In this document: positions 1-30,133 of the stretch, piece after piece | Layout of the letters: each line of letters begins with the position of its first letter | Position numbering within the stretch: the first letter of the stretch is position 1 | Source of the DNA: a virus | Virus record (IMG/VR): IMGVR_UViG_3300024581_003098 | Span: 1-30,133 of that record | Strand: one strand, 5' to 3' | DNA length: 30,133 nt | Program-made: the position numbers and the translations under genes | Notes under the pieces: generated by a model | Databases searched by the model: none | The model's input: only the letters and a program-made list of their open reading frames with translations | What the model was told of the DNA's origin: nothing

Positions 1-99
1 AAGACAAAGGGCAATTCCTTGGGATTGATCAGCTCCAAATCAATCTCATCATCAAATCCTAGAAAGAGGGTTTCAATCTGCTCATGATTGTCAATGAAA
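1..99. repeat. Terminal direct repeat, copy A (identical to 30035-30133); assembly overlap of a circular or circularly permuted genome
   Basis: Read directly: nt 1-99 and nt 30035-30133 are the same 99-nt string (aagacaaagggcaattcc...gattgtcaatgaaa), offset 30034. Confidence 0.95.
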
Positions 100-152
100 T
101 TCTTGAATTCCTTGACGAAGCTGATGAGGGTCCTGTATTCATTTGCTTGCAT
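1..152 (-). CDS. 5' end of the gene cut by the linearisation point (joins 29677-30133); ATG at 152-150
   Basis: The frame of ORF 29677-30072 stays open through the repeat and on to an in-frame ATG at 152, with an upstream stop at 207-209. The added residues MQANEYRTLISFVKEFKNFIDNHEQIETLFLGFDDEID look like real protein. The track start at 30072 is only a TTG. Confidence 0.6.
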   Translation of the reverse strand, partial: MQANEYRTLISFVKEFKNFIDNHEQIETLFLGFDDEIDLELINPKELPFV

Positions 153-285
153 CGGGCATCTTGTTTCTCTTCGATATATGAAGATCCAATTCGTAGCAAA
201 GGAATGTCAAGGCCGACCTGATATTGAGGGCCGTGATAGCCTCTATCTTGAGGATATCTCCTTGAGCCAAATGATAGAGGGTCAT
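139..285 (-). CDS. Small hypothetical protein, 48 aa (MTLYHLAQGDILKIEAITALNIRSALTFLCYELDLHISKRNKMPDASK); not in the ORF track
   Basis: Manual translation: ATG at 285-283, TGA at 141-139. Composition is more protein-like than the competing 79-aa frame (59-298). It overlaps the ATG at 152 by 14 nt. Confidence 0.3.
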   Translation of the reverse strand: MTLYHLAQGDILKIEAITALNIRSALTFLCYELDLHISKRNKMPDASK

Positions 286-305
286 ATACCACCCCCATTT
301 AGAAC

Positions 306-848
306 CTAGGTCTGAGGCTTCTCCTCCTTCAAAGATGGGAGAGAATTCTTGACGAAGCTCATCCCTAGCGACAAAAAAAAATTGAGAGAGCCTAGGACAT
401 CGGGCATCTTCATCTCCAGCATGATTTCAGAGTCCTCATGGCTGGTATATGGCTTGATTTGATAGGATTGAAAAGCCTCTTCGATGACAGGCCTGTAGAG
501 GATGGCCATAATCTTTGGCAAATTCTCAAGGGGATTCTGGCAAAGAGAATCCAAATCAACGAATTCACCGACGCTCATCTCTGACAGATTTGGATGAAAG
601 CCGTATTTCAGGCCTCTGAGCTCAATGAATCGCTTGTGCTTATACTTATCCTCATCTGTCTGCTCAATCGAGCTGAGAAGGGCCTCTAATTCAATGAGAG
701 AGCTTTTCTCCATTCGCTTGATATCCTCCTTGCTGATGTCGCAGAGAATCGCTATCTGCCCAAGGGTATCAGATGGGTCGATTTTGCCAAGCTCTAGATA
801 TTGGCCCAAATTGATATCCTCGAAGGATGTCGGGACGGTGATTTTCAT
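306..848 (-). CDS. Hypothetical protein, 180 aa, directly downstream of terL
   Basis: ATG start overlaps the terL stop (ATGA at 845-848). Acidic protein with no motif I recognise. Confidence 0.8.
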   Translation of the reverse strand: MKITVPTSFEDINLGQYLELGKIDPSDTLGQIAILCDISKEDIKRMEKSSLIELEALLSSIEQTDEDKYKHKRFIELRGLKYGFHPNLSEMSVGEFVDLDSLCQNPLENLPKIMAILYRPVIEEAFQSYQIKPYTSHEDSEIMLEMKMPDVLGSLNFFLSLGMSFVKNSLPSLKEEKPQT

Positions 849-1999
849 GCTATGAAATATTGGCCTCTTCGGTTCGTTGCTAATTTATTCAAGCAGACAT
901 ATCGGACCGCATCCATGGCATGATCATGGCCTTGATCAGGCTGATTGAGCATCCTGCCATTCTTATCCGTCTGCCATTTGTAATTCTGAATCTCCTTGAT
1001 CAGATTCAGGCTCTTCTTGTGAATATGCAGCTTGTGTCGCTTCATGATATCAATCCCTTGATTGATGCTATCTCGGCCCTTCTTGGAGGGCTTGATATTG
1101 AAGCCAAGCCGAAAAATCTCCTCAATGCTTTTGGGCTCAGCAGAATCGGCGATGATTTCAGCCCTGCCCTCAATCAAGCTCTTGAATCTTTCTCCCAAAT
1201 CCAGATTGGTCAAGCCTGTCTCGTAGAGAAGCTCCTGAAGGTATAGATGATGGCCCTTCTTGAAGACAGAGATGAGGGCTGAGGGATCATTGGTGAAGCC
1301 CCAATCAAGGCCATGAGCAATGAATTGAGCTCCCTCTGGAATTTCATCGACAAGCTCGAATCTAGGAAAGATCGCAGCCATGTTGATTCCTCTCTCTCCT
1401 AGGCCATAGACCCTCCAATAATTTTCGTCTGTCTCCTTGAGCCTCTCAATCTCTTCGATGATATTGGCTCCCAAATGAGGATTGTCCTTGTAGCTGGATT
1501 GAAAGAATGAGCAATCATCCCGCGTCAAGATGTGATCATAAATCCATGAGAAGGCATCTGAGGGGTTATAGTCCAAGATCATCAGCTCGGTCGTCCTCAT
1601 ATTGATCTGACGAAAATCCTCCAAGGTCAGATTGTTTGCCTCATTCAAAAAAGCGACCTGTCTTTTTCGGCCCTTGATTTTTGAGGGCTGGTCGACAGAT
1701 AGGAATTCGATGAGATTGCCAAAGAGCAGATACGTCGCTTGGCTCTTGTTGTGATTGGCCTCATCGTACCATCCTTCACGATCCAGGATCTCAAAAAAGT
1801 CCCTCATGACTGATGCCCTGATAGCAGGCATTGTCTTTCGGACTATCGTGAAGACCCATCCAGCATGCTGATTGGCCCAGCACCATTCAGCAATGACTTG
1901 GCAAATTGAAAATGTCTTGCCTGATCTCGTCCCTCCTTGATGGACCTGAATCCTTGTCCGCGCCCCTTTGCAATCGTAATATGTCTTGGGTTGCTTCAA
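845..1999 (-). CDS. terL: Terminase large subunit (PBSX / Terminase_3-6-like, headful type)
   Basis: Walker A GGTRSGKT at residues 22-29 and a Walker B-like VAFLNEA. Nuclease-domain motifs DWGFTNDPSA, ADSAEPKS and HDHAMDAVRY. The only start upstream of Walker A is TTG at 1999, with TAA two codons upstream. Confidence 0.93.
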   Translation of the reverse strand: MKQPKTYYDCKGARTRIQVHQGGTRSGKTFSICQVIAEWCWANQHAGWVFTIVRKTMPAIRASVMRDFFEILDREGWYDEANHNKSQATYLLFGNLIEFLSVDQPSKIKGRKRQVAFLNEANNLTLEDFRQINMRTTELMILDYNPSDAFSWIYDHILTRDDCSFFQSSYKDNPHLGANIIEEIERLKETDENYWRVYGLGERGINMAAIFPRFELVDEIPEGAQFIAHGLDWGFTNDPSALISVFKKGHHLYLQELLYETGLTNLDLGERFKSLIEGRAEIIADSAEPKSIEEIFRLGFNIKPSKKGRDSINQGIDIMKRHKLHIHKKSLNLIKEIQNYKWQTDKNGRMLNQPDQGHDHAMDAVRYVCLNKLATNRRGQYFIA

Positions 2000-2124
2000 G
2001 CCTTAGCTCGTCGAGTCAATTTCAAAAGGCCATAGCCTATCAAGGCCAGCAATGAGACATTGATGAGATTGGGATGCCAATGCTCTCCGCATAGGCCAAG
2101 GAGGTGATATAGATATTCATTCAT
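1996..2124 (-). CDS. Small ORF, 42 aa (MNEYLYHLLGLCGEHWHPNLINVSLLALIGYGLLKLTRRAKA), filling the terS-terL gap; not in the ORF track
   Basis: Translated codon by codon. ATG at 2124 overlaps the terS end by 8 nt. Its TGA (1998-1996) overlaps the TTG start of terL (TTGA). It has a hydrophobic segment, VSLLALIGYGLL. Confidence 0.4.
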   Translation of the reverse strand: MNEYLYHLLGLCGEHWHPNLINVSLLALIGYGLLKLTRRAKA

Positions 2125-2455
2125 CTTCTTCAGAATTAAACCAAGAAGGCTTTTTGTTTGGCTCATGGATTGTCATCTCTTGGCTCTCGACATAGCCCCT
2201 TCTCTTTCCTTTGGTCTTTAGAAAGAAAATGGTTGCCGCCGTATTGCCATCGGCTATTAGCTTGTGCAATCGGCTCTCAGCAAAATCCAAGGTCTGATCA
2301 TTGATATCATCGACCCTCTTCTTGAATTCAGGATCTTTCATCCATTCATAGAATTGAGATCGGCTGATGCCTGATGATCGGCATGCCGTCGTGATGACCC
2401 CAAGGGATTTCTCAAGTGCTTGGAGGAGGGCCTCCTGTTTGCTCTTATTTGCCAT
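2117..2455 (-). CDS. terS: Terminase small subunit (HTH type)
   Basis: 112 aa. N-terminal HTH (GISRSQFYEWMKD) and TIFFLKTKGKRRGY, as in small terminases. Located upstream of terL. Confidence 0.7.
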   Translation of the reverse strand: MANKSKQEALLQALEKSLGVITTACRSSGISRSQFYEWMKDPEFKKRVDDINDQTLDFAESRLHKLIADGNTAATIFFLKTKGKRRGYVESQEMTIHEPNKKPSWFNSEEDE

Positions 2456-3287
2456 TCATCGTCAAGGATAGAAATTCAGCGCGGACATCCCCATCTTGAA
2501 AGACCCCTGTCAGCTTGCTTGTCCTTGTCTTGGCATTGGGCTTCTTGACGCCCCTCATGGCCATACAAAGGTGCTCAGCCTCAAGGACGACCCCGACCCC
2601 TAGAGGATCGAGCTCTTCCATCAGGAAATCAGCAACCTGATTGGTGATGCGCTCTTGATTCTGGAATCTACGAGAATAGGTCTCCAAGGTTCGGGCCAAT
2701 TTAGAGAGGCCGACAATCCTGTCTTTTGGGATATAGGCTATATGTCCGATGCCAAAGAAGGGAGCCAAATGATGCTCACAGAGAGAATAGAAAGGGATGT
2801 TTGTTTGGACAATCATCTGATCATATCCCTCAGAGCTGAAGGTCGTCAATTTCCATTCTGGAGGGCTCAAGAATTCGCTGAGAAATTTGATATACCTCTT
2901 GGGCGTCTCTTGGAGGCCTTCACGATTGGCATCATCAAAGGATTGAATGACCCGACGCATGTGGGATTCGACATCCCGCTCAACAGATTCTTCCCATGGA
3001 AAGGATAGCCATCGGCCTGAGACATTAGGATCTGTCTGCTTATCGTAGAGGGCAACAAAAGGCTTTCCATATTTCATGACATATTCATCCCTCGTCGCCC
3101 CTGAATCAATCAAATCATCAAGGATGATATCAGCTTCCTCAGGCGTGGCCGCGATTTGCTCAGGATCAAGCATCTGAGCGATGATGGCCCCTCCTCTTGG
3201 GACCCCGTAATATTTCTGCTCAGGCTGGATGATTTCAGAGAGGCGGGCTCTAAGCTCTTGCCAAGAAAAATTCAAAGGATGTTCCAT
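2445..3287 (-). CDS. folE: Fusion protein: N-terminal Gpt-like phosphoribosyltransferase domain + GTP cyclohydrolase I (FolE)
   Basis: The first ~100 residues carry YGVPRGG and the PRPP motif DIILDDLIDSGAT, and end in WLSFPWEE as in E. coli Gpt. The remainder is FolE: ETPKRY, CEHHLAPFFG, VGLSKLAR, RFQNQERIT, EHLCMAMRGV. Confidence 0.88.
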   Translation of the reverse strand: MEHPLNFSWQELRARLSEIIQPEQKYYGVPRGGAIIAQMLDPEQIAATPEEADIILDDLIDSGATRDEYVMKYGKPFVALYDKQTDPNVSGRWLSFPWEESVERDVESHMRRVIQSFDDANREGLQETPKRYIKFLSEFLSPPEWKLTTFSSEGYDQMIVQTNIPFYSLCEHHLAPFFGIGHIAYIPKDRIVGLSKLARTLETYSRRFQNQERITNQVADFLMEELDPLGVGVVLEAEHLCMAMRGVKKPNAKTRTSKLTGVFQDGDVRAEFLSLTMNGK

Positions 3288-3871
3288 AGCTTGTGGTCTT
3301 GGATGCTGAGCCTCCAGATAGGATGATCAAGACAAAGATTCATGCAGTGCCGAATATTCTCCTCATTCGGCTCCCATCCATCAAAATGAGGGCTCAGGAA
3401 AAGATGATCAGCGGTGATGCTAGGCTCTGGAATGACTTGGCCAGCATGACGGACATATCTGAGCTCATCGACATGCGTGAAATTCTTTGCAATGACATGC
3501 TCCGCGACCTTAGGAGAAAGGCTGACAAAATCAAGCTCCTTGCTCACGGGGAATAGCCCGCTCGTCTCAATGGCCTGAAAATATCCTTTAGCATGAAAAA
3601 ATTGTACGACCTCATCGGTAATCCTATCGGCTGGCTCTCCTCCTGTCCAGATGATACTCCTGCAATTGACAGAGAGCCTTTCCATCTGCTGAAGGATCTC
3701 ATCCAAGGTCATATCTGCCCCGCTTTCAAATTCGGTGTCGCATTTAATTCCTGAGGCGAAACAGGCATGCTTGGCTTTGCATCCTTGGATGCGAATGAAA
3801 AAATTTGCGGTCCCCGTGCGGACCCCCTCTCCTTGGAGAGAATAGAAAATTTCAGAGACAGGAAGATTCAT
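3272..3871 (-). CDS. queE: 7-carboxy-7-deazaguanine synthase (radical SAM, QueE)
   Basis: MNLPVSEIFYSLQGEG, then the Cys-rich segment IRIQGCKAKHACFASGIKCDTEF, then WTGGEP. The track start at 3916 is TTG; the first ATG at 3871 gives a canonical N-terminus. Confidence 0.88.
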   Translation of the reverse strand: MNLPVSEIFYSLQGEGVRTGTANFFIRIQGCKAKHACFASGIKCDTEFESGADMTLDEILQQMERLSVNCRSIIWTGGEPADRITDEVVQFFHAKGYFQAIETSGLFPVSKELDFVSLSPKVAEHVIAKNFTHVDELRYVRHAGQVIPEPSITADHLFLSPHFDGWEPNEENIRHCMNLCLDHPIWRLSIQDHKLWNIL

Positions 3872-4283
3872 AGCTGACGGTGCTGGATTTGGTTTCGGCA
3901 AGCTCAATCTTGTCAAGCTCAGCCCTGACCCCTAGGCGTTGGCCTAGATCCTGGATGGCAAGAGAAAGCTCTTGGAAAAAATGAAAGACAAGATTCTCGG
4001 CTGATGTTTCAAATGGGAGGGCAATGAATGGCTCATTGGCCTCTCTTAAAACAGGGACCAAAGGATCATCCTCAGATAGCATGAGATGATGATCATAGCC
4101 CTTGAAATAGGGTTCACAAATTGCATCTATATCCTGAAAGAGGATGGCGACATCTTTTTGCCATTCGGGAAAGCGAAGAAAGACAGAGACCTCATAGGTG
4201 TGCCCATGCAGGCGGGAGCATTTTTCTCCAGCCATCAGATTGCGATGCCCTGCGTAGAAGTGATATTTTTTCTGAATCTTCAT
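3852..4283 (-). CDS. queD: 6-carboxy-5,6,7,8-tetrahydropterin synthase (QueD)
   Basis: YHFYAGHRN and CSRLHGHTYEV motifs. ATG at 4283 forms ATGA with the queC stop; an alternative ATG lies at 4289. The track start at 4364 lies out of frame inside queC. Confidence 0.88.
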   Translation of the reverse strand: MKIQKKYHFYAGHRNLMAGEKCSRLHGHTYEVSVFLRFPEWQKDVAILFQDIDAICEPYFKGYDHHLMLSEDDPLVPVLREANEPFIALPFETSAENLVFHFFQELSLAIQDLGQRLGVRAELDKIELAETKSSTVSYESSCL

Positions 4284-4957
4284 ACCCATCCTCTTTCCTT
4301 GGCTTGCCGATATCCCTTGGCCCTTAGGACTGAGGCTGGATTGTCCTCCTTGCCGTAGCCCCATTCATTTTCTGTCATATCCCCATTGTAATCGGTCATG
4401 GTCTTGGTCCTGATTTGCTCGATGCAATCAAGATCTCCAGCCAATTTCCACGTCTCGGCCTTATCCAAATTCATCAGAGGCGTCCAGATGCGAATCTTGC
4501 CCATGCCCATTCCAAGAAGCAGGGTCTCCTCTAGGCTATTGATTGTCTCTCTTCGACAATCTGGATAGCCTGAGAAATCGGTTTCACAGACCCCCGTGAC
4601 TATATCTCTGATGCCATGGGCTGAAGCCTTGGCGGCAACTATAGTCAAGAAAAGGATGTTTCTTGCTGGCACGAAAGAAGCTGGCAATTCAGGATTCAAA
4701 GGATGAGCCTCATTGTGATCAGAGCCATCCAAGAGCGATGAATTCCCAAGAAGCCCCTCAATATCAATAATCTCATGAGGGCAATCATTCTCAGAGGCCA
4801 ATCTCTTTGCCATCTCAATTTCGACAGAATGCTTTTGTCCATATTGAAAAGAAAAGCAGAAGACCTCATCAAATTCCTTCAGAGCCCAAAAGAGGGATGT
4901 CCCTGAATCTTGGCCTCCAGAAAGCAGGAGGGCGCATCTAGTAGTATTGTTCGGCAT
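4280..4957 (-). CDS. queC: 7-cyano-7-deazaguanine synthase-like protein (QueC family) lacking the C-terminal zinc-cysteine cluster
   Basis: PP-loop ALLLSGGQDSG, FVPARN and VTGVCETDFSGYPDCR. The C-terminus reads TDYNGDMTENEWGYGKEDNPASVLRAKGY where QueC normally has C-x8-C-x2-C-x2-C. The ATG at 4957 gives a QueC-like N-terminus. Confidence 0.88.
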   Translation of the reverse strand: MPNNTTRCALLLSGGQDSGTSLFWALKEFDEVFCFSFQYGQKHSVEIEMAKRLASENDCPHEIIDIEGLLGNSSLLDGSDHNEAHPLNPELPASFVPARNILFLTIVAAKASAHGIRDIVTGVCETDFSGYPDCRRETINSLEETLLLGMGMGKIRIWTPLMNLDKAETWKLAGDLDCIEQIRTKTMTDYNGDMTENEWGYGKEDNPASVLRAKGYRQAKERGWV

Positions 4958-5795
4958 ATTTTCCAAATTTGATCCATTCATTGAAATTGTGCATTGCGAC
5001 TTTTCGCCCGTTGATTTTTTTGCCTGCTGGCCTCTCAATCTTTCTCATATTCCTCCCATCAAAGTGATAGAGAAAGCCTCCCATATTGCCAGCCAGCCAA
5101 GCCGTCGAATCAACAGAGTCAAATTTGATTTTGGGCAGCAGCTCCAATCTGGTGAATCCTAGGCCATGGACCCTGCAATCATTTTCCTTGGCTATTTGTA
5201 TGAGCTTGACGAAGATGGGAAACTCCTCTTTTTTTATCTCTTTAGTTACGATGCCCCCAATGGCCACGAGCTCATAATCTTTGACCATCCCTTTCCAATA
5301 GTCCAGCCCTCTTGATTTATGCCAGACAGGGATGCAGGGAAATTGTGTCCTCGTCTCCAATCGCCTTCTCAGCTTTTCGACATCCTTGAGGGGCATGATT
5401 GAATCAAGGTCCAGCTCCAAAAATTGAGAGCATTGAAGCTCCTTGATAGCCTCAGAATATCTGTCGATGTATCGAGTCCAATTTGGGGCCTCCTTTTTCT
5501 GCTTATTCATAAAGGTAAAAGCTCCAGAATCCAGCATGAAGTCCTTGAAGTGCTCCCTGTGATCTCGGTAGAAGGGAATGCTCTCTTGGATGTAATAGTA
5601 GCTCTCAAGGACGTAGGGCAAATCGGTCGTCATCTGATAGCTGGGCAAGGGCTTCTCCCTTTCTTTTAGAAAGCGTCTTGCGGCCTCTTCGATGAGGAAA
5701 GGCCTGCTCCAAGTCCCGACTTGATATATCTTCATGTATTCTGTCCAAAAGGGGCGCAGATTGCCCGTGACGCCCCCTGCCATGTAGATTTTCAC
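4938..5795 (-). CDS. dpdA: DpdA-family DNA 7-deazaguanine transglycosylase (TGT-like)
   Basis: FMLDSGAFTF (TGT-like DSG Asp), RVHGLGFT and FDSVDSTAW. 285 aa, adjacent to queC. GTG at 5795 overlaps the ParB-like stop (GTGA); an alternative ATG lies at 5783. Confidence 0.78.
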   Translation of the reverse strand: MKIYMAGGVTGNLRPFWTEYMKIYQVGTWSRPFLIEEAARRFLKEREKPLPSYQMTTDLPYVLESYYYIQESIPFYRDHREHFKDFMLDSGAFTFMNKQKKEAPNWTRYIDRYSEAIKELQCSQFLELDLDSIMPLKDVEKLRRRLETRTQFPCIPVWHKSRGLDYWKGMVKDYELVAIGGIVTKEIKKEEFPIFVKLIQIAKENDCRVHGLGFTRLELLPKIKFDSVDSTAWLAGNMGGFLYHFDGRNMRKIERPAGKKINGRKVAMHNFNEWIKFGKYAEQYY

Positions 5796-6331
5796 AGGCC
5801 TAGCAATTTCATGACAATGGCTTCCCTGGATCCTTGCAATTGGCTGAAGGCCTCAATGACCTTCTCATAATCATCAGCCGAATAATCTAGGACAATTTGA
5901 GTCTTTGGAGCTTTCTCCTCATCCTCTGTGTCTTCAAAAAATTCGTCGAGATCAAGCTCAGGATTCCAAATGTCCAGACCCCAAGATTGGAGCTCTCCAG
6001 CATCATATTCATTGGCCAAGAGATCATAGTCCCAAGCCCCAAACGGCACATTGTCCTTGATGATGAATTCCTCTTTCTCCTTTTCGGTCGCTCCTTCTAT
6101 CTTTTCGACCAAGACCTCTTTGATTCCAGCCTCTTTGAGGGCTCTCAATCGCTGGTTGCCCCCTAGGACAATATTTTCCTCATCAATGACAAGGGGCCTC
6201 AATTGAAGCATCCAAGGGGCTGTCTTGATGGAATCAACAAGAAGGTGAAATTTCTCCTCGGTGATGGAACGAGGATTGTCGGGATTGGGCCGTATCTGCT
6301 CAATCTTGAGGGTCTGACGCGATATCTTCAC
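5792..6331 (-). CDS. ParB N-terminal-domain (ParB/Srx superfamily) protein with an acidic C-terminal tail
   Basis: IEQIRPNPDNPR and VLGGNQRLRALKEAGIKEV are the ParB box motifs. There is an acidic stretch, DLDEFFEDTEDEE. 179 aa. Confidence 0.8.
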   Translation of the reverse strand: MKISRQTLKIEQIRPNPDNPRSITEEKFHLLVDSIKTAPWMLQLRPLVIDEENIVLGGNQRLRALKEAGIKEVLVEKIEGATEKEKEEFIIKDNVPFGAWDYDLLANEYDAGELQSWGLDIWNPELDLDEFFEDTEDEEKAPKTQIVLDYSADDYEKVIEAFSQLQGSREAIVMKLLGL

Positions 6332-6689
6332 AGGAATTCAGATAGATGGTTTCTAATTGAGCAAAATTGTTTTTGAGGCATGATCCGCATCGAGTGAATT
6401 TGAGCTTGCGCCCTCCATATTCCCTCATCATCTGAATCATCATCTGCTGCTTGTCTAGCTCGATTCGGGGCCAATCGCGCCAATCTTTCAGATGCTCCTC
6501 ATATTCTCGACGGCCCTCAGCGTCCATGCCTTGAGCGTATGGAAAAAGCTGATTGAGCTTCTCTCGACGCTCATCGCATCCACAATCATCTCCAGCGATG
6601 GCCTTGACAATCTTCTTGATGCCCGTGGCCTCGGTTATCTTCTCGATGGTATCGCCTAGGCCCTTAGAGGATTTTGTCTTGGATTTCAT
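6300..6689 (-). CDS. Hypothetical Cys-containing protein, 129 aa
   Basis: Lys-rich N-terminus. Cys pairs DDCGCD and RCGSC plus NSC suggest metal binding. It overlaps neighbouring genes by 26 and 32 nt. Confidence 0.7.
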   Translation of the reverse strand: MKSKTKSSKGLGDTIEKITEATGIKKIVKAIAGDDCGCDERREKLNQLFPYAQGMDAEGRREYEEHLKDWRDWPRIELDKQQMMIQMMREYGGRKLKFTRCGSCLKNNFAQLETIYLNSCEDIASDPQD

Positions 6690-7173
6690 GTCTGGTTCTT
6701 TTGATAGCCTTGTAAAGGGTCGTCCTTGAGATGCCTGTTGCCCTTGCTAAAGTATTGAGAGAATGTGAATCGTAATAATAGACCTTCGTAATCATCTGGT
6801 CCATCCAATCGACCTCCTCCAGAGCTCTCTCAATGGCCTCAATCCTTTCTTCTTTCAGGATCTTATCCTCTATCCTATCAATGGCCCAAAAGATGATCTC
6901 CTCCTTGGCCTTTCGATGCCGAGCCTCATGGATGCGGTATTTGTAATGAAAGGGGCTGGTCTTGCTATTGTATTGATTGAGCATGATTCGGACAATCCAA
7001 TATCGAATCTGCTTTTTTTCAATCAGCCTGCTCAGCTTGGCCTCATCCCCCTCAAGCAAAATGAGGACCACCTCAGAAAGGAGATCCTCACAATCAGGAT
7101 AACGATTTTTCGTGATGGTCCTAGCAATGCCCTTGAGCATCTCATAATTCTCAGAGATATAGGCCCGAATCAC
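6664..7173 (-). CDS. Sigma-70/ECF-like transcription factor (putative phage sigma factor)
   Basis: Region-2-like LLSEVVLILLE...IRYWIVRIMLNQY and a region-4 HTH, LNTLARATGISRTTLYKAIKRTRHEI. The GTG start at 7173 is preceded by a TGTAGATT box. Confidence 0.5.
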   Translation of the reverse strand: MIRAYISENYEMLKGIARTITKNRYPDCEDLLSEVVLILLEGDEAKLSRLIEKKQIRYWIVRIMLNQYNSKTSPFHYKYRIHEARHRKAKEEIIFWAIDRIEDKILKEERIEAIERALEEVDWMDQMITKVYYYDSHSLNTLARATGISRTTLYKAIKRTRHEIQDKIL

Positions 7174-7178
7174 GGCCT

Positions 7179-7186
7179 ACAATCTA
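7179..7186 (-). promoter_or_regulatory. TGTAGATT box variant (TAGATTGT) 5 nt upstream of the GTG start of the sigma-like gene
   Basis: The minus strand reads GTTGTAGATTGTAGGCC-GTG. It shares the TGTAGATT octamer with the boxes at 12831, 13229 and 18927. Confidence 0.35.
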
Positions 7187-7576
7187 CAACAATTTGTTGA
7201 GTTTGGAGCGATATTCTTTGATCATTTGCTCAAGCTCTTGGTCGGTAAATTTTCTGGTTTCATTGCCCATTTTTATCAGTCGGTCGGCAGTCCCCTTGCC
7301 GTAGTAAAAATCTAGATTCAGACCAAACTGATATTGATGGCCTGAATTTTGGATGTTGCACTTCTTACATTGGGGCTTGACATTCATCTCATCCCATCGG
7401 ACCGAATACTTGGCCCGCGTCTGAAAATGGCCAGCATCGAGGCTCCTCCAATTTTTGACCTGATCACAGGTGAAACATTTGACCCAGCCTCCATGATCAG
7501 CATCCTTGAGCCTGATATATTGGCTGAAGACCTGATCCAGGCTCTTGACGATGTTGCTTCTCTTCCTTTTAGGCAT
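7184..7576 (-). CDS. ninG: NinG/Rap-like recombination protein
   Basis: LDQVFSQYIRLKDADHGGWVKCFTCDQ...LDAGHF...RWDEMNVKPQCKKCN matches the lambda NinG family pattern. Confidence 0.78.
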   Translation of the reverse strand: MPKRKRSNIVKSLDQVFSQYIRLKDADHGGWVKCFTCDQVKNWRSLDAGHFQTRAKYSVRWDEMNVKPQCKKCNIQNSGHQYQFGLNLDFYYGKGTADRLIKMGNETRKFTDQELEQMIKEYRSKLNKLL

Positions 7577-7703
7577 AGAAGGCCAAAACTAAAAGAATCA
7601 GCAAAATGATGTCCATGATTCTGATGACCTCATTGACAAAATATTCGAGGCCAATCTGAGCCATGACTACGACGATTCCTGCGATGATGATTCCTTCGGC
7701 CAT
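7569..7703 (-). CDS. Small membrane protein, 44 aa (MAEGIIIAGIVVVMAQIGL...ILLILLVLAFYA)
   Basis: Two hydrophobic segments. ATG at 7703; an alternative ATG at 7664 lies just after the upstream stop. Its end overlaps the ninG start by 8 nt. Confidence 0.35.
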   Translation of the reverse strand: MAEGIIIAGIVVVMAQIGLEYFVNEVIRIMDIILLILLVLAFYA

Positions 7704-8170
7704 ATCCCCATTTGTTGAAGCTCCTCCTTGGTTGCCAATATGGGCTTGAAAGCCTTGTCTCCTGCCTTGGCTGAGCTTCTCTGCCTCCAATGAGGCGGGT
7801 CTACGACTCGGTGCTGATTCTCCAAAAGAGGAGCTCTCATCTCTCCCTCATATTTTCTGAAAGCCTCAAGAAGGGTCCTTGTCCTGAAGGTCCCGTATAG
7901 ATTGGGCATGAGCTTGCCAGCCTTGAGCATCTTGCAGACATAGGCTATCTCTTCGATTTTGATGGCTGGAAATTCCTCAATCAGGAGATCTGTGGCATCT
8001 GCTATTTCCTCAGCCGATTGGAAAGTATTGTTGACTCCCATCTCGGCAATGAGCTTTGTGATCTCTAGATTGACCCAAGCCCATACGACAGGCCTCGATT
8101 CCTGATGCTTGAGAGCTGATCTGAGATTCGTCCCATGATCCCAGCATGATTCAACGCTGAGATTCCTCAT
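7667..8170 (-). CDS. Hypothetical protein, 167 aa
   Basis: Track ORF 7667-8470 trimmed to the first ATG (8170) after the stop of gene 8196-8930. The discarded 100 codons are S/R/K/P-rich and overlap that gene out of frame. Confidence 0.65.
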   Translation of the reverse strand: MRNLSVESCWDHGTNLRSALKHQESRPVVWAWVNLEITKLIAEMGVNNTFQSAEEIADATDLLIEEFPAIKIEEIAYVCKMLKAGKLMPNLYGTFRTRTLLEAFRKYEGEMRAPLLENQHRVVDPPHWRQRSSAKAGDKAFKPILATKEELQQMGIWPKESSSQESS

Positions 8171-8195
8171 GATATCTCGTCTTGTCACCCCCGAA

Positions 8196-8930
8196 TCATT
8201 GGCTCCATTGATGAGCGCGATTGTTGATGGTTTCAAAATCGATGATATCTGGATTGAATCCTTTTTTTCTTGCTTTGGGCTTGGGATGGATTCCTTGGTA
8301 TTGATTGGCAATGGCATCGTCAATGGCTTCAAGAGCGACCTCAAGGTCACCCTGCGATTTTTTGAATAATTGTTTGAGGGCCGTCTGCTCGGCCCGTGGA
8401 GTCTTGAAAGGCCTCTTGTGGGCTTTCCTTTCCTGTTTCCATTCTTCCCATTTTTGAGAGAATGCATCATCAGGCCATGGCATCTCTATCTGAGCTCTTT
8501 CATTTGCTTCCTTTATATCTCGGTATTGGTTGTGCGATTTGGCCTCTTGCATTTGGAGCTTATCCCTTTTCCTTTTGGCGATTTTGCTGAATCCATGTTG
8601 CGGAAGCTCCAATTCGTAGATTTTCGCGGCCTCAGCGGTGATGGTATACCATTTGGTCCTATCAAATCCCATTTGATTGTGGACCCCTGTCTCAATGGCT
8701 CCCTTCTTCTCTAGATTGCCCAGGATCCTCCGAATCTGATCGTGGCTCCAAAAGGTGAAAATCCCCTTGAAGGCCTTGACGCTATTCCAAGTCCAAATCT
8801 TGCCCGCGACCTCATTTTGCCCATTGAGGGCGTTTCGATGAATCCAATGCACGAGATGATGAAGCATGATAGCTTCATTCACCCCGTACATTTTTGCAGA
8901 TTCAGGATTGAAGTGAAAATCACCCTTCAT
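8196..8930 (-). CDS. Winged-helix DNA-binding protein, putative replication organiser
   Basis: The N-terminal region WSHDQIRRILGNLEKKGAIE...DRTKWYTIT resembles phage replisome-organiser / DnaD-type wHTH domains. The C-terminal half is basic. Function is inferred only. Confidence 0.55.
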   Translation of the reverse strand: MKGDFHFNPESAKMYGVNEAIMLHHLVHWIHRNALNGQNEVAGKIWTWNSVKAFKGIFTFWSHDQIRRILGNLEKKGAIETGVHNQMGFDRTKWYTITAEAAKIYELELPQHGFSKIAKRKRDKLQMQEAKSHNQYRDIKEANERAQIEMPWPDDAFSQKWEEWKQERKAHKRPFKTPRAEQTALKQLFKKSQGDLEVALEAIDDAIANQYQGIHPKPKARKKGFNPDIIDFETINNRAHQWSQ

Positions 8931-9174
8931 CCTTCGTCTTGGATTCTTTGAATTTGAGATAGGTCGAATGGGCGGTGATTTCAGAGAAAAGCTCTAGCTC
9001 GGTCGTATTACAATCCCTGATGATATCAATCCCATGAGCCAGCATGGGAATTGGATTCTTTTTGACCCATCGGCTCACCGTATTCTCTGAGACCTTCAGG
9101 GCCTCAGCCATCTTCTTCTGTGATCCGTATAGACGCTTCACATATTCCTTGAATTCTCCTTTCATCTCAATCAT
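8920..9174 (-). CDS. HTH DNA-binding protein (Cro/Xre-like)
   Basis: KKMAEALKVSENTVSRWVKK is a classic HTH. ATGA coupling with the upstream gene. Confidence 0.75.
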   Translation of the reverse strand: MIEMKGEFKEYVKRLYGSQKKMAEALKVSENTVSRWVKKNPIPMLAHGIDIIRDCNTTELELFSEITAHSTYLKFKESKTKDEG

Positions 9175-9581
9175 GACTCATTCTTTTTCATAATCTGATT
9201 TCGCAAAGAGAGCAGGCTCTCGGCCCATGCCTCCAGATTTGGGAGGGTTACCTCCTCAGCCCTTGCAAGGAGGCATTCACGGGCCGCATTTAGGGCCCAT
9301 TGAGTCCCGACAGGGTCTCCCTTCTTGTTGTAGGAATAGGAGGCTCCTTGAGGCTTGGAGGGATTCTTGTGAATCTTCATGCGATTCGCCCCCCTTGGGC
9401 TCTGGCCATTGATTTCGTAATAGATTGTGTCCCCGACCTGATAAGGAGGCTTCTCTGAGATGCTATTGCATTCTCCGTAGACCCCATCGTCGAGCTCAAT
9501 CTCAAATTGATACATGGTCTTGCCTTCTCGATTTTGCCATGTCTTTGCGAATTGAAGGCTCTGAATATTGGCTTGCTTCAT
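9171..9581 (-). CDS. Hypothetical protein, 136 aa
   Basis: ATG start with ATGA overlaps at both ends. No recognised motif. Confidence 0.8.
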   Translation of the reverse strand: MKQANIQSLQFAKTWQNREGKTMYQFEIELDDGVYGECNSISEKPPYQVGDTIYYEINGQSPRGANRMKIHKNPSKPQGASYSYNKKGDPVGTQWALNAARECLLARAEEVTLPNLEAWAESLLSLRNQIMKKNES

Positions 9582-9952
9582 GGATTTTGGATTTTGAAAA
9601 GAGGATTTGTCTTGCTGTGGATTCGATAGCTGATGCTGTCATCTTCCTCTGGAGTTGATTCTCCTGTCATATATCTCACCATCTTAGCGTAGATGGATTG
9701 CTGGTCCCCAATGTATTTGACATCGGTGATTCTCATTTGATGCTCTGGTTGGCGACGGACAAAAGAGGCAAATGAAATAGGCCACGAAAAGACCCTTTCA
9801 ACATCTTCTATCTTGGCCACGACGCATCCCTCAAGATCTCTATCTTCTCGGCCCCATCGCCCTTGGACAGATGAGGTCGTCTCGAATTTCTCCGAATGGC
9901 CAATGCCCGCAGATTGATTCTTGAGCTCTTCAGAATGATGGCTTTCATACAT
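9578..9952 (-). CDS. Hypothetical protein, 124 aa
   Basis: Track ORF 9578-10138 trimmed to the ATG at 9952 (MYESHHSEE...), which overlaps the stop of gene 9945-10256 by 8 nt. Confidence 0.7.
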   Translation of the reverse strand: MYESHHSEELKNQSAGIGHSEKFETTSSVQGRWGREDRDLEGCVVAKIEDVERVFSWPISFASFVRRQPEHQMRITDVKYIGDQQSIYAKMVRYMTGESTPEEDDSISYRIHSKTNPLFKIQNP

Positions 9953-10256
9953 CTTGGCCTCCTTTTTTCTTTTGCTCTTTCTCCTTCTTGACCTGCTCAT
10001 CAATGAGCTTGTTGAGCTGATTGATATCAGAGCTGATGAGGAAATTTTGGTATGCAATGGCCTCCATGGGATTGGCATCCCTTGGGTCGACTTTCTTTGG
10101 CTTCTCTTCAACAGGGGAGGGAAAAATCCAATTTTCAAGGTAATTCATGCCGTTGCGGGCATTCTTGACTCGAATGACATCGTATGCATTCTCAATTCGG
10201 GAGTCCAACGTATTGATGGCTTCCCAGATGGCTGATTGGGCGGTTTCTAGTGTCAT
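9945..10256 (-). CDS. Hypothetical protein, 103 aa, Lys-rich C-terminus
   Basis: ATG start; ATGA overlap with the upstream gene. Confidence 0.75.
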   Translation of the reverse strand: MTLETAQSAIWEAINTLDSRIENAYDVIRVKNARNGMNYLENWIFPSPVEEKPKKVDPRDANPMEAIAYQNFLISSDINQLNKLIDEQVKKEKEQKKKGGQDV

Positions 10257-10561
10257 GCTTCTCCTGTCAATGAATTGAATACCTCATTGGCCGATTTGTG
10301 GCATTCGCCAATCGCATCGGTCGTCTGCTGAAGAAAATCAGCCAATGCCTTGAGATTTTGAATTGAAGCCTCCAGAGCAGCTCTCTTGGAGGAATTTTCG
10401 CCCAAGCGGTCCAATCTCTTGAGCTGGCTTGTCAAGACATCATTGACCTCCATCTTGGAGCGAATGATTGGATTTTGACTGATTGTCCAAGACTCAGCCA
10501 AGCGATGACGAGAGCGTTGAAGAGCCTTCTTCTCTCGTGGATTTGTGATGATTGTGCTCAT
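10253..10561 (-). CDS. Hypothetical helical protein, 102 aa
   Basis: ATG start. Helical, coiled-coil-like composition. Confidence 0.75.
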   Translation of the reverse strand: MSTIITNPREKKALQRSRHRLAESWTISQNPIIRSKMEVNDVLTSQLKRLDRLGENSSKRAALEASIQNLKALADFLQQTTDAIGECHKSANEVFNSLTGEA

Positions 10562-10575
10562 CTATTTAGAATTGT

Positions 10576-10591
10576 GAGGCCATGAGGCCTC
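10576..10591 (-). terminator. Short GC hairpin (GAGGCC-loop-GGCCTC) after gene 10595-10861
   Basis: 6-bp perfect stem with a 4-nt loop, read directly. No clear U-tract follows, so it could equally be an RNA-stability element. Confidence 0.3.
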
Positions 10592-10594
10592 TGG

Positions 10595-10861
10595 TTAATG
10601 ATTCGTGATGTCTTCCCATATCTCCTCCAGCTTGCTCAGATAGCCCTTGTGCTTTCCTATCTTCTCATCAAGGTCTTCAATCGTCAAGCGTAGGTCAAAG
10701 GATTTTTTCTTAGCTCCTCCTAATGGGACGGGCATGCCAGCCTCCATGAGCTCTGAGCGGTATTCTCGCTCTCTCATAGATCTCTGGTCTTCTAGCCAAT
10801 CGACATGCTCCTCAATCAGGATAGCAGCTTGGGTCAGGTGGTGGTGGAATGTCTCTTTCAT
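10595..10861 (-). CDS. Hypothetical protein, 88 aa
   Basis: ATG preceded by TATATTTGAGGC and followed by the hairpin at 10576-10591. Confidence 0.75.
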   Translation of the reverse strand: MKETFHHHLTQAAILIEEHVDWLEDQRSMREREYRSELMEAGMPVPLGGAKKKSFDLRLTIEDLDEKIGKHKGYLSKLEEIWEDITNH

Positions 10862-10865
10862 GCCT

Positions 10866-10888
10866 CAAATATAAATCAATTTGGATTC
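10866..10888 (-). promoter_or_regulatory. Promoter-like box: TATATTTG (TAnnTTTG) 4 nt upstream of the ATG, preceded by GAATCC
   Basis: The minus strand reads GAATCCAAATTGATTTATATTTGAGGC-ATG. The last 12 nt (ATTTGAGGCATG) are identical to the site at 13222-13233. Confidence 0.45.
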
Positions 10889-11158
10889 TCATTCTCCTCT
10901 TTCTCCAAGAATCTGATTCTTGAAATTCTCTGTGAATAGGACGTAGCCATGATTTCTCATCTCACTGCATCCCATGATTTCAATGCCCTTCTCTTCGAGG
11001 AAGATCCTGGCTTGCTCAATGATGGAGCCTATAGAATGGTCATAGCCTAGGAATCTGCGGACATTGAATCTCTCATCTTTGATTCTGATTCTGGCTCCCT
11101 TAAAGCATGTCGCAGGGACAAAGCTGACGCTGAAGGCTCTGTAATTTTCGAGGCTCAT
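10889..11158 (-). CDS. Hypothetical protein, 89 aa
   Basis: ATG start; ATGA overlap with the upstream gene. Confidence 0.75.
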   Translation of the reverse strand: MSLENYRAFSVSFVPATCFKGARIRIKDERFNVRRFLGYDHSIGSIIEQARIFLEEKGIEIMGCSEMRNHGYVLFTENFKNQILGERGE

Positions 11159-11472
11159 GATTTTTGGATTTTGAAATCTTCAACCAGATGCTTGGCTATC
11201 TCATACCAATTGACATCCTCTAGAAAGACCGATGCGAAGTCATGGATGAGGCTTTCATGAGGCGTCTTGGGGTCCATACAAAAGAGGTATTCATTGACAT
11301 CCTCTTTCATGGCCTCTGAGAGCTCGTAGAGGACATCATCCTCATCCTTCAAGAGCCTATTCTCATCCTCATCCCATTGCTCCTCCTCAAGGTATTCATT
11401 CCATCGCTCCTCATCAATCAATTCTAGATTGACTCTCCATGTCGCGTAATTCGTCCAGCCATTGAATTTCAT
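11155..11472 (-). CDS. Hypothetical acidic protein, 105 aa (MKFNGWTNYATWRVNLE...)
   Basis: Trimmed to the ATG at 11472, which forms ATGA with the stop of gene 11469-11645. Confidence 0.72.
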   Translation of the reverse strand: MKFNGWTNYATWRVNLELIDEERWNEYLEEEQWDEDENRLLKDEDDVLYELSEAMKEDVNEYLFCMDPKTPHESLIHDFASVFLEDVNWYEIAKHLVEDFKIQKS

Positions 11473-11645
11473 GCTTCTTTCATTTTGATGAAGAGGTAGG
11501 CCTCTTCGATTGATGTGCATTGTGGGGTCTTAATCTTCTGTCCATCTCTGAGATGGATTTGATTGAGCTCAGGAGCGTATGAGTGACGCTCCAGCTTTTC
11601 GACATTCCTGAGGAAGGCCTCAAAAGGGGTTCGGGGTTGTTTCAT
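11469..11645 (-). CDS. Hypothetical protein, 58 aa
   Basis: Trimmed to the ATG at 11645, which forms ATGA with the methyltransferase stop. Confidence 0.6.
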   Translation of the reverse strand: MKQPRTPFEAFLRNVEKLERHSYAPELNQIHLRDGQKIKTPQCTSIEEAYLFIKMKEA

Positions 11646-12289
11646 CCTATTAATTTGAATTCTTTTCTCTTTCCTTGGACTTGAAGGTCCGCGGCAACCA
11701 TGACGGCAAGGCATAGCTCATGAGGAATGATGCTCCTTTCATGATTTCCTTTCAGGCCTTGGGTCCCTGTCTTGGAGCCCCTAGGAGCAGCCTCATGACA
11801 GGAAGATCCAGGCCGGCACATAGGCCTTGGAATCCAGAGCCTAGAATTCGTCCAGATATCTGTCGGCTTCATTCGATTGTCTCCATATTGGCAGTAGGTC
11901 ACGGTCGCTCTTGGGAGATGAAGCATCTCAGGCCTCTTCCTCATCATCCCTCTTGGATTCTCAATGAACCAAACCTTGGGCTTCTTGACCTTGATGATTT
12001 CAAGGGTCCTGTGAAGCAATTTGAGGCCAAGCTCAGCCCCTTCAGAAATAGGCTTGCCATCTCTCCAATGATGAGATACGGCGGCAATAGAGAAGCTCGT
12101 GCAAGGAGGAGAGGCCCAAATGATATCAGCCTCAGGCAACTCTTCAATTGGGATTTCAAGAATATCTCCAACCAAATCAATTTCCCCGAATTGGGTGATG
12201 TCCGTGGAGAAGCTAGACATGCCGAGCTCATCGCAAGCCTTTCCAATGCTTCTGCTCCCCGCAAAGAGCTCAAGGACCTGATATTTCAT
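11642..12289 (-). CDS. Compact DNA (cytosine-5) methyltransferase
   Basis: Motif I LELFAGSRS, motif IV SPPCTSFS (catalytic Cys), motif VI FIENPRG, then CQYGD..KPT and a C-terminal IIPHELCLAV. Only 215 aa. Confidence 0.78.
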   Translation of the reverse strand: MKYQVLELFAGSRSIGKACDELGMSSFSTDITQFGEIDLVGDILEIPIEELPEADIIWASPPCTSFSIAAVSHHWRDGKPISEGAELGLKLLHRTLEIIKVKKPKVWFIENPRGMMRKRPEMLHLPRATVTYCQYGDNRMKPTDIWTNSRLWIPRPMCRPGSSCHEAAPRGSKTGTQGLKGNHERSIIPHELCLAVMVAADLQVQGKRKEFKLIG

Positions 12290-12540
12290 ACGTAGGCCTG
12301 TTTCTTGAAATAGCCATAGATGATGCGCCCATATTGGCGCGCGTCTTGCATCTTATATGTCAGGCCATTCTCAGGGTGCGTGAATTGCATCTTGCCAATG
12401 AGATTCTCCTTGATTTGAGCATGCTCGTCAATGGAGATTTCCGTCCGTAGCCAGCCAGCCTCTTTGTAATCAATAGAGAGGACAATTGGCCCCTCCTTAG
12501 GGGCGTGCTGATGAATAGCGAATACGAGAGGGTAATCCAT
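12286..12540 (-). CDS. Hypothetical protein, 84 aa
   Basis: Trimmed to the ATG at 12540 (MDYPLVFAIHQH...), 4 nt after the upstream stop. Its stop overlaps the methyltransferase ATG (ATGA). Confidence 0.7.
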   Translation of the reverse strand: MDYPLVFAIHQHAPKEGPIVLSIDYKEAGWLRTEISIDEHAQIKENLIGKMQFTHPENGLTYKMQDARQYGRIIYGYFKKQAYV

Positions 12541-12544
12541 GGCC

Positions 12545-12826
12545 TTAGTATGTGAAGATTTCATTCCAGAGCTCATCAGCAATGGATGTGACATCATTGA
12601 AGGCGCAATATTGCCAGAGACCATCCTTGAGGATATCGACCTCAACCATGCCGCCTCGGGTATTGAAATCAAGCTGTAGCTTGCTCTGATGCCCTGAGCG
12701 GTCTACCCAATAAAAAATCGTCGATGTCTGGACGCCTTCACGGGCAAAGGATTTGACAAGATTGACAAGATTCGTCTTCAGCGATTGAAGGACGTAATCT
12801 GATTTGAAGGGATGCGATTGATTCAT
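12545..12826 (-). CDS. Hypothetical protein, 93 aa
   Basis: ATG at 12826, preceded by a TGTAGATTTA box 4 nt upstream. Confidence 0.78.
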   Translation of the reverse strand: MNQSHPFKSDYVLQSLKTNLVNLVKSFAREGVQTSTIFYWVDRSGHQSKLQLDFNTRGGMVEVDILKDGLWQYCAFNDVTSIADELWNEIFTY

Positions 12827-12830
12827 GTGC

Positions 12831-12880
12831 TAAATCTACAGACATGGATATTCCAATCCACGGCAATGAGGATTTTTTTT
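12831..12880 (-). promoter_or_regulatory. Promoter-like element P2 (A8 - CGTGGATTGGAAT - TGTAGATTTA), a paralogue of the element at 13229-13277
   Basis: It fills the whole 53-nt intergenic gap. By hand alignment it matches the 13229-13277 element without gaps at 29 of 42 positions after the A-run. Confidence 0.5.
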
Positions 12881-13224
12881 CAGCTATTCCAATCAATCTC
12901 AATGTTCAAGGCCTTGGAGGCATGCTCACAAAGGACCTTGACGTAATGAGCTTTGTCCGTCGTCAGCTCCTCAATGAAGCCTTGAGCGACGAAATATTCA
13001 ATGGCATCCCTGAGCTCATTCTTTGGCTTGGATAGACCTGATGTCTCAACAGGATTCATCCAATCCCATACCCAAGTGTCTCGCAGGTCGCGGGCCTCAG
13101 CGTGACGGCCTTGATTGACCATGTCCAAATAGACATCGGCTTGACGGGGATTTTCATTCATCCATTTGCGGTAAGCCGCAGGTGAAAATTTTTGCTCTCG
13201 AACGGGGATATTGATTCTTTCCAT
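12880..13224 (-). CDS. Hypothetical protein, 114 aa; first gene after the terminator/promoter node
   Basis: ATG at 13224, preceded by TGTAGATTTGAGGC. Confidence 0.8.
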   Translation of the reverse strand: MERINIPVREQKFSPAAYRKWMNENPRQADVYLDMVNQGRHAEARDLRDTWVWDWMNPVETSGLSKPKNELRDAIEYFVAQGFIEELTTDKAHYVKVLCEHASKALNIEIDWNS

Positions 13225-13228
13225 GCCT

Positions 13229-13277
13229 CAAATCTACATTGATGAGGATTCAAATCCACGCCGTTGTCGATTTTTTT
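13229..13277 (-). promoter_or_regulatory. Promoter-like element P1 (A7 - CGTGGATTTGAAT - TGTAGATTTG); candidate early promoter
   Basis: The minus strand reads AAAAAAATCGACAACGGCGTGGATTTGAATCCTCATCAATGTAGATTTG-AGGC-ATG. TAGATTTG fits the Bacteroidota -7 consensus TAnnTTTG. It lies in the only sizeable non-coding region. Confidence 0.5.
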
Positions 13278-13279
13278 GC

Positions 13280-13314
13280 AAGAAAAGAGGAGCCCCCATC
13301 TCTGAGAGCTCCTC
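13280..13314 (-). terminator. Intrinsic terminator T2: GAGGAGC / GCUCCUC stem followed by UUUUCUU
   Basis: 7-bp GC-rich stem (13287-13293 pairs with 13308-13314), 14-nt loop and a U-rich tail on the minus strand, read directly. Confidence 0.5.
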
Positions 13315-13321
13315 CAAACAT

Positions 13322-13350
13322 GAAAAAAGAGACCACCCCTTCAGGGTGTC
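13322..13350 (-). terminator. Intrinsic terminator T1: GACACCC-UGAAG-GGGUGGUC followed by UCUUUUUUC
   Basis: 7 bp with one bulged G and a 5-nt loop, then a U6 tract. It starts 7 nt after the stop of the last gene (13357). Confidence 0.6.
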
Positions 13351-13356
13351 ACCATG

Positions 13357-14220
13357 TCAAATATAGGCCTCACGGACTCCCGTCGTCCATCCCGCCTGTC
13401 CTTTTCCAGCTCCCCTCAATCTTTTGGCTTGGATGAAATATCCTCCAAGGCTAGGCCGACCAAATCCCTTTTCGGTCTCCCATCCTGAGAAGCCATCTCC
13501 TAGCATCTTGTAGGATCCGCATCGGACATGATGAATCTTCTTCTCGACCCGCTTATTTCTTTTTGTCAATCGCTCCACGACGACGGGGACATGCCATTTG
13601 TTGTGGTCGTGGCCTCTGATGATGAAATCAGCATCAGGAAATTTGGCGGTATCTATATCGGCATGAAGGACGCCCTTGGACCTTGGCGCATTCCCCCCGT
13701 AGCCATGATGATAGTGGATGAGAAAGCTCATCTGTTCGGTCTTATATGAGAGATGCCATCTGACCCAGCCTGAATATCCCCCAAGCTGGACCCTGGATCC
13801 GATTGAATTGAGGCCCTTGACCATTCTCTCAGATGGGTCGGTATGTTGCCTCTTGCGGACATTGGTCTCATGATTCCCTTGGCCATAGACAAAGAGGAGA
13901 TCCTTGTAGGGCCTGAGGAATTCAATAGCATCCTCAATGACGAGGTCAAAATAATTTTGCCCGCGGTATTCAGGCCTCAAGCCTCCAGGCAGGGTATTTC
14001 GGGGGTCGTATTTGCCACCCATGAGATCAAGGAAGTCCCCATTCAGGAAAATAGCAGATTCAGCCTCTAGAGCCTCGTCAAGATGGCTCTTGAGAAGCTC
14101 ACGATCACAATTCTTGGAATCGTAGTGGACATCCGATAGGATGAGAATCTCTTTCTTTTCATTGATGGCAACCTCTTCTCTGATTTCATGAATGTTTCTT
14201 GCGTGCTGAAGAAAAATCAT
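13357..14220 (-). CDS. Calcineurin-like metallophosphoesterase
   Basis: LILSDVHYD (DxH), NGDFLDL (GDxxD), GQGNHE (GNHE), HHGYGG and IRGHDH motifs. The track start at 14259 is TTG; the first ATG is at 14220. Confidence 0.85.
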   Translation of the reverse strand: MIFLQHARNIHEIREEVAINEKKEILILSDVHYDSKNCDRELLKSHLDEALEAESAIFLNGDFLDLMGGKYDPRNTLPGGLRPEYRGQNYFDLVIEDAIEFLRPYKDLLFVYGQGNHETNVRKRQHTDPSERMVKGLNSIGSRVQLGGYSGWVRWHLSYKTEQMSFLIHYHHGYGGNAPRSKGVLHADIDTAKFPDADFIIRGHDHNKWHVPVVVERLTKRNKRVEKKIHHVRCGSYKMLGDGFSGWETEKGFGRPSLGGYFIQAKRLRGAGKGQAGWTTGVREAYI

Positions 14221-14434
14221 TTTCAAAGAAGGACAAGCAGATAGGAAGGATGCCGACAAGATTCATGATGACAATTGGCCAAGAGATGCCATGCTCAAGG
14301 GCTTCATTGCAGGCGGTCATGACGATGACCCCTCCAATCGTCCTCTTGGCAGACCATCTCCTCAAATTGCCCTTCGTCTTGAAGGCCTGAGTGATGTCAA
14401 GATGAGATAAGAGCTCAATGAGGCTCTTGTTCAT
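14186..14434 (-). CDS. Membrane protein, 82 aa, two TM segments (holin-like)
   Basis: Hydrophobic segments TIGGVIVMTAC and WPIVIMNLVGILPICLSFF. ATGA coupling upstream. Lies within the lysis neighbourhood. Confidence 0.62.
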   Translation of the reverse strand: MNKSLIELLSHLDITQAFKTKGNLRRWSAKRTIGGVIVMTACNEALEHGISWPIVIMNLVGILPICLSFFENDFSSARKKHS

Positions 14435-14616
14435 TCTTTAGGCTTGCGACGATCTCCTGTGATGGCTGTGATGACCAAATCGAAATAGCCAAAGACGGGA
14501 CGCGCGGGATGGTCTGAGGGCAAGAGATTGACGACGACTTTCCAGAAAGCCAAGAAAGCCAGAAGAAGCTCAGCCCAATGCAAGAGCATAAAATCAAGAA
14601 GTGAATTCTGAATCAT
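14431..14616 (-). CDS. Small membrane protein, about 61 aa (lysis-cassette component)
   Basis: TM segment WAELLLAFLAFWKVVVNLL. ATG at 14616 overlaps the amidase end by 23 nt; an alternative ATG lies at 14589. Confidence 0.5.
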   Translation of the reverse strand: MIQNSLLDFMLLHWAELLLAFLAFWKVVVNLLPSDHPARPVFGYFDLVITAITGDRRKPKE

Positions 14617-15028
14617 GATAGATGAATGGATATTTCTCTTTGACGATGAAGGATGGACAGGCCTTGGATGAATATTCATTGTGGCCATGGAGAGAGAGCT
14701 CTCCAAAGACCATCCTCAGGGACCGATATAAATCAAGGAAAGCTATTTCCTGAAGCTCGGTCATATTGTCCTCAGGAGCTCCATCCTCATCGACCCCTCC
14801 AATATAACAGACGCCAATGGAATCATTGTGGCCCTTGCAATGGGCCCCGTATTCATTGAGGCTCCTCCCAAGCTCAATGGCCCCCTCTCTTGTGATCACA
14901 AAATGATAGCCGACATCTCTCCAGCCTCTATCAACATGAAGATTCCGAATCCAATCGACCCCGACATCCATGGAGGGAGGCGTCGCTGAGCAATGAAGAA
15001 TAACCCTTTTTGATAGCAGGGCTTTCAT
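14594..15028 (-). CDS. N-acetylmuramoyl-L-alanine amidase (T7 lysozyme / PGRP, Amidase_2) endolysin
   Basis: ILHCSATP, WRDVGYHFVITREG, HCKGHNDSIGVCYIGG and LHGHNEYSSKACPSF, which include the Zn-ligand His/His/Cys pattern. Confidence 0.9.
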   Translation of the reverse strand: MKALLSKRVILHCSATPPSMDVGVDWIRNLHVDRGWRDVGYHFVITREGAIELGRSLNEYGAHCKGHNDSIGVCYIGGVDEDGAPEDNMTELQEIAFLDLYRSLRMVFGELSLHGHNEYSSKACPSFIVKEKYPFIYHDSEFTS

Positions 15029-15234
15029 GCGTCAATGCCCTTCTTGGCAAGCATGATTTTTATCTCTTGGACGGCCGTCAGAAGCTCCTTGAGAGTCGCC
15101 CTGAATTCATCCCGCTCTTGCTCAATGAAGCTGATCCTGGACTTTAGCTTGCCAAGATCATTCTGAATCTTGACGTATATCCCGATGAGACCCCCTATCA
15201 GGGTGATGGCCTCCATGATGAAAGCCTCATTCAT
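15025..15234 (-). CDS. N-terminal TM + coiled-coil protein, 69 aa (holin or i-spanin-like)
   Basis: AITLIGGLIGIYV followed by an amphipathic helix. ATGA overlaps on both sides. Confidence 0.68.
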   Translation of the reverse strand: MNEAFIMEAITLIGGLIGIYVKIQNDLGKLKSRISFIEQERDEFRATLKELLTAVQEIKIMLAKKGIDA

Positions 15235-15320
15235 TTTCTTGGGAGCTTAATGGTCCAGAGGCCCCACAAAAGAATCCCAAACAGGGACCCAAGCAAAATC
15301 ATTCCTTCAGCGATGCTCAT
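15231..15320 (-). CDS. Micro-ORF, 29 aa membrane peptide (MSIAEGMILLGSLFGILLWGLWTIKLPRK); not in the ORF track
   Basis: Manual translation. ATGA overlaps at both ends. It has a single hydrophobic helix. Confidence 0.45.
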   Translation of the reverse strand: MSIAEGMILLGSLFGILLWGLWTIKLPRK

Positions 15321-15466
15321 GACCGACGAGATTCGAGAGCCTCCAAGCGCGTCAAGAGACGCTCAAGGATTGCGTAGAGGGCATGATTGTCAGAAATATT
15401 GAGGGCTTCCTCCTCTGAGAGAAAAGCCTCGGCCTTGGGGTATTGGCTCAGGATATCAGGGCTCAT
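15317..15466 (-). CDS. Micro-ORF, 49 aa (MSPDILSQYPKAEAFLSEEEALNISDNHALYAILERLLTRLEALESRRS); not in the ORF track
   Basis: Manual translation. ATGA overlaps with the fibre gene stop (15463) and the next ATG (15320). It fills an otherwise empty 230-nt stretch. Confidence 0.5.
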   Translation of the reverse strand: MSPDILSQYPKAEAFLSEEEALNISDNHALYAILERLLTRLEALESRRS

Positions 15467-16044
15467 GTCAAAAGGAATCGAATCGTGAAACAAAATCCTA
15501 GGATGGTCGTAGAAGATCCAGCCAGATTGATGCCAAGACCAAATTGAGAGTCGCTGGTCAAATCAAAATCGCTCGTGTTGAAATTGAAAACCAAGCCATC
15601 CCCTCCCGTGGCCGTCGCTGAGAGCGGGCCATTGGTCGAAGAGCCTAGATTTTGGGCCTGTCCTGTTTCATTGAAATCATAGGCGGTCAGATTGATCGTC
15701 CGACCCGTGGAGCCTCTTTGATAGAAGACGGCGACGTCATAGAGACGGCAATTCGATGGAATCGGGAGCTTGCTATACCATTGGACGGACGTCATCTCGG
15801 CCTGACTAGCTCCAGAGCAAGGGAGATAGTAGAAAGAGGCTGTTCCTGAGATATAGGCCCCTCCATGAGCGACCCAAAATTCATCCTGTTGAGGAGCAGC
15901 AGCCATGAGATTGCTGACCTCGATTTTCTTGTTTGTCCCCGCGCTGGAGAAGGTCGTATCTGAGACGTCAATGATCTGAATCAGATCGTCGTCGGCTGGA
16001 GTCGTGGCCAGCTCGGTCAGGGTCGAGATTTTTCTTGTGGGCAT
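15463..16044 (-). CDS. Putative tail fibre / receptor-binding protein, 193 aa
   Basis: The N-terminus ISTLTELATTPADDDLIQIIDVSDT...TNKKIEVSNL is the common phage fibre anchor pattern. The remainder is S/T/G-rich. Confidence 0.5.
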   Translation of the reverse strand: MPTRKISTLTELATTPADDDLIQIIDVSDTTFSSAGTNKKIEVSNLMAAAPQQDEFWVAHGGAYISGTASFYYLPCSGASQAEMTSVQWYSKLPIPSNCRLYDVAVFYQRGSTGRTINLTAYDFNETGQAQNLGSSTNGPLSATATGGDGLVFNFNTSDFDLTSDSQFGLGINLAGSSTTILGFCFTIRFLLT

Positions 16045-16101
16045 TCTTCTTCAGATAGGTCTTCAGTAGTTCAATATTGCGGAGGGTCCTCTTGTCTTTT
16101 C

Positions 16102-16665
16102 TCATCGCTTCAATCCCAAGAGCTGACGAATGATGATCTCATCTTGCAAGTCGTAGGTAGGATCTAGGTTGAGGCCTTGAGAATAATTCCGACGGGTCGG
16201 CTGGAGATCAGGATAGGTCGCGGTGTTATATTCTGGAAAATCGCTTGAATTGTAATCAAGATAGTCAATCAGCCTCTCTCGATGGAAATCCCCAAGCTCA
16301 ATGGCCCGATGAATGAGGGGCTGAAGATCAGCCATGGTCACGGCCGTCGCATTTTCTGAATTGGCCGTCGTCGCTGAATTGTTGGCCAGCCTGACTCGCA
16401 GATGAGGAATGACCTCAGCAACGGCGTATTGCGTCAGGCTTGGGATGATCTTGGTATTGGCCAAGGTCAGATAGTCCCCTGTCAATCCAGAGCCCTCGAT
16501 GTCATTGAGCATCTTTCGATAGAGCTTGCTCCCAAGGGTCGGCAAGATATATCGCTCTTGAGCTGAGAGGATAGCTGGAGACAAGAGATCATCATCAATC
16601 GTCTTGCCAAGGATAGTCGCTTTCTTGACGTAGTCAGGAGAGACAAAGAGAGTCAGGGTCGCCAT
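16102..16665 (-). CDS. Virion protein, putative head-tail adaptor (by position)
   Basis: 187 aa. The ATG abuts the portal stop (TAAATG). No diagnostic motif. Confidence 0.4.
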   Translation of the reverse strand: MATLTLFVSPDYVKKATILGKTIDDDLLSPAILSAQERYILPTLGSKLYRKMLNDIEGSGLTGDYLTLANTKIIPSLTQYAVAEVIPHLRVRLANNSATTANSENATAVTMADLQPLIHRAIELGDFHRERLIDYLDYNSSDFPEYNTATYPDLQPTRRNYSQGLNLDPTYDLQDEIIIRQLLGLKR

Positions 16666-18441
16666 TTATCTTGCGTCTTTTGGGAGATTGGGATTGTTGG
16701 GGCTGAAGCCCTTGCGGGGCATGACATTGGGCTGCATCGCTACCTTGGGATCATTCTTGGGTAGGCGATATTGAGCCCGCTCATTGAAGGGGAGATTCCT
16801 GATCGTATCATTGATCAGCTTCTGAGCCTGATTGACAGAGATTCGCTTATTGTTTTTCTGGAGGAATGTCTGTCTCAACCAAAAATGTCTACATCGAGGC
16901 CCGCCTTTGTAAAGCCAGATGTCGTATTCCTTGGCACCCCCCTCCCCAAAACCGGGGTTGGCATCGCGGGCCTGCTGGATATCCTCCCTCTTGTAGACCT
17001 TGCCTGAGCGCATCATCTTGCGGCAAAAATCGCGGCTATCATTTTTCTGCGAATCAGGGGCGTCTCCAGCGTAGAAATAGCGGACCTTCAGGATGGGGCT
17101 ATCATCTCCAGATTCTCCCTCGACGCCCGTCGAAGGGACGACAGAGGCGAAATTGAAGAGATTGTCAAGGACAGGCTCCAGATGATAGTCCACCTTTCGG
17201 CTATCAATTAGCTCCCATTCATCAGGATCGAGCTCTTCTCCCAAGGCAATGAGCTTCTCTGAGGCATCCTCCATGGAAAAGGCTTCCTCTGAGACGCGCC
17301 AATTGGCTGAAAGCTCTTCCTCAGGCTCATCAAGATCCAGGAAATCAGCAGGCTTGAGAGGCTTGAAGAAGAGATCAAGATTGATGCCATTGACCTCAAA
17401 GACAGGGCCAAGACCATCCAGAAGCAAATTCTGGAAAGGAATGACGACCGTATTTGTGAAAAGAGAATAGGAATCCCTCAGCTCATCGGCATTGTTTCCG
17501 AATCCTTGGCCATCCCCTCGGACGCCAAAGAGGAGAGGGCTCGTGACCCGATGGCCAGAGAGGACCTTGTTTGTCACCTCCGTGGAAAGGTATTGATAGA
17601 GGCCATCATTCCCATTCGTGGAGATAGGCGTGAAGGTAGGAGCCTGATCAGCAGAATCATTGAAGGTGATCAAGAGCTTGCCAGCATTGTCGGCCCCTGA
17701 AAATTTCTCCATGACCTTGCGCTCAATCTGATATCTCTCCTCATCGGTCGGGATTCCCGCCGAAAAGTTGAGCATCATGCTTGGGAAAAGCCCGCTCTTG
17801 ATGCTGGAAAGGTGGAATGTCTGAATCTCCTTGTCCAATTCAATATATCCCGTTGACCCGACGTAATCAGGGACCCCGTAATAATGAAACGAGGGGGCGT
17901 ATCGCTTGATGTGGAGCACCCTGCTGGCCTCGGTCCTGTCATTCAAATCAAATGCCTTGATGGCCTGAGGCTTGGTCCTTTGATTCCATTCCATCGCATG
18001 ATAGTAGATATCAATCTGACCATCTGGATTGGCTAGGCCTGAGCGCATGGAATGGACAGGGAGATGCTTCATCTCAGCGATTCGGGATCGATCTCTAGAC
18101 CAAATCGTATTGACATAGGCTTGGCCATAGAGCTTCAGGTCCAGAGAGAGCTTCTGGAGCAAATCTGGAGAGCTATCGGACAAAAGGGACTGAAGCCTCA
18201 ACCATTGCTCTTTCTTGCCCTCATCGAGCTCCCTATCAGTTGCATCAAGGCCCTCTCCATAGATCATGGCCCCGACCCCTGAGACAATGGCCGAATGAAT
18301 AGAGCTCTGGAGAAAGAGCCTCTCTAGGTATGAGCCATATTGATCGTCTAGGCCATAGCTGACCCATGCCTTGCCCTGCTTCTCTTGAAAGATTGGGGCG
18401 TCGTGGGATGGGACATCAAGGATTGAAAAATTTTGCTTCAT
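16666..18441 (-). CDS. Portal protein with a C-terminal MuF / SPP1-gp7-like minor-head domain
   Basis: 591 aa. The portal-like core spans about residues 1-365, followed by an acidic linker. The C-terminal domain carries DSRDFCRKMMRSGKVY...GGPRCRHFW, resembling the MuF D..C..C..G-vy / CRC pattern. Confidence 0.8.
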   Translation of the reverse strand: MKQNFSILDVPSHDAPIFQEKQGKAWVSYGLDDQYGSYLERLFLQSSIHSAIVSGVGAMIYGEGLDATDRELDEGKKEQWLRLQSLLSDSSPDLLQKLSLDLKLYGQAYVNTIWSRDRSRIAEMKHLPVHSMRSGLANPDGQIDIYYHAMEWNQRTKPQAIKAFDLNDRTEASRVLHIKRYAPSFHYYGVPDYVGSTGYIELDKEIQTFHLSSIKSGLFPSMMLNFSAGIPTDEERYQIERKVMEKFSGADNAGKLLITFNDSADQAPTFTPISTNGNDGLYQYLSTEVTNKVLSGHRVTSPLLFGVRGDGQGFGNNADELRDSYSLFTNTVVIPFQNLLLDGLGPVFEVNGINLDLFFKPLKPADFLDLDEPEEELSANWRVSEEAFSMEDASEKLIALGEELDPDEWELIDSRKVDYHLEPVLDNLFNFASVVPSTGVEGESGDDSPILKVRYFYAGDAPDSQKNDSRDFCRKMMRSGKVYKREDIQQARDANPGFGEGGAKEYDIWLYKGGPRCRHFWLRQTFLQKNNKRISVNQAQKLINDTIRNLPFNERAQYRLPKNDPKVAMQPNVMPRKGFSPNNPNLPKDAR

Positions 18442-18920
18442 GGCTCGTGGACATTGAAAGTGAGGGATTGGTCAGGGTCTTCAAATTCGACAAAGCCCTT
18501 CTCATCTGAATCTCTGGACAAAAGGGCAACCCCAAGATCGATAAACTGAGGATTACTATCATCGGTATCTAGCTGATAAACGATATACGAATAGTAGCCT
18601 GCGGGAAAATCGGGCTCCTGAAGGTCGATGATGCCCAGATCCAGGTCTTCAGTCGCTCCAGAATTGATGATGAGCCTGAGCTTGCAGGCCCTCTGTCCAT
18701 AGGTGAAAAGAGATTGATTGGCCTTGGCTGTCTTGACCTCTCCCGTCGCTCGGCTCTTGAGCGTAATCTGAAAGGCTCTATTGTTGCCATGAGGGTAGAT
18801 ATCCCTAGGGGTGATGACATAGTCCTTGGTCCCGCTTTCTAGCTGAATCATGTCTTCAAATATGGGAGGCCTCAGATTGTTCCAAAAAAAGAAGGGAGCT
18901 CCGTTGAGCCCCCTTCCCAT
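18438..18920 (-). CDS. Virion-module hypothetical protein, 160 aa
   Basis: ATG at 18920 preceded by a TGTAGATTTA box. Its stop overlaps the portal ATG (ATGA). Confidence 0.7.
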   Translation of the reverse strand: MGRGLNGAPFFFWNNLRPPIFEDMIQLESGTKDYVITPRDIYPHGNNRAFQITLKSRATGEVKTAKANQSLFTYGQRACKLRLIINSGATEDLDLGIIDLQEPDFPAGYYSYIVYQLDTDDSNPQFIDLGVALLSRDSDEKGFVEFEDPDQSLTFNVHEP

Positions 18921-18926
18921 GTTGAA

Positions 18927-18934
18927 TAAATCTA
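18927..18934 (-). promoter_or_regulatory. TGTAGATTTA box 6 nt upstream of the ATG at 18920
   Basis: The minus strand reads GGGTTGTAGATTTATTCAAC-ATG, within a 28-nt intergenic gap. Confidence 0.4.
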
Positions 18935-18948
18935 CAACCCTTCTGTTA

Positions 18949-19509
18949 TCACGAAGGATTCGTCACGGTGAAATTGGTCACCGAATCGAACGGCCAAGCG
19001 GCATCAGTCGCGTCGGCACTTGCGGCGATAAGATACGGCAAATCTGATTCTGATCCTGAGATGGTCAATGTATAGCCATTCATATCAGCGCGGGCCGTCC
19101 CTGAGGTCGCGGTCCCTGCTGTTACCTGAACGCCATTCTGGACCCCAAGAGCCCAAACATTGTCATTCGCATCGAGGACATAGACCGTCATGAGGGCTCC
19201 CACGACTTCCTTCAGCGTATTATTGTCGGCTGAGGTCATATCATGGAGGGTCACCTCACAAGCGATATCATAGGCGGCAGATCCCGCATCAGCGGCATTA
19301 ATAGTGACCGTGAATGAGCTCGTCTGAGGACGGACATCGTAGCGGTAGACAGTCGTTGACGCGCCAATTCCTGTGATCGTATTCGTATCAGATGTCACAG
19401 TCAATCCTCCATAGAAAGAAGGAGAGAAGGTCTGAAGATAGATGGCCTTGATTCCACCTACCTGATCCCGACAATTGAGGCCTCGGGCGGCACTAATTGA
19501 ACAAGGCAT
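18949..19509 (-). CDS. Structural protein, possibly the major tail (tube) protein
   Basis: 186 aa, T/S/G/A-rich and beta-type in composition, immediately after the capsid gene. The assignment rests on resemblance and position only. Confidence 0.45.
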   Translation of the reverse strand: MPCSISAARGLNCRDQVGGIKAIYLQTFSPSFYGGLTVTSDTNTITGIGASTTVYRYDVRPQTSSFTVTINAADAGSAAYDIACEVTLHDMTSADNNTLKEVVGALMTVYVLDANDNVWALGVQNGVQVTAGTATSGTARADMNGYTLTISGSESDLPYLIAASADATDAAWPFDSVTNFTVTNPS

Positions 19510-19519
19510 GTCTATCTAA

Positions 19520-20521
19520 TTAGGGAGTTGTACGACCGAAAGAGATATCAGCTCCAACGCCATGCTGGACGCCTGCGGCATAGCGCATCACGAAGCGGAC
19601 ATTGTCTGATCCATCAATTGGAGAACGATCGATCACGTTGACCTCGGTCATATTCGTGGCGATGTTTGACCCAAAATTCAGGTTGCTCTTGTAGGTTCCA
19701 ATGATCGTATCATCAGCCAAACCGGGGCAAGCGTAGATTGGATATCCGTAGATGTTGGATGGCTTGGCGTTGGCTTGGTAATCATTGGCGTAACCTGAAG
19801 AACCAAGGGCCTGCTGATAGAAGAATGCCGTCTTTGGGTTGACGTAGAGAGCGAACTCTGGATGCGCCAAGACCTGAGAGCTGACATCATCAAGGACGAG
19901 CTCCATCTTTGCGACGATATTGGTTGAGCTCAAGGCATCATCACCAAGGTCGACATCAGAGACAGTCCCATCAGTCACGAAGGTCCCGACTGAGGCCGTT
20001 GCGAAGCCCGTGAAGTTGCCTGAGGTCGCGGTATTTCCGTTCCAGATATTGTCCTCAACGCGCTGAGAGACGAGGCCTGCGACGTGAGAAATCACGTAGT
20101 CCTCGAATGCCTGAGGCATGCGTGAATTGAGAGAATTGCCTGTCTCAGAGGCTTGCCATCCCGTCCGCATGGTCTTCTTGCAAAGATCAATGTTGACTTG
20201 GAATTCCTCGACCTGCAAGACGCGCTCCGTCACGGTGACTGAGCCAGCATCTGTGAAATCACAAGAGGCATCCACGATGAGAGAGGCTCCCTCAACGCGA
20301 TTGATGACGGCCTTGTAAGGGACATTGTCCAATACATTGATCCAGCCATTGTCCAAGGTGCGCCCTGATTTCAGAGCTGCAGAGACGTAGGGGAGGGCCT
20401 GCTCTCCATTGTAGGAGGGGCTGGTGAATGATGGGCCATCAAACTCGAAACGCTTGCCCATTTTTGCGAACTCTTGGCTTTCAGGGGTCCGCTCCTGAGA
20501 TGTTTTTGAAAGATATTTCAT
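19520..20521 (-). CDS. Major capsid protein (HK97-fold type)
   Basis: About 333 aa, directly downstream of the scaffold gene. The track start at 20527 is TTG (TTGA with the scaffold stop); the first ATG is at 20521. Confidence 0.75.
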   Translation of the reverse strand: MKYLSKTSQERTPESQEFAKMGKRFEFDGPSFTSPSYNGEQALPYVSAALKSGRTLDNGWINVLDNVPYKAVINRVEGASLIVDASCDFTDAGSVTVTERVLQVEEFQVNIDLCKKTMRTGWQASETGNSLNSRMPQAFEDYVISHVAGLVSQRVEDNIWNGNTATSGNFTGFATASVGTFVTDGTVSDVDLGDDALSSTNIVAKMELVLDDVSSQVLAHPEFALYVNPKTAFFYQQALGSSGYANDYQANAKPSNIYGYPIYACPGLADDTIIGTYKSNLNFGSNIATNMTEVNVIDRSPIDGSDNVRFVMRYAAGVQHGVGADISFGRTTP

Positions 20522-20523
20522 CT

Positions 20524-21186
20524 TCAATTAGTTTGGAATGATTCAATGATCTGCTTTGCTCGATCCATTGGATTGAGAGCCTTCTCCTGAGGGCGTGAGA
20601 ATTGAGCCCGCTTGTTTGGAGAGATAGAGACGCCTTCTGAGGCTGGAGCTTGTTCCAGCTTCTCGATGCGCGTCAGGACGATATCAAATACCTGAGAGAC
20701 CTCATCTGCGAAGAGCTTGAGCTCTGCGGCAAAAGCATGGCTCATATCGACCTTCTCCTCCTCCATCTCCTCATCTTCGGTCATCTTCTTGATGGCCTGA
20801 AGGATCTTCTTCATGGTCTCCTCATCGACAACATCCTCCAGCTCAGCACGAAGGGCTTTCTCCTCTTCGCTCATCTCCTCCTCCTCAGAGAGCTCCTCCT
20901 CGGTTGAAGCGGTCTCGGCCTGAGGCTCTTCAGCTTGGCCGTCTCCAAGCTCGGCAATGCGACCCTCAGAGATTGTGATCTTGGTCCCATCCTCAAGGGT
21001 ATAGGTCCCATCTTCAAGATCCGCAGCTTCACCTGCATCATTCATGACTTTGACCTCGACACCGATGGCCATAGAATCAGCCTCAGTCACGACCAATCGG
21101 CCGTCGTCGAGCTTGGCCTCTGCGTAGAATTTTTGGAGGCTAGGGAGATTCAGGAGGCCCCGAATCGCGTTGATAGTATCAGACAT
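20524..21186 (-). CDS. Scaffolding protein (acidic, helical)
   Basis: Very acidic E-rich helices (EEELSEEEEMSEEEKALRAELE). Located between the protease-like and capsid genes. The track start at 21222 is TTG; the ATG at 21186 is used here. Confidence 0.68.
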   Translation of the reverse strand: MSDTINAIRGLLNLPSLQKFYAEAKLDDGRLVVTEADSMAIGVEVKVMNDAGEAADLEDGTYTLEDGTKITISEGRIAELGDGQAEEPQAETASTEEELSEEEEMSEEEKALRAELEDVVDEETMKKILQAIKKMTEDEEMEEEKVDMSHAFAAELKLFADEVSQVFDIVLTRIEKLEQAPASEGVSISPNKRAQFSRPQEKALNPMDRAKQIIESFQTN

Positions 21187-21245
21187 AGTAAGAGATTTTC
21201 TTTTGCCCCTAGATAGGCTCAAAATCCCTCTGTCTCCTTTCTAGC

Positions 21246-22370
21246 TCATCCCTCCAGCTCCTTGATTTTTGATTCAGCCCATCGCAAGCCCGCTTTCCCT
21301 CCCCATAGGAGGTAAGAAATCGTCCCGCAAGCTGAGGAATCTGATTCGTCGTAGTATTCCTCGGCTCGGCTGAGATAGGAGGCCATCCTCTTGATGGTTT
21401 CGAGGCTGATAGCCTCTCCCTTCTCCAATTGCGAACTCCTGACGCGGCCTGTCCTCGTCGCGCACTTCATCCCGTGCTTCTCATTGAGCTCTCTCCCTCT
21501 CTTGGCATTATTACTTACGGCCTTGGGGTAATCATTGTAGGATTCCATGATGATGCGCTGACCCGATTTCTTGCGCTTATCCTTTTTGATGATGGCCTTG
21601 GCCAGCTTTTCAGGATGGGTCGCGCATGGCATATAGAGGGTCTTTCCATCAATCTGATGAGAATGAGAGCCAAGGCAATTCAGGAAAAGCTCCCCAAAGA
21701 GCTCGGCCTCCTCTTGGCTTTCAAAGAGGGGCATATCATCCAGGATCATGACAGGGCTCATCTCCTCAAGGACGATGTTCTGAAGGGCAATGAGGGTCTC
21801 AGGATCCTTGGGGCAATTAGGACAGGGCTTCCTCATCTCGACAGAGCTGGCTGAAATCACTTGGTCCACAAAGTATCCTTCAATGCTGAAACCTCGGACA
21901 TCGCCCTCCTTGACCTTATTCCAGACCTCCTCATTGTTGACCTTGACAGAAAGCATCCATGTCCCTGCTGGGAGCTTGAAGCCATAGAGGGAGGCCTTGT
22001 CTTTTTCAGGATCAGCAATCAACCAAGATTCGACGACAGTCAGGTCCTTGATTTCTTCATCATGCTCAAGGGTGTGCTGATTGGTCCGCTCCTCCCTCAT
22101 ATATCTCTCAGAGGCTAGAGCGATGGTCTCAGGCGAAAAGAAGACCTCGTATTCCTCTCCTGTTTCATTGTCGAGCCTTGGAATCATCTTGTCAGGGATG
22201 AGGGCTGGACCGACAAGGATGCGCTTTTCATCATCAATCTGAGCAAGGACGTATTTGTCCTTTCCAAAGAAGATGAAATTTTCTTCAATGGCTGGAAATT
22301 CGACGAGGCTGACGGCTTGGATGCCCATCAGCTCCATATCGTCATCAATGAGCAATTCAACGGTCTTCAT
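21246..22370 (-). CDS. XkdF-like putative prohead protease with extra C-terminal domains
   Basis: The N-terminus GIQAVSLVEFPAIEENF... follows the PBSX XkdF pattern. The C-terminal domain NDYPKAVSNNAKRGRELNEK...LLWGGKAGLRWAESK is common in phage head-morphogenesis proteins. Confidence 0.65.
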   Translation of the reverse strand: MKTVELLIDDDMELMGIQAVSLVEFPAIEENFIFFGKDKYVLAQIDDEKRILVGPALIPDKMIPRLDNETGEEYEVFFSPETIALASERYMREERTNQHTLEHDEEIKDLTVVESWLIADPEKDKASLYGFKLPAGTWMLSVKVNNEEVWNKVKEGDVRGFSIEGYFVDQVISASSVEMRKPCPNCPKDPETLIALQNIVLEEMSPVMILDDMPLFESQEEAELFGELFLNCLGSHSHQIDGKTLYMPCATHPEKLAKAIIKKDKRKKSGQRIIMESYNDYPKAVSNNAKRGRELNEKHGMKCATRTGRVRSSQLEKGEAISLETIKRMASYLSRAEEYYDESDSSACGTISYLLWGGKAGLRWAESKIKELEG

Positions 22371-24529
22371 AGTGTAGCGGTATTCGCAAGTTGAGAATCT
22401 AATTCTTGGGCATTTGAAACTTCCTGAGAGACGACGAAGGCCCGAATGACATTGTCTCCCCCTCCTCCCTCTGAAGCTGGAGAAGTCCCTGAAGGGGCAA
22501 AATTCTGAGGTAGCAATCCTTGTGAGCCTAGGGTCTGTCCTGAGCGTAGGTCCATGCTATTGCGCGGGTCGCTTGATGAGGACATTGAAGCGGTCTCTGG
22601 AGCATCGACAGATTCATCTGTTGAGCCTTGGAATTGCATTTGATTGATCTTCCTCAATTGGAGAGCCCCTGAAGCGGCAGCCGTAGCAGCTCCACCCAAG
22701 CCCGCAGGGAAGCCCAATCCGACAGGAGGAGCGGCAAGAGCGGCAATGACGGCCGATGCGGTCGAGGCGATGACAGAGGCTTTCTGGATTTTCTTGCCTC
22801 TCTCAAATCTATCTTTGGCCGTCTTTTCATCTTCATCGTTGGCCGATTCATTGAAGCCCTGAGCGATGGAAAGAGCCTGCTGAGCGAATGCCAAGGTATC
22901 TTGAATCCCCTGCATCTCAAGGGCGTATTCCTTGTCCCTTTGAGCCTTATCAGCCTGCTCCTTTTCCTTTCGATATTTATCCTCAATGGCCTTCTTCTTG
23001 GCCTCAACCTCATCGAGGAGCTCCTGCTCCCCCTCTCCATACTTTCGGGCAAGCTCTAGCTTGGCCTGATATTCGGCATCGAGGCGCATGAGCTCAAGCT
23101 CCAAATCAGACGCCAAGGCTTCAGCAAGCAGAGCCTTCTCCTCTTCTTCTTTGGCCTTGGCCTCGTCCTTGAATCGCTGATCAATTGCCTTGAGATCGGT
23201 TTGGAGTTGCTCCTCAATCTGCTTGATCAATTCAGCATCTCCTTGAGCCCTCGAAATTCGCTCTTCAGCCAAGGCTCTTGCATCAGCCTCCTCGGTCTCT
23301 TGGGCATTCAATTTCTCTCTCCTGAGCTCCTCCTCTAGATCAGCCAAGGCTTGAGCCTCCTCCTGTCTTTTCAAGAGGGCCTCTTGAGCCTTAGCATCTT
23401 GCTCGGCGTATAAGCCATTGACCTTGGTCAGAAGCTCTGTCTGGACCCCAAGGGTCTCCTGTTTGGCATCATTGAGGGCAATCTCTAGCTCAGCCAATTT
23501 CTCATAGTCCTCCTCTGTCGATTCAGAGAGTGCCATTTGCTCTTTCTGGATCCTGATGGCTTCAAGGGCTTGCTCCTCTCTCTTCTTGGCTAGGCTCAAT
23601 TCAATAGAGGCGGCATCCTCGGTCGCCTTGATCCTTTCCTCAATAGAGAGGGTGATATCATCTCCAGCCTTTTTCAGCTCAGCGATGACGGCCCTCTGTT
23701 CGCTAAATTCAACAGAGAGATCCCTTTGAGCTTTCCTGAGAGCGATGGCATCCCTGCCCAATTGAGCGGCTTTCTTTGCAGCATCAGCGACATTGTTTCC
23801 AAAATCGGTGACGGCCTCACCCATTGCCTTGAACATATCGACTGCGGGGCTCCCCTCAATATAGATTTTCTGTAGCCCCTCTCCAGCTAAAGATGCGGCC
23901 TTGGAAAAATCTCCTTCAAAGACTGCTTTGATAGCTTGGCCAAGCATGCCCAATCCGTCCATGATGGCCGTGACCTTATCAATGACGTATTCTTTGATGG
24001 TCCCTGCAAATCCGACAATGGCCTCTTTTGGATTGGTAAAGGCATAGACAAGGGCCTCTCCAATCCCTGAGACAATATCTGTCAGGACGCCCATGACGGC
24101 CCCAAGAGAGGCCGTGGCGACCTCCAGCATCTCGGCTCCCTTCTCGGTCTTTGTGAAGAAGGTGACGAGAGAGCCAATGACTAGGACAAGGGCCCCGATT
24201 CCTGTGGCGGCAACAGCGACCCTCGTAGCCTTGAGGCCCTTGATGAAGGTCTGGATGCCTCCAGCGACTTTCTTGAAGCCTGAGATTGCCCCGCCCGTCA
24301 TATTGTCTAGGGCATCGGTCATCTGATCCTGCGATTCCTTCGCAGATTCAGTTGCCTCCTTCATCTCATCGGCTCCCTTGGCCGTCTCCTCTCCAGCTTT
24401 CTTCCCCGCTTCTCCAGCCTCCTCAAGAGCATCCTTGAGCTCCTCAGCCGATTCAGTCGCCTTCTCTATTTGTTTGGTGGCTTGATCGACCCCCGTCACG
24501 GTCATCTTTGCCTTGAATTCAGTTGCCAT
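22367..24529 (-). CDS. Tape-measure-like / internal ejection protein, 720 aa
   Basis: Long E/K/A/L coiled coil. TM segments VAVAATGIGALVLVIGSLVTFF and a Gly/Ala-rich hydrophobic block near the C-terminus. Confidence 0.65.
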   Translation of the reverse strand: MATEFKAKMTVTGVDQATKQIEKATESAEELKDALEEAGEAGKKAGEETAKGADEMKEATESAKESQDQMTDALDNMTGGAISGFKKVAGGIQTFIKGLKATRVAVAATGIGALVLVIGSLVTFFTKTEKGAEMLEVATASLGAVMGVLTDIVSGIGEALVYAFTNPKEAIVGFAGTIKEYVIDKVTAIMDGLGMLGQAIKAVFEGDFSKAASLAGEGLQKIYIEGSPAVDMFKAMGEAVTDFGNNVADAAKKAAQLGRDAIALRKAQRDLSVEFSEQRAVIAELKKAGDDITLSIEERIKATEDAASIELSLAKKREEQALEAIRIQKEQMALSESTEEDYEKLAELEIALNDAKQETLGVQTELLTKVNGLYAEQDAKAQEALLKRQEEAQALADLEEELRREKLNAQETEEADARALAEERISRAQGDAELIKQIEEQLQTDLKAIDQRFKDEAKAKEEEEKALLAEALASDLELELMRLDAEYQAKLELARKYGEGEQELLDEVEAKKKAIEDKYRKEKEQADKAQRDKEYALEMQGIQDTLAFAQQALSIAQGFNESANDEDEKTAKDRFERGKKIQKASVIASTASAVIAALAAPPVGLGFPAGLGGAATAAASGALQLRKINQMQFQGSTDESVDAPETASMSSSSDPRNSMDLRSGQTLGSQGLLPQNFAPSGTSPASEGGGGDNVIRAFVVSQEVSNAQELDSQLANTATL

Positions 24530-24701
24530 GTCTTGCCAATTTGATCAGGAGCTTGAAGCGGTGCCAGAATTTCCTCCAGCCTCTTGCCTCGTAATAGCCA
24601 TAAAAATCCAAGGAATAAGGATGGGCAACCATCTCGTCCATTTGTCCAAGCTGGATGATATTCGGGATGGCCTTGGTCATCTGTTTGATGTAGTTCCTCA
24701 T
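24519..24701 (-). CDS. Hypothetical protein, 60 aa
   Basis: ATGA overlap with the stop of the 990-aa gene. It ends 11 nt inside the next gene. Preferred over the out-of-frame ORF 24502-24726. Confidence 0.55.
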   Translation of the reverse strand: MRNYIKQMTKAIPNIIQLGQMDEMVAHPYSLDFYGYYEARGWRKFWHRFKLLIKLARHGN

Positions 24702-27670
24702 TCTTCAGTAGATAGAAAAGTCCCATTCTCCGTCTCTAGAGGCTCGGTTGATTCCTGGATCATCAGGGTATCATCAACCCCAAATCCCTGAAAGCTGATG
24801 AAGCTGGCAAAGACATCCAAGCTCCAAAGAATGTGGGTATCAGATTCTCCTGTGATGCCAAGCTGGACGGCATCGGTCGAGCCTAGAGATTTGGTCCCTG
24901 TGATGACGGCAATGGAGGGAGCCCCTAGATTGGAATCCCTCTGATTGGCTTGCTCGGTATCATCGACGACCTCCAAGGTCCCTCCAACATTCTTCACCGT
25001 CGCGACGTGCTGGATATAGGCCGTGGAGCCGAATGTCCTTTTCCCCGTCACATAGACTCCAATGGCATTGACCTCTAGTCGACAAGCCATCTCAGGCCGA
25101 ATGACAAAGCCTCCAATATCTAGATCATTCCGCTCGGCAATAGCTTGGGTCGTCCCTGTCGTCGTCGCGCTCATGGAGAATCGCATGAAGCGGGATTGCA
25201 AAGAGATTGATTCCCTATTCATATCATAGACCAAGCCATTCGAGGCAACAGGAAATCCAGCATCTGTGGCTTTATGAAAATTCTTGAAGAGACGATCCAG
25301 GGTCAAGCGATTAAAAGCCTGCCCATCCCTTGTCGGCAAAAAGCTCGTCGTCCTTCCTCCCGTCGCTGGCATCTGCTGGACATTCCAGAGGCAATCCTCC
25401 CCATCCCAAAAATATCCCCATTCCTCGCAACAGACATCTTCAGCCAAGGTCCCTGATTCATTCCAAGCCCAGTTCACTGTCCCATCTGGATTCTGATTGG
25501 CTGGAGTGGCATTGCAGACATCTTCCCCATTTGGAAAAAGGACATTCACAGAGACAGGTTGGCCTAGCCTCAAGAGCTTGGCCTGAGCAATCGAGGGCTT
25601 GCTGGCATCGTAGCCCGTGATGCTGATGACCCTATATCGGTCGCCCGCTATCTGGATCTGATCATTGAAGCTGAAATCTTGGATGTCCCTTGGGCTCAGG
25701 TAGAGGCCACAGGTGACCATCTTGGAATTCGCATTGTAGAGCTCATTGAGAGTCTCTAGCCAATAGGAGCGGACCCATCCTCCGATGCCTGCGTATGGAA
25801 TGCCGAAATCAGGGCTCTGCCATTGATGAGCCCATTGGACAGATAGCTCTCCTGTGCCGGGATAGTAATCGTCGTACAGGCCATATCTCTGAAGCTTGTT
25901 GACAGATGTCGTCCCCATCTTGAAGGTGGCGGTATTGTGAAGAGGGGCGATTTTGAAGAGAAGGATTGGAGGGAAAGTCGTCCCCTTGGCATTCCCCTCT
26001 CCATCTTGAGCGTAAAGCATGGGGATAGGCTGAGAAGCAATTTCTGAGCCTCCATAGAGATCAGGGATGTGGCCCATCTGGTATACGCCGTAGGGCCCCT
26101 CATAGGCTTGGTCTCCATCGGCCCATTCATCTCCCGAATCAAATCGGTATTCGCCCATATCAATGCCAAGGGCTTGCTGGGCATATTGGGAGCCCCAAGT
26201 ATTATTCTGTTTGTCCTTGAGGGTAAAGTATCGGGTCCGAAAAGCTGAGGGAGGGATGATTTCAATTGGGCTATCTACGTCAAGGTAGCTTGTCCAATCC
26301 TTGACCTCTGATGATAGGCCTCGGACGCTTTCAATCTTTAGGACATTGGCATCTGCCGTCGGGACGAGCTGGCCATTGAAGCGAATAAGAAGGTCCTTCA
26401 GGAAATCGGCTTGAAGCATATCAGGCATGCATCCCTTGATAGAGACGGGCTCAGTCGAGAGAGCGACATCATAGCTATACAGGGTCCAATAGCCTCTTGA
26501 GGCCGTGGCATCATGAGCCTTGATGACAGGAAGATTTCCAAATCCTCCATTCCTTCGGACTTGGATGACCATGACATCTCCAGCATTGACCTCAAAAATA
26601 TTGCTCGTCACATTCCAGACGACATCCGTGGCATAGGTGCCTGGAGGCTGGAGAAAGACATTGTCAGTATAGGCGACGACCCCATTCTTGAGGACCCGAA
26701 AATTGAGCTCTTGCTGGACATTGGCGGCGTTGCTATAGTCGATATCAGCAGAGAAGGTCAAGATTCCTGTGAAATCGGCATTGCTCGTGAAGACCCCATT
26801 GCCTCCCACCTGATCCTCTGGATCATAGAAATAGTCGCCTGTCTGGACATTGAATGGAATCGTCGTGAAGCTCTGGGTGATCTGATAGTCCGATTCAATC
26901 CCGACCTTCCATCCTGTGAAGGGACGAATTGGCAAGGTCTCGCTCTCTGTATTGAGGAGCATATAGAGCTTGTCAAGGGCCTCATCTTCTAGGATTCCAG
27001 AATCCTCAAGGGTATAGCTCGTCTGAGCCATGACAAGATCAAGGAGCTCTCTGATTTTGAAAGCTGGCTTCATCTGCTCTGGCCTGACGTGATTGTCATT
27101 GGCCATGCCGATTCCATTTTGATTCCAATAGAGCCGACCCCCATCATGCGTCCCATAGTCACAGAGAGGGATGGTCACGATATTGGCCCCGACCTCCCCA
27201 ATCGTGATATCTAGATCCTGATTGGCATCCCTGAAATTCTCTCCCGTTGGGAAATAATCATACGGGCTGGCGACCTCAAAGAGATCCGAGAGCTTGGCCT
27301 GACCCATCTCCAAAAAGATATCTTTCTCAATGGCATTGATTGAGACTTGATAGGCTTGATTCGTGACTGAGACCTTCAGCAATCTGAGAGCCCCCTCAAA
27401 AATCAGGATGCCATCTGAATAGAGCTGGACAGGAGCCTTCTTCGATGGGTCAAAATCCCCGTCGACGAGATTGGTCTGATAGTAATGGCCAAAGAATTGA
27501 TTGTTCCTCTCTGAGAAGGGGAGAGAGAAGGCCTGACTATATGAGCTCTTGCGGAGTTGGACCTCAGGGGGCTCGATATTCTGGAAATTGAGCTTGATCC
27601 TGGAATTCTGATTGACATCAAGCTGATAGGAGGCGGTCCCGTCTGGACGCTGAGCGATGATCCGAATCAT
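24698..27670 (-). CDS. Large tail / host-recognition structural protein, 990 aa
   Basis: Size, beta-rich composition and position in the tail module. ATGA coupling at both ends. No catalytic motif recognised. Confidence 0.65.
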   Translation of the reverse strand: MIRIIAQRPDGTASYQLDVNQNSRIKLNFQNIEPPEVQLRKSSYSQAFSLPFSERNNQFFGHYYQTNLVDGDFDPSKKAPVQLYSDGILIFEGALRLLKVSVTNQAYQVSINAIEKDIFLEMGQAKLSDLFEVASPYDYFPTGENFRDANQDLDITIGEVGANIVTIPLCDYGTHDGGRLYWNQNGIGMANDNHVRPEQMKPAFKIRELLDLVMAQTSYTLEDSGILEDEALDKLYMLLNTESETLPIRPFTGWKVGIESDYQITQSFTTIPFNVQTGDYFYDPEDQVGGNGVFTSNADFTGILTFSADIDYSNAANVQQELNFRVLKNGVVAYTDNVFLQPPGTYATDVVWNVTSNIFEVNAGDVMVIQVRRNGGFGNLPVIKAHDATASRGYWTLYSYDVALSTEPVSIKGCMPDMLQADFLKDLLIRFNGQLVPTADANVLKIESVRGLSSEVKDWTSYLDVDSPIEIIPPSAFRTRYFTLKDKQNNTWGSQYAQQALGIDMGEYRFDSGDEWADGDQAYEGPYGVYQMGHIPDLYGGSEIASQPIPMLYAQDGEGNAKGTTFPPILLFKIAPLHNTATFKMGTTSVNKLQRYGLYDDYYPGTGELSVQWAHQWQSPDFGIPYAGIGGWVRSYWLETLNELYNANSKMVTCGLYLSPRDIQDFSFNDQIQIAGDRYRVISITGYDASKPSIAQAKLLRLGQPVSVNVLFPNGEDVCNATPANQNPDGTVNWAWNESGTLAEDVCCEEWGYFWDGEDCLWNVQQMPATGGRTTSFLPTRDGQAFNRLTLDRLFKNFHKATDAGFPVASNGLVYDMNRESISLQSRFMRFSMSATTTGTTQAIAERNDLDIGGFVIRPEMACRLEVNAIGVYVTGKRTFGSTAYIQHVATVKNVGGTLEVVDDTEQANQRDSNLGAPSIAVITGTKSLGSTDAVQLGITGESDTHILWSLDVFASFISFQGFGVDDTLMIQESTEPLETENGTFLSTEE

Positions 27671-29118
27671 GAGATGTCTCTTGTTGCGAATTCAAAATTG
27701 ATCGTGTAATTGATCAGGCCATCAGACCTCAGCTCTCCTCTAGTCAAATTCGTCGTCGTGCAAAGGAGCTCATGCTTGAGCTGATTCTCCTCGTCATGCA
27801 TGAAGATATATGGAGAAGCTATCAAGGATTCAAAGAGGATGCTCTCCTCCTCAGAGACCCAATCCGACGTCAAGGAGATGGAGCGGGTGTAGTTTGCATC
27901 AAGGACCTTTCTGCGATATCCAGCCTGTTGAACAAAGGAGGTCGATTCGCTGTCTCGGACATAGTTTCCTTCCCCTCGGGCATAGGTCTGGCGTCTCTCC
28001 ATTCGGGTCGTCGTGGATTTGGCCTTGGTGAAGACAAGAGTCTCCATCGCGCATCTACGATTGAGATAGCTCAGTACGACGGGAGCCCCCCATCTAGGAT
28101 CCGTCTCGCATTCTCCTTTTCTCAGATAGAGGGTTGGGCCGATCTGATTGGCCAAGGTCGGGCTTGTCGAGGAATGCCATGAGAGAGAGACAGATGTCGA
28201 GGCTTCAATTGTCTGGGTTGGAATATCATTGTCAGCCCTCATATTTTTCCAGCCAATCCCATATTCAATGACAAAGCGGTCTGTGATCCCTGTTGGATCG
28301 GTGATCTGAGGGGGCTGCCCTGTCCCTATCAAGGTGATTCTCTCAAAAGCCTCAGAGCCCTCAGTATCGTAGAAAAGATATTGCAGGCATTGGATATTGC
28401 CATCCGTCAATTCAGCCCCTCCCGGTGGTGCGCTATTGGGGTTGCTTCCAATGAATTTGGTTTCGGTCCGATAGCATTCGGGCTGGGTCACGATAATGAC
28501 CACCCGCTCGGTCTGCTCCTGATCTCCATCATACATCCCAAATCCCTGATAGACCAATTGGAGATCCTGAGGGACCCTCTCAAGAAGTGAGAAATCATCA
28601 ATCGTTGAGAAGCGGGGAGCATTCAAGGAATAGAAATTGTCCAAAGAGGGAGCAAAGACATTCCAATTGACCTCCAATTCTCCTCCAGATTCAGAGACAT
28701 CGAATCCCGAATTCAGAGCGGGCTTCGCAAGAGAGGCACAAACTATTTGCTTGGCTTGGATATTTTGAATGACCTCAACCCCTCCCGAATTTAGATAGCG
28801 GGCTGAGCAACTCAATTTGAATCTCTTGCCTCTATTGGTCAGAGTCCCGAAACTAGTTCCAACCCATGCAATTGAATTGTAGGTGTCCGTATTGAGATAA
28901 TCCCTGAGGATGGCATCAATCCGAAAGATTGAGGCTCCAGAATCTCCGTCTGGAGGCTGATTCAAGGTCACAAGCGTATTGCTATCATTGTCTTGAATAG
29001 CGATGCGATACCGAAAAGAATCCTCATCATTTTCATCAGAGAAGAGGCTGATGCAGATTGGGGCGTATGCCGAGTAGACCTTGCTCTCATCGGGCTTGAA
29101 TTCAACTGATAGTCCCAT
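27667..29118 (-). CDS. Tail structural protein, 483 aa (distal-tail/baseplate-like)
   Basis: Position between the gp10-like gene and the 990-aa tail protein. The assignment is by context only. Confidence 0.55.
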   Translation of the reverse strand: MGLSVEFKPDESKVYSAYAPICISLFSDENDEDSFRYRIAIQDNDSNTLVTLNQPPDGDSGASIFRIDAILRDYLNTDTYNSIAWVGTSFGTLTNRGKRFKLSCSARYLNSGGVEVIQNIQAKQIVCASLAKPALNSGFDVSESGGELEVNWNVFAPSLDNFYSLNAPRFSTIDDFSLLERVPQDLQLVYQGFGMYDGDQEQTERVVIIVTQPECYRTETKFIGSNPNSAPPGGAELTDGNIQCLQYLFYDTEGSEAFERITLIGTGQPPQITDPTGITDRFVIEYGIGWKNMRADNDIPTQTIEASTSVSLSWHSSTSPTLANQIGPTLYLRKGECETDPRWGAPVVLSYLNRRCAMETLVFTKAKSTTTRMERRQTYARGEGNYVRDSESTSFVQQAGYRRKVLDANYTRSISLTSDWVSEEESILFESLIASPYIFMHDEENQLKHELLCTTTNLTRGELRSDGLINYTINFEFATRDIS

Positions 29119-29122
29119 CTTT

Positions 29123-29680
29123 TTATGTGTCTGATTTTGTCTGAAAATAGGCCTCCATGTCTTTGATATAGGCCTCTGTGATTGTTTGCTGATAGTCCCT
29201 CATGATATCGTCTCCTGTCTGAGAGATGAATCCTGATGGGGCCAAGCCTCTGAGGTAGATGCTTCTCTGGATAAGATAGGCCGTCGATTCATACGTTGCG
29301 AATCTCCCTTTGGCTCCTCTAGCCTGGATCTTCTTTTTTTTGACCCAATCAAGGATTGGTCCTCTTGGGGGCATCTTGCTCTTGAATTTGAATGGGCTTT
29401 TCCTCTGTCCCTTAAAAGGGCTTGATTCTTTCCCTCGGACCCCTTGGTCCATGAAGGGCCAATATTTGACAGAAGGAGTGATATCAAGAATTGGCTGATT
29501 CCTCTCGACTAGGACCCTTGCCTTCATCGAGGTCCTGAGCTTGCCTGTATTCTTTCGAGGAAAGGGTTTGAATTTATCCAAGCGATATCGGGCCCGACGA
29601 ATCCAGAGCCTCCCGACCCTGAGCATCTCCTTTTCGAGATTGGGCATCGGGACCTGATCCTTTCCAGCCTTGATGATCAT
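29123..29680 (-). CDS. HK97 gp10-like head-tail joining / tail-completion protein
   Basis: PRKNTGKLRTSMKARV resembles the gp10-family TGxLRxS motif. 185 aa. ATGA coupling upstream. Confidence 0.5.
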   Translation of the reverse strand: MIIKAGKDQVPMPNLEKEMLRVGRLWIRRARYRLDKFKPFPRKNTGKLRTSMKARVLVERNQPILDITPSVKYWPFMDQGVRGKESSPFKGQRKSPFKFKSKMPPRGPILDWVKKKKIQARGAKGRFATYESTAYLIQRSIYLRGLAPSGFISQTGDDIMRDYQQTITEAYIKDMEAYFQTKSDT

Positions 29681-30133
29681 TGGACAGGAGCAAGACAGAG
29701 ATCATGCTGATCATTGATCTCCAATGAGAAGGTGCCCATCCATCCAATCAAATGGTCCTTGTATTTGGCATTGAAGGGCTGGAGATTGAGAGGAAGCTCA
29801 AGCGTATTCTGAAGGCTGAAGGCCGTATTTCCAGAATCGAATGCAATCCCATTCTTCATGAAATTGAAGATGTCTTTCATGATATAGAGAAGATTCTGCT
29901 GGGCGGTCATGGCCTCGATGCCTTTTGAATCCATCGGGCTTGAGCTGTAATCCTTGATGAAGATATCAGCAATGACAATCTCAAAGGAGGCCGATGTTGA
30001 GCCCTGATCAAAAATGACGTCTCCTAGGCCAAGAAAGACAAAGGGCAATTCCTTGGGATTGATCAGCTCCAAATCAATCTCATCATCAAATCCTAGAAAG
30101 AGGGTTTCAATCTGCTCATGATTGTCAATGAAA
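29677..30133 (-). CDS. Neck/virion-module protein; body of the gene that crosses the circular junction (169 aa in total with 100-152)
   Basis: The frame is open to the window end. The track's 131-aa version starts at a TTG (30072). The continuation through the repeat reaches the ATG at position 152 of copy A. Confidence 0.7.
   Translation of the reverse strand, partial: FIDNHEQIETLFLGFDDEIDLELINPKELPFVFLGLGDVIFDQGSTSASFEIVIADIFIKDYSSSPMDSKGIEAMTAQQNLLYIMKDIFNFMKNGIAFDSGNTAFSLQNTLELPLNLQPFNAKYKDHLIGWMGTFSLEINDQHDLCLAPVQ
30035..30133. repeat. Terminal direct repeat, copy B (identical to 1-99)
   Basis: Same 99-nt string as the window start. It lies inside an open minus-strand reading frame. 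Confidence 0.95.

What the first reader, a model, noticed from the sequence alone, without database searches (positions are those of the whole stretch)
2445..6331. Six-gene 7-deazaguanine DNA-modification operon (ParB-like, DpdA, QueC, QueD, QueE, PRT-FolE) placed directly upstream of the terminase genes
Seen:
- Six consecutive minus-strand genes run from 6331 down to 2445.
- They are joined by start/stop overlaps: GTGA at 5792-5795, ATGA at 4280-4283, 20 nt at the queC and queE starts, 16 nt at folE, and 11 nt into terS.
- Diagnostic motifs are readable in each product: FolE CEHHLAPF / HLCMAMRGV; QueE SLQGEG plus a Cys-rich segment; QueD HGHTYEV; QueC SGGQDSG / SGYPDCR; DpdA LDSGAF / HGLG / DSVDST.

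Established:
- FolE, QueD, QueE and QueC make preQ0 from GTP.
- DpdA-family transglycosylases swap guanine in DNA for a 7-deazaguanine base, which protects phage DNA from restriction.

Inference:
- The virion DNA carries a dPreQ0-type base.
- I see no QueF, ArcS/Gat-QueC or DpdC homologue, so preQ1, G+ or DpdC-made ADG are not predicted.
- Three components are atypical (see separate findings), so the final base is open.
Basis: partly seen in the sequence, partly recalled or inferred. Interest (0 to 1): 0.8.

Follow-up and report, generated by a model that had tools for sequence, protein, structure and literature searches.

The report
Phage 7-deazaguanine DNA-modification gene cassette
A small circular phage genome carries a complete gene set for making the guanine analogue preQ0 and swapping it into its own DNA to escape restriction enzymes; this layout is already known from mycobacteriophage Rosebush, but several of the enzymes here are unusual variants.

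Summary
Six overlapping minus-strand genes (6331 to 2445) encode a ParB-like protein, a DpdA-type transglycosylase, QueC, QueD, QueE and a fusion of a small phosphoribosyltransferase-like (PRT) domain with FolE. They run straight into terS and terL.

- **DpdA:** it models as a TGT-like barrel and is homologous to the DpdA1 enzymes of the CAjan phage group.
- **Not new:** Mycobacterium phage Rosebush has the same order (ParB-like, dpdA, queC, queD, queE, folE, terminase), and about 28% of its G is measured as dPreQ0.
- **Common:** the cassette recurs in dozens of viral contigs and prophages of many phyla.
- **ParB-like gene:** it sits directly upstream of dpdA in 126 of 134 informative loci, even where the preQ0 genes are absent. 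This points to a DpdB-like helper, but it is not a DpdB family member.
- **Variant enzymes:** QueC lacks all four zinc cysteines. QueE has a conserved C-x5-C-x6-C motif. The FolE N-terminal domain is a truncated XGPRT homologue, also found fused to the unrelated FolE2.

dPreQ0 is the likeliest base but is unproven. Verdict: new member of a known kind, moderate interest.

The parts
5792..6331 (-). ParB-like protein (179 aa): a free-standing ParBc-type N-terminal domain with NPxNPR and GGNQRLRA (GxxRxxA) motifs, plus an acidic C-terminal tail. Proposed DNA-loading or NTPase helper of DpdA.
   Evidence: Family hits: phrog_498 (N-terminal domain of DNA methyltransferases) 4e-25; phrog_620 (ParB-like) 1e-22; PF02195 at 25.3 bits, just under the 26.3 cut-off. 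In PADLOC it hits the N-terminus of MTase_II, and no DpdB model. Motifs are conserved across 62 distinct homologues. It lies directly upstream of dpdA in 66/70 viral and 60/64 genome loci.
4938..5795 (-). DpdA-type DNA guanine transglycosylase (285 aa), with LDSGAF (D89), HGLG (H210) and DSVDST (D229) invariant in the family.
   Evidence: Family hits: phrog_887 1e-40; the NCBIfam bacterial DpdA model gives only 21.6 bits. tblastn matches CAjan, Seurat and related DpdA at about 23% identity. hhalign against DpdA1 gives 99.6% probability, E 7e-24. The AF2 model has pLDDT 86.9. Foldseek top hits are TGT structures and viral DpdA proteins.
4280..4957 (-). QueC (225 aa from ATG 4957), with an intact SGGQDS PP-loop but all four canonical zinc-binding cysteines replaced.
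   Evidence: PF06508 6.6e-56; TIGR00364 scores 186.5 bits against a cut-off of 150.3. The C-terminus reads TDYNG...GKEDNPASVLR, where a canonical relative (L026) reads TCYNG...GCGECPACELR. The zinc-less form is conserved in most of about 50 distinct sequences.
3852..4283 (-). QueD (143 aa), a 6-carboxytetrahydropterin synthase with the C-x3-HGH motif (CSRLHGHTYEV).
   Evidence: PF01242 7e-19; TIGR03367 1.4e-14, below its cut-off; phrog_2389 7e-23. The motif was read.
3272..3871 (-). QueE (199 aa), a radical-SAM 7-carboxy-7-deazaguanine synthase with an unusual cluster motif G-C-x5-C-x6-C-DTEF.
   Evidence: TIGR04508 (Cx14CxxC type) 5e-30, at 104.9 bits against a cut-off of 240. The best solved relative is B. 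multivorans QueE 4njg, 8e-20. The motif is strictly conserved in 26 distinct homologues plus the window; sister cassettes carry CxxxCxxC or C-x3-C-x19-C instead.
2982..3287 (-). N-terminal mini-PRT domain of the FolE fusion (about residues 1-102): a truncated XGPRT (Gpt) homologue that keeps PRGG, DDLIDSGAT, K83 and W93..FPWE but lacks the central segment of about 30 residues.
   Evidence: The window sequence has no Pfam hit. The family profile hits XGPRT structures 6kp5 and 1a95 at 4e-8. A stand-alone relative (L038 9508-9834) hits PF00156 above its cut-off. The family has 433 representative clusters at E<=0.001; in the 150 listed, the domain starts within about 90 residues of the N-terminus in all single-stretch matches. 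It is also fused to FolE2.
2445..2981 (-). FolE domain (about residues 103-280): GTP cyclohydrolase IA with zinc and catalytic residues CEHH and HLCM.
   Evidence: PF01227 3.8e-59; TIGR00063 scores 184.3 bits against a cut-off of 181.6. In the AF2 model (pLDDT 91.4), Foldseek aligns about 175-190 columns, the FolE part, to GCH-I structures at E 2e-20.
2117..2455 (-). Small terminase subunit; its start overlaps the folE stop by 11 nt.
   Evidence: PHROG terminase small-subunit families at 1.5e-6 to 6e-5; HTH domains in Pfam.
845..1999 (-). Large terminase subunit.
   Evidence: TIGR01547 1.8e-44; PF04466 and PF17288.

Best explanation
This is a phage module that modifies the phage's own DNA with a 7-deazaguanine base. 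It is expressed as part of the unidirectional late region, just ahead of the packaging genes.

**Proposed pathway**
- FolE, QueD, QueE and QueC convert GTP to preQ0 through H2NTP, CPH4, CDG and ADG. This is the established pathway.
- DpdA, a TGT-fold enzyme, then exchanges guanines in duplex phage DNA for preQ0 after replication.
- The packaged genome therefore carries dPreQ0 at a DpdA-specific motif and resists many restriction enzymes. This is known for CAjan and for Rosebush, which has the same gene order.

**Proposed accessory roles**
- The translationally coupled ParB-like protein is proposed to be DpdA's DNA-loading or NTP-dependent helper. This would parallel the ParB-fold ATPase DpdB in bacteria, although the protein is not a DpdB homologue at family level.
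- The truncated XGPRT-like domain on FolE is proposed to bind or salvage guanine with PRPP. That would feed the guanine excised by DpdA back towards GTP.

**What is shown and what is inferred**
- Shown here: gene content, folds, homology, synteny and co-occurrence.
- Inferred: activity on DNA, the identity of the base, and the roles of the ParB-like protein and the PRT domain.
For: **Enzyme identities**
- DpdA has a TGT fold.
- DpdA is homologous to DpdA1 and to Rosebush gp2 (96% probability).

**Match to Rosebush**
- Rosebush gp1-gp7 is ParB-like, DpdA, QueC, QueD, QueE, FolE, terminase.
- Its DNA has about 28% of G as dPreQ0. Deleting dpdA in CAjan abolishes the modification (PMC6884629).

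**No tailoring enzymes**
- No amidotransferase, QueF or DpdC homologue was found elsewhere in the roughly 30-kb circular genome.

**Cassette conservation**
- The cassette is conserved in IMG/VR contigs: all four preQ0 genes are present in 49/63 loci.
- terL lies 0.3-1.7 kb after folE in 30 loci.

**ParB-like partner**
- The ParB-like gene is adjacent to dpdA in 66/70 viral and 60/64 genome loci. Only about half of the genome loci carry preQ0 genes.
- phiFN37 carries ParB, DpdA, a DpdC-like DUF6884 gene and YhhQ in a row.
- Bacterial DpdB is a ParB-fold ATPase required by DpdA (PMC10164549).

**PRT domain**
- The domain is linked to both non-homologous GTP cyclohydrolase I types.
- It keeps the PRPP-binding motifs and the motifs aligned to XGPRT.
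Against: - There is no chemical evidence for this phage.
- QueC lacks its zinc site, and QueE has an untested Cys spacing and scores below every NCBIfam QueE cut-off. The pathway could therefore stop at CDG or ADG, or run poorly.
- Only about 23% identity links this DpdA to any tested DpdA. Its substrate and target motif are unknown.
- The ParB-like protein does not match DpdB models. It resembles the ParBc domains of methyltransferases, whose function is itself unknown (PMC12783734).
- ParB-like genes are also common next to terminases, so a packaging role is not excluded.
- The mini-PRT lacks the segment of about 30 residues that includes the flexible catalytic loop in XGPRT (my recollection of the XGPRT structures). 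It may only bind a ligand.
Confidence: 0.8

Rival explanations
1. The module does modify phage DNA, but the final base is not preQ0. The zinc-less QueC, or the DpdA specificity, leads to dADG or dCDG, as in other phage systems where the inserted base differs from prediction.
For: - All four QueC zinc ligands are replaced, and this form is conserved.
- The QueE motif is non-canonical.
- Cui et al. 2023 show that DpdA subfamilies insert different bases and that gene content has mispredicted products (PMC10516641).
- This DpdA shares only about 23% identity with any tested enzyme.
Against: - The QueC PP-loop and the overall profile match are intact, above the TIGR00364 equivalog cut-off.
- Rosebush and CAjan, with the same minimal gene set, carry dPreQ0.
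- There is no DpdC or DUF6884 gene here, unlike phiFN37.
Confidence: 0.2
2. The genes are auxiliary metabolic genes that raise the host's queuosine-tRNA precursor supply, and the TGT-like protein acts on tRNA rather than on DNA.
For: - The fold is the same as tRNA-guanine transglycosylases.
- PHROG annotates the family as 'queuine tRNA-ribosyltransferase'.
Against: - No QueF, QueA, QueG or QueH is present.
- The protein does not match the Pfam TGT model. It is homologous to DpdA1, whose deletion in CAjan removes the DNA modification, and phage 9g dpdA does not complement E. coli tgt (PMC6884629).
- Its obligate neighbour is a ParB-type DNA-binding domain.
- It is co-located with the packaging genes.
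Confidence: 0.04
3. The ParB-like gene is a packaging or partition accessory of the terminase region. It is only syntenic with dpdA and is not its functional partner.
For: - ParB-like genes lie at genome starts next to terminases in several phages, for example Lactobacillus phage c5 and Vibrio phage X29.
- The whole cassette sits beside terS and terL.
Against: - In this window the ParB-like gene is separated from terS by five genes.
- Its stop overlaps the dpdA start.
- Adjacency to dpdA persists in 60/64 genome loci, including those with no preQ0 genes, and in phiFN37.
Confidence: 0.15
4. The mini-PRT domain converts preQ0 (or CDG) plus PRPP to a nucleotide, as ToyH does in toyocamycin biosynthesis (my recollection). 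This would give a pre-replicative route by way of a modified dNTP.
For: - The domain is an XGPRT homologue with an intact PRPP motif and the aligned base-stacking Trp and Lys.
- It is tied to 7-deazaguanine clusters.
Against: - The fusion partner is always the first enzyme (FolE or FolE2), not the last.
- DpdA is present in these cassettes.
- No DNA polymerase or nucleotide kinase was detected in this 30-kb genome.
- Cui et al. conclude that all known cases are post-replicative.
Confidence: 0.05

Closest known systems
Mycobacterium phage Rosebush (Rosebushvirus, subcluster B2) gp1-gp6 deazaguanine cassette
   Same: - The gene order and placement are identical: ParB-like gp1, DpdA, QueC, QueD, QueE, FolE, then the terminase, with overlapping junctions.
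- There is no amidotransferase.
- The product has been measured as dPreQ0 at about 28% of G.
- The CRB2 paper already suggested that ORF1 is a dpdB-like ParB-superfamily gene.
   Different: - The proteins are very divergent: DpdA family profile versus Rosebush gp2 gives 96% probability at E 5e-9; ParB-like versus gp1 gives BLASTP E 0.2.
- Rosebush DpdA is 385 aa, against 285 aa here.
- Rosebush QueE has the canonical CNLSCSWC motif.
- Rosebush FolE is unfused.
- The host and genome type differ: a 67-kb actinophage against a 30-kb circular contig.
Queuovirinae (CAjan, Seurat, 9g, PaMx25, iggy) DpdA1 clusters
   Same: - They have the same five enzymatic functions.
- DpdA1 is the closest experimentally tested subfamily.
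- The mini-PRT-FolE fusion is also present in PaMx25/NP1-type, VpKK5 and Stenotrophomonas phages.
   Different: - The gene order is queE-queC-queD-folE-dpdA, next to the clamp and DNA polymerase.
- There is no ParB-like neighbour.
- The QueE type differs.
Bacterial Dpd system modification core (DpdA/DpdB/DpdC)
   Same: - A TGT-fold DpdA is paired with a ParB-fold protein.
- In Salmonella the ParB-fold DpdB is an ATPase required for preQ0 insertion (PMC10164549).
   Different: - This DpdA scores 21.6 bits against a cut-off of 200 for the bacterial DpdA model.
- The ParB-like protein is 179 aa. It matches the ParBc domain of methyltransferases, not the DpdB/DndB type, and carries GGNQR rather than DGQQR.
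- There is no DpdC and there are no restriction components.
E. coli XGPRT (Gpt), PDB 1A95 / 6KP5
   Same: The FolE N-terminal domain aligns at the PRGG loop, the DDLVDTGGT PRPP motif, FxxxxxK, and W-I-E-x-PW-D/E.
   Different: - About 30 residues are missing between the PRGG helix and the PRPP motif, and about 9 more before the WxxFPWE motif.
- The domain is only about 100 aa and is mostly fused to a GTP cyclohydrolase.

Membership tests
Phage 7-deazaguanine DNA-modification cluster, 'group 2' of Hutinet et al. 2019 (predicted dPreQ0) | Encodes a DpdA-family transglycosylase. | tested here: met
   phrog_887 1e-40. hhalign against DpdA1 gives 99.6% probability. The model has a TGT fold.
Phage 7-deazaguanine DNA-modification cluster, 'group 2' of Hutinet et al. 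2019 (predicted dPreQ0) | Encodes FolE, QueD, QueE and QueC. | tested here: met
   QueC and FolE pass the NCBIfam equivalog cut-offs. QueD and QueE pass only Pfam or PHROG level, or match PDB relatives.
Phage 7-deazaguanine DNA-modification cluster, 'group 2' of Hutinet et al. 2019 (predicted dPreQ0) | No amidotransferase or reductase (Gat-QueC, ArcS, QueF or QueF-L) and no DpdC. | tested here: met
   QueC is 225 aa with no Gat domain. No such family was found in the other ORFs of at least 90 aa of the circular genome. The weak QueF hit lies within FolE (residues 178-233); I read it as a cross-match within the shared tunnelling fold, from my own knowledge.
Phage 7-deazaguanine DNA-modification cluster, 'group 2' of Hutinet et al. 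2019 (predicted dPreQ0) | dPreQ0 is present in virion DNA. | not testable with these tools
   This needs LC-MS/MS or nanopore data.
TGT/DpdA superfamily | TIM-barrel TGT fold with the conserved Asp-containing motifs (LDSGAF and DSxxS). | tested here: met
   The top 18 Foldseek PDB hits are all TGTs. D89 and D229 are invariant in 42 sequences. They align to FLDSGAFS and CDSSSW of DpdA1.
Bacterial DpdA (NCBIfam NF041059 equivalog) | Scores above the curated cut-off of 200 bits. | tested here: not met
   21.6 bits over residues 174-234 only. PADLOC DpdA gives 1.4e-5 over the same stretch.
DpdB (ParB/DndB-type ATPase partner of bacterial DpdA) | Sequence membership: a DpdB/DndB-type ParB domain with the DGQQR motif plus a C-terminal helical domain (44 kDa monomer including the His tag). 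| tested here: not met
   No DpdB model was hit in NCBIfam or PADLOC. The protein is 179 aa. Its motif is GGNQRLRA. The best matches are ParBc domains of methyltransferases.
DpdB (ParB/DndB-type ATPase partner of bacterial DpdA) | Genomic coupling to dpdA. | tested here: met
   The two genes share a 4-nt overlap. They are adjacent in 66/70 and 60/64 loci.
DpdB (ParB/DndB-type ATPase partner of bacterial DpdA) | NTPase activity required for base exchange. | not testable with these tools
   This needs a biochemical assay.
ParB N-terminal domain (PF02195) | Passes the Pfam gathering score; GxxRxxA motif present. | tested here: inconclusive
   25.3 bits against a cut-off of 26.3. PHROG ParB-like families hit at 1e-22. 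G and R of the GxxR motif are at least 90% conserved, and the A at least 60%.
QueE (radical-SAM CDG synthase) | Three-Cys [4Fe-4S] motif (CxxxCxxC, or Cx14CxxC in the Burkholderia type). | tested here: not met
   The spacing is C-x5-C-x6-C. Three cysteines are still present and strictly conserved, so cluster binding is plausible but in a new register.
QueE (radical-SAM CDG synthase) | Scores above the NCBIfam equivalog cut-off. | tested here: not met
   The best is TIGR04508 at 104.9 bits against a cut-off of 240. It is homologous to solved QueE 4njg at 8e-20 over the full length.
QueC (7-cyano-7-deazaguanine synthase) | Equivalog score and SGGxDS PP-loop. | tested here: met
   TIGR00364 scores 186.5 against a cut-off of 150.3. 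SGGQDS was read.
QueC (7-cyano-7-deazaguanine synthase) | C-terminal four-Cys zinc site. | tested here: not met
   All four positions are non-Cys (D, K, N, S) when aligned to the canonical relative L026.
Type I phosphoribosyltransferase (PF00156 / XGPRT) | PRPP-binding acidic motif followed by the xTGxT loop, and a PPi loop. | tested here: met
   D57, D58, D61, S62, G63 and T65, and R31, G32 and G33, are invariant. The family profile hits XGPRT at 4e-8. A stand-alone relative passes PF00156.
Type I phosphoribosyltransferase (PF00156 / XGPRT) | Complete core, including the flexible catalytic loop. | tested here: not met
   About 30 residues of XGPRT (roughly 49-81) have no counterpart. The window sequence itself has no Pfam hit.

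The most novel reading that the evidence does not exclude
This widespread DpdA clade may work as an obligate two-component enzyme with a small ParBc-type NTP-dependent DNA clamp. That clamp would be a phage counterpart of DpdB recruited independently from the methyltransferase-associated ParBc lineage. In addition, the truncated XGPRT domain fused to FolE or FolE2 may capture the guanine excised by DpdA and return it to the GTP pool. Together these would close a guanine-to-preQ0 recycling loop that has not been described for any 7-deazaguanine system. The zinc-less QueC and the C-x5-C-x6-C QueE would then be functional minimal variants that extend the known sequence space of both enzymes.
Probability: 0.25. 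Interest if true: 0.6.

Novelty: new member of a known kind. Interest (0 to 1): 0.4.

Why it matters
**What it adds**
- 7-Deazaguanine DNA modification is a major phage counter-defence against restriction and some CRISPR nucleases.
- This contig adds one more carrier. It also shows that the Rosebush-type cassette is far more widespread than cultured phages suggest. Over 4,200 protein clusters matched the DpdA query at E<=0.001. Relatives occur in prophages of gut Bacteroidales, Clostridia, Collinsella, Staphylococcus and others.

**Testable leads**
1. A near-invariant ParB-like partner could explain why some phage DpdAs fail in heterologous tests.
2. A guanine-PRT-like domain is tied specifically to the GTP cyclohydrolase step, and it is mis-annotated in PaMx25.
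3. QueC and QueE variants lack features that were thought to define those enzymes.

Tried and rejected
- **Megablast of the window against phage records:** no match.
- **phmmer of DpdA against PDB sequences:** only noise, such as TRAP1 and Vps4. Fold comparison was needed.
- **phmmer of the ParB-like protein against PDB:** dominated by spurious designed armadillo repeats. True ParB/Spo0J hits were only 1e-3.
- **phmmer of the single FolE N-terminal domain against PDB:** only E about 0.7 to XGPRT. A family profile was needed.
- **Foldseek of the whole PRT-FolE model:** the listed top 50 hits were all GTP cyclohydrolase I structures, so it gave no information on the N-terminal domain.
- **Pfam on BCD7's 757-aa DpdA-containing protein:** nothing found.
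- **Exact look-up of the public gene call P0001:** no record, so the sample of origin is unknown.
- **Sigma-70 promoter and terminator scan:** no enrichment, so operon boundaries cannot be set.
- **Literature searches** for a PRT-FolE fusion or a phage ParB-DpdA partnership: only the one-line CRB2 suggestion.
- **DpdA2, DpdA3 and DpdA4:** I did not fetch these sequences for a formal phylogeny. Placement rests on tblastn, hhalign and Foldseek only.

Full report
**1. Observation**

The window is a complete circular contig. It has a 99-bp exact terminal overlap, giving a genome of about 30,034 bp. Every ORF assigned here lies on the minus strand.

I read every junction on the reverse strand:
- GTGA at 5795-5792 (ParB stop, DpdA start).
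- A 20-nt overlap at the QueC ATG (4957).
- ATGA at 4283-4280 (QueC stop, QueD start).
- A 20-nt overlap at the QueE ATG (3871).
- A 16-nt overlap at the FolE ATG (3287).
- An 11-nt overlap at the terS ATG (2455).

All quoted motifs are present. The block is not a delimited operon. The gene upstream (6300-6689) overlaps the ParB start by 32 nt, and the tight one-directional array continues on both sides. Consensus promoter and terminator scans show no enrichment.

**2. Identity of the parts**

| Part | Evidence |
|---|---|
| QueC | PF06508 6.6e-56; TIGR00364 above cut-off |
| FolE domain | PF01227 3.8e-59; TIGR00063 above cut-off |
| QueD | PTPS 7e-19, with the C-x3-HGH motif |
| QueE | TIGR04508 5e-30; B. 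multivorans QueE 4njg 8e-20 over full length |
| DpdA | No Pfam hit and only 21.6 bits to the bacterial DpdA model; phrog_887 1e-40 |

Further evidence for DpdA:
- tblastn matches the CAjan, Seurat and related 7-deazaguanine-inserting enzymes at about 23% identity over more than 90% of the length.
- A 42-sequence family alignment has D89, D229 and H210-G-L-G213 invariant.
- The alignment gives a confident AlphaFold model, pLDDT 86.9.
- The model's top solved-structure matches are all tRNA-guanine transglycosylases. Its top viral matches are phage queuine tRNA-ribosyltransferases, including nt-1 DpdA2 further down the list.
- Profile-profile comparison with DpdA1 (CAjan, PaMx25 and a Stenotrophomonas phage) gives 99.6% probability, E 7e-24, with all motif blocks in register.

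**3. The rest of the genome**

The other ORFs of at least 90 aa include:
- a portal, a protease, a tape-measure-like protein and an amidase;
- a replication initiator, NinG and a sigma-like regulator;
- a Metallophos exonuclease and a short C5-methyltransferase-like gene.

None is a QueF, ArcS, Gat, DpdC/DUF328/DUF6884, or a DpdL, DpdM or DpdN candidate. The gene set is therefore Hutinet's 'group 2'. [quoted passage not shown]

**4. It is a known arrangement**

- PMC10484667 notes that rosebushviruses carry dpdA, queC, queD, queE and folE in that order, directly upstream of the terminase.
- I fetched Rosebush 1-9000. gp1 to gp7 have exactly this layout, with overlapping junctions.
- My HMMs built from this window's family recognise gp1 as the ParB-like protein (E 2e-6, aligned across the NPR and GN..L.A motifs). 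They also recognise gp2 to gp6 as DpdA, QueC, QueD, QueE and FolE. hhalign of the DpdA family against gp2 gives 96% probability.
- Rosebush DNA has 96,530 dPreQ0 per 10^6 nt, about 28% of G.

The finding is therefore a new, very divergent member of a described kind.

**5. How common, and what is the conserved core**

- The DpdA query returned over 4,200 protein clusters at E<=0.001.
- Among 83 loci (3 metagenome contigs and 80 IMG/VR contigs, not all independent), a ParB-like ORF lies directly upstream on the same strand in 66 of the 70 with enough upstream DNA.
- All four preQ0 genes are detectable in 49 of 63 loci.
- terL follows folE within 0.3-1.7 kb in 30 loci.
- In the collection of one genome per species, the clade occurs in prophage-like regions of Bacteroidales, Clostridia, Collinsella, Synergistaceae, Staphylococcus intermedius, Enterococcus and others.
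- There, ParB-like is adjacent to dpdA in 60 of 64 loci, but only about half (21-23 of 44) carry preQ0 genes.

The ParB-like/DpdA pair, not the whole cassette, is the invariant unit.

Fusobacterium phage phiFN37 shows ParB-like, DpdA, DUF6884 and a YhhQ-type transporter in a row. DUF6884 hits DpdC models at 7e-9. This mirrors bacterial DpdB/A/C. Queuovirinae clusters (CAjan, PaMx25) have no ParB-like neighbour and sit by the polymerase.

**6. What the ParB-like protein is**

- It is not a DpdB family member. It has no NCBIfam or PADLOC DpdB hit. It is 179 aa, against a DpdB monomer of 44 kDa (His tag included).
- Its best matches are the N-terminal ParBc domains of phage and type II DNA methyltransferases (phrog_498 4e-25; PADLOC MTase_II).
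- NPxNPR, G-G-N-x-R-L (GxxRxxA) and a DN..G.WD..L block are conserved in 62 distinct homologues.
- In bacteria, the ParB-fold DpdB is an ATPase without which DpdA does not exchange bases (PMC10164549).
- ParBc domains recur beside other phage DNA-modifying enzymes, with unknown role (PMC12783734).

I infer a DNA-loading or NTP-dependent helper role: it works like DpdB but is not a member of that family. A packaging role is the rival.

**7. Atypical enzymes**

*(a) QueE.* The cluster motif is G-C-x5-C-x6-C-DTEF. It is strictly conserved in 26 distinct homologues plus the window. Sister cassettes carry canonical CNLxCxFCDT or C-x3-C-x19-CDT. The first and last Cys align with those of the Burkholderia Cx14CxxC enzyme, and only the middle ligand has moved.

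*(b) QueC.* All four zinc-ligand positions are non-Cys: TDYNG...GKEDNPASVLR, against TCYNG...GCGECPACELR in L026. This form is conserved in most of about 50 distinct sequences.

*(c) FolE N-terminal domain.*
- Residues 1 to about 102 have no Pfam hit.
- G28, R31-G-G33, D57-D58, D61-S-G63, T65, F77, W93, W98 and E99 are invariant in 43 fused homologues.
- A family profile hits XGPRT structures at 4e-8. It aligns the PRPP motif, F....K and W.E.PW(D/E).
- A stand-alone 109-aa relative passes PF00156.
- About 30 residues of XGPRT between the PRGG helix and the PRPP motif are absent. That these include the catalytic flexible loop is my recollection, not a test.
- The domain family has 433 representative clusters at E<=0.001. 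In the 150 listed, the domain starts within about 90 residues of the N-terminus in all single-stretch matches.
- It is fused to FolE, including intein-containing FolEs. In P0301 it is fused to the non-homologous FolE2/GCHY-1. This Rosetta-stone type link ties it to the GTP cyclohydrolase step.
- The fusion is also present in cultured phages (Stenotrophomonas gp47, VpKK5, the NP1 and PaMx25 groups).
- In PaMx25 a 297-aa ORF encodes it, but RefSeq splits the region into an out-of-frame 'gp38' and a 191-aa folE.
- In this clade 24 of 57 FolEs are fused, and 2 loci carry the domain as a separate gene.

My preferred reading is guanine (plus PRPP) capture or salvage upstream of GTP. A purely regulatory ligand-binding role is equally compatible with the data.

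**8. Mechanism and confidence**

| Claim | Confidence |
|---|---|
| This is a DNA 7-deazaguanine modification module acting by post-replicative base exchange | about 0.8 |
| dPreQ0 is the final base | about 0.6 |
| The ParB-like protein is a DpdA helper | about 0.6 |
| The mini-PRT salvages guanine | about 0.3 |

The confidence for dPreQ0 is lower because of the QueC and QueE variants and the precedents of mispredicted bases. None of these can be settled without chemistry.

**9. Verdict**

Novelty is 'new member of a known kind'. The value lies in three points:
- the comparative result that ParB-like/DpdA is a near-invariant pair across more than 120 loci;
- the recognition of the XGPRT-derived domain;
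- the two enzyme variants.

Interest is 0.4.

Noticed in passing
window 1-99 and 30035-30133: There is an exact 99-bp terminal direct overlap. The contig is a circular (or circularly permuted) complete genome of about 30,034 bp, and every ORF assigned here is on the minus strand.
   Followed up: yes
window 11642-12289 (-): A short (215 aa) C5-cytosine DNA-methyltransferase-like gene (phrog_757 3.5e-35; PF00145 covers only about positions 47-118 of 324). It may be a second DNA modification, or it may be a truncated methyltransferase.
   Followed up: partly
window 6664-7173 (-) and 6300-6689 (-): A sigma-factor-like HTH protein (phrog_1740 1e-9) and a small Cys-containing protein (phrog_32048). 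They lie immediately upstream of, and overlap into, the ParB-like gene. They may be a late regulator of the modification and packaging block.
   Followed up: no
window 5735-5795 (-), DpdA residues 1-27: The DpdA N-terminus repeats the motif MKIY(M/Q)(A/V)G twice (three times in the family consensus MxIYLAGG...MKIYLAG...MKLYLAG). DpdA1 aligns from the second copy. This may be a duplicated first strand or alternative starts.
   Followed up: partly
L001 5899-6792 (Pseudomonas phage PaMx25, NC_041953): A 297-aa ORF encodes the mini-PRT-FolE fusion. The RefSeq annotation splits the region into an out-of-frame hypothetical gp38 and a 191-aa folE.
   Followed up: yes
proteins P0294, P0328, P0301: Some PRT-FolE fusions carry an intein (one with an HNH endonuclease) inside FolE. 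P0301 fuses the same mini-PRT domain to FolE2 (GCHY-1) instead of FolE.
   Followed up: partly
L002 7811-8245 (Fusobacterium phage phiFN37): The gene after dpdA is DUF6884, with similarity to DpdC/YaaA (PADLOC DpdC 7e-9), and it is followed by a YhhQ-type transporter. This is a ParB-like/DpdA/DpdC-like trio that predicts dADG made from salvaged preQ0.
   Followed up: partly
L088 3881-6154 (Bacillus phage BCD7 gp021): The DpdA homology covers only about residues 40-253 of a 757-aa protein. The remaining roughly 500 residues have no Pfam match.
   Followed up: partly
L005 9510-10013: A sister cassette carries a Vut_1/YhhQ-family transporter gene between queC and queD, so it has both synthesis and salvage.
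   Followed up: no
loci L009-L012, L023, L026, L041-L045, L055, L066-L068, L077: A third QueE type in sister cassettes has the spacing GCNLxCGG...(19)...RCDT (C-x3-C-x19-C). L007 has C-x3-C-x6-C. The middle or last ligand spacing of phage QueEs is remarkably plastic.
   Followed up: partly

Follow-up and report, generated by a model that had tools for sequence, protein, structure and literature searches.

A reduced Gpt-like phosphoribosyltransferase domain precedes GTP cyclohydrolase I in phage 7-deazaguanine DNA-modification clusters

GTP cyclohydrolase I (FolE) is the first enzyme of preQ0 synthesis, and the pathway by which phages place 7-deazaguanines in their DNA is currently described in terms of FolE, QueD, QueE, QueC, DpdA and a few tailoring enzymes. 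DpdA exchanges guanine in DNA for preQ0 and also catalyses the exchange of [14C]guanine (PMC10164549), and the fate of the guanine that it expels is not addressed in the literature that we found on phage 7-deazaguanine modification. The fusion of an accessory domain to a core enzyme of the preQ0 pathway has a precedent in the Queuovirinae, the Gat-QueC of phage 9g-type clusters. ToyH and TubE are presumably the 7-deazapurine phosphoribosyltransferases (PRTases) of the toyocamycin and tubercidin clusters. In tubercidin-type clusters, FolE, QueD and QueE are accompanied by a PF00156 PRTase that acts on CDG (bioRxiv 10.64898/2026.04.15.718813). Here we describe a phage FolE that carries a small PRTase-like domain, the mini-PRT, at its N-terminus. 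While Gat-QueC alters the final base (dG+) and has been described in the literature, the mini-PRT-FolE fusion stands at the entry to the pathway, and we found no description of it, or of a mini-PRT component in the 7-deazaguanine pathway, in the searchable literature. This agrees with an earlier sequence-only reading of the locus, which knew of no characterised PRT-FolE fusion, but the fusion itself turns out not to be rare.

The window, by which we mean the whole stretch of DNA that was analysed (30,133 nucleotides, IMG/VR record IMGVR_UViG_3300024581_003098), stems from an uncultured phage and has no match among deposited phages by megablast. Judging from its genes, it is predicted to carry a phage 7-deazaguanine DNA-modification cluster, in which a DpdA-like protein, QueC, QueD, a QueE-like protein and the FolE fusion are encoded by five adjacent genes, all on the minus strand (Table 1). 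The DpdA-like gene has no Pfam match. The ParB_N-domain protein next to it is possibly a DpdB-like partner of DpdA, and of the 67 IMG/VR loci with DpdA, 35 encode a homologue no more than 300 nt away from it. The fusion ORF, which starts with an ATG at 3287 and encodes 280 aa, overlaps the end of the QueE gene by 16 nt. Since its first residues, MEHPLNFSW, match up with the family consensus xxKYxITW, this ATG is the real start.

Table 1. Features of the fusion protein and of the neighbouring genes in the window
Feature	Residues	Coordinates	Strand	Evidence
Whole ORF, mini-PRT and FolE		2445..3287	-	ORF list, translation
N-terminal mini-PRT domain, predicted Gpt-like type I PRTase fold without loop II hairpin	1-104	2976..3287	-	Profile versus PDB, AF2 model, Foldseek
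PPi loop (loop I) GVPRGG; R31 = Gpt R37	28-33	3189..3206	-	Aligned with Gpt SRGG
PRPP-binding loop (loop III) IILDDLIDSGAT	54-65	3093..3128	-	Family alignment, Gpt alignment
Lys83 = Gpt Lys115, exocyclic O6 contact of 6-oxopurine (by homology)	83	3039..3041	-	Gpt-to-mini alignment
Shortened hood RWLSFPWEE; W93 = Gpt W134, FPWE = Gpt QPWD	92-100	2988..3014	-	Alignments with Gpt
FolE domain	107-275	2463..2969	-	PF01227, TIGR00063, solved FolE structures
FolE motif CEHH	170-173	2769..2780	-	Aligned with solved FolE structures
FolE motif HLCMAMRG (HxCMxMRG)	239-246	2550..2573	-	Aligned with solved FolE structures
QueE-like radical SAM gene (CDG synthase), immediately upstream of the fusion		3272..3916	-	Weak Pfam Radical_SAM; local HMM searches place it with annotated phage QueE
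QueD (PTPS family)		3852..4364	-	Pfam PTPS, E 1.4e-18
QueC (preQ0 synthase)		4280..5038	-	Pfam QueC, E 9.6e-56
DpdA-like DNA guanine transglycosylase		4938..5795	-	PHROG 887 'queuine tRNA-ribosyltransferase', E 1e-40; clusters with annotated phage DpdA/tgt genes
ParB_N-domain protein adjoining DpdA		5792..6331	-	Pfam ParB_N, E 1.5e-5, slightly under gathering score

The fusion protein is a single polypeptide of two domains, a reduced Gpt homologue and a GTP cyclohydrolase I. The sequence-only reading had placed a FolE domain behind roughly 100 residues of this ORF, and this layout is borne out: Pfam GTP_cyclohydroI (PF01227) spans aa 107-275 (E 3.8e-59; 199.6 bits against a cut-off of 27), leaving aa 1-104 as a separate region, and TIGR00063 and NF006826 reach 184.3 bits (cut-off 181.6) and 194.4 bits (cut-off 162). 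By its zinc and catalytic motifs the FolE domain looks catalytically intact. The motifs that had first drawn attention to the protein are all present in the translation, namely YGVPRGGAIIAQML (with GVPRGG at aa 28-33), DIILDDLIDSGAT (aa 53-65), WLSFPWEE and ETPKRYIKF (aa 127-135).

Taken as a single sequence, the N-terminal region gives marginal results. Of the two Pfam families that had been invoked for the protein, GTP_cyclohydroI was thus recovered, but Pribosyltran (PF00156; gathering threshold 26.3 bits) does not match the window protein even at E 0.1 and is found at E <= 1e-3 in 11 of 150 relatives. The Gpt equivalog NF006613 is not reached (15.4 bits against a cut-off of 138; E 0.01, aa 51-85 only), phmmer against the PDB yields an E-value of about 0.9, and a word-indexed homologue search returns two proteins only. 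Such values, together with the long N-termini of some solved FolE proteins (for example 37xd, a 280-aa chain with its FolE part at 101-276), would be expected if the region were an ordinary FolE extension, or if its motifs resembled those of PRTases by chance. However, a family profile built from 76 homologues and searched against the PDB finds XGPRT (E. coli and Yersinia Gpt) as its best match (E 2.3e-9), aligned end to end (profile positions 2-99 with Gpt residues 2-139), while HPRTs reach only E >= 0.28. The identity between mini-PRT and Gpt is only 20-23%. With the family profile, the similarity between Gpt and the N-terminal ~100 residues goes far beyond chance.

Predicted structure points in the same direction, as the sequence-only reading had anticipated in likening the region to Gpt. 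An alignment-based AF2 model of aa 1-104, the usable one (the single-sequence model of the full protein has a pLDDT of 32), reaches a pLDDT of 95.8, and with it Foldseek returns XGPRT as all of the top 14 PDB neighbours (probability 1.0, TMq 0.63-0.72, a TM of about 0.7), followed by an OPRT at E 0.12. The strong structural neighbours are all PRTases. Moreover, the domain belongs to an independent family whose members also occur alone or are fused to FolE2, to MazG-like domains or to a second PRT domain. The family search, the profile-versus-PDB comparison, the AF2 model and Foldseek refute the ordinary extension, whose probability we regard as negligible, and they support the reading that this FolE carries at its N-terminus a minimal Gpt-like type I PRTase domain. 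The solved chain 37xd was also considered as a PRT-FolE fusion and rejected, since the N-domain profile has no match to it.

By profile and by structure the mini-PRT is closest to Gpt (XGPRT; PDB 1A95, 1NUL, 4JLS, 5XTK), with which it is collinear from residue 2 (K-Y-x-V-T-W, RGG, DDxxD(T/S)GxT, Lys115, Trp134, (Q/F)PW(D/E)). It differs from Gpt in lacking a hairpin and about 10 hood residues, in having FolE in place of the C-terminal tail, and in occurring only on phage contigs, within 7-deazaguanine clusters. The sequence-only reading had noted a Gpt-like order and spacing of motifs with a shorter hood. The order holds, as does the shorter hood (27 residues from the PRPP-loop Thr to the stacking Trp against 37 in Gpt), but a larger deletion had escaped it: the beta2/flexible-loop-II/beta3 hairpin, about 25 residues in the alignment with Gpt, is missing as a whole. 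The RGG and DD motifs are therefore separated by 23 residues in the window protein, and by 20-38 across 198 family sequences, compared with 48 in Gpt, and without the beta2/beta3 hairpin the core of the model retains three long strands only (26-28, 54-60, 77-82). In catalysis, the active site is normally covered by loop II (PMC6783271). With this catalytic flexible loop deleted, the mini-PRT may not be an enzyme at all.

All of the ligand-binding residues of Gpt, as assigned by alignment, are retained. In the PPi loop, G32 and G33 are invariant among the 76 homologues, P30 is found in 75 and R31 in 69. The PRPP loop reads ILDDLIDSGAT (aa 55-65), that is, two acidic residues and then D-(S/T)-G-x-T as in type I PRTases, a motif whose role in PRPP binding is described in PMC6783271. 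Its D57 and D58 correspond to Gpt D88 and D89, D61 to D92 and S62-T65 to T93-T96; D57, D58, G63 and T65 are invariant in the family, D61 is shared by 71/76 and S62 by 69/76. The position of Lys83 holds Lys in 65/76 and Arg in 6/76 and is invariant across the series from Gpt to mini-PRT; in HPRT, the equivalent Lys hydrogen-bonds guanine O6 (PMC6783271). In the hood, P97 and E99 are invariant, with W93 in 74/76, W98 in 72/76 and F96 in 70/76. Invariant in E. coli Gpt, three phage PRTs and four mini-PRTs are W9, R37, G38, G39, D88, D89, D92, G94, T96, K115, W134, P138 and W139 (Gpt numbering), positions that are 85-100% conserved among the 76 family members. The 6-oxopurine pocket set (K83/K115, W93/W134, D61/D92, R31/R37) is complete and 85-97% conserved in the family. 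We take Trp134 to stack on the purine and Asp92 to contact its N7, partly from XGPRT structures and partly from HPRT.

The three phage PRTs, which come from cultured 7-deazaguanine phages, are separate genes of the same lineage with the same invariant residues, and we found neither a characterisation nor a discussion of them in the literature on their phages. In Brevundimonas phage MaInes, a full-length 'xanthine phosphoribosyltransferase' gene that keeps the loop II hairpin directly follows FolE. Cellulophaga phage phiST has a 142-aa 'phosphoribosyl transferase' that also keeps the hairpin and whose flanking genes we did not recognise as Que or FolE; Cui et al. (2023) report FolE, QueD and QueE for phiST. 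In Flavobacterium phage immuto_2-6A, the gene that lies just upstream of FolE encodes a 131-aa 'phosphoribosyl transferase' that lacks loop II. All three pass PF00156 (52.3, 50.7 and 35.1 bits, respectively). By their sequences, MaInes, phiST, immuto and the mini-PRT appear to form a graded series from a full-length Gpt-like protein to the loop-less form, and the mini-PRT family may be seen as a natural experiment on how far a type I PRTase can shrink without its flexible loop.

The mini-PRT is a recurrent component of DpdA/FolE/QueDEC 7-deazaguanine DNA-modification clusters and is almost always found there. An exhaustive profile search recovers 1381 cluster representatives at E <= 1e-3, of which 337 reach E <= 1e-10. 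Its top match (P0003, 1745 aa) was set aside as a repeat artefact, profile positions 22-48 being matched 31 times over short stretches. The family was seen only on viral or phage-like contigs; a GTDB scan by two narrow peptide patterns, which gives a lower bound, found at least six MAG contigs. The fusion seen in the window recurs next to Que genes: FolE is fused to the mini-PRT in 80 of 80 IMG/VR mini-PRT loci, and 34 deposited phage records, among them the cultured phages PaMx25, NP1 and VpKK5, carry the same architecture, as do many metagenomic phage contigs. QueC, QueD or QueE is nearby in 77 of the 80 loci and DpdA in 67, as detected with local DpdA, QueE and QueD HMMs that were partly seeded from unannotated ORFs (the seed from locus L007 is DpdA-like by PHROG 887). 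In each of the 13 loci that lack DpdA, a contig end is no more than 2.6 kb away from the gene. Standalone mini-PRTs are encoded between QueE/QueD and FolE, or adjoin QueC and a TGT-like gene. In one case (P0057) the mini-PRT is fused to FolE2, the non-homologous isoenzyme, and in another (P0011) to a second, different PRT domain. A 402-aa neighbour at locus L009 owes the label DpdA-like solely to a weak Pfam TGT match (E 1.6e-4), BLASTP against the DpdA3 of immuto being uninformative. Finally, members of one subfamily are fused to MazG-like NTP pyrophosphatases or encoded next to them, with no Que cluster in sight.

What the mini-PRT does may be approached from its partners and from its pocket. 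It is possible, though on balance rather unlikely, that the domain is not catalytic and instead binds guanine, a guanine nucleotide, PRPP or (p)ppGpp so as to regulate enzymes that use GTP (FolE, FolE2, MazG-like), to recruit substrate for them or to scaffold them. The family-wide deletion of the hairpin that closes the active site would fit such a role, as would the fact that all three partners, FolE, FolE2 and MazG-like pyrophosphatase, act on nucleoside triphosphates. Furthermore, the same pocket of HPRT takes ppGpp via loops I and III and the O6-binding Lys (PMC6783271), all of which the mini-PRT retains. However, a full-length Gpt-like gene with loop II stands next to FolE in MaInes and another occurs in phiST, which suggests that the ancestral role was enzymatic. 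The strong constraint on the N7-contacting side chain of D61 and on the Mg/ribose-binding DD pair also argues against mere binding, and the occurrence of the mini-PRT as a separate gene, or fused to a second PRT domain, is more reminiscent of an autonomous metabolic module than of a FolE-specific allosteric domain.

If the mini-PRT is an enzyme, its substrate could be a 7-deazaguanine, an option that the sequence-only reading had raised alongside guanine recycling. By coupling preQ0, CDG or a similar base to PRPP, the domain would open a way to modified DNA at the nucleotide level, or would yield a nucleotide as a by-product. The 2-amino-6-oxo face of guanine is common to the 7-deazaguanines and would be recognised by the retained Lys and Trp, and the clusters of the toyocamycin/tubercidin type also place a PRTase gene alongside FolE, QueD and QueE and combine PRPP with a 2-amino-6-oxo 7-deazapurine base. 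Some standalone loci, such as L014, have no recognisable DpdA within +-7 kb and lie among RNR and dCTP-deaminase genes. However, the toyocamycin/tubercidin clusters are actinomycete secondary-metabolite clusters without DpdA and their product is a free nucleoside rather than DNA, while with DpdA in the phage clusters a route at the level of the base suffices. The window and the majority of the clusters examined have a DpdA or DpdA-like gene; a transglycosylase is reported from all 7-deazaguanine phages, and insertion was concluded to be post-replicative (Cui et al., 2023). Ribosylation of a 7-deazapurine is for these reasons disfavoured relative to guanine recycling. In addition, an enzyme specific for one base would have to accept several, since the fusion occurs with different final bases (predicted dG+ and dPreQ0) and a separate PRT with fdPreQ1. 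The conserved Asp makes contact with purine N7, an atom that 7-deazapurines lack, and the nearest relatives are Gpt proteins (by profile versus PDB and Foldseek, a comparison that did not include ToyH and TubE). We therefore consider a 7-deazaguanine PRTase improbable. A long shot, too, is its stronger form, in which the loop-II-less mini-PRT would be a dedicated preQ0/CDG/ADG phosphoribosyltransferase of a nucleotide-level branch alongside DpdA. If true, 7-deazaguanine nucleotides would be made for incorporation by a polymerase or for another purpose, overturning the view of a purely post-replicative insertion.

A more appealing scenario is that the mini-PRT serves as a guanine PRTase module, taking up the guanine expelled by DpdA and directing it back toward GTP, a proposal to which we give roughly even chances. 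Each time DpdA swaps a guanine in DNA for a 7-deazaguanine, one free guanine is released, and DpdA is also able to put guanine back into DNA. The mini-PRT would bind this guanine and PRPP to form GMP and would thereby also remove a substrate that competes for DpdA. Host GMP kinase and NDP kinase would then convert GMP to GTP, on which the FolE domain acts, and a cycle that leads from guanine through GTP and preQ0 back to DNA would be closed. The absent loop II could be dispensable or replaced by oligomeric packing, or a slower enzyme could be the price of its loss. Since two kinase steps separate GMP from GTP, the fusion would provide co-expression and co-localisation on the FolE decamer rather than direct channelling; channelling as such gives no explanation for the fusion.

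Among the functional options, guanine recycling is the best fit to the comparative evidence, because the link to FolE or FolE2 holds whatever the final 7-substituent, because full-length Gpt-like genes lie beside FolE in related phages, and because the N7-contacting Asp is kept. The fusion co-occurs with Gat-QueC in PaMx25, with QueC in VpKK5 and the window, and with a QueF-like protein in MMDA13, and the separately encoded PRT of immuto is found with QueF and a formyltransferase. The presence of the PRT across different final modifications fits a role at the shared guanine/GTP entry point. Hosts generally have purine PRTases of their own, however, which counts against this reading. The recycling model also leaves the MazG-linked subfamily outside Que clusters unexplained.

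A conserved Gpt-derived module at the first enzyme of the pathway points to an overlooked accessory step, which would be the removal of free guanine and its return to the GTP pool. Existing phages and simple assays would allow a direct test of this idea. The deposited phage records that carry the fusion are annotated only as 'GTP cyclohydrolase', and a second domain is hidden behind many annotations of this kind.

The fusion gene of the window is a single open reading frame whose translation contains every motif quoted in the sequence-only reading. Its C-terminal FolE domain (residues 107-275) is intact: it matches Pfam GTP_cyclohydroI (E 3.8e-59), exceeds the cut-offs of NCBIfam's equivalog and subfamily models for FolE, and its CEHH and HxCMxMRG motifs line up with solved GTP cyclohydrolase I structures. 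The 7-deazaguanine cluster of the window abuts packaging genes, since terminase genes come directly after the FolE gene with the same orientation.

Coordinates and gene orders at the window and at loci with standalone mini-PRTs
Locus	Feature	Coordinates	Strand	Remark
Window	terminase large subunit	845-1999	minus	directly after FolE gene, with HTH gene
Window	HTH small-terminase-like gene	2117-2455	minus	directly after FolE gene, with terminase large subunit
Window	mini-PRT-FolE gene	2445-3287	minus	single ORF, 280 aa
Window	ParB_N-domain protein	5792-6331	minus	GGNQR motif; adjoins DpdA-like gene
Window	NinG-like gene	7184-7576		
Window	portal gene	16666-18441		
L007	ParB_N-domain protein	8051-8551		GGNQR motif; adjoins DpdA-like gene
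L007/L008	QueD-QueE-miniPRT-FolE-DpdA-ParB			standalone
L012/L013	QueE-QueD-miniPRT-FolE-TGT			standalone
L009-L011	QueC-miniPRT			standalone; beside weakly TGT-like 402-aa protein
L014	QueD-miniPRT-dCTP deaminase			standalone; FolE2 further along

Single-sequence searches alone leave the phosphoribosyltransferase (PRT) assignment of the N-domain undecided. Pfam gives no match for the first ~104 residues, the xanthine PRTase model NF006613 reaches E 0.01 and 15 bits where its cut-off is 138, and the xanthine PRTase match found by phmmer in PDB is marginal (E about 0.9). An exhaustive search of 1.84 billion cluster representatives with a three-sequence N-domain profile retrieved 1381 proteins at E <= 1e-3, of which 337 reach E <= 1e-10. 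The N-terminal region forms a genuine domain of wide occurrence. A profile made from a 76-sequence N-domain alignment was run over every PDB sequence. It matches XGPRT (Gpt) of E. coli and Yersinia at E 2.3e-9 to 1.8e-7, with profile positions 2-99 spanning Gpt residues 2-139 from end to end, and a Pyrococcus purine PRTase at 8.8e-7, while HPRTs appear only at E >= 0.28. AlphaFold2 on the same alignment gives the N-domain a pLDDT of 95.8 (pTM 0.87), and XGPRT chains take all of the first 14 places in a Foldseek search of PDB with this model (probability 1.00, TMq 0.63-0.72), followed by an OPRT at E 0.12. That the region is an ordinary N-terminal extension of FolE is refuted by the family search, the profile match, the model and Foldseek. 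With the conserved ligand residues, the last three bear out the proposed Gpt-like domain; the original observation (reading frame, motifs, FolE, Gpt-like N-domain) holds overall, and the structural reading is supported.

Thirteen residues are invariant in an alignment of E. coli Gpt, three phage PRTs and four mini-PRTs: W9, R37, G38, G39, D88, D89, D92, G94, T96, K115, W134, P138 and W139 in Gpt, which correspond to W9, R31, G32, G33, D57, D58, D61, G63, T65, K83, W93, P97 and W98 in the window protein, positions that are 85-100% conserved across the mini-PRT family. We take their roles to be those seen in XGPRT structures. By likeness to HPRT (PMC6783271), they would make up the loops for PPi and for PRPP/5'-phosphate, together with the Asp contacting purine N7, the Lys reading O6 and the stacking aromatic. 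The hood is about 10 residues shorter than in Gpt, as the sequence-only reading had noticed, but that reading overlooked a larger loss: the beta2/flexible-loop-II/beta3 hairpin is entirely absent, leaving 23 residues between RGG and DD (20-38 in 198 family members, 48 in Gpt). Every ligand-contacting element is kept except loop II, and the Gpt ancestry of the N-domain and the two-domain architecture are clear. The mini-PRT may work much as Gpt does, but it falls below the Gpt equivalog cut-off, fails PF00156 and lacks a defining catalytic element; it is therefore classed as a Gpt-derived, loop-II-less variant rather than as Gpt.

Cultured phages offer a graded series. In Brevundimonas phage MaInes, the gene directly after FolE encodes a 'xanthine phosphoribosyltransferase' of full length (161 aa) in which the hairpin is retained, and QueE, QueD and QueC lie 8 kb away; Cellulophaga phage phiST has a 142-aa PRT with the hairpin, and HMMs recognised no FolE or Que genes 7 kb either side. 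Flavobacterium phage immuto_2-6A, for which fdPreQ1 is reported (Cui et al., 2023), encodes just upstream of FolE a 131-aa 'phosphoribosyl transferase' without loop II whose hood is still of Gpt length. The series ends with the window protein: hairpin gone, hood short, fused to FolE.

The genomic link of the mini-PRT to FolE in DpdA clusters is tight. Every one of the best 80 IMG/VR loci carries the FolE fusion. QueC, QueD or QueE occurs nearby in 77 of them and DpdA in 67; in each of the 13 loci that lack DpdA, no more than 2.6 kb separates the gene from a contig end. The fusion occurs in 34 of 406 FolE-bearing deposited phage records, from Pseudomonas (PaMx25, NP1, JG012, JG054 and others), Xanthomonas, Variovorax, Stenotrophomonas, Sphingomonas (MMDA13) and Vibrio (VpKK5, 033B, 1.207.B), within a queE-queC-queD-folE-dpdA block at every such locus examined and always annotated as GTP cyclohydrolase alone. 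RefSeq mis-splits it in PaMx25 (L001, NC_041953.1, 5862-6792): folE (gp37) begins at an internal ATG, and the overlapping 'hypothetical protein' gp38 spans the PRT-coding part in the wrong frame, where one 297-aa ORF (5899-6792) holds both domains. A pattern-limited scan of GTDB species genomes gave at least six matches, all six on MAG contigs; the four resolved by HMMs all show the phage-type cluster.

FolE accompanies the mini-PRT in 64 of the best 150 family representatives, many of which are complete standalone proteins (118-170 aa). P0057 (564 aa) is the only one joined, through a ~150-aa linker, to FolE2/GCHY-1 (residues 290-557), an isoenzyme non-homologous to FolE; P0011 (301 aa) carries a second, ordinary PF00156 PRT domain (residues 162-269). 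By eye, inteins in three representatives (P0045, P0132, P0146) sit within FolE just upstream of its CEHH motif, two with an HNH endonuclease. Standalone mini-PRTs lie in the same kind of cluster as fusions. L014 has no recognisable DpdA within +-7 kb; there (5560-6555 and flanks), an ORF between QueE and QueD resembles an HNH/DUF559 endonuclease. Standalone copies (for example P0169 residues 97-118, P0007, P0008, P0019) end in a helix of consensus D-[IV]-E-x-x-[LV]-x-R-[IV]-L-[QE]-Y resembling the first FolE helix of fusions, which hints at gene fission from a fusion or at docking onto FolE.

What might the domain do? DpdA replaces guanine in DNA with preQ0 and also carries out guanine-for-guanine exchange (PMC10164549), so each modification frees one guanine able to compete with preQ0. 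It is plausible that the mini-PRT is a guanine PRTase that would remove this guanine, which host GMP and NDP kinases would return to GTP for FolE; we give this an even chance. As two kinases intervene, fusion would mean co-expression and co-localisation rather than channelling. Guanine recycling does not account for a subfamily linked to a MazG-like NTP pyrophosphatase, fused or directly adjoining (P0025, 217 aa, one of the best 150; P0193/L016, 7001-8171), which lies among replication/recombination genes and has no Que gene in the 7 kb to either side. This subfamily fits better with a loop-II-less domain that binds guanine nucleotide, PRPP or ppGpp without turnover on behalf of GTP-using enzymes, a scenario we consider possible though clearly less probable. 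Ribosylation of a 7-deazapurine, the second option of the sequence-only reading, here taken as a 7-deazaguanine PRTase like that of tubercidin biosynthesis, appears improbable: DpdA or a DpdA-like gene occurs in most clusters examined, Cui et al. arrive at post-replicative insertion, conservation extends to the Asp that contacts N7, and the fusion accompanies several different final bases. FolE or FolE2 is the recurrent partner whatever the base: Gat-QueC, QueC or a QueF-like protein accompanies the fusion, and a separate PRT occurs alongside QueF and a formyltransferase.

Hutinet 2019, Cui 2023, the iggy Queuovirinae paper and full-text literature searches mention no PRTase in this pathway, in keeping with the earlier statement that no characterised PRT-FolE fusion was known. 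The mini-PRT gene itself has been annotated before (some databases use 'phosphoribosyltransferase' or 'hypoxanthine phosphoribosyltransferase' for standalone copies), but the searchable literature describes neither its connection with the pathway nor its fusion to FolE.

Of the 67 IMG/VR loci that carry DpdA, 35 have a ParB_N homologue no more than 300 nt away from it. Because bacterial DpdA requires the ParB-like ATPase DpdB (PMC10164549), this protein may be a phage DpdB analogue.

Follow-up and report, generated by a model that had tools for sequence, protein, structure and literature searches.

The question raised by this locus is whether a QueC protein that has lost all four of its zinc-binding cysteines still makes preQ0. 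The gene lies in a viral DNA of 30,133 nucleotides (IMG/VR record IMGVR_UViG_3300024581_003098), the whole of which is referred to here as the window. With ATP and ammonia, QueC converts CDG (7-carboxy-7-deazaguanine) to the amide ADG and then to preQ0 (7-cyano-7-deazaguanine) in two ATP-dependent steps. The C(x)8CxxCxxC zinc motif and the PP-loop are the two hallmarks of the QueC family (PMC13329287), and only the second is present in the window protein. The evidence presented below makes it probable that the enzyme still produces preQ0, and that in place of the structural Zn(Cys)4 site it has a fold that lacks the cysteines and probably the metal as well. Variants of QueC without these cysteines were not mentioned in the literature searched, and the novelty is structural and evolutionary.

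Identification of the queC gene and its conserved motifs

The gene was located on the minus strand at positions 4280..4957, with an ATG start codon at 4957, and encodes a protein of 225 amino acids. From its translation and from profile and structure matches it was assigned as a cysteine-free QueC homologue, of the kind called type I in the following. The Pfam QueC profile matched residues 9-219 (E 6.6e-56; 189.6 bits, cutoff 22), and the NCBIfam equivalog model TIGR00364 gave 186.5 bits, above its cutoff of 150.3. With the enterobacterial model NF008317 the score was 184.9 bits, below the cutoff of 378. The solved QueC structures 3BL5 and 2PG3 were matched with E values of 6e-48 and 6e-45. 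An AF2 model superposed over its full length on the QueC structures, in the case of 2PG3 over 221 alignment columns (Foldseek TM about 0.78). The pLDDT of this model was 93.5, and 93-97 in the C-terminal subdomain (residues 181-225), values which partly mirror the alignment and are uninformative on metal content. An exact copy of the protein was not found in public assemblies.

The ATP pyrophosphatase motif, the PP-loop SGGQDS, was read at residues 13-18 (4904..4921, minus strand) and is invariant in an alignment of 80 homologues. The GYPDCR core was found at residues 130-135. Both elements had been described as intact in the sequence-only reading of the window (there as the PP-loop and SGYPDCR), and the translation bears this out. 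The substrate-binding and catalytic motifs comprise Y39-G-Q41-K-H43-S-V-E46, V96-P-A-R99-N100, Y131-P-D-C134 and Y190; YxQxHxxE, VPxRN, YPDC and Y190 are invariant or nearly so among the 80 homologues. The catalytic residues are unchanged in sets of 80 to over 200 homologues whose overall identity is only 53-60%. Y190 corresponds to Y189 of E. coli QueC, of which the alanine mutant is inactive (PMC13329287).

The protein consists of a single domain and has no N-terminal glutamine amidotransferase domain, and was therefore not classed as Gat-QueC. It was likewise not classed with QatC or Cap9, as it is surrounded by DpdA, QueD, QueE and FolE and not by QatABD or CD-NTase genes, and the phage encodes a TerL. 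The defence-type QueC model of PADLOC gave a weak and partial match of 38 bits, compared with 190 on Pfam QueC. The genomic linkage to queD, queE and folE that is typical of QueC was present, all of these genes being adjacent and co-oriented with overlapping junctions. Because the canonical C(x)8CxxCxxC zinc-binding motif was absent, the protein was filed as a QueC variant and not as a canonical member.

Replacement of the zinc ligands

The QueC structures from B. subtilis (3BL5) and Pectobacterium (2PG3) served as the reference for the zinc ligands. The last cysteine of the window protein is C178 in DLDC, as the sequence-only reading had noted, and TDYNGDMTENEWGYGKEDNPASVLRAKGY was read at residues 188-216. 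Alignments to 3BL5 and to the QueC of phage CAjan showed that the segment TMTDYNGDMTENEWGYGKEDNPASVLR (residues 186-212; 4322..4402, minus strand) stands in place of C-x8-C-x2-C-x2-C. In the alignment to the closer CAjan protein, the first ligand corresponds to D189, the second to K203, the third to N206 and the fourth to S209. The B. subtilis alignment also placed an aspartate at the first position, and its pairing of ECPAC with DNPAS gave asparagine at the third and serine at the fourth. The loss of all four zinc ligands, first claimed from the window sequence, was thus confirmed by alignment.

In the alignment of 80 homologues T188, Y190, W199, G200, G202, N206, P207, L211 and R212 are invariant, and D189 is conserved in at least 90%. 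As the replacement residues are conserved in 80 homologues, neither chance nor a sequencing error accounts for the loss of the cysteines. Among 67 parsed viral copies of type I, 65 have no cysteine in the zinc region. The fourth ligand position is occupied by threonine in 45 of these copies and by serine in 21, and at the second the residue varies freely (N, V, K, I, D, L, S and others). In the AF2 model a helix is predicted at residues 207-221, with the NPA[ST] turn at its start.

The gene cassette surrounding queC

A DpdA-like DNA-guanine transglycosylase of 285 amino acids is encoded at 4938..5795 (minus strand), and its stop overlaps the start of queC by 20 nt. This protein matched phrog_887 (queuine tRNA-ribosyltransferase) with an E value of 1e-40. 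It had no Pfam match, a weak match to the PADLOC DpdA model and a score of 21.6 bits with the NCBIfam DpdA model (cutoff 200). Its identity was 37% to DpdA of Fusobacterium phage phiFN37 and 22-23% to those of CAjan and Iggy. Directly upstream of dpdA, a protein of 179 amino acids with a ParB N-terminal domain is encoded at 5792..6331 (minus strand). It matched Pfam ParB_N with an E value of 1.5e-5, which is below the Pfam cutoff, and matched PHROG ParB-like and methyltransferase families. A ParB-like gene adjoins dpdA in phiFN37 too, and in 57 of the 80 viral loci.

On the other side, the start of queD (CPH4 synthase; 3852..4289, minus strand) overlaps the stop of queC by 10 nt. QueD matched Pfam PTPS (E 7.7e-19) and phrog_2389, and its CxxxHGH motif is intact (EKCSRLHGH, read from the sequence). 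It is followed by a QueE-like radical SAM enzyme (CDG synthase; 3272..3916, minus strand), which matched phrog_2076 (E 1e-21) and, below threshold, Pfam Radical_SAM. The start codon of this gene is uncertain (TTG at 3916, or an ATG further inside, near 3871); the protein is 55-73% identical to that of the same gene in related loci. FolE (GTP cyclohydrolase I; 2445..3287, minus strand) matched Pfam GTP_cyclohydroI over residues 107-275 (E 3.8e-59) as well as TIGR00063. Its N-terminus is extended by a further domain of some 100 amino acids, which is conserved in related cassettes. A phosphoribosyltransferase identity for this extension is no more than a tentative lead, as no Pfam match was obtained and xanthine-PRTase matches reached an E value of only about 0.8.

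The cassette ParB-DpdA-QueC-QueD-QueE-FolE is conserved, with DpdA in 70, QueD in 72, QueE in 75 and FolE in 73 of the 80 viral loci. QueF, or another enzyme requiring preQ0, was not found in the window.

Distribution of cysteine-free QueC proteins

The cysteine-free motif TDYNG-x4-5-NEWGxG-x3-NPA[ST]xLR was present in all of the best 120 metagenome homologues (53-91% identity), and the type I motif was also present in at least 120 viral contigs of IMG/VR. To judge from this conservation, the replacement motif is under strong purifying selection, and the window gene is evidently a member of a large, conserved group, neither a one-off nor a decaying gene. The motif was not found in isolated phages (a collection of 50,697 phage records), where the best C-terminal matches were 49-53% identical and had the cysteines. 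In a neighbour-joining tree all type I sequences grouped together, with or without the columns of the zinc region. The bootstrap without these columns was weak, every cysteine-containing sequence being excluded from type I in 73 of 200 replicates, and a common origin of type I is therefore based on the shared derived motif and not on the tree.

Two further cysteine-free types were found. Type II is known solely from metagenome proteins. There are 43 records of isolated phages with type III, including Pseudomonas phages Iggy and Baskent_P4_1, Rhizobium phages RHEph04-06 and Dinoroseobacter phage (roseophage) R5C. In the neighbour-joining tree type III branches apart from type I, so that the loss was probably independent, and the hallmark zinc motif has apparently been given up in three motif types of different construction. 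Mycobacterium phage Rosebush, in which dPreQ0 has been verified and the host of which has no preQ0 pathway, was considered as a proof case for a cysteine-free enzyme and was rejected, as its QueC keeps C-x10-C-x2-C-x2-C. The cysteines are kept in the three experimentally supported phage QueCs that were read, those of CAjan, Rosebush and phiSM, which counts against a functional enzyme without them.

The conserved residues in type I allow the site to be read in another way, namely that Asp189, Asn206 and Ser/Thr209, together with backbone carbonyls, bind Mg2+, Ca2+, Na+ or, weakly, zinc, with the product unchanged. Oxygen donors do occupy three of the four ligand positions (D in at least 90%, N invariant, S or T in 66 of 67), and random or hydrophobic residues have not been selected there. 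However, the full variability of the second position speaks against a ligand set, and a metal site common to the three types is not required, because the first position is G, A or S in types II and III. In the AF2 model N-P-A-[ST] lies at the predicted start of a helix and would resemble a helix cap more than a set of ligands. An exchange of one metal for another is accordingly considered unlikely, and a fold held together by its own side chains is preferred.

Association of type I QueC with QueF

QueF is a nitrile reductase that requires preQ0. In 11 of the 80 viral loci the cysteine-free type I queC directly adjoins queF. In the viral QueF proteins the catalytic cysteine is present together with the NADPH motif E-[SL]-K-x-h-K, and their scores with Pfam QueF were 66-75 bits (cutoff 27). 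Several of the phages with QueF have a TerL that is 49-53% identical to the TerL of the window. Type I QueC was also found, at 49-53% identity, in 12 Marinoscillum, Flammeovirgaceae or Cytophagales MAG or SAG loci on contigs of up to 417 kb. In all six of the marine Cytophagales-type loci inspected, the type I queC overlaps queF (TIGR03139; 100.5 bits, cutoff 86.9), and the neighbours of this chromosomal pair are housekeeping genes such as those for transketolase, TrpRS and MiaB. Copies with and without linkage to queF were interleaved in the tree and did not form separate groups. Among the phages with type III QueC, roseophage R5C also encodes QueF.

The sequence-only reading had suggested both that a variant without zinc may still work and that it could stall at, or release, ADG or CDG. 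The first suggestion is strongly favoured by gene context, in the viral queC-queF pairs and in the queC-queF operon of Marinoscillum and other Cytophagales. According to the second, the enzyme would perform only the first step or release an intermediate, which the divergent DpdA would insert, giving dADG or dCDG in the DNA with no need for a DpdC-type enzyme. In its favour, the protein lacks the hallmark zinc motif, the window DpdA is unlike characterised DpdA1 or DpdA2, and neither QueF nor any other consumer of preQ0 was found in the window. Phages with dADG and dCDG exist, and for Campylobacter phage CP220 it has been suggested that a QueC homologue, QueC*, acts as an ADG synthase (PMC10516641). 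Nevertheless, the same type of QueC with identical motifs adjoins the nitrile-requiring QueF in viruses and in Marinoscillum chromosomes, the QueF-linked and QueF-less copies are intermingled, and the known catalytic residues are all unchanged. In addition, the DNA of Iggy, which has a cysteine-free QueC of another type, is reported to have 16.5% of its G replaced, "strictly" by dPreQ0 (PMC10484667). Beyond the missing cysteines nothing was found in support of an altered product, and we regard it as very unlikely. The host of Iggy has a canonical QueC of its own, which counts against the argument from Iggy.

A divided version of this proposal, in which the zinc-free QueC of QueF-less cassettes releases ADG or a mixture that is inserted by the ParB-partnered DpdA while the QueF-linked copies run to preQ0, is given an equally small chance. 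If true, it would provide a one-enzyme route to dADG DNA without DpdC. The sequence-only reading had itself named a finding that would speak against its proposal, namely that the cysteine cluster is commonly dispensable in preQ0-forming QueCs, and this is what the genomics and published mass spectrometry indicate (43 phage records; Iggy, PMC10484667). The end-product of the pathway seems to be preQ0 in each cysteine-free context read.

That the window QueC is a decaying or non-catalytic relic, with preQ0 for the phage DpdA provided by a host QueC, is scarcely credible: some phages do carry DpdA only and use host preQ0 (PMC6884629), and CAjan without its queC still gains a little dPreQ0 from the host (PMC7544227), but here the reading frame is intact and translationally coupled on both sides, the catalytic residues are as strictly conserved as described above, the fold is predicted with confidence, and the same type is a chromosomal bacterial gene coupled to queF.

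Proposed function of the cysteine-free QueC

A working preQ0 synthase is thus the preferred reading of the window gene. As all ATP- and CDG-binding residues are kept, the chemistry is most likely normal (CDG to ADG to preQ0). The loop that wraps the zinc in canonical enzymes carries the invariant Trp-Gly-x-Gly insert, followed by the Asn-Pro-Ala-Ser/Thr turn that is predicted to open the last helix. In place of zinc, the C-terminal subdomain, and with it the essential Tyr190, would be kept in position by packing of the tryptophan and by hydrogen bonds that link Asp189, Asn206 and Ser209. The insert is also present in cysteine-containing relatives such as CAjan QueC, and probably made the zinc redundant before the cysteines were lost.

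The translationally coupled FolE, QueD, QueE and QueC would make preQ0 in the phage, and the adjacent DpdA-like transglycosylase would swap it into the phage DNA, possibly with the help of the ParB-like protein. Since the window has no QueF, ordinary dPreQ0 is the expected modification and not a new one. The analysis establishes the motifs of the protein, how well they are conserved, the surrounding genes and a confidently predicted fold; from these we infer the product of the window QueC, the absence of metal and the base put into the DNA, and the functional arguments come from gene context. Deletion of queC in phage CAjan lowered dPreQ0 12-fold (PMC7544227), so that the phage enzyme is needed for modification at a high level.

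If the window QueC works as proposed, the hallmark zinc site of QueC is dispensable in nature, and the zinc of QueC would be structural and not catalytic. Annotation rules or motif filters that demand the cysteines will overlook about one phage QueC in six. The cysteine-free variants would also be natural, ready-made designs for a metal-independent preQ0 synthase.

Comparison with known systems

The canonical QueC proteins (E. coli, B. subtilis 3BL5, Pectobacterium 2PG3) have the same fold as the window QueC at 40-41% identity. The PP-loop, YxQxHxxE, VPxRN and YPDC motifs, the essential tyrosine and the neighbours QueD, QueE and FolE are common to both. In contrast, the zinc motif is entirely replaced in the window protein, and the loop is longer and contains an invariant tryptophan. 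The nearest cysteine-containing relatives are the QueC proteins of CAjan, S0112, Ssp-JY38 and the IMG/VR locus L017, with 41-48% identity and the [HN][DE]WGxG insert in common; the L017 protein has the same C-terminal ending, ...KGYYEAKEKGWL, as the window QueC. QueC of the CAjan kind keeps the four cysteines (TCYNG...WGxGCGxCPAC), while D, x, N and S/T replace them in the window type. CAjan DNA carries dPreQ0, which is largely dependent on the phage queC (PMC7544227).

Type III QueC resembles the window type in that the four ligands are gone, the catalytic motifs are kept and the genes lie in clusters with DpdA, QueD, QueE and FolE. It differs in its motif (SHT[AS]YDGxYPPxGxxH[AS]xxLRAxGFEEAxVPDP), in having no tryptophan insert and in an extended C-terminus (279-354 amino acids). 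The CP220 QueC* (PMC10516641) is, like the window QueC, a phage homologue that has been suggested to deviate from preQ0. It works with DpdA3, whereas the window has no evident relative of DpdA3. A QueC-like gene was not found in the first 50 kb of FN667788, where the CP220 QueC* was sought.

Retention of function without a structural Zn(Cys)4 site has a precedent in C-minus paralogues of zinc-ribbon proteins such as DksA2, and two other enzymes of the queuosine pathway have zinc-sparing alternatives, the low-zinc QueD2 and FolE1B (PMC11672702). The loss of cysteines from QueC may be a zinc-sparing adaptation like that of QueD2 and FolE1B. These proteins are Zur-regulated second copies within one genome, however, and the zinc-sparing reading is for QueC a tentative one. 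QueC does not occur in the zinc review (Chem Rev 2024, PMC11672702).

The anti-phage protein deazaguanylases QatC and Cap9 share the PF06508 fold and the PP-loop with the window QueC. They differ in that variant zinc motifs are kept and the catalytic signatures are different or reduced (PMC13329287). That even these proteins keep a zinc motif suggests that the site normally matters, which counts against a functional enzyme without zinc. The window QueC, in which the catalytic signatures are retained and the zinc motif is not, differs from both in belonging to a biosynthetic cassette.

Identification of the window QueC and its lost zinc ligands

The minus-strand ORF at 4280-4957 (ATG at 4957, stop codon at 4280-4282, 225 amino acids) was unambiguously assigned to QueC by its profile matches. 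It matched Pfam PF06508 over residues 9-219 (E = 6.6e-56) and scored 186.5 bits on NCBIfam TIGR00364 (curated cutoff, 150.3). The best solved relatives were B. subtilis 3BL5 (E = 6e-48) and Pectobacterium 2PG3 (E = 6e-45). The sequence-only reading had described an intact PP-loop and YPDC core combined with a loss of the zinc-ligand cysteines. Translation confirmed the PP-loop SGGQDS (residues 13-18) and Y131PDC134, and the catalytic motifs were complete, including Y39xQ41xH43xxE46, VPAR99N100 and Y190. Y190 corresponds to Y189 of the E. coli enzyme, and replacing that residue with alanine abolishes activity, according to the accessible text of a 2026 PF06508 survey (PMC13329287). The cysteine loss was correct in each checkable detail. 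The zinc motif C(x)8CxxCxxC was absent, the final cysteine was C178, and alignments to 3BL5 and to the closer QueC of phage CAjan placed D189, K203, N206 and S209 at the four ligand positions C1, C2, C3 and C4, respectively. An AlphaFold2 model built from an alignment reached a pLDDT of 93.5 (93-97 for residues 181-225) and a pTM of 0.90, and matched both 2PG3 and 3BL5 along its full length (TM about 0.78). Residues 187-201 formed a β-hairpin-like segment in the model, and the C-terminal helix began at P207.

The modification cassette

The queC gene is part of a co-oriented, translationally coupled minus-strand cassette. A ParB-N-domain protein (5792-6331, 179 amino acids) lies immediately upstream of a DpdA-like transglycosylase (4938-5795; phrog_887, E = 1e-40); QueC is followed by QueD (3852-4289, CxxxHGH motif intact), a QueE-like radical SAM enzyme (3272-3916) and FolE (2445-3287), which carries an additional N-terminal domain of about 100 amino acids. 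The small and large terminase genes follow. The window is phage DNA with a 7-deazaguanine DNA-modification module, and no QueF, DpdM or other post-preQ0 enzyme was found in it. The window DpdA was 22-23% identical to DpdA of phages CAjan and Iggy and 37% identical to that of Fusobacterium phage phiFN37. Of 80 related viral loci, 57 had such a ParB N-terminal-domain protein immediately upstream of DpdA, and so did phiFN37. Since bacterial DpdA requires the ParB-like ATPase DpdB, the window protein may be a phage analogue of DpdB; DpdB models gave no match to it.

Other members of the cassette had unusual features. The N-terminal domain of FolE (residues 1-105) contains ...VPRGG...ADIILDDLIDSGAT..., resembling a PRPP-binding motif. 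This extension had no Pfam match, and xanthine-guanine PRTases matched at E of about 0.8 only; it was kept in related cassettes (FolE of 274-290 amino acids in loci L004, L069 and L087). The QueE-like protein showed an odd cysteine spacing at the expected radical-SAM cluster site, GCKAKHACFASGIKCDT (C-x5-C-x6-C), and scored 21 bits on Pfam Radical_SAM, below the cutoff of 29.5. QueE proteins of related loci fell into two similarity classes of about 60% and 30% identity. Elsewhere in the window, a 215-amino-acid minus-strand ORF (11642-12289) with ELFAGSRSIG and PPCTSFS resembled, by eye, motifs I and IV of DNA cytosine-C5 methyltransferases; a second kind of DNA modification by the phage is possible.

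Distribution and origin of type I QueC

Homologues of the window QueC were searched among 5.8 billion proteins. The four cysteines were absent from all of the best 120 matches (120/120; 53-91% identity), which shared the motif T-[LM]-T-D-Y-N-G-x4-5-N-E-W-G-x-G-x3-N-P-A-[ST]-x-L-R-x-K-G-Y-x-E-A-K-x-x-G-W-[IL]. By this shared motif the window QueC belongs to a family, referred to as type I, and is no accident. In an alignment of 80 sequences with an overall identity to the window QueC of only about 57%, T188, Y190, W199, G200, G202, N206, P207, L211, R212 and G215 were invariant, and D189 was conserved to at least 90%. A DNA pattern written for the motif was found in at least 120 IMG/VR viral contigs. 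The zinc region lacked cysteine in 65 of 67 parsed copies; the C4 position held T in 45 and S in 21 of the 67, and the C2 position varied freely.

In a collection with one genome per species the pattern matched 17 loci. Five were short contigs bearing the phage cassette, and twelve (L045, L046, L048, L050-L054, L056, L057, L060 and L061) were marine Cytophagales chromosomes, from Marinoscillum/Flammeovirgaceae/Cytophagales MAGs and single-cell genomes with contigs of up to 417 kb. Type I QueC is thus common among phages and also occurs in a single bacterial lineage. The bacterial copies formed one clade in 100% of bootstraps and were nested among viral ones in the point-estimate tree, suggesting phage-host exchange. 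The nearest viral copy was that of locus L069, whose QueF is 59% identical to the bacterial QueF. Because of this nesting and resemblance, the queC-queF pair may have moved between phage and host.

The nearest Cys-containing relatives of type I were QueC of CAjan, Shewanella phage S0112, Synechococcus phage Ssp-JY38 and the IMG/VR locus L017. Like type I, all four have an [HN]-[DE]-W-G-x-G insert before the CxxC knuckle, and L017 QueC has the same ending as type I, ...KGYYEAKEKGWL. The simplest history would be that loss of the cysteines followed the gain of the Trp-containing insert. All type I sequences grouped together in a neighbour-joining tree, but without the zinc-region columns no Cys-containing sequence intruded in just 73 of 200 bootstrap replicates, which is weak support. 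A single origin is therefore argued from the shared derived motif and not from the tree.

Other Cys-free types

The full zinc motif was kept in 103 of the 150 nearest 50%-identity cluster representatives. The same 150 included a second Cys-free type (type II; THTGYxGD...WG[WY]GP...DPASxIR, in metagenome proteins) and sequences in which one or three of the cysteines remained. Cys-free or partly Cys-free metagenome proteins were P0145, P0154, P0178, P0183, P0277, P0161 and P0226; P0161, with three cysteines, and P0226, with one, are possible intermediates.

Type III, with the motif SHT-[AS]-YDG-x-YPP-x-G-x-x-H-[AS]-x-x-LRA-x-GFEEA-x-VPDP, occurred in 43 isolated-phage records, roughly one in six of the about 245 records with any QueC match. 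It was common in phages of Pseudomonas, Rhizobium, Stenotrophomonas, Dinoroseobacter, cyanobacteria and others. Translation showed the zinc ligands to be absent from Dinoroseobacter phage R5C (L185), Pseudomonas phages Baskent_P4_1 (L186) and Iggy (L188:16406-17467), and Rhizobium phage RHEph05 (L187). Iggy QueC has a further C-terminal extension of about 140 amino acids with three scattered cysteines. Its authors remarked on the odd, long QueC, and the missing cysteines are not remarked on in the accessible passages (PMC10484667).

A proposed metal-free C-terminal subdomain

In the proposed arrangement, W199 would pack where Zn(Cys)4 holds canonical QueC together, N206-P-A-S209 would cap the last helix, and D189 would hydrogen-bond across to N206 and S209. 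With these contacts, no metal would be needed to keep the C-terminal subdomain, and Y190 with it, in place over the active site. Alternatively, the site may have switched from zinc to a hard cation. This is an unlikely, minor alternative, as the C2 position is variable in type I and C1 is G, A or S in types II and III.

The product of Cys-free QueC

Four independent lines indicate that Cys-free QueC would still make preQ0: QueF adjacency in phages, the bacterial queC-queF pairs, type III in cultured phages, and deletion of queC in CAjan. QueF directly adjoined the Cys-free QueC in 11 of 80 type I viral loci. Eight of these QueF proteins were B. subtilis-like (gene order ParB-DpdA-QueF-QueC-QueD-QueE-FolE), and these eight and the remaining three alike retained the NADPH motif and catalytic Cys, scoring 66-75 bits on Pfam QueF (cutoff, 27). 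Because QueF acts by reducing the preQ0 nitrile, a QueC upstream of it must supply preQ0. The TerL of several QueF-bearing phages was 49-53% identical to that of the window, which relates them to the window phage. The other three QueF proteins shared 55-62% identity with the QueF of Cellulophaga phage phiSM, whose DNA contains dPreQ1 (PMC10516641).

DpdA was 35-40% identical to the window DpdA in QueF cassettes (L089, L090, L102, L117, L125, L132, L138 and L139) and 44-55% in most cassettes lacking QueF. Behind this split may lie a change in the preferred base, preQ1 instead of preQ0, or just divergence between lineages.

In all six inspected bacterial loci a 221-amino-acid type I QueC (49-53% identity to the window QueC) overlapped a 140-amino-acid QueF by a few bases. 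This QueF scored 100.5 bits on TIGR03139 (cutoff, 86.9), and the neighbours included transketolase, tryptophanyl-tRNA synthetase and MiaB genes. The pair looks like part of the bacterium's own queuosine pathway.

Among cultured phages, R5C has a canonical QueF two genes from its type III QueC. In Iggy about 16.5% of G is "strictly" replaced by dPreQ0, according to the accessible passages of PMC10484667; a canonical QueC is present in its host. Deletion of queC in CAjan lowered dPreQ0 12-fold (PMC7544227), so high-level modification depends on the phage's own enzyme. The three best-supported phage QueC cases read (CAjan, Rosebush and phiSM) keep the cysteines.

The suggestion that the zinc-less enzyme still works is thus probably correct. 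The alternative offered with it, that ADG or CDG is the product, for which QueC* of phage CP220 is the precedent, is unlikely in view of the QueF adjacency and the strict dPreQ0 of Iggy.

Comparison with known systems

The accessible text of the 2026 survey describes C(x)8CxxCxxC as a highly conserved hallmark. It notes that even QatC and Cap9 have zinc motifs, in variant form, and says nothing of canonical-cluster PF06508 members that lack the cysteines (PMC13329287). A full-text search, mostly outside subscription journals, found no paper on Cys-free QueC, and QueC does not occur in a 2024 review of bacterial metal homeostasis (PMC11672702). Within this literature the Cys-free types therefore appear to be undescribed. 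Structurally, the window QueC is a new version of a known enzyme, and most likely neither new chemistry nor a new DNA base results from it. Cys-free QueC corrects the definition of the QueC family and suggests a zinc-sparing story; the 2024 review describes Cys-less DksA2 and, from the same pathway as QueC, the low-zinc paralogues QueD2 and FolE1B (PMC11672702).
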